Virus record (IMG/VR): IMGVR_UViG_3300011412_000019
Coordinates: 1 to 27,864 of that record
Length of the DNA stretch: 27,864 nt
Source of the DNA: a virus
Taxonomy: Duplodnaviria > Caudoviricetes
Strand: one strand, 5' to 3'
Both the position numbers and the translations under genes were made by a program. Below, in pieces: positions 1-27,864 of this stretch. Position 1 is the first letter of the stretch. Each line of letters starts with the position of its first letter. The notes under the pieces are model-generated. The model was given only the letters and a program-made list of their open reading frames with translations. It had not been told where the DNA came from and did not search any database.

Positions 1-1
1 G

Positions 2-271
2 ACTGAGAGCTATAAGTACTTCGAGAACTGAGACCCACTCAAGAGCCAGATCACCATCTTCGTACTTACGATCGTGAACGGTCCTGAAGAAGTCATTACG
101 GATTTGCAACGCATCACCGATACGGTTGTCGTCATTAGGGACAAACCAGACAAACTCGGTATTGTGCATTATCTCGAACAATGCATAATACTTTTTATTA
201 GAACCGATTTCAATCTGTGAGATCAACCATTCGTAGTATTCAAAATCAATCGGTCGCGGTTTCTGGGGCAT
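2..271 (-). CDS. Conserved phage hypothetical protein, 3'-truncated by the window edge (MPQKPRPIDFEYYEWLISQ...FVWFVPNDDNRIGD...)
   Basis: Hand translation gives an open frame from ATG 271 (or 274) to the window edge. It overlaps the end of the upstream gene and is absent from the ORF track because it has no stop. Confidence 0.75.
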   Translation of the reverse strand, partial: MPQKPRPIDFEYYEWLISQIEIGSNKKYYALFEIMHNTEFVWFVPNDDNRIGDALQIRNDFFRTVHDRKYEDGDLALEWVSVLEVLIALS

Positions 272-998
272 CATCTAGCCCTTCAACTTCTGCCTCAAAA
301 CTTTTCTGAACCCGGCAAATTTCATACTCCATTTCGAGATGGGGGTTACGCACGTACAATACGTTGTAATCATCCGAACCATGGCCGAAGCGACTGAGAG
401 TTCCGTCACCAATAAGGCTAACCTGGTTATGGATAACCGAGTCATCGGTATCAGCAAGAACCCCATCTTCGTCGTAATATGTCAGAGTTACCTGTGAATA
501 CTCTGTGTCGTTTTCATTAAACTCGTCCTGATGGATGATGTATGGCTTATTCGGAGTTCTCCTCTGGAGCTCAACCGGATAACTCCAACCAGCGTCCTTA
601 TCCTTATCGGCCTTTTTTTGTTCTGCTTTCTGAACTTCAACCTCTTCAGGAAGCATAACGGGCGTAGGTTCTTGAACAGGGACAGGAGCAATTAAAGGCC
701 TTTGTACTGGCTCTTTAGTATCATAGCCTCGTTCGTCGACAATAGTCTCGAGCTCAGGCTTCTGAGTCCGCTCGTAGTACTCTCGGATTCTCTGAACTTC
801 ATCCTCGCTGTCGCGGAAGGCTTCTGAACGGATCTTCTCTCGGTTGTAGCGATAACCGAAATAGAATCCGACGCCTACACCAACAACAAGACCACCGACC
901 AGAAAGCTGAGTGCCTTTGTATCGAGCATTCTAACCGCAGCTGCAGCTTCCTCGAGGTTCTCAGCAACTTCCTCTACAACTAGTTCGCTTGTCGCCAT
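246..998 (-). CDS. Membrane-anchored acidic hypothetical protein (250 aa)
   Basis: AAGGAG RBS; one TM segment (FLVGGLVVGVGVGFYFGY) followed by a helical charged region; co-oriented with its neighbours. Confidence 0.85.
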   Translation of the reverse strand: MATSELVVEEVAENLEEAAAAVRMLDTKALSFLVGGLVVGVGVGFYFGYRYNREKIRSEAFRDSEDEVQRIREYYERTQKPELETIVDERGYDTKEPVQRPLIAPVPVQEPTPVMLPEEVEVQKAEQKKADKDKDAGWSYPVELQRRTPNKPYIIHQDEFNENDTEYSQVTLTYYDEDGVLADTDDSVIHNQVSLIGDGTLSRFGHGSDDYNVLYVRNPHLEMEYEICRVQKSFEAEVEGLDDAPETATD

Positions 999-1000
999 GG

Positions 1001-1882
1001 TTACTCCTTACCCTCAATTTTATCGAAGATAACGCCGTCGACATTGAAGTCGAGCAAAATAGATCCTTCAAAGCCGTTGACGAAATCTCTAGCTTTATCG
1101 CTCTTATCGTCAAAGACCCCGAAATTAATGAAGTCATCTCCGACACCCATAACCCAACCAACTACAGCGCCAGCCTTAGACCTAGGAATTCCGAGCAGAT
1201 CGTAGACCTCATTCAAGAACACATGTCCACGAGAATGCAAGAGGTCGTTTACATAATTTTGCTGACACTTGAGAAAGATCATGTTATATTCGGGTTCTTT
1301 ATCCCATGAAGGCGAAGATACATCAAAGAAACGAGCATAAATTGAAGGATCTCCGGGCCCGACACGGACAACCTTCTTCTTTTTACCTTTCTCTTCGACC
1401 GTGATTTCTCGTGTACCGTAACGTAGATCACGATCTTCATCCTCGCCGTACTTTGCAACCACGCGAGCTCGATACTCATTAAAACCTTTCTCAAGAGCTG
1501 CATACGCTGCAGTCAAGCCAGCATTTCTTCGGTTTAGAATATTGTGAGAGCTCGTTAGAGCTGCGATCGAGAGCCCACCCACAACAATAGCCGGGCCGTA
1601 TAGCTTGACGATCTTTACTGCAGTCTGAACCTTAACAACCTTAATATCTTTTACTCGATCACGTTCGCTATACTGAGGGTGATCTAGACTATTTGCAAAG
1701 TTGATCTTTTCCCCTGCTTCATGCAGGACATCATCCATCTTCAAGGTAGCTCGACAAGCGAGTACCGTGCTTGCAACGACGCCAACAACACCAGCGCCAA
1801 ACAGAATTGTTGGAGAACTTTTCTGCAGAAGCAGCTGGTTACGGGCGACCGTCTTTGTGATCGCTACCGGAACTAGACTCAT
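1001..1882 (-). CDS. DUF6353-like phage protein (293 aa)
   Basis: Motifs SPTILFGAGVVGVVASTVLACRAT, AAY..L...F..YR.RV, FLNEVYD.LG and LDFNVDG are typical of this family (recognised from memory); AAGGAG RBS. Confidence 0.8.
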   Translation of the reverse strand: MSLVPVAITKTVARNQLLLQKSSPTILFGAGVVGVVASTVLACRATLKMDDVLHEAGEKINFANSLDHPQYSERDRVKDIKVVKVQTAVKIVKLYGPAIVVGGLSIAALTSSHNILNRRNAGLTAAYAALEKGFNEYRARVVAKYGEDEDRDLRYGTREITVEEKGKKKKVVRVGPGDPSIYARFFDVSSPSWDKEPEYNMIFLKCQQNYVNDLLHSRGHVFLNEVYDLLGIPRSKAGAVVGWVMGVGDDFINFGVFDDKSDKARDFVNGFEGSILLDFNVDGVIFDKIEGKE

Positions 1883-1919
1883 TATTACTCCTTATAGTAA
1901 TTTCAACTGCCTCTCGGGA

Positions 1920-2534
1920 TTAATCAAGGGGCTCGGGGTCCGGAAGGTCCAGAAGATAACCGTCGCGTATTCTAGAAACTCCGGCTCCGCGAAGATCCGT
2001 CCAACCCCATTTATGATCGGTGTGACTGGAAGCAAGGCCAACAAGCTCGTAAAGATCCGCAACTGTTGCTGTGTCATAGCGACTCACCAGGTCGAATAGT
2101 CGGTCGATTACTTCTTCAGCTTCTACTCTTGAATCGAGAACGATCTCGTCGAAATCATGCTTAGCACGACTTTGACGGCTTATTACTCTCTGAGCAGCAT
2201 TCAATCCACTTCCCATTGGCCCTGACAAACGGTTATAAGCTACATATCCGGTTGCACCAGCTTGTGGAGAAGATGCTCCTCGACGTCTACGAGAGTCTCC
2301 AAAGATCAATTTCTCAATACCAGCTGATCCTGCTTCCACGACCATGTCCTTAGCCGCCGGAAGCAGTACATCGAACATGACATATTGAACTGCAGATTTC
2401 ATATCACCAGCTACAAAAGTTTCAGAGAATTGTTTACGAAGAGACTTCTTCTTTCGAACTACGTCACCAGAAGTAACGCGGTCTATTTTCTTTCTACTTG
2501 CTTCGCTATTAGGAGGAAATTCGGGTTGATCCAT
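1920..2534 (-). CDS. Conserved phage hypothetical protein (204 aa)
   Basis: Long ORF abutting the upstream gene; C-terminal VADLYELVG...KWGWTDL...GY.L.LP motif. Confidence 0.85.
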   Translation of the reverse strand: MDQPEFPPNSEASRKKIDRVTSGDVVRKKKSLRKQFSETFVAGDMKSAVQYVMFDVLLPAAKDMVVEAGSAGIEKLIFGDSRRRRGASSPQAGATGYVAYNRLSGPMGSGLNAAQRVISRQSRAKHDFDEIVLDSRVEAEEVIDRLFDLVSRYDTATVADLYELVGLASSHTDHKWGWTDLRGAGVSRIRDGYLLDLPDPEPLD

Positions 2535-2786
2535 TTATTCCACTTCGATTTCGTTCTTACGATTCTCAATCCATTCGCCTACTTTATCAACCTGTTCCTC
2601 GATATGCTTCGTGGACTGATCCATGAGCATCGATCCAAGGACAAACGAACCAGCACTAACTGTGACCTTCTGAAAAGTAGTTACCACTACGACATTGTTC
2701 TTGACAATATCGTTGACGATCTTCGTAACGCCAAGACCAGCAACGATCTGCGCGGCCAGTTTGGCTTGGGGCAAATAAGAAAACAT
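2535..2786 (-). CDS. Small hydrophobic hypothetical protein (83 aa)
   Basis: AGGAG RBS directly downstream of promoter repeat copy A. Confidence 0.8.
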   Translation of the reverse strand: MFSYLPQAKLAAQIVAGLGVTKIVNDIVKNNVVVVTTFQKVTVSAGSFVLGSMLMDQSTKHIEEQVDKVGEWIENRKNEIEVE

Positions 2787-2817
2787 AAAAAAATACTCCT
2801 AGTTTTAGGGGTTTCTT

Positions 2818-2844
2818 CTATTATACGGAATGTTTATTCTACGA
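2818..2844 (-). promoter_or_regulatory. Repeated promoter motif, copy A (TCGTAGAATAAACATTCCGTATAATAG)
   Basis: Matches the 7-copy consensus; perfect TATAAT; followed by an RBS and ORF 2535-2786. Confidence 0.75.
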
Positions 2845-3370
2845 CCTTAAGTTCCCCTTTTGCAATACGGGCGGCAGCCTCTCTTAGTTTCTCGACACTC
2901 ATGTCGTCCATTTCGACTCGAGTGATACTTTCAATTTCTTTCTTTGGCTCTAGACCGGGCTCTTCAACTACGGCAAGCTGAGCTCGAGTTACCTTAGCTG
3001 CTTCTTCAGCCATACCCTTAGGAATGATTCCGTTAACAAACTCAGCAGCCTTTCCTGCGTCCGTTACCAATTCCATGAAGAGCACTGAATAAGCTTCGCT
3101 TGACTCGAATTCCTGTCGAATCGTGTCATTCTTGACAAAGTACTTACCATCGTCAGATCGGTGGCCATACGAGCCCAGAATAATTTCCTTGAAGCGAGCG
3201 ATAATCTCTTTGCCATCTTTAGAATCGATGATCTTCTTCAAAGCTTCAGACAAGCCACCTTCTTCGCTCATCTCGAGCTCTACGATCTCGGCCTTCGAAA
3301 GATGGAAGTAAAAATCTTCGCTAACCTCTTCGTCATTGAAATTCGTGTACGTGATGGTTTTCTTGAGCAA
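2834..3370 (-). CDS. Conserved phage hypothetical protein (MLKKTITY..., 178 aa)
   Basis: TTG start with GAAAGGA RBS; motif KKTITY.FN.E..EDFYF.LSKAE. Confidence 0.85.
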   Translation of the reverse strand: MLKKTITYTNFNDEEVSEDFYFHLSKAEIVELEMSEEGGLSEALKKIIDSKDGKEIIARFKEIILGSYGHRSDDGKYFVKNDTIRQEFESSEAYSVLFMELVTDAGKAAEFVNGIIPKGMAEEAAKVTRAQLAVVEEPGLEPKKEIESITRVEMDDMSVEKLREAAARIAKGELKVVE

Positions 3371-3558
3371 AGGTCGTTCCTTTCGTATTCAGCTTCAAAT
3401 ATCGCTCTCAGTACATCGCCTTGACGAACAATCGTCTGACGGGATCCATACCTATCGGTAGTTTTCACTGTAATCTCAAACCACTCGGACTCATTACGTC
3501 GGACAAGACGAATTTTCAAAATTTCAAAAGTAACTTCTTCTTGGATAATTAGATCCAT
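3280..3558 (-). CDS. Hypothetical protein (92 aa; last ~30 codons overlap the next gene)
   Basis: GGTGGTG RBS-like sequence before the ATG; fills the gap between the structured element and ORF 2834-3370. Confidence 0.6.
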   Translation of the reverse strand: MDLIIQEEVTFEILKIRLVRRNESEWFEITVKTTDRYGSRQTIVRQGDVLRAIFEAEYERNDLCSRKPSRTRISMTKRLAKIFTSIFRRPRS

Positions 3559-3567
3559 TTCACCACC

Positions 3568-3836
3568 AATATAGAGCCGGGGAATAGAGAGCCGACCCCT
3601 ACCCCCGGCAGCAATATGTTGGACGGACGGCTATTAAATCCGCCAACAACTTGAGGCGTCCCTCAAGATTTACCTAGTTATCCCCATACGGGGTTAGACA
3701 GGATCACGTTCGGGACTTAAGCGACGCTCCTGTTCCATGCCTTGTAACTCCCGAATTCGCCAGCATGGACCTGAGTAGAAACCAGGCCAACTACTCATTC
3801 TCTCAAAAATCGAATTGCTTCGCAGTGCTCCATATC
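3568..3836 (-). ncRNA. Putative ~270-nt multi-hairpin RNA with loop-loop pseudoknot
   Basis: Intergenic; 10-bp closing stem (3827-3836/3568-3577), seven internal hairpins and complementary loops UUCGGGA/UCCCGAA; G-U pairs favour the minus strand. Confidence 0.55.
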
Positions 3837-3839
3837 CCT

Positions 3840-4631
3840 TCAGTCGTATACTCGGTGGTAATCGGGGATTGGAGGTGTAGCAAAGTCGACTGCAATGCAC
3901 GGTCGGTTGTCTGAAGACATTGTGGTTGAGAACTGGACCTCTACCTGATTGTTCCCGTTCCATCCCACATTATCAGAATATGTCGTTGGAGGTAGACCAA
4001 TTTCTGAGTAGAACTCGCTTAGGCTAGCAGACATGAAGTTGTTCAACTCGTGATTGATCTTGTTCTCGGCACGCTTGATCTCTTCGACGCTGCTTGTGAA
4101 ATATCGCCCAGTTAACATGTCGAAACAAAGAACATCTCCTGAACCGGCGAGAATAACCTCACGCCCACCTACAGGCATCCCGTCGACACGATCCTGAGCG
4201 ATCTCGTCATGAATACCTCGAGCTTTGTTCTCGCCCCATCTGTCGACAACCTTCTGCTTGTATTCCTGTAGGGCTCTATCTGACAGCCCACCAGCAATAG
4301 CCAAGGCAGCAATCTTCTTGGAGGCAATCTTATTGGCAGCAACGATTGCGGTTACCGTGGCTGCAGCAGTCAGGGCTGGAGGGATATAAAGATGCCAAGT
4401 CAGCTTGACAATATCCACCTTTGATAGATCTTTAATCGCTTGAACATCTCCATTAGGTTCATTCGACCATCGTTCATGTTCAAGAATCCGAGCAGCCTTG
4501 AATGAAGCGTTTCCACTCAAATATGCAGTCGTGACGGTACCGACAACACCTACACCCGTTAGGATGGTGGTTGAATTCTCATTGACGAGAAATTTCACAT
4601 ACCGAGCCTTGCTAGCCAACACACTTAGCAT
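3840..4631 (-). CDS. DUF6353-like phage protein, second paralogue (263 aa)
   Basis: NSTTILTGVGVVGTVTTAYL, YIPP, F.D..TGRYF and LSEFY..IG.....VGW motifs; GAAAGG RBS. Confidence 0.8.
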   Translation of the reverse strand: MLSVLASKARYVKFLVNENSTTILTGVGVVGTVTTAYLSGNASFKAARILEHERWSNEPNGDVQAIKDLSKVDIVKLTWHLYIPPALTAAATVTAIVAANKIASKKIAALAIAGGLSDRALQEYKQKVVDRWGENKARGIHDEIAQDRVDGMPVGGREVILAGSGDVLCFDMLTGRYFTSSVEEIKRAENKINHELNNFMSASLSEFYSEIGLPPTTYSDNVGWNGNNQVEVQFSTTMSSDNRPCIAVDFATPPIPDYHRVYD

Positions 4632-4643
4632 AAATCGACCTTT

Positions 4644-4784
4644 CTAAAACGGTTGGTTTCGATTGCGCATCTCTCGGACAAAAACCCAGATTAGCCAAAA
4701 ACCTGCGGTGAAGATGGTCATGAGGCAATCGAAGACAAATTTGAAAAACCCATATCGTTTCTTTTCCACGACAAACACGAACAC
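4644..4784 (-). CDS. Small membrane protein, 46 aa (MFVFVVEKKRYGFFKFVFDCLMTIFTAGFWLIWVFVREMRNRNQPF)
   Basis: Hand translation; GGAGGAGG RBS 5 nt before the GTG (an alternative GTG lies at 4778); below the ORF-track cut-off. Confidence 0.75.
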   Translation of the reverse strand: MFVFVVEKKRYGFFKFVFDCLMTIFTAGFWLIWVFVREMRNRNQPF

Positions 4785-4808
4785 GAACACCTCCTCCAAA
4801 AGTTGACG

Positions 4809-4866
4809 AAAAAAAAGAGGCGGCTGTAGTCATCGCTACAGCTGGTCTCCGAAGAGACCTTCCTCT
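4809..4866 (-). ncRNA. Putative 58-nt small RNA B (three-way junction plus U8)
   Basis: Begins right after the TATAAT of copy B: AGAGG/CCUCU closing stem, GGUCUC-UUCG-GAGACC, GCUGUAG-CGAUGA-CUACAGC, then a U-tract. Confidence 0.6.
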
Positions 4867-4891
4867 ATTATAAAGAATGTTTTTCTTGCGA
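4865..4891 (-). promoter_or_regulatory. Repeated promoter motif, copy B (TCGCAAGAAAAACATTCTTTATAATAG)
   Basis: Matches the 7-copy consensus. Confidence 0.8.
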
Positions 4892-5041
4892 ACGAAAAAA
4901 ATCTTCCAGATAAGCGTTATGAATTTGCTTCATGAGTGCTAGTTCGAACAAGAAAGCCATTCGTTTTACAGCTAGTTTTTGTCGCATTAAATGTAATTCA
5001 ACTCGAGATGCGGCAAGAGTCATAGGAGTAAAATCGATCAT
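4868..5041 (-). CDS. Hypothetical protein, 57 aa (MIDFTPMTLAASRVELHLMRQKLAVKRMAFLFELALMKQIHNAYLEDFFRSQEKHSL)
   Basis: Hand translation; AAAGGAG RBS 4 nt before the ATG; the stop codon lies inside the TATAAT of copy B. Confidence 0.65.
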   Translation of the reverse strand: MIDFTPMTLAASRVELHLMRQKLAVKRMAFLFELALMKQIHNAYLEDFFRSQEKHSL

Positions 5042-5057
5042 AGAACTCCTTTAAGTT

Positions 5058-5131
5058 GTTGAGGGGTAGTTCCTACTGTGCGGGATTCCACCCGAGGTCG
5101 AGCTTAGTCATTTCGGCCACTACCCCTCAAC
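5058..5131. ncRNA. Structured intergenic element (perfect 13-bp closing stem with two inner hairpins)
   Basis: GTTGAGGGGTAGT (5058-5070) pairs perfectly with ACTACCCCTCAAC (5119-5131); no U-tract follows. Confidence 0.45.
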
Positions 5132-5140
5132 CTTTTCAAA

Positions 5141-5236
5141 CTAGACCCAGGGTGGAGCTGCTGTTGAAATATAGATGATGATCAAGATCGCCAGCAGAAT
5201 ACCACCGATCCAGATGAGTCGTTGTGTCAGGCTCAT
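5141..5236 (-). CDS. Single-pass membrane microprotein, 31 aa (MSLTQRLIWIGGILLAILIIIYISTAAPPWV)
   Basis: Hand translation; ATGA overlap with the upstream stop; clear TM helix. Confidence 0.7.
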   Translation of the reverse strand: MSLTQRLIWIGGILLAILIIIYISTAAPPWV

Positions 5237-5796
5237 CCGAGCACCTTCTTGTGTGTGTATGCACCGTTACCGTAGAAGTCCTGCTTGATATACGGATAGC
5301 GATGCTCGACGCACCCAGCCACGGGATAGCAGAGCTTGAAGTAGCCTCTGATCTTTGTCCCAAAGTGCCAGGAATATCCCGAACCCCATGTCTCACGTGG
5401 GTAGTTCTTCACGAACTGCCATGGCTGACCGGGAACAGCCCAATCGCGCTCCCAGCCGTAGACCTGGCCGAGCTTGTCTGTTACACTGTTGTAGCACCGG
5501 CGCTGAATCTGCTGGTACCACCACTGTACCGTCCAGATGAACGAACGATATGTTACTCGAGCTCTCCGCCAGCCACAGAAAACCGTGGTCGTACTTGCGG
5601 CGTCCACTCCGACATCGATGTTCTCGGTGATGTATCCATCGTTGCCGTAACCGGTGATACGTTCACCATCCATAACGGTACCGATCGCCATGACACTCGT
5701 CATAGGCATTACCTGTGCAGATGCCTCGTGCGCCTGAAAAACCAGTACTGCGGCGATCAATACGCATGCGGTTACGAGGATCATCAAATATCGCAT
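5233..5796 (-). CDS. Secreted hypothetical protein (187 aa)
   Basis: GTG start with AAGGAG RBS; Sec-type signal peptide ending A-S-A; Trp/Tyr-rich mature part with four Cys. Confidence 0.8.
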   Translation of the reverse strand: MRYLMILVTACVLIAAVLVFQAHEASAQVMPMTSVMAIGTVMDGERITGYGNDGYITENIDVGVDAASTTTVFCGWRRARVTYRSFIWTVQWWYQQIQRRCYNSVTDKLGQVYGWERDWAVPGQPWQFVKNYPRETWGSGYSWHFGTKIRGYFKLCYPVAGCVEHRYPYIKQDFYGNGAYTHKKVLG

Positions 5797-5797
5797 T

Positions 5798-5998
5798 TCA
5801 CTCCTTCGCTTCTCTTAGTTCGTTTAGTTCTCTTGTGAGCTGTCCGACTTTACGAATAGCAATGTTCTTTTTGTTTTTTACGTCCTTAATTCTCTCTGCT
5901 ACAGTCTCGGGTTCGTCAATATACTCCGAACCAGCAAAACCAGCATCTGACATTGCTACATTCCAACGATGTTCTAGATCGGTTCTTTCGCGGTCCAT
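5798..5998 (-). CDS. Hypothetical protein with C-terminal coiled-coil (66 aa)
   Basis: Tightly packed and co-oriented with neighbours; plausible composition. Confidence 0.7.
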   Translation of the reverse strand: MDRERTDLEHRWNVAMSDAGFAGSEYIDEPETVAERIKDVKNKKNIAIRKVGQLTRELNELREAKE

Positions 5999-6014
5999 TA
6001 CTACCTGATCTGCT

Positions 6015-6215
6015 TTACAGCACGCTCTCCGAGAATTCGGGCCCCGGCAAGAACGCCTCCGGCAGCGAGTCCAATCGCAAGAGCATAAACGATGAACATT
6101 TGTTTCCTCCTTCCATAGGAAAATAATTGGTGGGTACGCTTATCACCTCCAACTCAGCGTCAGTCATGATTCCTAGAAGCCGCACAGCTAGGGGAGGTTC
6201 TGACCTTGTGAGCAT
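6015..6215 (-). CDS. Hypothetical protein (66 aa)
   Basis: Fills the gap downstream of the structured element; weak RBS, start uncertain. Confidence 0.45.
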   Translation of the reverse strand: MLTRSEPPLAVRLLGIMTDAELEVISVPTNYFPMEGGNKCSSFMLLRLDSLPEAFLPGPEFSESVL

Positions 6216-6224
6216 AGACTAGCT

Positions 6225-6426
6225 ACTCAACCCACCGCTGGAATACCCTGGACCGGCAAGCTATGATTCACCCATCGGCGAGATCATAAACATGTCCGGC
6301 GCTCTCCCCGTACAGGGCGGCCGATTTGTCGCAGGAGAGGTGTACGCCCCCCGAGCATTTGTCGGCGCTTTTTTTTTGCCTCCGCCCATATGGCTTTGGC
6401 CAGGGTAGTCCAGCGCTAGGTTGAAT
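6225..6426 (-). ncRNA. Putative ~200-nt structured RNA with a 27-bp closing stem
   Basis: 6400-6426 pairs with 6225-6251 at 25 of 27 positions, including 2 G-U pairs on the minus strand; several inner hairpins and an A9 tract. Confidence 0.6.
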
Positions 6427-6550
6427 GGTGGGTTGGTGCCCCGATATTTGATAGGAAGGGCATAACGCCTCGTTTTATTTTCACCAGCCCACCCTATAGG
6501 GGACCCAAGGCCACAAGTTATGTAGCCGGATATTGTCGATCCCCTATAAG
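6427..6550 (-). ncRNA. Two further stem-loop domains adjoining the 200-nt element
   Basis: 6482-6493 pairs with 6427-6438 (11/12). 6538-6550 pairs with 6493-6505 (13 bp with G-U) and encloses GGCUACA/UGUGGCC. Confidence 0.5.
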
Positions 6551-6560
6551 CTGAGTTGAT

Positions 6561-6618
6561 AAAAAAAGAATACCATGAGATCAAAGGTTGGTTAAATCTC
6601 AATTAGAGTTAGTATTCT
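6561..6618 (-). ncRNA. Putative 58-nt small RNA C
   Basis: Begins right after the TATAAT of copy C: AGAAUACUA/UGGUAUUCU closing stem, inner UGAGAU/AUCUCA stem, U-tract; no ORF or RBS. Confidence 0.6.
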
Positions 6619-6643
6619 ATTATATAGTATGTTTTTTCTGCGG
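6617..6643 (-). promoter_or_regulatory. Repeated promoter motif, copy C (CCGCAGAAAAAACATACTATATAATAG)
   Basis: Matches the 7-copy consensus. Confidence 0.8.
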
Positions 6644-6647
6644 GACG

Positions 6648-6741
6648 AAAAAAAGAATACATTCCTCTGAAATCAAGTTTCTCTTCCCTACTGTGATCGG
6701 CAGCGGGCTATCGAGTGTCAGGCTTCATTGGTTATGTATTC
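6648..6741 (-). ncRNA. Putative 94-nt small RNA D
   Basis: Begins right after the TATAAT of copy D: GAAUACAU/AUGUAUUC closing stem, inner CCCGCUG/CAGUAGGG hairpin, U7; no RBS. Confidence 0.6.
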
Positions 6742-6766
6742 ATTATACAACATGTTATTTCTGCGA
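6740..6766 (-). promoter_or_regulatory. Repeated promoter motif, copy D (TCGCAGAAATAACATGTTGTATAATGA)
   Basis: Matches the 7-copy consensus. Confidence 0.8.
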
Positions 6767-6769
6767 GAC

Positions 6770-6804
6770 AAAAAGCTAAAGACCGGTTAGGGTCTCTAGC
6801 TCTT
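6770..6804 (-). terminator. Intrinsic terminator after ORF 6809-6955
   Basis: AGAGCUAGAGACC-loop-GGUCUUUAGCUUUUU. Confidence 0.7.
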
Positions 6805-6808
6805 AAAA

Positions 6809-6955
6809 CTACTTGGTGGCGGCAGCAACGGTCTTTCGGTTGCGGAAGACGTTCAGGACGATGGTGGTCGCGCGGGTCATAATGCGGTCAACGATGACAG
6901 CAAGGAACCACGCGAACATCAGGGTCAGAATGCCTTTCAAAACCTGGTTGAACAT
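6809..6955 (-). CDS. Small membrane protein, 48 aa (MFNQVLKGILTLMFAWFLAVIVDRIM...)
   Basis: AAGGAGG RBS before ATG 6955 (the track start at 6994 lies inside the promoter); one TM helix. Confidence 0.8.
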   Translation of the reverse strand: MFNQVLKGILTLMFAWFLAVIVDRIMTRATTIVLNVFRNRKTVAAATK

Positions 6956-6980
6956 TGAGTTCCTCCTTATAGTTAAGGGT

Positions 6981-7007
6981 TCATTATATGCCATGTTTTT
7001 TCTGCGA
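6981..7007 (-). promoter_or_regulatory. Repeated promoter motif, copy E (TCGCAGAAAAAACATGGCATATAATGA)
   Basis: Matches the consensus; followed by RBS, ORF and terminator. Confidence 0.85.
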
Positions 7008-7040
7008 AAAAGAGAAAGACCATGTTTAGATCTCTCTCTT
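7007..7040 (-). terminator. Intrinsic terminator after ORF 7046-7138
   Basis: AAGAGAGAGAUC-loop-GGUCUUUCUCUUUUU, abutting the next promoter. Confidence 0.7.
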
Positions 7041-7045
7041 GTGAA

Positions 7046-7138
7046 CTACTTTACGGTGAGTTCCTTGTAGCAGGTGTAGACGAATGTCTGGATGTACGTT
7101 GTGCTGTAAATCCAAGCATAGTGCAACGGCCTGATCAT
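7046..7138 (-). CDS. Microprotein, 30 aa (MIRPLHYAWIYSTTYIQTFVYTCYKELTVK)
   Basis: Hand translation; AAGGAG RBS; bracketed by promoter F and a terminator. Confidence 0.7.
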   Translation of the reverse strand: MIRPLHYAWIYSTTYIQTFVYTCYKELTVK

Positions 7139-7159
7139 GAAAATCTCCTTAATAGGGGT

Positions 7160-7186
7160 TCATTATATACCGTGTTTTTCCTGCGA
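7160..7186 (-). promoter_or_regulatory. Repeated promoter motif, copy F (TCGCAGGAAAAACACGGTATATAATGA)
   Basis: Matches the consensus. Confidence 0.85.
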
Positions 7187-7215
7187 GGGTAAGGCTAATA
7201 TCTAATCCTTTTTCA

Positions 7216-7232
7216 AAAATATCCCCCCGGGG
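7216..7232. repeat. 17-bp repeat AAAATATCCCCCCGGGG, copy 1
   Basis: Identical to 27837-27853; both copies are intergenic. Confidence 0.8.
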
Positions 7233-7247
7233 AATTTTTAGTTTGAC

Positions 7248-7287
7248 AAAAAAATATGAAGAGCCGCTTTTGCGGCCCCTCATATCT
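7248..7287 (-). terminator. Strong intrinsic terminator
   Basis: AUAUGAGGGGCCGC-AAAA-GCGGCUCUUCAUAU followed by a U-tract. Confidence 0.85.
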
Positions 7288-7309
7288 TTGAATCTTCTTT
7301 GGGCTTCGG

Positions 7310-7588
7310 TTACTTGGGCTTGAGCAGTAAGCTCATCGCTCTCGACGTGACAACATTCACGCTTTCATGCTTGATAACCATGAAGATCCCGAGAAGGTTT
7401 CCTCCTACCACTGCTATGGTGTCTTTGCTTATTGCTGAAGATCGTTGTTCTTTCTTCAGCTTTGTAAGCTCAGTCGCCATTTTCAGTGCAGTCAGATACT
7501 GCTCGGAACCAATCGTATGGTTACTCAAGTCATGAATCGCTCTGTTAATCTGTCGATCGAGATCACTCTCTACTCTCCTAGAAAACAT
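7310..7588 (-). CDS. Small membrane-associated hypothetical protein (92 aa)
   Basis: AAGGAG RBS after promoter G; motif S.DT...V.GNL.GI..VI.HE...V.TS.A. Confidence 0.85.
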   Translation of the reverse strand: MFSRRVESDLDRQINRAIHDLSNHTIGSEQYLTALKMATELTKLKKEQRSSAISKDTIAVVGGNLLGIFMVIKHESVNVVTSRAMSLLLKPK

Positions 7589-7611
7589 CGCAGCTCCTTA
7601 AATAGATTCTT

Positions 7612-7638
7612 TCATTATATGCAATGTTTTAGCTGCGA
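7612..7638 (-). promoter_or_regulatory. Repeated promoter motif, copy G (TCGCAGCTAAAACATTGCATATAATGA)
   Basis: Matches the consensus; overlaps the stop of ORF 7629-7859. Confidence 0.8.
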
Positions 7639-7859
7639 TCGTCGTTTTCTTCGGAAGTTACAACCTTAAATAACACTTCATCTTTAAACACAATATCTTC
7701 AGGATCTTCATCGAGTTCAAGAGAAAATAGTGTCTTATCTGGATTTACAATTACTCGGATAACTCCACTAAAATACTTACGTCGCCCTAACCACCTTTGA
7801 ATGATGAACCCTGCAAATAACCCTACATAAAAGGCGATTGCTAAATATACCCAGATCAT
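7629..7859 (-). CDS. Small N-terminally anchored membrane protein (76 aa)
   Basis: ATGA coupling to the upstream tail gene; N-terminal TM helix. Confidence 0.85.
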   Translation of the reverse strand: MIWVYLAIAFYVGLFAGFIIQRWLGRRKYFSGVIRVIVNPDKTLFSLELDEDPEDIVFKDEVLFKVVTSEENDDRS

Positions 7860-9028
7860 GAATCCACAGTTTCCTCATCGTCGATGTTTTGTACAGTAGG
7901 ATATGCTCTTTCGCCTGAATCATCTTGTGCACGAATGTGTTCAATAACTCGACAGACTGAAACTACTTGACTATTCCCTTGTACTTCAATGAGATCCCCA
8001 AGATTGTAATCAGCACCGTACTTAAACTGACTTGTAGAAACGATTTCGCCGTCAACCGCTTGGATATGAGGACTTTCCTTCAATCGGTCAAGAGCTCGAG
8101 CTTTTAGAAGTGTCCTTACCTCAGCCTGAGTTAGAGTATCGTCGACATCGGTATCCAAGTCTTCGGCAAATATCATTTCGGCGCGTAGATCAAATCCGGT
8201 GTATTCTTCGCCAGCCAGACGGCTTACCCCAGGAGTTGTTTGAAGCGTCTTTGGAATCAGTCCTGGAGCAAAAGCCCATACAGCCGTTTTTAGAGCAGTA
8301 ATGGAATCAAGCTCTTTAATATCGATCAATGAATCCATTAGAGGAGAAAAGCGTACCGGTGGGAGAGCCGTTTGAGCGGTTGTACGATCAAGACCTTTGT
8401 AACTGCGGAAACCGAGAAAAAAGATTTGCTCACCCTCTGAGCTCCCATGACCTTCTATTTCTCCTGATAGAATAATTTGCATTCCAAGCCTGTGAGTAAT
8501 CGCAATTTTTCGTAAGGCGTCATAGACGGGTCCGTACGGAACAGCAATAACAATATTACTGCCTGATTTGTCGTAATCAAAAAGACCTAGTCTAGGAATT
8601 GCAAGCTGTTGTGGGTTGGTGATTCCGGTGTTGATTGTTCCATTCAAAAATGGACTATTTTCAGTACACATCTTTTCGACAATATTCCAGAGCACGTGTC
8701 CGGGTTTCAAACCAGATATGCGCCAATGTCTAGCATCGTGTTTGGAGGACGCCCTAACAAATCTGTTATTCAGCCAGGATAGAACGGATATTCCTAAACA
8801 CTTCAATTTACCGTCCTCAATACCCTTAGTCTCGATAATCATTAGTTCATCCGATTGATCGATACTAAGAAATATTCCATTAGGCAATTTTTGCATCATA
8901 TCTAAAGTGGCAGGAACAACTAATTCAACGGCACTATCACCATAATATCGTTCGGTCCAAATACAGGAATGGAAGCTATCAATAATATCTAATTTCTTAA
9001 AATCTCGGTCCCTAGTGTATACTTCCAT
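7856..9028 (-). CDS. Minor tail protein, ReqiPepy6 Gp37-like (390 aa)
   Basis: Lies after Dit; motifs S.IWTERY, F.YG.DY.LGDLI.V and V.E.IR..D..G...YPT. Confidence 0.85.
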   Translation of the reverse strand: MEVYTRDRDFKKLDIIDSFHSCIWTERYYGDSAVELVVPATLDMMQKLPNGIFLSIDQSDELMIIETKGIEDGKLKCLGISVLSWLNNRFVRASSKHDARHWRISGLKPGHVLWNIVEKMCTENSPFLNGTINTGITNPQQLAIPRLGLFDYDKSGSNIVIAVPYGPVYDALRKIAITHRLGMQIILSGEIEGHGSSEGEQIFFLGFRSYKGLDRTTAQTALPPVRFSPLMDSLIDIKELDSITALKTAVWAFAPGLIPKTLQTTPGVSRLAGEEYTGFDLRAEMIFAEDLDTDVDDTLTQAEVRTLLKARALDRLKESPHIQAVDGEIVSTSQFKYGADYNLGDLIEVQGNSQVVSVCRVIEHIRAQDDSGERAYPTVQNIDDEETVDS

Positions 9029-9876
9029 TAAAGACCTCCAAACCTCTCATAATACTTGAGAGTGAAATCTTGTACACCCGCATCTGTGATGACATGAAAA
9101 TGATTCTCGCCTGGTTGAAGTGTCGGCCAAGCTGAACCTTGCTGAATATGAACGTGATCTAGGAGATTAATGATGTGTCCAGTGCTTAGATCGACATTCT
9201 GAACGAATTTGTTCATGGGAATGGAACTCATCTGAAAATATTTCATGGAATCTACGGAAGCTTCAGTCATGAAATGCGTAATGGCGGGATCTCCAATTTG
9301 AATAGCAATAGATTCAGGCTCAGTGCCCGAAACATACGCTACATCAAGCAAAATTCCCGCGGGGACATTTCCATCATATTGAATCGTTTCAAAGTCGCCC
9401 ATTTCATGAATTGTTTGACCAGTAATAATTTCTGGTTCAACCGCAGTGAAATGAGGATCTGGACAGAGAATAGAAACAAGCAATTCCGGATCTTTACTGA
9501 ATTGATTGACTGAGACATCTTCTACGTAACCTTCGATTTGTACCTCCGGCATATCATCACTAGAAAAACGCAAACGAGTTAAACTCTTTGGAGTGAAATA
9601 TGCATAGAGAAGTTTACGTAAAGACTCAAACGTCCATTCTATCCAATTTGGATTTAATCCAAGCGTCAGAACAATGTTTCGGCTCAGTACATTAGCCCCA
9701 GTAAACGACGTTCCGTCCACAACAGCCATTGGTGAACCACTAATAGAAGCTTTAACTGGATTTAATCCTTCAATATTCCGGACTTGAATCAAGTCTGTCT
9801 CAGCTTGCCCCATTTCATCTAAAAGTAGCGCCGGAGCTGACTGCCACGAACTATACGCTTTAACTTCTGTGAGCAC
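9028..9876 (-). CDS. Distal tail protein (Dit-like, 282 aa)
   Basis: Directly after the tape measure gene; RNIVL, GYVE, CPDP.F, L.PGEN and terminal Y.E.F.GL motifs; AAGGAGG RBS. Confidence 0.85.
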   Translation of the reverse strand: MLTEVKAYSSWQSAPALLLDEMGQAETDLIQVRNIEGLNPVKASISGSPMAVVDGTSFTGANVLSRNIVLTLGLNPNWIEWTFESLRKLLYAYFTPKSLTRLRFSSDDMPEVQIEGYVEDVSVNQFSKDPELLVSILCPDPHFTAVEPEIITGQTIHEMGDFETIQYDGNVPAGILLDVAYVSGTEPESIAIQIGDPAITHFMTEASVDSMKYFQMSSIPMNKFVQNVDLSTGHIINLLDHVHIQQGSAWPTLQPGENHFHVITDAGVQDFTLKYYERFGGL

Positions 9877-9891
9877 AGCTCAGACCTCCTT

Positions 9892-9911
9892 AGGCCCCCC
9901 GAAGGGGGCCC
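9892..9911 (-). promoter_or_regulatory. Stable C(UUCG)G hairpin directly 5' of the Dit RBS
   Basis: GGGCCCCC-UUCG-GGGGGCCU followed immediately by AAGGAGG; no U-tract. Confidence 0.5.
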
Positions 9912-9919
9912 ATAGAATG

Positions 9920-12900
9920 TTAAGTAACAGCTAGTGCAGACTTGATTTGTGACAGTTGGTTCTTTGTTTGTCTGTAAATCTCAACTTCACTCAGTGACTC
10001 TGGTGAATAATTATTCTGTTCGAAACTAAAGGAGGATCCACCCGCAGCCACCGCGGTTTGTTCGTCAGGTTGCATGGGCGATATACTTGAAGCTGCTTGA
10101 AGAGATACAGCAGCCTTTATTGGAGTAACGTTCGTCAGTGCTGCCAACTTTTGCGCTTGAGTCTGAACTTGTGTCAAATCTAGGACTGGAGTAATTGTTG
10201 GATTCATATCAATTTCATCAGCCATAAGATTAGACATCATGGTCATTACACTCTTATTCATATCGTCAACAGCTCTGGTAACTTGTGGAGATGTATCCTG
10301 TATTCCTTGTATAAGTCCTTGAATAAAGTTTTCACCCATTTCTCGCGTAACCTTAGACGGTGAGAACAGCTTCCAAGGTTTCTTAAGTTTATCTAAGGCA
10401 TTAGCTGCAATTTCTTCTATATAATTATACAAATCTCCAGCTTTGTTTCTAAGTCCTTGAATAACGCCTTCAATAATTGAAATTCCAATATCTATTGCTG
10501 CTTCGGTAATCTGAGGCGTATACTTATCGATTGCCTTTTCCAAGCCGTTCAAGAACTGAAGGATAACTCGGCCAGCAGCATTAGCAAGTCTGATAGCGTT
10601 CTTACCCAATCCTTCAACGAACTTGATTACCGCACTTACACCGGCAGTAACTACTTTTCCTACATTGTTAGCTATACCCGTAATGAAATTAGCTATAGCA
10701 GTTGCACCGGCTGAGATTATCCTACCATAGCTATTACTGACACCTCTAATCAAACTAACAATAATATTGGCACCAGCCGCAACAATCTTACTAATGTTAC
10801 TAGCTATTCCTCGAAGGAAACTTAGTAGAAGATTCAGGCCAGCTGCTGTAATTCTTCCAATATTTGCAGCTAGGGCATTCAAGAAATTAACTACAACATC
10901 TATTGCTACGGTAGCCATTTCACCGATATTATTTCTAATACCCTGAAGAAGGGCTAGAATCATATCGAGACCGGCTTGGATCATCTGGTCTTGATTCTCA
11001 GTGAGAAACTGAATTAGACCCTGTACGATAACGCCAAATGCTTCGATAAGCTTTGGAGTAGATTTGATAATGGCGTCCAGAAGCGCATCAAGGATCTTGA
11101 TGAAAGCATCTATAAACTCGGGGGCAACATCAGCAATTCCTTGTACAATCTCCAACAACCCGAGAATAAGAAGTTTCGCATTCTCAATAACTCCTCGCGC
11201 AAACTCTTGCATTGCTTTGAGCAATACCCCAACACCAGTTGGGAGCGCTACAATAAGAGCGCTAAGACCTGCCGAGATTAACCCAATTCCAACTCCAGCC
11301 AAAGCAAGACCGCCACCGATCAACAGCATTGCAGCGCCAAGTCCTAACAGAGGTAGGATGGCTGGTGCAATTAGAGCTCCGGCGATACCGATAACGGCAA
11401 ACGCTCCGGCTAGAGCGATCAAGCCTGTGAGGATCTGTTGCCATGACATGTTTCCTAATTGTTCAAGCGCACCAGCGAGGACTTTTATGCCTACTGCTGC
11501 AATTCCCAGAGCAATAGCCCCAGAGATAGTTCCAGCCATGAAATATAGAGCTGTACCCAAGATAATCAAAGCTGCGGCAAGAGCGCCTAAACCTTGAGCT
11601 AGTACACTAATTGGCATACTGCCCATGCTTTGAATAACGTCAGAAACTTTCCCTAGTGCTATAGCAACAAGGATAAGTCCGGCACCTACAAGAAGTAGAT
11701 TTCCAGGCATAAGGCGCATAGCACCAGCAATAACAACCAGAGCTCCACCGATCCCAAGCATGCCTTTGCCCATAGTCGCAAAGTCCATACCTCCAAATTC
11801 AAGAACAGAGTCGGCCAATAGGCCGAGAGCAAAGGCTATAGCAACTAGGCCAGCACCTGTAAGAAACATGTTAGGGGGCATCAACAATGTGGCGACAACC
11901 AGGATACCCAGGCCAATCGCTACACCAAGAAGACCCTTAGCCATCTCGCCCCAGCTCATGTCAGCGAATTGCTTAACAGCCTGAGATAAGATAAGCAAAC
12001 CAGTAGCGATAGCTGTAATACCAATACCAGCTCGGATCATTCCTCCCGAACTTGCTGATAGCGGAATAACAGCTATAGCAATAATACCCAAGAGAACTCC
12101 AACACCAACGAGACCCTTGAGTAGTTCTTCCCAACTGAGCATACTGAGGACAACTACAGAAGCAGTAAGAAGAAGGATAGCTCCAGCGAGCAAGATCAAA
12201 GAAGCAGCAACGAATGGAATCTTGAGGAACCCACCCGTCTTGGTAATAAGGGTGAGAATAGCCATGGCACCAAGAAGCTGGCCAAACGCAACAGTCATTG
12301 CTGCTAGAGAAGACTTAAGTCTCTCTGGATCAACAAAGGAAAGCGCGACGACCGATGCGGCCAGAAGTGCAATAGCAATGGCAATTTTCCTCAGAGTATC
12401 TGCTTGGATATTCTGCTGCATAGCCACCATTGAACCACGGAGAGCGTCAAACGCACCACTAATATTTCTAATAATTCCTCCGCCGAAGCCCGCCAGTTGA
12501 TTCGCAAACGTACCTTTGCCAAGAAACTTCTTGAAGACCAAGAATATCCCCGCAACTAGGCCCGTCCGAACAACGGCAAGAATAGCCTCGAAGTTCATGT
12601 TAGAAAATGCTTCAGCCAAAGCTGGACCAAATTCTCCCGCTACAGTAACGAGTGAATCCAGGATTACTTTAAAGATTTTGTCTGTATCAGCAAATCCATC
12701 GAGGAAGTCACTAAAGGCGTCTCCAACATTCTGTAGAACTCCTGCAATACCTCCCATTTCACCGGAAAATCCCCCGGAGGAAAATCCAGTAAATAGATTA
12801 GCTAAAGCTCCTCTCAATTCACCCAACATCTTTAAAGGTGCTTCGAGAATATCACCAAGACCATTGAAGAAGTTCTCGAGACCGTCACCCTTCTTCAGGG

Positions 12901-14431
12901 TTTCTTCTACCTTGACTAAGAAGTCGCCGATACTAGCGGTAATCTCAAGGAAACTACCAGTGCCATCGAAGAGCACATCGAATAGTCGACCAAAGACGCC
13001 GAAGATTCCGCCCAGAATTGACTTACCGATGCTAAGAACGGCAAAGAATCCCTTGAATGTTCTCTTCAAAAGATCGACAGTTTCCGGACTTGGTTTAAGA
13101 GCTTCAGTAAATCTCAGGAATCGTGAAGTTATGTTAAAGAGATCTTGACCTGTTTTTGCAGGGAAAAACTCTCGGAAAGCTTCTTTGATAGGAGCAATAA
13201 CATCGCCCAGGGCTTCAAATACATTCCCTATTGCGGCGATCAATTGCGTTCGACCACCGAGTTGCTTCCAGTCTCCCAGAACACTATTTCTGGCTTCAGA
13301 TGATTTAGAGATAAAGCCACCGATAGCTCCACTGATTCCAGTGAATAGTTCTTTGGCTTCCTCGAAATCACCAAATACCAGCTGCCAGGTCTCAGCCCAA
13401 CCGGAAACAATGCTTTCTTTCGTAGTATCGAGAAGGCCCCCAAGCGTCTTAACCTCGGTTGCCGCTTTCATAGCAACTTCAGCGGTCGCCTGAATTGCCT
13501 TGATCTGGGCTTCGTTGAATCCCTGAGCCTTGAGCTCGGCGTCTGTCAAATCGCCCGTAAACTGTGCGAGCGTTGCAGTAAGAACCTTAGAATTAAGCCA
13601 CGATTCTCCGTCCTTACCTACAGCGGAGAGTGAATTACGGAAGCTCTCTCCCGCAATCGTGACGTTCTTCATCGGACCAGTAAGCTTAACGGCCTTATCA
13701 CTCAACGTGCCCATCTGTACTGCTGTATTTGCCAGAGCTCGCTGAAAGACCGTACCACCCATACCAGCATTGACGACTGAGTTCCAGTCCATCAGGGTAA
13801 CTTTGCCTGCAGCAAGAGCCTGCGACAACTGATACATCGCTGTCGAGGCCTGGTCGGCATTTGAGCCGGAAAGTGCTGCTAGGTTAGCGATACCCTTAAT
13901 TGCATCAGTTGCGACGTCAAGCTCAACACCAGCAGCCGTGAAGGTACCGATGTTCTTAGCCATCTGGCTGAAGTTATAGATGGTCTTATCCGAATATAGG
14001 TTCAGCGTATTAAGAGCATCATTAACGTCTTCGAGACCGATACCAGCGGCCTGCGTATTGGCCAGAATCGTCTGAACAGCGTTCAGGTTGGTCGTATACT
14101 CACGAAAACCCTCAATAATCGGGCCCAGAGTAAGTGATTTGGTAAACGCAAAGCCCGATCGAACAGCTGCTGTTGCCAACTGTGATAGAACACCAATTCC
14201 TACCAGTCTTAACGTTTCAAGCTTTGGGAGAATAGCATCGATAGATCTACCGATGAGACCAAGTTGATTATTTTGCGCAGCTTTGTTAATATCATTGAAA
14301 CCTTTACCTGCGCCACCGAATGAAAGCGCTGCTTTGAGTCTATCGAGGGCAGTAATACTTCTACTAACTCCCTGTTCAAATTTTGATGATTCGAAACTCA
14401 TCGCAACGACTTTGTCATCAATAGTCGGCAT
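9920..14431 (-). CDS. Tape measure protein (1503 aa from ATG 14431)
   Basis: Longest ORF; N-terminal tape-measure domain (LN.YSDKTIYNF..M, DWNSVVNAGMGG), hydrophobic repeat core, SPSKV motif; GGAGGTG RBS and TAATG coupling. Confidence 0.95.
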   Translation of the reverse strand: MPTIDDKVVAMSFESSKFEQGVSRSITALDRLKAALSFGGAGKGFNDINKAAQNNQLGLIGRSIDAILPKLETLRLVGIGVLSQLATAAVRSGFAFTKSLTLGPIIEGFREYTTNLNAVQTILANTQAAGIGLEDVNDALNTLNLYSDKTIYNFSQMAKNIGTFTAAGVELDVATDAIKGIANLAALSGSNADQASTAMYQLSQALAAGKVTLMDWNSVVNAGMGGTVFQRALANTAVQMGTLSDKAVKLTGPMKNVTIAGESFRNSLSAVGKDGESWLNSKVLTATLAQFTGDLTDAELKAQGFNEAQIKAIQATAEVAMKAATEVKTLGGLLDTTKESIVSGWAETWQLVFGDFEEAKELFTGISGAIGGFISKSSEARNSVLGDWKQLGGRTQLIAAIGNVFEALGDVIAPIKEAFREFFPAKTGQDLFNITSRFLRFTEALKPSPETVDLLKRTFKGFFAVLSIGKSILGGIFGVFGRLFDVLFDGTGSFLEITASIGDFLVKVEETLKKGDGLENFFNGLGDILEAPLKMLGELRGALANLFTGFSSGGFSGEMGGIAGVLQNVGDAFSDFLDGFADTDKIFKVILDSLVTVAGEFGPALAEAFSNMNFEAILAVVRTGLVAGIFLVFKKFLGKGTFANQLAGFGGGIIRNISGAFDALRGSMVAMQQNIQADTLRKIAIAIALLAASVVALSFVDPERLKSSLAAMTVAFGQLLGAMAILTLITKTGGFLKIPFVAASLILLAGAILLLTASVVVLSMLSWEELLKGLVGVGVLLGIIAIAVIPLSASSGGMIRAGIGITAIATGLLILSQAVKQFADMSWGEMAKGLLGVAIGLGILVVATLLMPPNMFLTGAGLVAIAFALGLLADSVLEFGGMDFATMGKGMLGIGGALVVIAGAMRLMPGNLLLVGAGLILVAIALGKVSDVIQSMGSMPISVLAQGLGALAAALIILGTALYFMAGTISGAIALGIAAVGIKVLAGALEQLGNMSWQQILTGLIALAGAFAVIGIAGALIAPAILPLLGLGAAMLLIGGGLALAGVGIGLISAGLSALIVALPTGVGVLLKAMQEFARGVIENAKLLILGLLEIVQGIADVAPEFIDAFIKILDALLDAIIKSTPKLIEAFGVIVQGLIQFLTENQDQMIQAGLDMILALLQGIRNNIGEMATVAIDVVVNFLNALAANIGRITAAGLNLLLSFLRGIASNISKIVAAGANIIVSLIRGVSNSYGRIISAGATAIANFITGIANNVGKVVTAGVSAVIKFVEGLGKNAIRLANAAGRVILQFLNGLEKAIDKYTPQITEAAIDIGISIIEGVIQGLRNKAGDLYNYIEEIAANALDKLKKPWKLFSPSKVTREMGENFIQGLIQGIQDTSPQVTRAVDDMNKSVMTMMSNLMADEIDMNPTITPVLDLTQVQTQAQKLAALTNVTPIKAAVSLQAASSISPMQPDEQTAVAAGGSSFSFEQNNYSPESLSEVEIYRQTKNQLSQIKSALAVT

Positions 14432-14817
14432 TAAATCCTGGTCACCTCCCTCCATGCTTCGGTAACTATCTGATCAAATATAGGGCGAATTGCAGGGTTT
14501 ATGTAGTCTCGACCTTGTACATATCCGCCCGTACCCGTACCATGACCGTACTGAAGAATGACAGCGATCGGTACTCCATCTTCAACGTGATGGTTATGCC
14601 AACGAATAGAGTAATATCCCGCTTTAGATTCGATCGTAAAATACCAAGATGCTGAAGTTAAACCACTATCCACTGGCGTAGCGTTAGATAGAGCGTTTAC
14701 ACCTAACGTTCCGTATTTATTTAGAATTCGAGATAGCTCGGCCTTTGATAACCGACTCAAATATCTTTCTGTATTCTTGAATGATCCTTTCTCAGTAAAA
14801 GTGATCATGTCAGGCAT
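14431..14817 (-). CDS. Tail completion/neck protein (HK97 gp10-like, 128 aa)
   Basis: TPVDSG.T..SW, QYGHGT and YI.PA motifs. Confidence 0.75.
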   Translation of the reverse strand: MPDMITFTEKGSFKNTERYLSRLSKAELSRILNKYGTLGVNALSNATPVDSGLTSASWYFTIESKAGYYSIRWHNHHVEDGVPIAVILQYGHGTGTGGYVQGRDYINPAIRPIFDQIVTEAWREVTRI

Positions 14818-14818
14818 G

Positions 14819-15676
14819 TTATTCCGATGTCAGACGAATAATTACAATTCCGTCCTGCCCGGATTGGCCATGAACTGTAGGAAGTCCATTTAGAGGGGAA
14901 GCTTTTGCTCCTCCACCATTTCCGGGTACAATATCCTCAGCGAGACTGTCTGGATCTGCGGTTGGATCTGTTCCAGGACCATAAACCAAGGTATATCCAG
15001 GATTATATGATCCACGACCTCCAGCAGTAGCTGCAACACATGTAATTTCGGTGCCAAATTTCCCAACGCCACCAGCACCACCGCCACCACCAGCACCAAT
15101 ATCTCCGTTTAGAGAACCATCCTCACCATCGGTTCCGGGTGTTCCTGGTCCGGTCGAGGTTGGAGTTCCTGCTGTTCCACCAGCTCCTCCTCCTCCAGAA
15201 ACACCGCGATCACCTAAACCCCCGTCGCCACCATCTGCAACAGTACTAACTGTGTCGGAATTTGAATCAGCGCCCTTACCACCTCGGCCACCTGAGGCAA
15301 TACAAGAAGTATCATTAAAAGAAGAAAACCCACCGTCTAGACCATCAGTAACAGAAGCGGGAAGGCTAGCATGATCGGCTCCATCAGCCCCAGCAAGACC
15401 AACAACTACCGGACAAGGAGTAGGTAAAGTAGATAGTAACCCTCGACATCGATAAAATCCTCCACCACCACCTTTACCACCATAATTTCTAATCAAAGTA
15501 CCTGTATTATTAGTATCAATTCCTCCACCAGAACCGCCACCGCCGCCAATACTAATAGCCTCAAAGTGAGTATAACCTAAGGCCGTATAAACCTCTGGTA
15601 AAAAATCCTGGTCTTGAGTAAACGCTATAATTAATGGATCTAAATGGACTAGGCTTCCAGAAAGTTCAATTCTCAT
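14819..15676 (-). CDS. Glycine-rich minor tail/fibre protein (285 aa)
   Basis: GGGGGSGG, GG.GGGGG, V.VG..G, G..SSF and terminal G.DGIVII motifs of the phage Gly-rich domain. Confidence 0.75.
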   Translation of the reverse strand: MRIELSGSLVHLDPLIIAFTQDQDFLPEVYTALGYTHFEAISIGGGGGSGGGIDTNNTGTLIRNYGGKGGGGGFYRCRGLLSTLPTPCPVVVGLAGADGADHASLPASVTDGLDGGFSSFNDTSCIASGGRGGKGADSNSDTVSTVADGGDGGLGDRGVSGGGGAGGTAGTPTSTGPGTPGTDGEDGSLNGDIGAGGGGGAGGVGKFGTEITCVAATAGGRGSYNPGYTLVYGPGTDPTADPDSLAEDIVPGNGGGAKASPLNGLPTVHGQSGQDGIVIIRLTSE

Positions 15677-15685
15677 TATATTCCT

Positions 15686-16297
15686 TTAATTACTCAGACG
15701 AACAGCCGTAAAACGATTAATATTGGACCCGGCAACTCCCCAACTGGCTCCTTGTCCGACCTGCAGTGCCTGAGCTGCAATTACTACTGAAGCAGCACTA
15801 ATATAAGCTAAACAATCATTAGTAACCATCAACAGGCCTCCACCAGAACCGCCGAGCGTTTGTCGATTAATACTACGTCGGACAGTATCAAAACTAAAAC
15901 CTGTCTCAACGCGACCGGCTCCTCCCGGAATATTAAACACTATCGACATGTGAAAATGCCAATAACCTGCCGCAGGTATTACAATATCTCCAGATCCATC
16001 CGTATGCATCCCATAAGGATCATCGTCAGCGCTAGGCCATAAAATTGTTTGCCAGGATGTATCTGGAATAACCTGTTGCGTAGTATTGCGAAGCAATTGA
16101 CAACGATGTACTGTGTGTCCAGATGCGCCTGGGGGTCCTTCGGGTCCTTCGGGCCCAACCACGGCACCGGCATTAATCTCACCACCACCATGTTTGGTAA
16201 GAATTAGATCGCCATCTAAATCAACTGCTCCGCCAACAACTGACGCATCCTCAATTTGTTGCATTCGTGCCGCAGTAAGACCAGTAACGGTAGCCAT
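15686..16297 (-). CDS. Minor structural/fibre protein with short collagen-like linker (203 aa)
   Basis: N-terminal MATVTGLTAARM domain, GPEGPEGPPG linker, beta-rich C-terminal domain (IP.AG.W.F). Confidence 0.75.
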   Translation of the reverse strand: MATVTGLTAARMQQIEDASVVGGAVDLDGDLILTKHGGGEINAGAVVGPEGPEGPPGASGHTVHRCQLLRNTTQQVIPDTSWQTILWPSADDDPYGMHTDGSGDIVIPAAGYWHFHMSIVFNIPGGAGRVETGFSFDTVRRSINRQTLGGSGGGLLMVTNDCLAYISAASVVIAAQALQVGQGASWGVAGSNINRFTAVRLSN

Positions 16298-16317
16298 TTC
16301 ACCTCCCTACTTTATTA

Positions 16318-17115
16318 TTAAACGTTTGTAGATGAAATCTCATAGGTATAAGCGTCCAAATATACCGCGTCAACCTCATCGATCTCGAAAGTAGTTTCGT
16401 CAAGCATAGTGATGTAGGTATCTGCTTCATCAATAGCCGACCAAGTACCATCTCCATGATCGATAATAAGAAGAGCGCCGAAATACCCAAACAAATCCGC
16501 AAGTTCTTGAATTGTTGGCATGCGAGCATCACTTACATCAGTTCCATAAAGCATACTTTCTATAAATTCTAAAACTCCGGGGTCTGTTGTAAGTGAATTA
16601 ACTGAAACATGAACCGTTGGTCTAGATACACCTGTTTTTACTGGAGTTCCAGTTAAATTCCAAGAAAATTCGAGTGGTTCAAATCCATCGTCGCTAGAAG
16701 TAGCAAAATCCAGAGCATCTGGATTAGCCATTACATTGTAAAGCATATGAATTTTATAACCATAATCCGGGCCCTCAAGATCATTACCAAGTAATGTTCT
16801 ATACGAAAGACTAAAGCTTTTTGGTGATTGATTGTGATAAGATAATCCAGGAGCAATGTTAAAGATTCCATTTACAGAATCAAATTCATCGGGATATGTA
16901 AGTGCGGTAAGCTTTCCTGAGAAATCGGCTGGAATCAACGTTTGTAAATACTTAACGCCATCTAGATGATACTCTTTTAATTCCGATGCCGGATCATCCT
17001 CTACTCCAGTAAGACCGTTCCAAACCACTGCTTCTTCAGCAAGATAGAGAACTCCACGATCAACACCAGACTGAAAAACTCGCTCTCCGGGTTGATCCCA
17101 AACAAGAGGCGTCAT
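16318..17115 (-). CDS. Major-tail-protein paralogue
   Basis: LVWDQ.GER, GVD.GVLY, WNGLT, TYPDEF and GYK.H..Y motifs shared with 17699-18580; GGAGGTG RBS favours ATG 17115. Confidence 0.8.
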   Translation of the reverse strand: MTPLVWDQPGERVFQSGVDRGVLYLAEEAVVWNGLTGVEDDPASELKEYHLDGVKYLQTLIPADFSGKLTALTYPDEFDSVNGIFNIAPGLSYHNQSPKSFSLSYRTLLGNDLEGPDYGYKIHMLYNVMANPDALDFATSSDDGFEPLEFSWNLTGTPVKTGVSRPTVHVSVNSLTTDPGVLEFIESMLYGTDVSDARMPTIQELADLFGYFGALLIIDHGDGTWSAIDEADTYITMLDETTFEIDEVDAVYLDAYTYEISSTNV

Positions 17116-17126
17116 TGTCACCTCCT

Positions 17127-17669
17127 TTATCCGCTAGTACCCAGCTGTGCTTTACGCTGAGCATTAAGTTCCCGATTACGAGCTGCTAATTCTGACCGAC
17201 TCATCTTCTTTGGCTTCGCTTGTTTGACATTACACACTCTAATCAAAGTGAATAATCGATTAAGATGCCAACGTTCACACTCAAATGGTATTTGAAACAC
17301 TACCATCCAATAGTAAATGAGTTCTGCTGTAATTACATCTCTAGTTTTTGGTGTACCTGGAGCATCACTAAACCAAGTTGCGGTCATCTTGGAATCGATG
17401 TATTCGTTTATCTCCGTAATGTTCTTTTCTGTAAGCTTCGAGATTACTTCTTCAGAAACATTTGGAGTCAGTATCATACATCTGATATAGTCAATTACTT
17501 CTTCGCTTGTCTTTTCAACCTTTCCTAAGAAAGGCTTTTCGTGTTTTGACTCCCATTTTGACAGTGAGACCAGAGAATGCTCTAGCTCCAAAGTCACATC
17601 ACCCTCTGTAACAAATTCTTGTGACCGATCGTCGAACATCTCGACGCCAGGAACAATTATCTTAAGCAT
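17127..17669 (-). CDS. Tail assembly chaperone (180 aa)
   Basis: Directly after the major tail gene; LEHSLVSLSKWE and CE.WHLNRL motifs. Confidence 0.7.
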   Translation of the reverse strand: MLKIIVPGVEMFDDRSQEFVTEGDVTLELEHSLVSLSKWESKHEKPFLGKVEKTSEEVIDYIRCMILTPNVSEEVISKLTEKNITEINEYIDSKMTATWFSDAPGTPKTRDVITAELIYYWMVVFQIPFECERWHLNRLFTLIRVCNVKQAKPKKMSRSELAARNRELNAQRKAQLGTSG

Positions 17670-17698
17670 CCTCTGGCCTCCTGTCCTAATTCCTAGCT

Positions 17699-18580
17699 TT
17701 AATAGTCGAACGTCCAGTCGTCATCACCGTCAAGGTTATAACCAGGCACAGCATGAGCCGTAACATTAGCCGTCTGTCCAACGGTAAGAGCTGCCTGAGC
17801 ACCAGACGATACATCCAGACCATTGATCTTGAACTGAACGCCAGTGACGGACGGGATAGTAACAACATGGGTGCCTGAGTTGTACGTCGGCTGGTTAGCC
17901 GGAGTACCCATGTCAACCACCGTAACCGTGCCGGTGAAGAAGCCAATGACTTCGTCGGGCCCGGGCAGGCGAGCGTCATTACCGACGTCTCCGAACAACT
18001 CGGCCTCGAGAAGGGCTAGAGCGTCTGCATCGACCACGGTAGAATCGACGACCAGGAGGGCCGTTGGCTTTAGACCAGTGACCGGCACAGGAGTCGTGGT
18101 GACCTCCCAGCTAAACGTAATAGCCTCCGGCGAATCATTAATAGTGGCATAGGCTTTCTCCGAAGGAGCTGCCTGAGCACCATAAATCAAATGGAGCTTA
18201 TAGCCATGATCCGTACCATCGATATCGTTACCAAGCTGCGTACGATAAACAAGGCCAAAGACTCTACGACCCTGCTGACCAACCATAACTCCAGCCTCAG
18301 GAACTGCAGTACCATCACACTGAGCAAACTCGTCAGGATACGTGAAGGCCTCGATAGTAGCTCCGAATTCCTCAGCCGAAATGAGGTTCAAGTACTTGAT
18401 ATTGTCTGCATACTGCGCAGTAGCTTCGGCGCCAGAAGGTGATTCAGTGACAGTCGTAAGGCCATTCCACGCAAAGCCTTCAACATAATCACCCTCAGCA
18501 TCAGGAATATAAAGAACTCCATGATCAACGCCGGTCTCATACACTCGTTCTCCGACTTGATCCCAAACAAGAGCTGTCAT
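17699..18580 (-). CDS. Major tail protein with C-terminal Ig-like extension (293 aa)
   Basis: QYADNIKY tail-tube motif; position after the head-tail genes. Confidence 0.9.
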   Translation of the reverse strand: MTALVWDQVGERVYETGVDHGVLYIPDAEGDYVEGFAWNGLTTVTESPSGAEATAQYADNIKYLNLISAEEFGATIEAFTYPDEFAQCDGTAVPEAGVMVGQQGRRVFGLVYRTQLGNDIDGTDHGYKLHLIYGAQAAPSEKAYATINDSPEAITFSWEVTTTPVPVTGLKPTALLVVDSTVVDADALALLEAELFGDVGNDARLPGPDEVIGFFTGTVTVVDMGTPANQPTYNSGTHVVTIPSVTGVQFKINGLDVSSGAQAALTVGQTANVTAHAVPGYNLDGDDDWTFDY

Positions 18581-18592
18581 TTCCTACCTTTC

Positions 18593-18892
18593 CTAGAAAT
18601 AGACGTTATAAACGTCGTGGTTCAAATTATCTGCTGTATAAAATCGATTAAATAGACTCAGAGGCATTGAAGCCACTTTATCTGGAATATCGCTATCAGG
18701 ATCTCGATCAATAACAGTAACCATATACCTTTTTGTATGATTATATGGCTTGTCATCCGCAAATTTGGTATCTGCATAATCACGTTTATAGATGATACAT
18801 GGATATACCAACTGCACATTGTTTGGCGGTTGGTAATATACATTAGCTACAAACGTCTCAAGGAGTTGGTGTAGATTCAGGCGTGGGGCCAT
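18593..18892 (-). CDS. Tail terminator protein (99 aa from ATG 18892)
   Basis: NVYYQPP, YPCIIY and ADNL.H motifs; GGGAGGTG RBS. Confidence 0.8.
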   Translation of the reverse strand: MAPRLNLHQLLETFVANVYYQPPNNVQLVYPCIIYKRDYADTKFADDKPYNHTKRYMVTVIDRDPDSDIPDKVASMPLSLFNRFYTADNLNHDVYNVYF

Positions 18893-19202
18893 TGTACACC
18901 TCCCCCAATCGAAGCAGAAGACGGGGGCTTTGCACTTCGACGCTTGAAACCGTCCACAAAACCCCCGCCCACTCCACATAACGAATGGCAAAGAAGTGTT
19001 CGTTCGCATATGCATCAGCTACGATACTGATCGCATTCTGAACGCTGAGATCTAAGTTGAGGTTCTCTCCTTCTTTGAGATTTCTAGTATTTCGAACAAC
19101 ATCTCCGAAATATGAACGCTCAACTATGTTATCAACCCACACGCCAGGTTCAATTTCAGCGGTTACACCATAACCAATGCGACCGTGGAACCTGTTTGCC
19201 AT
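18858..19202 (-). CDS. Head-to-tail stopper/closure protein (114 aa)
   Basis: Position after the capsid gene; W.V..V.V..PRL.L.LG motif. Confidence 0.75.
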   Translation of the reverse strand: MANRFHGRIGYGVTAEIEPGVWVDNIVERSYFGDVVRNTRNLKEGENLNLDLSVQNAISIVADAYANEHFFAIRYVEWAGVLWTVSSVEVQSPRLLLRLGEVYNGPTPESTPTP

Positions 19203-19214
19203 TGGGTACCTACC

Positions 19215-21191
19215 TTACGCTGCGTCGCGCTCGAACGTCCACTCATCTTCCTGGTTGCTAGCGAAGTAGTAGCCCGTGTCCGGAACACTGTAGACCCTAA
19301 GTGCTTCACCCGGATCGAGTGCAGCCATAGCACCTGCAGCGATCGTTGCGTCAGTATCACCATTCTTGTACACAACGCCGGTTACGGTCGGGATAGTGAT
19401 GACACCCGTTGCCGCGACGAAGGCAGGCTCAGTCGGCGTAGCCAACGTACCACCAGCACCAGCCCTGCGGATAACCAGAGCCGAGCGGATCTTGGTCAGA
19501 CCACCGGAAACGCGAGTCTCCAGCAGGTACTTGTACTGGTTGTAATCGATGTCGAAGTCGTCGAAGAAGTTGACGTCTCCGCCCTTATCAGCACCAACCG
19601 TGTAGTCCTTCAGATTCACGACGATACCAAGGAGATCCTGCTCACCTTCCATTACCTCAACAGTCACGATGTTTGAAACGCCCATCTCGGCTGCGAGCTC
19701 TGCAGTAGTTCTCCACAAACGATGCCCATCACCATCACGATGAACCAATAGTGACGAAAGAACAGGAAGCGTCGTATAGAACGTCGGGGAACCCGAGCCC
19801 TTATAGTAACCCATAGCACCAACGAATGCATCGACAACAACATCCGGAGTAGCCGAATCGTCGACAGTAACCGTTGCTGCATAAAGATCATGATCGTTAA
19901 GGATCGAACGAATACCGGCACCTTCAGTAGCTCCAGCCGGATCCTTGATCTTGTCGTCATGATCAACGGCACGACCATCACCGATAAGGATCGCGCGCGC
20001 GAGCTCCTCGTCCAGCATGAGACGCATCTCGGCCTTAAGCCAAGCCACGACATCAAAGTCCGTAATGTCGATGATATCGTCACGATCGAGCTTCTGCTTC
20101 TTGTAGATCGTGCTGGGAGTAGTCGAGCGAGTCGAGACACCGAAGTACTCTTCCTTCTTCAGAGTACCCTTGATGTAGCCTAGGGCACGTGCCTCGTCGA
20201 AGGTAATATCGGCGATAATGGACTTGATGCGAGAGAACGGCGAATGCCTAGTACCGTTAATGACACCCGAAACCCACTCAACTCGCCTAGAATCGAACTC
20301 AGGAGTGCTCGTAAGAGTGCGAGCGTCTGGGAAGAGAACTTCGATGTTATCGATACCGTGCTGAAGTGCATAAGCCTCGACGGCTTCCTTCAGCGAGCCC
20401 ATCTTCTCGGCGTCGGCAACGATCCCCTTGATCGCGTCATGCGAGAGAGTATGCTCTTCCTTTTTGCCTTCGCGCTCCTGCTCCTCGAAGACATTACGGG
20501 TCATGCGCCGTCCTTCCTCTTCTTTACTATCATGGGTAAGATCCGATTCAGATTTTCCGGAGGCCTGCTTCATCTCTGTAACCTTTTCAGCAAGTGCAGT
20601 GCCCACCATGTAATGAACAACTTCCTTCTGCTCATCACTCATCGAATCGTAAACTTCTTGAATAGTTGGATCATCTTCAGCGTGTTCGACTTCCTTCGTT
20701 TCCGAAGGCTTCTGATCGCCATGATTAAGTTCCAAACCAGTATAGATAATTGCTTCATCTTCCAACGTAACCATGTCGCCGTCAGCATGCGCCAAAGTAA
20801 TGTTATCAATAAGTGCGCCAGGGTTAGCACCGGACAATACTAGGCTTACCTCACGGATAAATCCATGAAGAACTTTCTTACCCTTTTCCGTGAGCTGATT
20901 AGCATAGATAGACAACGACGTGATGTCCTTATGGATCACCAATGTCTTAGCATGCTTTGCCTGATCGGTGTCATTAAAGTAACCATAAGTGTAAACACCA
21001 TCTTCACGATTCTCGAGGATGGCGTGACCGAGCACATTACTGGGCTCGTTATGCGTGTGTTGCCAGACAAGCGGAACCTGAACTTGATCCTGATGCTTGA
21101 AGGCATCCTGCATGATCGTCCGGCCGTCTGAACACTCGAGCCCAGCTTTGGTGGCATAGCCGCTAAAATCAGGCTTAGCCTTTTCTCCCAT
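19215..21191 (-). CDS. Prohead protease-major capsid protein fusion (658 aa)
   Basis: N-terminal HK97-type protease (FSGYA, PLVWQH.H, VLG, SLSI, EVSLV..GANP), acidic linker, HK97-fold capsid domain (L..AIL.GDG), C-terminal extension. Confidence 0.92.
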   Translation of the reverse strand: MGEKAKPDFSGYATKAGLECSDGRTIMQDAFKHQDQVQVPLVWQHTHNEPSNVLGHAILENREDGVYTYGYFNDTDQAKHAKTLVIHKDITSLSIYANQLTEKGKKVLHGFIREVSLVLSGANPGALIDNITLAHADGDMVTLEDEAIIYTGLELNHGDQKPSETKEVEHAEDDPTIQEVYDSMSDEQKEVVHYMVGTALAEKVTEMKQASGKSESDLTHDSKEEEGRRMTRNVFEEQEREGKKEEHTLSHDAIKGIVADAEKMGSLKEAVEAYALQHGIDNIEVLFPDARTLTSTPEFDSRRVEWVSGVINGTRHSPFSRIKSIIADITFDEARALGYIKGTLKKEEYFGVSTRSTTPSTIYKKQKLDRDDIIDITDFDVVAWLKAEMRLMLDEELARAILIGDGRAVDHDDKIKDPAGATEGAGIRSILNDHDLYAATVTVDDSATPDVVVDAFVGAMGYYKGSGSPTFYTTLPVLSSLLVHRDGDGHRLWRTTAELAAEMGVSNIVTVEVMEGEQDLLGIVVNLKDYTVGADKGGDVNFFDDFDIDYNQYKYLLETRVSGGLTKIRSALVIRRAGAGGTLATPTEPAFVAATGVITIPTVTGVVYKNGDTDATIAAGAMAALDPGEALRVYSVPDTGYYFASNQEDEWTFERDAA

Positions 21192-21217
21192 TTTGACTTC
21201 CTTCCTTAAATCTTAGA

Positions 21218-22495
21218 TCATCGGCCATTTGATGTTCTCCGTACTAATTGAGGAATAGCCGGAACCTCTTCCTTAGTTCCGTTTTCGTTACCATTTGTGA
21301 TTCTAACTGGTACCTCTTCTGGCATATTGCTGTTAACTAGCTTGTCAGCCTTTGGATCCTTGTGAGGAGGCCAACCAACAACATGCCGAATTTCATTTGC
21401 CGTGGCAATTTCGTTACGAGTAAACTTATCCGCAATCTCGGCAATGTTCTCAATCGGCACCAAACGAAATGGATCTCTAAAGAACAGAATCGTCTGCTTT
21501 TGTGTCCGAGCTGTTTTAGTCAAGAAGGTGCGTCGCATAGATTCAACGACTGCGGTGAGAAGAGGTTCGATTGTACGATTCCAATAATTCAACATGGCCT
21601 TTTCGTCAGCCGTACCGTTCATGACCTCTTCGGTTAGACCCAGCTGACCATAAAGCATTTCGGTTAGGAACTCGATTTGGCTCATAAGATTATTCTCGGC
21701 TGGACGATTTAGCTGAGTAATCTTTTCTGTTCCATCCGTATAGGCAATGCCATATTGGCTACCCTTAAGTTGAAACTCAATATCCGCACGGCGTTGTTCT
21801 GCCTGTTGTCTGCGAGATTCAGATTTAATTACATATGGAAGCTGAATGATGATATCTAATTTACCAGAAGCAGACTGTTGGTCAATAGCATCCAACAGAT
21901 TAAGTTTATTGAGTAGACGCTGAAGAGTTGAATTCGGTTCGTTCATTACAGCATACAACGGATTTTCGATAATAGCTACCGCCGACTTTTTCAGAGTAAT
22001 CTCTTCGCGTCGACCCTTCTTATCATTGTACAAACTAATTCGTACGTGCTCTGGATACCACGATACAACCTCACCAACACGAAGAGTCAAGATGTCGAAT
22101 CCGCCACTGACCTCTGGATTAATTGTTGTATCGACGGGAACAAGTGCCGCAACGCCTCTATCAAAGAGAGTCATAGCAATATCCTGCCTAAAAGCTCGCG
22201 CAGCTTGATCGAGATTAGCTTCGACCGTCAGACAATTATTAAGGCCGCTATCGACATCTTCAAGATATCTCTTCTCATCGTCCGTTCTAATATGACGCAT
22301 ATCAACGGAAGCAACGTCAATACTAAGACGTGTATAAATAGAGGAAATCATTGATCGTTCATTAGGAATTCTGAGCCTTACACGATCAGGTCTTCCTCCG
22401 AAATTTGGCTCACCAAACTGAGAAAATACGCGTCTAGTATCTAAGTTAGCGAATACATTCCAGGCATGCTTTAACGCCGTACCAACTCCTGCCAC
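21218..22495 (-). CDS. Portal protein (425 aa)
   Basis: Between terminase and protease-capsid; HK97-portal-like C-terminus (T.NEIR..VG..P). Confidence 0.9.
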   Translation of the reverse strand: MAGVGTALKHAWNVFANLDTRRVFSQFGEPNFGGRPDRVRLRIPNERSMISSIYTRLSIDVASVDMRHIRTDDEKRYLEDVDSGLNNCLTVEANLDQAARAFRQDIAMTLFDRGVAALVPVDTTINPEVSGGFDILTLRVGEVVSWYPEHVRISLYNDKKGRREEITLKKSAVAIIENPLYAVMNEPNSTLQRLLNKLNLLDAIDQQSASGKLDIIIQLPYVIKSESRRQQAEQRRADIEFQLKGSQYGIAYTDGTEKITQLNRPAENNLMSQIEFLTEMLYGQLGLTEEVMNGTADEKAMLNYWNRTIEPLLTAVVESMRRTFLTKTARTQKQTILFFRDPFRLVPIENIAEIADKFTRNEIATANEIRHVVGWPPHKDPKADKLVNSNMPEEVPVRITNGNENGTKEEVPAIPQLVRRTSNGR

Positions 22496-22516
22496 ATTAC
22501 ACCTCCTTCCCTATAA

Positions 22517-24262
22517 TCATTCAAAAGCCTCCTTGTTTAACTTGAAGGCGATCCATGCATCCATAAGAGCTGCGACATTATCGATCTTTTCATCTTGTCG
22601 CTTCTTCAGAAGCTTTCGATTTCCATTAGTATCTTCTAGTGTAATGGCATTACCCATTGCGAAGGACATAAGCGCCTGATCAAAAATCAGAAGTCGTTCT
22701 TCACTCATAATCTTGATCTCACCCAACGGAACCGATTCGGTCTTTGCTCCTTGAATAACCTTTTCGATACCGAACGGCCCGTTCTCTCCTTCCCAACGAG
22801 CAATAAACTCTTTAGCATTATATGGGTCGTATCCAATTGTACGAACGTCATACTCAGAGGCTAGGATGAACCTATCTAGATCATCATAGACTTCCATGAT
22901 GTCAAGAATATTCCCATCCATGACATGAAGGCTTCCCTCGTTAATGAACTCGTCGTACTTTTGTCGCATAGCTGCGGGAAGTCTCATCAATGTTAACTCT
23001 GTAATATAACTACGAGTCTTTACTCCGAACTGTTCTCGACCTAACGGGAATAAAAACGTGAACGCACAAAAGTCATCACCCTGAGAAAGGTCAGCACCGA
23101 GAGCACAAGCCATCTGCCAAAACTCACGAGTCCGATGAACCAAAGTTTCTTCATAAGTGAAGAAATAAGTATAACCCTCCATCGGAATCCCAAAACGCTT
23201 AGCGAGAATATCGTTGCGAGAGGCGGGCGCCTTTTCGGCACGCTCCACATCAAGCTGGTATGTTTCATAGGAAACCGTCGCTCCCAAATTTGGATTAGCT
23301 TTGACCCACATTGATGGGTCACCAACTTCTTCGATTTCGTCAAGCTTGTAATGCCAGATCGAAACATGTGGCGCGTAGTACTCACCTTTGAGAATATCAG
23401 CAAGCTCCATCTTAATCGTATCACCAGAACCTGCTCGAACTGTTCCCTCAGAACTGATGGCTACGATTAAGTAATCCTCGAGCTTTGATGCCCCTTGCTC
23501 TACTGCGCCTACTACATCTTCTCGGAGATCACCAGATAGCCATTCGTCAATCGTAGAGATCTTCGGACGAAGACCCTGCAACTTGTTAATAGCCATAGGA
23601 CGAATCTCAAGAATCGAACCGGTAAGAAAATTCTCGATACCTTTCTTAGTCGAAGCTAGCTTTACTCGCATAGCTCTCGAGCCGGTTGTATTCTGAAGAG
23701 ATCCCTCTGTAAGGAATTTAAACAGGGGCCCGCGCGAGCGCGTGATAGAAGTTCGAAATGGAGATAAAACTTCTTCCGCCTGTTTCATAGTAGGCGCAGT
23801 GTTAATTTGATGCGTAGTTGATACGTCGACATTTAGAAAATAACTATGAATCAAAAACGCATACATCGACTTAGCTGCTCCACGAGCAACTATCAAATAT
23901 TGCTTAAGCGTTAAACGTTTCTTTATCAGTCGTTTCTCGTAGTGTCCTCCATGATTATCTTTAGTCGGGACATAGACTGACCGTTCAACGAAATAATACC
24001 AACCGAAAATTTGTTCCGCCCAAAGTTTAAACGAATCAAGAAGATGAAGATCTGATCCATCCGTTAGAGTTAATTCTCCTTCACAATAACGAATAAATCC
24101 TTCAACAGCTTGATCGTCATAATAGATATTGGGGTTAGCAATAAGCGAATCGATTCGATTCATCTCCTGAGCGATTTCACGATTTACCGGAATATCGCCT
24201 CGGAGAACTGCCTCACGAAACAGACCATAATAGATCGGTGTCGCGGTATTAGACAGACCCAT
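22517..24262 (-). CDS. terL: Terminase large subunit (581 aa)
   Basis: Walker A (VARGAAKS), Walker B (STIDE), W.KANPNLG, nuclease motifs GADLS...D, YDPYNA and KID.V.A. Confidence 0.95.
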   Translation of the reverse strand: MGLSNTATPIYYGLFREAVLRGDIPVNREIAQEMNRIDSLIANPNIYYDDQAVEGFIRYCEGELTLTDGSDLHLLDSFKLWAEQIFGWYYFVERSVYVPTKDNHGGHYEKRLIKKRLTLKQYLIVARGAAKSMYAFLIHSYFLNVDVSTTHQINTAPTMKQAEEVLSPFRTSITRSRGPLFKFLTEGSLQNTTGSRAMRVKLASTKKGIENFLTGSILEIRPMAINKLQGLRPKISTIDEWLSGDLREDVVGAVEQGASKLEDYLIVAISSEGTVRAGSGDTIKMELADILKGEYYAPHVSIWHYKLDEIEEVGDPSMWVKANPNLGATVSYETYQLDVERAEKAPASRNDILAKRFGIPMEGYTYFFTYEETLVHRTREFWQMACALGADLSQGDDFCAFTFLFPLGREQFGVKTRSYITELTLMRLPAAMRQKYDEFINEGSLHVMDGNILDIMEVYDDLDRFILASEYDVRTIGYDPYNAKEFIARWEGENGPFGIEKVIQGAKTESVPLGEIKIMSEERLLIFDQALMSFAMGNAITLEDTNGNRKLLKKRQDEKIDNVAALMDAWIAFKLNKEAFE

Positions 24263-24276
24263 GCTAACCCTCCTTT

Positions 24277-25212
24277 CTAAGCAGCTGCGGTAGCGATTTT
24301 TGCAGCTATAGCAAGCTTGGCTCTGCTCGAAGCTTCGTCCGTAGCTTTATCAATTGTTTGACTTCCAGCTTTTCCTAGAGCTTTAAGCACGAATCTCTTA
24401 GCAGCACTCTTTTCTCCATACTCAAGTCTCCTAACGCTTTGTTCAAGCTGCAATCGCCTTGAATATGATTGCAACTCTTGATCAGAAAGCGCTTTGAGAC
24501 CACTCTTCTTTCCCACCTGCCCGAGCGTGCGCGCGCGTACAGCGTCAGGACTTCCTGTACGGAAATGTCCACCTTTAACTTTGAGTTTCTTTCCTTTGTC
24601 AGCTACTGTAACGCTGCTCGATCTCTTCTGACGGACACCCCATTTCATACCTTTTCTTCCGAAATGAGTAAGAATATTATCTACAATATTATCACTCATA
24701 GCCACTTCCATTTCCCAATTAGGAGTTTTCAAAGGAAATTCGAGGCCTTCATAATCGCCAAACCAAACCCCAATACGATCGAAGTTCACATAGGTAATTC
24801 CAGGATAATCTCGATTATCGGGTTTAGCTGGAGTATCAGGATAACCAAGCGTGATATGTGGTTTCCATTCAGGAAACTGTTCAACCGAATCATATGCGGT
24901 ACGAATATTATGATCTTTAAGAAGGTACGATCTAAAATCGTTTATACCTTCGAATCCGCTCCATTTAGATTTCGAGAAGAACAACACATCAGCTTTGTCA
25001 TCACCTAATACATCACGCCTATCGACCTCTAAACCAAAAGATGTAAGCGATCGATCTGCGGCATGCTTCACAAAACCCACGATTCCAGCAAAGTTTTTGA
25101 CTTTACTTACTTCCCCAAGAAATAAGAGAGTCAGATGAGGAACTTTTTCACTAGAAATCTTGTGAATATAATCATCCTTTGCTGGAATCGCTACAATAAC
25201 CAGATTAGGCAT
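24277..25212 (-). CDS. 2H-phosphoesterase (2'-5' RNA ligase/Acb1-like fold) fused to an 'LTHFGRKGMKWGVR' basic domain (311 aa)
   Basis: Two HxT motifs (PHLTL, PHITL) about 93 aa apart; C-terminal domain begins with the HxGxKGMKWGVR motif. Confidence 0.8.
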   Translation of the reverse strand: MPNLVIVAIPAKDDYIHKISSEKVPHLTLLFLGEVSKVKNFAGIVGFVKHAADRSLTSFGLEVDRRDVLGDDKADVLFFSKSKWSGFEGINDFRSYLLKDHNIRTAYDSVEQFPEWKPHITLGYPDTPAKPDNRDYPGITYVNFDRIGVWFGDYEGLEFPLKTPNWEMEVAMSDNIVDNILTHFGRKGMKWGVRQKRSSSVTVADKGKKLKVKGGHFRTGSPDAVRARTLGQVGKKSGLKALSDQELQSYSRRLQLEQSVRRLEYGEKSAAKRFVLKALGKAGSQTIDKATDEASSRAKLAIAAKIATAAA

Positions 25213-25220
25213 CGTGCCTC

Positions 25221-25418
25221 CTATTCTGGTGCCGGAGACTCCTCGTCCGGATTAGGAACATGTCCTAGTCGGATCTGCCGTTCTCTAATCGATGCAGCCT
25301 TCTCGGCAGTCTGTCGATCATGCTCATCCTGAGCACTTTCCCTCTCTACACCATCACTCTGTCCGCGATTCTCAGCTGCTGGCCATCCAGTCAGCAATTC
25401 TACTCCTTCAATTCCCAT
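25221..25418 (-). CDS. Hypothetical protein (65 aa)
   Basis: GGAGG RBS; fills the gap between neighbours. Confidence 0.7.
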   Translation of the reverse strand: MGIEGVELLTGWPAAENRGQSDGVERESAQDEHDRQTAEKAASIRERQIRLGHVPNPDEESPAPE

Positions 25419-25427
25419 CTCAACCTC

Positions 25428-25820
25428 CTAAGCAGCTTCGTCGTCAGAGAGGAGAACGGGAGGATCTGGATCGACCCAACCCGTCTCTTCTCTATGAACG
25501 TTCAAACGCCACTCAAGCTCTTCGATCTGCTTCTGCTGCGCCGCAATAAGATACGACGTAGTCGGAGGATCAAAAAGCATTCGAGCACGAAGATAGACAT
25601 ACGACCTCACAGCATTGTACTGATGATCCGCTTCGTCGACAAAATCCGACCACTCATCGTCAGCATCTTCAACAGTAAACCCTGTAGTAGGTCCAACTCC
25701 TAGCTGGGTGAGCGTAGAGATTGCGGAATTAATATGCATGAGAATATCTTCGTCAAATACGGTGTAATCTTCGGCAACACCCAAAACCTTCTTAGTGCTA
25801 AGAAGAATACTAGCTTCCAT
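25428..25820 (-). CDS. Head-to-tail adaptor/connector protein (130 aa)
   Basis: SIL.S.KK.LG, HIN.A...L.QLGVG, FDPP and ELEWRL motifs. Confidence 0.8.
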   Translation of the reverse strand: MEASILLSTKKVLGVAEDYTVFDEDILMHINSAISTLTQLGVGPTTGFTVEDADDEWSDFVDEADHQYNAVRSYVYLRARMLFDPPTTSYLIAAQQKQIEELEWRLNVHREETGWVDPDPPVLLSDDEAA

Positions 25821-25846
25821 TTATCTCACCCACTCATTTAGATTAG

Positions 25847-26032
25847 TTATTCAGAAGGCTCTGCAGGCTCAGCTGGCTCAGCTGGTGCTTCTGCAGGTTC
25901 AGCCGGTGCTTCAGGTGGCTCAGTAGACGGAGCAGGCACAGGCTCAGATGGTGCGGCGGGCTCCTCAGCAGGAGCGTCGGGCGGTGTAGGCTCTTCTACC
26001 CTCTCACCAGGAGGATTCTCAAACTCGTTCAT
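25847..26032 (-). CDS. Pro/Ala/Glu-rich low-complexity protein (61 aa)
   Basis: AAGGAG RBS; TAATG coupling; PAE repeats with varied codons. Confidence 0.7.
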   Translation of the reverse strand: MNEFENPPGERVEEPTPPDAPAEEPAAPSEPVPAPSTEPPEAPAEPAEAPAEPAEPAEPSE

Positions 26033-26244
26033 TAAACTTCTCCTTCATCATCGTTTTTATCTTTTACTAGTTCTACGATCCACGTAATTCCTGCAGGCAC
26101 AAAAGAAAGTACAATAGCCATATAGAAAATGGTATCGGTATCCTCAACACCTGCGAACTTTGCAATAAGAGCAGCAAGCACAGTCGCAATAGGCATCGCC
26201 GTTTCAGCCGGACGATTCTTAACAACTTCAACTGGATTTGCCAT
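26032..26244 (-). CDS. Putative holin (2 TM, 70 aa)
   Basis: Two hydrophobic segments and a charged C-terminus. Confidence 0.5.
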   Translation of the reverse strand: MANPVEVVKNRPAETAMPIATVLAALIAKFAGVEDTDTIFYMAIVLSFVPAGITWIVELVKDKNDDEGEV

Positions 26245-26256
26245 AAAACATCCTTT

Positions 26257-26619
26257 TCATTGTGATCTTAATTTATGTCGAAGCCAACGATATAACAACG
26301 ATTTTGTTACAAGTACAGCTATAGTCAGCAAAATTACACCTCGAACATAAAGAGAAGCTGGAGGTGGATCGGGAGAAAACTGTACTGATGCAACTAATAT
26401 TCCAGCAATAAAGAGGAGTAATAGAGTCACACATCGCATAATTTCATTAGCAATGTTCACTTTTGCGACAAGAGAACGTTGATAATGCTGCTTCGTTTTA
26501 CCAATCTGATAGGTTAAATCTTCACGTGCTATTAAAATATTTATAAATGAAACGAATATACCAAATCCAGACATCATAATCCACAGACTAATGGTTACCA
26601 GTCCGGTAGTGATGTCCAC
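26257..26619 (-). CDS. Membrane protein (3 TM, 120 aa)
   Basis: GTG start with GGGGAG RBS; three hydrophobic helices and a basic C-terminus. Confidence 0.75.
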   Translation of the reverse strand: MDITTGLVTISLWIMMSGFGIFVSFINILIAREDLTYQIGKTKQHYQRSLVAKVNIANEIMRCVTLLLLFIAGILVASVQFSPDPPPASLYVRGVILLTIAVLVTKSLLYRWLRHKLRSQ

Positions 26620-26621
26620 GA

Positions 26622-26780
26622 TTACTCCCCGTCCCCGTTTCGTTGTAATACAGCAAGTTCTTCGGCGATAATATCAATAGACTCAATCTTATCGAGCCTA
26701 GTTTTTACTTTAGTAATTTCTTTCTTATTTTCTTGAATATCCTTTTGTTGTTCTTCTGAGTGGTTCCAAGGCCACTTCAT
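26622..26780 (-). CDS. Small coiled-coil protein, 52 aa (MKWPWNHSEEQQKDIQENKKEITKVKTRLDKIE...)
   Basis: Hand translation; ATGA coupling; fills the gap exactly. Confidence 0.75.
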   Translation of the reverse strand: MKWPWNHSEEQQKDIQENKKEITKVKTRLDKIESIDIIAEELAVLQRNGDGE

Positions 26781-26995
26781 TTGTTCTTTTCTCCATTGTC
26801 ACCAACTATCGATGTTACTACTTCAGCAATCTTCGTTCCGCGTAATGCTACTTCCTTCCATTCATCACGCTCCTTTACCACTTCGGCGGCATACCATCCG
26901 AATACCCACCATCGCGCTCTTCCGCCGTAGAGAATTAGAAGTACTAAGACCAGTGATGAGAATGGACCGAGCAAAATTCGTAAAATATCATCCAT
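26777..26995 (-). CDS. Small membrane protein (72 aa from ATG 26995)
   Basis: AGGAGG RBS; N-terminal TM followed by W(V).G...ERDEW. Confidence 0.75.
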   Translation of the reverse strand: MDDILRILLGPFSSLVLVLLILYGGRARWWVFGWYAAEVVKERDEWKEVALRGTKIAEVVTSIVGDNGEKNK

Positions 26996-27008
26996 TCCTG
27001 TATTCCTC

Positions 27009-27422
27009 CTACCAAAGCCTTGTATCACCAGCCTCTCTCACAATTGGACCTCTGGGGAGCAGACTTTCATCGCCATAATGAATAGCATTGTGTGTTCTAA
27101 GAGACGTTGTTATGAGGAACTTTGGATCAAGAAGCCATTCTTCACCATGCTCTATATCATCTAGAGATATGGGATTCATATGGTGAACTAACAAACCTGT
27201 AGCAATTTCAAACCCGGGAATACCTAAATCACACCCGTCATCACGGACTATGATATAGTTTCTAACTCGTTTCCATTCCCGAGACTTGTAAAAGCGCTGA
27301 TTAATCCATCGATCGAATCCAAATGTTGCTCGTCCAGTAACTCCACCTAATTTAAGATAATGATATCGTTCTTCGAACGTTTCTAGTTGACGAACTTCTG
27401 AATATGTTCTAATCTTCGACAT
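27009..27422 (-). CDS. HNH endonuclease (packaging-associated)
   Basis: FY.S.EW..VR....RD.GC, VHHMNP and TH.AIH motifs; start MSKIRTY is probable. Confidence 0.85.
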   Translation of the reverse strand: MSKIRTYSEVRQLETFEERYHYLKLGGVTGRATFGFDRWINQRFYKSREWKRVRNYIIVRDDGCDLGIPGFEIATGLLVHHMNPISLDDIEHGEEWLLDPKFLITTSLRTHNAIHYGDESLLPRGPIVREAGDTRLW

Positions 27423-27756
27423 CAGATTCGGGAGGAGGTTCTTCACCCGTGTAAGAGCGCATTGCTTGTAGCGCTTCCATATACAACTCTTCTACTCGCT
27501 TCTGACCTTCGAGAGCTTCGATCTTAACCCGAGTCAATTCGTTTTCATGCTCGAGTCGCTGTTGTTCAAGACGTTCCCGAGTCGAACCCAGCTTTAGAAA
27601 ATGCGTAATGACTTGAGATGAAGCCGTTCCGTCACGAATTTGCTCCTCGGCAAGATCAATGGCATATGAAACCATCTCATTCTCACGAGCTTCAGGAGTT
27701 GCCGCGGGTTTCCGAGGAGTTCGTTCATCTTTCGAACGCCTTCTTCTCGAGGGCAC
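27409..27756 (-). CDS. Conserved first gene of the virion operon, candidate terminase small subunit (115 aa)
   Basis: GAGGAGG RBS before GTG 27756; helical protein with GTASSQVITHFLK and a coiled-coil. The TerS call rests on position and size only. Confidence 0.55.
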   Translation of the reverse strand: MPSRRRRSKDERTPRKPAATPEARENEMVSYAIDLAEEQIRDGTASSQVITHFLKLGSTRERLEQQRLEHENELTRVKIEALEGQKRVEELYMEALQAMRSYTGEEPPPESDVED

Positions 27757-27836
27757 GCGACCTCCTCTCATTAGTTATAGAGTTCGAGCTCCTTTCCCTA
27801 CACTTTTAACCCCGGAAAAAGTCGAATTGTTTGTGG

Positions 27837-27853
27837 AAAATATCCCCCCGGGG
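27837..27853. repeat. 17-bp repeat AAAATATCCCCCCGGGG, copy 2
   Basis: Identical to 7216-7232; upstream of the virion operon. Confidence 0.8.
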
Positions 27854-27864
27854 CTTTTTTTGTA

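Follow-up and report, generated by a model that had tools for sequence, protein, structure and literature searches.

Repeated intergenic motifs (50 bp and 43 bp) have been reported for the Gordonia cluster DJ phages Vardy and Conley, where a motif containing TATAAT precedes small central genes and is read as a sigma-70 -10 box (PMC9671010, PMC10868162). The accessible parts of these accounts place proteins behind the motif and mention neither non-coding units nor end pairing nor a link to a phage polymerase; we equate this motif with ours by description only. A polymerase has been proposed as well: the 'HTH protein' of the 1706 gp75 family is a putative YonO-like RNA polymerase (bioRxiv 10.1101/842583; PMC2919709). 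In the portions available it is described with a DxDGD motif and HTH at both ends, in the same family and lineage as the enzyme considered here, and the accessible text of the preprint contains neither 'promoter' nor 'terminator' nor RNA cassettes. Finally, gp64-type single-chain two-barrel enzymes have their own repeated promoter motif, as we propose here, although enzyme and motif differ; self-closing RNA cassettes are absent from the accessible descriptions of that system.

Here we analyze a stretch of viral DNA of 27,864 nucleotides (the window) in which a motif of this kind heads three non-coding units as well as genes. Motif and polymerase are already published. For the RNA units we found no description in the literature covered, although the original accounts of Pepy6 (Summer 2011) and 1706 (Garneau 2008) may describe the motif or the units.

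Phage lineage and predicted polymerase

By its gene content, the window derives from a phage of the 1706/Pepy6/Streptomyces-BI type, of which it covers a fragment. The capsid protein, a protease-capsid fusion, has matches in 248 records, LibertyBell being the closest at 59.9%, and core genes of the 1706/Pepy6/BI-AM-AU-DJ supercluster are present (DUF6353 twice, and a Pepy6 gp37-like tail gene). The HTH/DxDGD polymerase gene lies outside the 27.9-kb fragment; it is present in the closely related record G001 and in 3 of 5 partial relatives. Of 20 long genomes that bear the motif, 19 encode a DFDGD protein and one gave no match; all 21 polymerase sequences contain the DFDGD motif. A structural model (pLDDT 80) matched QDE-1 best (E 1.4e-7), followed by gp64-type structures at ranks 2-5, with RDR2 also among the fold matches; TM-scores were only about 0.3, and phmmer found no match among PDB sequences. 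Motif and fold lead us to predict that the phage's own enzyme is a single-chain two-barrel RNA polymerase.

Motif copies and self-closing units in the window

The motif TCGCA-N3-WWWACA-N5-TATAAT-RR occurs seven times in the window, always on the minus strand, versus 0.02 copies expected (Table 1). Copy A is associated with a weak mini-hairpin that stays below significance (folding z -1.5), and the copy F cassette is missing from strain X4. Comparison of positions 4600-7700 with cultured phages (blastn) gave short matches alone, none covering 80%.

Table 1. Positions of motif copies, RNA units and neighboring features.
Feature	Position	Strand	Remarks
Promoter motif copy A	2820..2844	-	RBS-led gene 2535-2786
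DUF6353 gene	3840..4631	-	second gene downstream of unit B
46-aa 'YGF' membrane-type gene	4644-4784	-	GTG at 4784; directly after unit B
RBS GGAGGAGG	4790-4797	-	11 nt past unit B's U tract
Unit B	4809..4866	-	closing stem AGAGG/CCUCU, two hairpins (three-way junction), U8 tract
Promoter motif copy B	4867..4891	-	motif search
Long-stem RNA, about 200 nt	6226..6424	-	conserved junction core
Long stem-loop	6473..6560	-	directly after C's U tract
Unit C	6561..6618	-	9-bp closing stem, one inner hairpin, U7 tract
Promoter motif copy C	6619..6643	-	motif search
Unit D	6648..6741	-	8-bp closing stem, conserved interior with covarying helix, U7 tract
Promoter motif copy D	6742..6766	-	motif search
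Terminator of gene E	6770..6800	-	ordinary hairpin and U tract; directly upstream of promoter D
Promoter motif copy E	6983..7007	-	RBS-led gene 6809-6958
Promoter motif copy F	7162..7186	-	RBS-led
Promoter motif copy G	7614..7638	-	RBS-led gene 7310-7588

The original prediction, that copies B, C and D head RNA units whose ends pair, was borne out in the repeated motif, in the unit lengths (58, 58 and 94 nt) and in the complementarity of first and last bases. The absence of an RBS holds immediately past the motif, but further on, behind B's U tract, come an RBS and the 46-aa gene. Likewise, the interiors are unrelated among themselves, as had been stated, yet structural orthologues of each one occur in relatives.

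All three units fold into self-closing structures, with z-scores of -3.93 (B), -3.98 (C) and -2.79 (D); 0, 0 and 1 of 200 shuffles, respectively, folded equally well. When everything but the U tract and the initial 10 nt was shuffled, 5, 2 and 0 of 1000 randomized versions closed with a probability at least as high as that of the real unit, and B's 5-bp end stem by itself is weak (matched in 77 of 1000). In each unit the U tract directly follows the stem, as in an intrinsic terminator, but the closing stems enclose 33-71 nt instead of a short terminator loop (3-8 nt), and a terminator scan picked up only B's inner hairpin among the three. The closing stem is kept in the orthologues of all three units, with changes on both sides in C and D; the end pairing, on whose conservation the prediction had been staked, is conserved and covarying. 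The suggested Rfam comparison yielded no match anywhere in the window at E<=1, riboswitches, ribozymes, Y RNA, CRISPR repeats and ToxI included, and the window contains no tRNA.

Judging from the comparison with relatives, unit B is a conserved leader with two hairpins, placed before the membrane-gene/DUF6353 operon. Its two-hairpin shape is preserved in 10 of 12 relatives among those listed, and B-type units remain ahead of one gene family, yet identity of the interior sequence is wholly lost.

Unit C, shared by the window and its relative L294 (record G001), is in turn classified as the leader of the larger, uncatalogued long-stem RNA at 6226..6424. This RNA has no Rfam match; it is also present in L292, L014/L305, L177/L214 and L001, and in several lineages C-type units precede it. 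The stem-loop directly behind C is missing in L292.

Unit D is best described as a stand-alone cassette that phages gain or lose in one piece. Promoter C directly follows it, strain X4 precisely skips it (6651-6768), and L292 lacks it. D is known from just three sequences: a relaxed search returned 31 stretches, with the two already found as the only homologues. The model of a pseudoknot family described below has no match in the window, and D is not a member. Likeness to twister, hammerhead and hairpin ribozymes was judged by eye and rejected (incomplete cores, no Rfam match).

The earlier description of B, C and D as interchangeable RNA cassettes is partly supported, by the modularity of the units, their covarying end pairing and the loss of D as a whole, but B and C occupy conserved leader positions.

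Conservation of the closed frame in related phages

Closed units are headed by 133 of 489 motif copies (about a quarter) in relatives from a large phage lineage. They were chosen by pairing at +2 to +6 plus a U-rich tract, so both properties are partly built into the set. Own arms paired better than swapped arms (-9.0 versus -6.0 kcal/mol, 0 of 20,000 permutations, n=65), as they did in 20 held-out units picked without folding (-7.4 versus -5.6, again 0 of 20,000). The own 3' arm was the best partner in just 15 of the 65 units, and swapped arms still reached -6 kcal/mol. A purine-rich start pairs readily with any pyrimidine tail, which weakens arm matching as evidence. Among registered stems (n=30), G-U pairs outnumber A-C oppositions by 37 to 6.

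When interiors alone served as queries, all 19 cases had the promoter 12-40 nt upstream, and 16 of the 19 had a closed stem. The cultured phages 1706, Duffington and Sporto, for which laboratory hosts exist, carry units; the leaders are not universal, because stretches of LibertyBell, DrGrey and DizzyRudy have no closed unit among 8, 11 and 6 motif copies, respectively. A universal interior signal (AAUGU-like antitermination box) was dropped as weak (9 of 109 versus 4.9 expected).

Elsewhere in the lineage the frame encloses anticodon-less tRNA mimics, tandem repeats and a covarying pseudoknot family without Rfam match. T-loop motifs, a UUCG loop and a covarying kissing loop occur among this cargo, and some of the cargo in relatives forms a cloverleaf with T arm. 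ARAGORN calls the cargo of L154 and L010 'tRNA-???', anticodon loops measure 3-6 nt rather than 7 in the tRNA-like cargo of Pepy6, Duffington, 1706 and L395, and in L154 and L395 the acceptor stem is the +1 arm. On 20 and 8 related loci, the only Rfam matches were tRNA, one manA RNA located elsewhere and, on the strand opposite the tRNAs, a weak match to a plastid model. The pseudoknot family was also considered as a tmRNA mimic and rejected: its model R1 did not match E. coli ssrA (E<=1), and ARAGORN made no tmRNA call on this cargo.

Predicted start of transcription and proposed role of the closing stem

The reading that we consider probable is that the repeated motif serves as the promoter of the phage's predicted single-chain RNA polymerase, with transcription likely starting at the purine right after TATAAT, or 1-3 bases before. 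Because of this start, the first bases of the transcript would pair with the bases before the U tract and form a terminator stem, releasing short folded RNAs of the unit lengths given above. D would be a stand-alone RNA that, with about an even chance if this reading holds, binds a protein as decoy or mimic. B and C would act as leaky promoter-proximal terminators, limiting or delaying the downstream genes or RNA, and the paired 5' end would likely also shield the RNA from 5'-end decay. The sequences themselves show the motif, the pairing with its covariation and position, the modular loss and the joint occurrence of motif and polymerase gene; use of the promoter by this enzyme, the start, stop and read-through of transcription, and any ligand are inferred.

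Several lines of evidence bear on the start site. Mean pairing is 0.76 at +1, the first base after TATAAT, and falls to 0.36 at -1 and 0.13 at -4; +1 is the first paired base in 99 of 133 units. A purine occupies +1 in 167 of 167 and +2 in 166 of 167 cases. A start at about +1, not +7, is therefore likely, and the caveat of the original prediction, that a sigma-70 start would turn the units into insulators, likely falls.

The motif does not look like a host promoter type. A search blind to the hexamer recovered TAnnnT (T1 in 140, A2 in 128 and T6 in 138 of 142), but a TTGACA-like -35 box 16-19 nt upstream is absent (on average 1.2-1.9 of 6 matches), and a promoter scan scored one of the seven window copies. 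Across 596 Gb of prokaryote genomes, a strict form of the motif matched 39 stretches.

Alternative explanations

A start at +1 could also mean that the stem mainly shields the 5' end or guards the ribosome site on longer transcripts, with little termination and with short B and C RNAs that are by-products or not made. We regard this as unlikely. In its favor, an RBS and a gene follow 72 of the 133 units, leaders of VRR-Nuc (19) and YGF (11) genes lack common interior sequence, the SD is freer in read-through folds with a +1 start (pairing 0.56) than with a +7 start (0.71), and some closed stems (unclassified rows) have little U tract. However, 26 units, D included, lie directly before the next promoter with nothing to protect, and tracts of gene-leading units are as U-rich as those of stand-alone units (5.9 versus 5.85 T per 8 nt, in part a product of selection). 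In B, moreover, the tail can pair with the unit's own SD in the read-through fold.

A host sigma-70-type polymerase starting at about +7, perhaps with a phage activator at TCGCA comparable to T4 MotA, would leave stems on read-through RNA only, where they would insulate cassettes from one another. In line with what an insulator requires, the stem beside the tract drops from 0.72 to 0.32 with a +7 start (from 76 to 17 of 133 units), and closure of B, C and D to 0, 0.16 and 0.15. TATAAT is perfect and, in the accessible text, has been published as a sigma-70 -10 box (PMC9671010, PMC10868162). This explanation gives no reason for a stem that begins at +1 instead of anywhere upstream, and a hairpin with T tract already precedes the promoter in 49 of 127 units, the same share as in coding copies (87 of 224). 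It would also leave 134 of 241 coding copies without a purine at +6/+7, cut off the SDs that start within +1 to +6 in 11 of 218 (one a misfiled unit; annotated 1706 gp23, gp25 and gp26 are among them), and sacrifice the acceptor stem of tRNA-like cargo. We consider it improbable.

The chance is similarly small that B, C and D are all free trans-acting RNAs (antisense, guides or decoys) whose place before genes is incidental. Their frame is identical to that of stand-alone cargo, the shape of B could be read by a ligand, and the pseudoknot family sits before genes as well as promoters. But B-type units are fixed before one gene family despite their divergent interiors, and C-type units before one large RNA. 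Antisense and guide roles, part of the original prediction, found no support: the longest complement to the units elsewhere in the window is 10 nt, and neither Rfam nor CRISPR repeats matched. Its decoy idea fared better, since the tRNA mimics and tandem repeats among relatives' cargo fit decoys.

Pairing that acts in DNA (hairpin or cruciform), or that arose as a side effect when the promoter end was duplicated in inverted orientation, is very improbable: one contig end (L256) carries a full inverted promoter copy and the G-T excess alone cannot tell RNA from single-stranded DNA, but T-loops, UUCG loop, covarying kissing loop and sense-strand U tracts are RNA features, and the pairing ends near +1.

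Implications and comparison with known RNAs

The reading with a phage polymerase, a start near +1 and self-closing units yields a sequence-based prediction of start site and terminator for a phage polymerase family predicted since 2010, and more than 100 candidate RNAs not annotated so far, at least three uncatalogued families among them. As an expression tool, a compact polymerase of this kind, with its 25-bp promoter and self-closing transcript, would be useful. More tentatively, the whole lineage may run a Pol III-like small-RNA factory, with its own polymerase, a self-closing stop and swappable RNA decoys traded between phages. If so, cargo such as tRNA mimics, pseudoknot RNA, aptamer-like repeats and D would be exchanged like early anti-host genes in a lineage that spans Actinobacteria and Firmicutes hosts; if the cargo are decoys, the cassettes amount to a ready-made catalogue of candidates for RNA-based counter-defence.

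In intrinsic terminators and promoter-proximal attenuators, as in the units, a stem runs straight into a U tract, with an RBS lying further downstream. Here, by contrast, the 5' arm would be formed by the transcript's opening bases, and a folded domain of 10-140 nt takes the place of the loop; a leader peptide or alternative antiterminator was not found in the units. Adenovirus VA RNA, Y RNAs and the tRNA-mimicking bacterial YrlA are end-paired RNAs with a U-rich 3' end and decoy or adaptor roles. The present units resemble them in the 5'-3' closing stem and the structured or tRNA-like interior, but their frame is reused for unrelated cargo and gene leaders, with no sequence or Rfam match. Phages also use RNA for counter-defence: pseudo-ToxI repeats, RNA anti-CRISPRs and phage tRNAs lie in variable early regions. 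Although the cargo here differs from these in lacking ToxI and CRISPR-repeat matches and in the broken anticodon loops of its tRNA-like members, it shares with them tandem repeats and tRNA shapes.

Phage context and features

The window is a 27.9-kb fragment of a siphophage from the Lactococcus 1706 / Rhodococcus Pepy6 / Streptomyces BI / Arthrobacter AM-AU / Gordonia DJ supercluster. Matches to the protease-capsid fusion were found in 248 cultured records, the best at 59.9%. The three DNA sequencing runs best matching the window are from freshwater sediment. The region with the motif and the units is a variable small-gene array, flanked by tail genes and a DUF6353 operon. One copy of an AAAAT-CCCCCCGGGG-type palindromic element lies between tail genes and array and another at the window end; similar strings are present in several relatives. 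A terminase-adjacent protein carries a 2H-phosphoesterase-like domain and a DUF7211 motif.

Features in the window and in related phage and metagenome loci (L numbers)
Feature	Location	Strand
Unit B, 58 nt	window 4809-4866	-
Unit C, 58 nt	window 6561-6618	-
Unit D, 94 nt	window 6648-6741	-
Uncatalogued long-stem RNA family, 150-200 nt	window 6226-6424; L292, L014/L305, L177/L214, L001, L306	- (window)
Element with 13-bp closing stem	window 5053-5131	-
Terminase-adjacent protein	window 24277-25212	-
Palindromic element	window 7201-7242 and 27822-27863	
tRNA-shaped RNAs behind the motif	Pepy6 41206-41278, 1706 L271:16076+, Duffington L301:3695+, L010, L019, L146, L154, L202, L395	
Units with two or three near-identical 15-25-nt interior modules	L055, L118, L192, L209, L246, L297	
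Pseudoknot family, ~110-140 nt	L016, L104, L117, L127, L139, L160, L228, L240, L251, L272-L291, L006:9510-9629, Pepy6 L270:11342-11457	
manA RNA	L005:818-1004	

Self-closing units are widespread

The window contains seven copies of the promoter motif (TCGCA-N3-WWWACA-N5-TATAAT-RR), all on the minus strand, versus 0.02 expected. As the original prediction had it, copies B, C and D are followed by units of the claimed lengths and end pairings, and the folding of all three is better than that of shuffled sequences (z -3.9, -4.0 and -2.8). With start and U tract fixed, their closing probability was reached by 5, 2 and 0 of 1000 shuffles, respectively; the 5-bp stem of B is weak taken alone (77/1000). 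The accompanying claim that no ribosome-binding site (RBS) follows holds immediately after the motif; further on, beyond unit B, come a strong RBS and then a 46-aa gene, and C is followed by two long-stem non-coding elements.

Such self-closing units are real and widespread. At least 489 distinct motif copies (at least 289 RBS-led, 133 with closed-stem units and 67 unclassified) were collected by scanning viral and metagenome contigs for the pattern and from related loci and seven cultured phages; many sequences are related, and the counts are not independent events. Among the matches listed, downstream of the 133 closed units lies an RBS and gene (72), the next promoter (26), other sequence (32) or the locus edge (3). 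No closed unit was found at the motif copies in the stretches scanned of LibertyBell (0/8), DrGrey (0/11) and DizzyRudy (0/6). In the cultured-phage unit list, 2 of 4 calls in 1706 and one each in Pepy6 and Sporto look spurious or mis-bounded.

Arms were swapped between units as a control because purine-rich starts readily pair with U-rich tails. For 65 units selected without folding (3 of 68 rows, L256 twice and L198, were left out), own arms gave -9.0 versus -6.0 kcal/mol for swapped arms (0/20,000 permutations), and the own arm was the best partner in only 15/65, among the matches listed. In a held-out set of genome contigs, where 20 of 44 motif copies had the tract, the values were -7.4 versus -5.6 (0/20,000); the best fold was closed in 16/20, eight from +1. 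G-U outnumbered A-C by 37 to 6 among the non-Watson-Crick cells of 30 registered stems (among the matches listed).

Transcription start

The sigma-70 start 6-7 nt past TATAAT that the original prediction raised as a caveat is disfavored by pairing, purines, Shine-Dalgarno (SD) positions and tRNA-like cargo, indirect signs that transcription likely starts at about +1, the first base after TATAAT. Pairing with the tail averages 0.76 at +1, 0.36 at -1, 0.49 at -2 and 0.13 at -4. Transcription could instead start at the A's at -2/-3; pairing upstream of +1 is roughly that expected of the U tract with TATAAT's A's. Among the matches listed (n=133, selected on pairing at +2 to +6, with +1 no criterion), pairing begins at +1 in 99, at +2 in 20 and at +3 in 14, and setting the start at +7 reduces units with a stem beside the tract from 76/133 to 17/133. 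A purine occupies +1 in 167/167 and +2 in 166/167 copies of the unconstrained set; 134/241 coding copies have none at +6 or +7 (both among the matches listed). Among the matches listed, 11/218 coding copies have an SD starting at +1 to +6; one is a misfiled unit, and the annotated genes in this group are those of 1706 only. In 1706 gp23, gp25 and gp26, TATAGT is followed at +1 to +10 by AGAAAGAAGG, a 9/10 match to the low-GC SD consensus. In some tRNA-like cargo (L154, L395), the acceptor stem is built from the +1 arm.

Recognition of the motif

No TTGACA-like box is found 16-19 nt upstream of the hexamer, whose position 3 (137/142) is as fixed as the first and last positions. A strict motif form occurs in only 39 stretches, mostly metagenome-assembled contigs, of 596 Gb of prokaryote genomes searched. 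A DFDGD protein of 850-1050 aa, carrying an HTH domain at each end, is encoded in the lineage and has been proposed earlier to be an RNA polymerase (10.1101/842583; PMC2919709). It is present in 19/20 long motif-bearing records (17/18 at ≥90% completeness) and in G001, a close relative; the gene lies outside the window. Fold comparison of the protein's model (pLDDT 80) gave hits, all at low TM-scores, to QDE-1 (E 1.4e-7), Thermus phage gp64-type enzymes and RDR2. The Pepy6 homologue is annotated in its record as 'similar to 1706 gp75, structural protein'. P23-45 is a precedent for private promoters of such single-chain enzymes. The motif is likely read by the phage's own predicted polymerase. 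Co-occurrence within one lineage is no proof of recognition, and a host enzyme with a phage activator is a possible reader.

In all three annotated genomes the VRR-Nuc gene is found a short distance upstream of the polymerase gene. Among the matches listed, 19 closed units precede the VRR-Nuc gene; its promoter usually has a closed-stem U-tract leader (L036, L054, L086, L089, L101 and others). Self-regulation of the polymerase through this leader is possible. An ACA(A/C/T)G word is present in 58/139 hairpin segments ahead of promoters in related loci; it may be a sequence-specific element of the phage terminator.

Probable leaders and a putative mobile RNA gene

The prediction of free small-RNA cassettes fits D and not B or C: judging from orthologue positions, its conserved interior and its clean loss, D behaves like a mobile, self-contained gene, and the other two units behave like leaders. 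The B orthologue in L292 precedes the same gene and keeps AGAGG/CCUCU and the second hairpin, the first being replaced outright. Two hairpins within the closing stem, with almost no common sequence, recur in 10/12 listed units ahead of this gene family. 1706 has a closed leader ahead of gp51, which the Pepy6 record ties to its own gp069. The 5053-5131 element, whose 13-bp stem encloses a small structured core (z -3.0), lacks its own promoter; it has 83% identity in L292, there immediately ahead of promoter B.

The closing stem of the C orthologue in L292 is changed on both sides, and immediately downstream lies the long-stem RNA found at 6226-6424; this order recurs in L001 and L177/L214. That family has an outer stem of 25-30 bp and a conserved junction core, and its L306 copy adjoins a tRNA gene. 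L001 and L299 have the interior of D at 88% identity; there it is enclosed by a different, compensated closing stem and preceded by an extra 5' domain. One inner helix varies yet stays paired in all three sequences. D is missing from L292, and one contig of strain X4 skips it exactly (6651-6768), as well as cassette F.

Cargo in relatives

The pseudoknot family, a T-loop-like hairpin with a covarying kissing loop, is the strongest sign that the frame may yield functional RNAs. With the structure drawn on one member, 87.5% of cells were paired across 15 sequences (slid controls 38-47%), 22/27 pairs changed on both sides (0/500 shuffles), and the kissing strands matched in 25/25. An Rfam search gave no match. 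A search with the interior alone gave 20 stretches; all of the 19 re-parsed had a promoter at a distance of 12-40 nt upstream, and a closed stem was present in 16.

A T-arm motif, sought with four pattern variants written after inspecting units, occurs in 11/133 units versus 0/289 coding copies among the matches listed. The tRNA-like cargo has anticodon loops of 3-6 nt or otherwise irregular ones, making these RNAs candidate tRNA mimics. Exact internal repeats of ≥11 nt occur in 6/133 units versus 0.05 in shuffles (among the matches listed). One related phage carries a manA RNA (RF01745) above the gathering threshold.

Relation to published systems

The motif has been published as a sigma-70 motif (PMC9671010, PMC10868162) and the polymerase as a prediction (10.1101/842583; PMC2919709). 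'Promoter', 'TATAAT' and 'terminator' are absent from the main text of Klyczek 2017 (PMC5513430), and the accessible parts of PMC13313380 and PMC5759034 contain nothing on RNA units. A search of main-text literature found no description of self-closing units, which are apparently new to the literature; some cargo may be listed, outside Rfam, in large structured-RNA screens of phages.

On balance, we lean towards reading the units as +1-anchored terminator cassettes of the predicted phage polymerase, which would be used in two ways: D would be a stand-alone RNA gene, whereas B and C would be attenuating leaders. The modules of the repeat units resemble multivalent protein-binding RNAs. Systems with which the units and the motif can be compared are VA RNA, Y RNA, pseudo-ToxI, RNA anti-CRISPRs and MotA.

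Follow-up and report, generated by a model that had tools for sequence, protein, structure and literature searches.

Long helices of variable sequence are known to clamp the units of multi-unit transcripts, as at the processing stems of rRNA operons and the RNase III sites of T7 early RNA. In the SAM-I, lysine and c-di-GMP-II aptamers, a hinged arm folds back to form a pseudoknot at a multi-way junction. Integron attC sites carry boxes of the consensus RYYYAAC and GTTRRRY at their ends. For T4 RNAC and similar small stable phage RNAs, a function has been missing for decades. T4 RNAC, also called species 1 RNA, is described in parts of two published accounts as a small stable phage RNA of unknown function (PMC9697503; PMC3014915). 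The phi29 pRNA, according to part of a further account, has a long terminal helix, a junction and two complementary loops whose sequence differs between members (PMC4201828). The 6S and Ms1 RNAs are given a size of about 160-300 nt in a portion of the relevant report (PMC9130861).

The window analysed here, meaning the whole stretch of 27,864 bases, is a linear virus record, from a soil phage, that holds ~47% of the genome. Its annotated genes all lie on the minus strand and include, by PHROG and Pfam annotation, terminase, portal, capsid-protease and tail genes and two DUF6353 genes; the large terminase is of the ordinary type, phrog_9. The window proteins match those of Gordonia cluster DJ, Arthrobacter, Streptomyces and Rhodococcus ReqiPepy6 phages at <60% identity, and the ReqiPepy6 record itself compares several of its genes to Lactococcus phage 1706. 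No tRNA was found in the window. A 311-aa gene adjoining the terminase (24277-25212) has a 2H/LigT-like phosphoesterase domain (PF13563, below the cut-off) and DUF7211, and resembles Acb1-type anti-CBASS enzymes. Two places (7201-7242 and 27822-27863) hold an imperfect palindrome, centred on a C/G run and flanked by A/T; the same palindrome lies 3' of the phrog_5818 gene in contigs L002, L005 and L007 and is possibly a packaging or replication signal.

The element of interest is located beyond the tail genes, in the early region, where a promoter-like motif is repeated. It belongs to a pseudoknotted phage RNA family that is real and uncatalogued, with unusually clear covariation and spread across phage lineages. 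Read along the minus strand, the array opens with the promoter and a leader hairpin with its U-tract; cassette A, the spacer, the closing-helix RNA, a tail and a 32-aa ORF come next, with the following features.

6599-6643, minus: copy of the promoter-like repeat (family D1, 6 copies), TATAAT at 6624-6619; likely drives the array
6561-6618, minus: leader hairpin and U7 tract, terminator-like (predicted fold)
6482-6560, minus: slot-1 cassette A, a 79-nt hairpin (-40.1 kcal/mol) with arms like those of the closing-helix RNA and without the kissing core
6427-6493, minus: spacer between the slots, its end (6438-6427) a potential pairing partner of the 3' arm in the slot-1 cassette
6400-6426, minus: 5' arm of closing helix P1, 25/27 pairs, pair probability 1.0 alone and in a longer transcript
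6368-6399, minus: P1a hairpin and A9G linker J1/2, a lineage-specific insert; P1a pairing weakly predicted
6319-6367, minus: hinged arm, with P2 (6367-6362/6324-6319), P3 (6352-6347/6340-6335) and kissing loop L3 (6346-6341)
6361-6357 and 6330-6325, minus: ACAAA-type internal loop of the hinged arm
6306-6318, minus: linker G, hairpin P4 (6317-6306) and loop L4 (6314-6309)
6252-6305, minus: purine linker J4/5 (consensus AAMG) and variable arm P5 (6300-6252)
6225-6251, minus: 3' arm of P1, pairing with 6400-6426
6001-6099, minus: first downstream ORF, 32 aa with GGAGG ahead; the end of the non-coding unit, also following the array of relative L185

The D1 motif at 6599-6643 is a putative promoter and likely active; part of the report on the cluster DJ phage Vardy describes a 50-bp intergenic motif with TATAAT (PMC9671010). 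A 113-aa frame with a TTG start crosses the element (6602-6261) without a PHROG or Pfam match, and it was rejected as a conserved gene when its 5' half proved to be replaced in L185. A homologue search with the 187-aa protein encoded downstream of the RNA led to no named host.

A preliminary description of this DNA, made from the letters of the window, had proposed that the ends of the segment form a long helix, and this holds. The arms at 6426-6400 and 6251-6225 are paired at 25 of 27 positions, two of them as G-U on the minus strand (6425/6226 and 6418/6233), with mismatches G.G at 6416/6235 and C.U at 6408/6243. The minus strand folds to -98.1 kcal/mol (z -5.62, equalled by 0 of 200 shuffles), and the plus strand to -81 (z -3.37). 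The closing helix is the top long-range helix of the entire minus strand, scoring 53 against 40 for the next, and when the surrounding 3 kb was shuffled 60 times, the best helix averaged 31.5, with a maximum of 45.

The interior proposals fared unevenly. A hairpin reported at 6262-6288 is present (6287-6263) as part of the variable arm P5, and the duplicated CGACAAAU is not only there, it is the most conserved part of the family and became the key to recognising it. An A9 tract does occur at 6377-6369, but it is a local trait found in only 2 of 30 copies. The two remaining helices gave way to other pairings: GGCAA/UUGCC has a pair probability of 0.03 and CUCUCCU/GGGAGAG one of 0.01, and the fold kept among homologues places the bases of the former in P1a and P5 and those of the latter in P3 and P4. 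That description contained neither a 6-bp loop-loop pseudoknot (6346-6341/6314-6309) nor the surrounding cassette array.

Inside the closing helix, a conserved core of ~85 nt is predicted to form a four-way junction. From the 5' arm of P1, the chain passes through a linker with a terminal AG into the 6-bp P2 and an internal loop, then into P3 with loop L3, a single G, P4, AAMG and P5, and closes with the return strand of P1. The internal loop of the hinged arm has CAA on one strand and AYAAA on the other; the GACA of the arm is invariant (30/30 copies), and the arm interior measures 33-38 nt in 29 of 30. P2 is paired in 96.9% of cases, with double changes in 4 of its 6 pairs. In place of the A9G linker of the window, other copies have a short AU-rich J1/2 that likewise ends in AG (A in 27/30 and G in 29/30 at the last two positions). 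In some copies J1/2 could pair with the hinge, an idea discarded because the window copy does not allow it. The linker G before P4 is retained in 29/30 copies, and P4 itself varies across the family from 3 to 5 bp with a 6-7-nt L4. In L185 the sequence of P5 has been replaced with its pairing retained. The closing helix has at least 20 bp in 17 of 21 copies and 10-14 bp in the other four, and is short or ill-defined in several copies from non-DJ phages. Across the 30 copies loops and stems vary freely, and only the hinge and junction bases are fixed.

Selection on the fold can be read from the pattern of these changes. When the fold was imposed on seven full-length copies, 92.7% of cells paired and 27 of 47 pairs were doubly changed, a level reached by 0 of 500 shuffles in a test that ignores the relatedness of the copies; slid controls fell to 35-47% paired. 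The RNA-level structure suggested earlier is further backed by the wobble pairs within the closing helices, with 27 G-U against 2 A-C pairs in 18 copies (three near-duplicates dropped), a ratio somewhat inflated since the helices were detected with a score that favours G-U. The earlier concern that the arms might be conserved only as a DNA inverted repeat is answered by the compensatory changes found in them. We consider it very probable that the RNA fold is genuine and under selection at the RNA level.

The loops covary as well. In the window copy, L3 and L4 are complementary at 6 of 6 positions. With 10 distinct loops, 58 of 60 pairs are Watson-Crick, against 39.0±3.2 when shuffled; in nine held-out copies, retrieved with a pattern and a model that leave L3 and L4 free, 50 of 56 are, against 35.4±2.5, and 0 of 5000 shuffles do as well. 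Both tests sought the best partner by the same procedure whether the data were real or shuffled. Of the 20 copies that can be parsed among the first 21, 16 have a complete 6/6 Watson-Crick kiss, L262 being omitted for its extra arm and 5-nt loop; the weakest held-out kiss is that of G045, with 4/6. Complementarity holds through 20 distinct L4 sequences in the 30 copies, and each of four contigs carries two copies with differing kissing sequences. The arm presumably bends at the ACAAA loop, which would let L3 meet L4 within one molecule.

Homologues were collected by neighbour-gene searches, two motif scans and a covariance model, R1, built from 16 copies. This yielded 30 copies of 114-230 nt on 26 phage contigs, with identical re-assemblies counted once; as several copies are closely related, independent events number fewer than 30. 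Members score 19-78 bits with R1. A chance match selected by pattern obtains 28 bits, and lower scorers (L185C, L262 and G047) are therefore accepted on their helices and loops, while a weak match in L153/G017 (14 bits) was dropped. A pattern for the arm only was too loose (121 loci, none similar), and a second pattern gave 35 loci that were mostly chance, the real ones being chosen by fold. A relaxed pattern, scanned over 43 of 64 parts, gave 120 loci, 10 of which score with R1, one of them known before.

Most copies are found in 1706/cluster-DJ-like siphoviruses, and seven in other phage types (G046, G048, G044, G041, G047, G049 and G001). T4-like genes occur in G046 and G048 (gp32, RegA, clamp loader; major capsid, scaffold, protease), Sak4-like annealases in G047 and G049, and a DNA polymerase and dNMP kinase in G001; G044 is a complete phage of 82.8 kb and G041 a 91-kb piece, estimated 26% complete. 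The scanned copy-bearing stretches range from 31 to 58% GC. No phage gene is common to all the contigs, and no neighbour is fixed: copies follow phrog_4282 genes (three), lie just ahead of a ribosome-binding site, form arrays, precede a tRNA or sit between terminase and portal genes. T-loop-like elements that ARAGORN does not call adjoin copies at L144:9110-9150, L285:2660-2700, L135:2790-2840 and L148:7710-7750, and in L002 the stretch downstream of the RNA (5968-7180) has a secreted-type ORF rich in Pro and Asp, and after it one that is sortase-like by eye.

Model R1 found the RNA in 0 of 9 cultured actinophage genomes and in two of 39 further records, one of them weakly, and in a blastn comparison with 50,697 records of cultured phages, the region from the window and three further copies gave short chance matches only. 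For a bacterial counterpart, a pattern scan of 185,579 genomes gave two matches, both antisense inside long ORFs, a weak scan in that the pattern fits only 10 of 21 copies; R1 found none in 100 further sampled bacterial genomes from one phylum (44 candidates per genome scored; Actinomycetota outside the model search). Rfam, searched with E-value thresholds in the window and 18 homologue loci (8 + 10), gave nothing relevant, including no ribozyme or riboswitch. A literature search, mostly without subscription papers, found no description of the motif. In four supplementary files of a large phage RNA survey, neither the motif strings nor the contig numbers appear, and the motif may stand among the unnamed candidates of that survey (PMC10690425, available to us in part).

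Cassettes of the array around the window copy occupy different slots in close relatives. In L185, a very close relative, the counterpart of the window RNA occupies slot 1 (92% identical), and slot 2 holds a different cassette, a divergent family member, giving tandem copies; the spacer between the slots is 98.8% identical there (over 6493-6413). L141 has nearly identical closing arms around a shorter interior and a similar leader (76% over 6642-6555), and L185 has a different leader in the same place. In L228 and L135 a family member abuts a second, different helix-clamped RNA, and clamp helices like P1 are common to other cassette types; cassette A of the window (6482-6560), for one, gave no match to R1. 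Together, the slot swaps and the adjoining clamped units indicate that phages exchange clamped RNA units, and the cassette array thus shows structured RNAs swapped between phages as modules, probably by recombination at shared arm sequences. The array would be made by read-through at, or a cut at, the leader U7 tract.

Several further structured elements were noted in these regions. A second helix-clamped multi-arm RNA family, with complementary loops differing by copy, is seen at L199:3916-4071, L200:7004-7157, L228:1151-1330 and L135:4160-4312. Long-helix cassettes of other types occur in the early region at L190:2906-3036, L005:6207-6321, L157:3033-3253 and L148:7371-7480, and the 3' arm of the L005 cassette, too, finds another complement further downstream. 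Units of 50-110 nt composed of promoter, hairpin and U-tract without an ORF are found in the window (6741-6650, 6618-6561 and 4870-4812), in L007 (5920-6005 and 6400-6470) and in the L135 and L276 leaders; they are possibly tiny RNAs, and their 5' stem follows the promoter TAAT directly, nearer than the usual -10 to +1 spacing allows.

The copies are oriented like the genes at their site, G048 included, although head genes adjoining that copy point in the opposite direction; by a crude and noisy count, the strand of the copy is that of most neighbouring ORF length in 25 of 30, the five failures including the window, although its annotated genes are all minus. Nine of 30 copies start directly after a U-tract, where transcription may stop. 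Four soil or sediment RNA runs, X1-X4 (shares 0.04-0.05), cover 6812-6971 only and have no bearing either way on expression of the element. This coverage falls on a 61-aa orphan ORF (6809-6994), covered by contigs of the four runs at 95-100% identity and to a depth of up to 142, and it implies that close phage relatives may be active there, or DNA carry-over.

We tentatively read the segment as one copy of a likely non-coding phage RNA family that would be excised, protected by its clamp and used in trans as a shape decoy for a conserved host protein, a reading to which we give somewhat less than an even chance. The RNA would be transcribed within a longer early transcript from the promoter at 6643 and cut out by a double-strand or end-trimming RNase, with the closing helix then protecting it. 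P1, free in sequence, would thus serve as both a processing and a protecting clamp. That RNase III cuts stems of the P1 type is established, and the RNase III-type release of a stable RNA that the preliminary description put forward is plausible as a candidate process. An intramolecular U-turn at the ACAAA hinge would complete the shape, and the free RNA may then bind its host protein, with an RNA-sensing defence protein or an RNA-processing enzyme as the likeliest target class. Action in trans is suggested by the lack of a fixed neighbour gene, and recognition of shape over sequence by the free variation of loops and stems around fixed hinge and junction bases. Because the RNA is common to DJ-like, T4-like and other phages, yet absent from 9/9 cultured actinophages, a host-facing and dispensable role seems indicated; a range that reaches from DJ-like siphoviruses to carriers of T4-like genes suggests that the host target is conserved. 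A bolder reading, in which the RNA is an RNA-only counter-defence module, traded horizontally, that neutralises a widespread immune component (an RNA-sensing protein or a nucleotide signal), is rather unlikely. If it were true, the shuffled helix-clamped RNA array of 1706/DJ-like phages would be the RNA counterpart of an anti-defence gene island.

Other functions were weighed against the trans decoy. A self-cleaving ribozyme of an undescribed class, processing phage early or tRNA transcripts, would suit the small pseudoknotted core with its near-invariant unpaired A, C and G, the carriage by unrelated phages, the copy before a tRNA and the tandem copies in L185. However, P1 of 20 bp or more would keep the cleavage products joined in most copies, the fixed bases may be explained as hinge and docking contacts, and no Rfam ribozyme matched, all of which leave such an activity improbable. 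We judge similarly, and marginally lower, a free aptamer sequestering a small molecule, for instance a nucleotide that serves as an immune signal. Its conserved junction purines, position-independence and lack of an expression platform would fit, and the hinged arm with junction pseudoknot recalls the SAM-I, lysine and c-di-GMP-II aptamers; against this, no riboswitch family matched, the conserved junction bases are few (J1/2 of the window being A9G), and a sponge requires high abundance. A role in cis, where the RNA would stabilise or tune the adjacent phage mRNA by blocking exonucleases or serving as a translational leader, is about as improbable as the ribozyme. A ribosome-binding site abuts P1 in L148, L135b and L276b, and three copies begin at the stop codon of phrog_4282 genes, but placement is mixed (5', 3' and in arrays), the next start in the window is >100 nt off, slots are swapped within a gene-free array, and a 25-bp P1 leaves no switch. 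The well-constrained fold, the natural loop-swapped variants and the ~85-nt core make folding, self-cleavage, and ligand and protein binding directly testable.

The three remaining explanations concern larger assemblies, host polymerase and DNA. Pairing of the loops between molecules, giving a ring or cage like that of phi29 pRNA, is distinctly improbable, even though the layout resembles pRNA in its long terminal helix, long bulged arm, short hairpin and complementary loops (compared with part of PMC4201828) and one copy is flanked by terminase and portal genes. The RNA is missing from cultured relatives, and the window phage has an ordinary large terminase; the tightly fixed arm length fits an intramolecular U-turn and is compatible with a ring too. 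The analogy to 6S/Ms1-type decoys of host RNA polymerase in the preliminary description drew on the size, the long terminal helix and the open A-rich region; this copy does have ~200 nt, such a helix and an open purine strand, and the likely hosts of DJ-like phages are Actinobacteria, which use Ms1. The analogy is not supported, as there is no Rfam match (0 at E<=1 in the window and none relevant in the 18 homologue loci) and the conserved part is a pseudoknot, not a bubbled rod; we now regard it as highly improbable. The same very low standing applies to a DNA-level element without RNA function, an attC-like recombination site or the remnant of a mobile unit. The window copy does begin with RYYYAAC and end with GTTRRRY, cassettes do change slots in close relatives, and G-T pairs stabilise single-stranded DNA too. 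Both attC boxes, however, are present in only 1 of 21 copies, a covarying pseudoknot is kept across lineages, and no integrase or reverse transcriptase was found in the 41 window proteins (47% of the genome) or in the complete relative G007, of which 47 proteins were scanned, so membership among integron attC sites was rejected. A retron msr-msd was likewise set aside, given the variable P5, very short in some copies, the conserved G not adjoining P1 and the same lack of reverse transcriptase.

Compared with the known systems, the family shares with 6S/Ms1 RNAs the size of the window copy and the joining of 5' and 3' ends in a long helix. Those RNAs are rods with a central bubble between two long helices, whereas the family has a pseudoknotted four-way junction, extends down to 114 nt and is phage-borne; covariance models and fold both place it outside 6S/Ms1. 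With phi29 pRNA it shares two complementary loops on junction arms. The pRNA is an essential motor part that kisses between molecules, in contrast to a patchy, four-armed family in terminase phages, and membership was rejected on the lack of an Rfam pRNA match, the phrog_9 terminase and the absence from 9/9 cultured relatives. The array resembles the processing stems of rRNA operons and T7 in having a long variable clamp for each unit, and its slots are also used by other RNA types; it differs in that P1 is only 10-14 bp in 4 of 21 copies and short or ill-defined in several from non-DJ phages.

T4 RNAC and RNAD are not members, since the best R1 score in 5.5 kb was 11.6 bits (E 0.012, filters off) against 19-78 bits for members; the family has no T-loop in its core, and a tRNA lies beside one copy only. 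RNAC further differs in its T-arm-like hairpin, its tRNA operon and its lack of a GACAA/ACAAA hinge and of a long P1 clamp. Judged on its predicted fold, T4 RNAC (NC_000866.4 70908-71046; L460:1909-2047) is nevertheless the closest architectural analogue: its long arm contains internal loops, and 6 nt at the tip of that arm are complementary to the 6-nt loop in the hairpin that follows.
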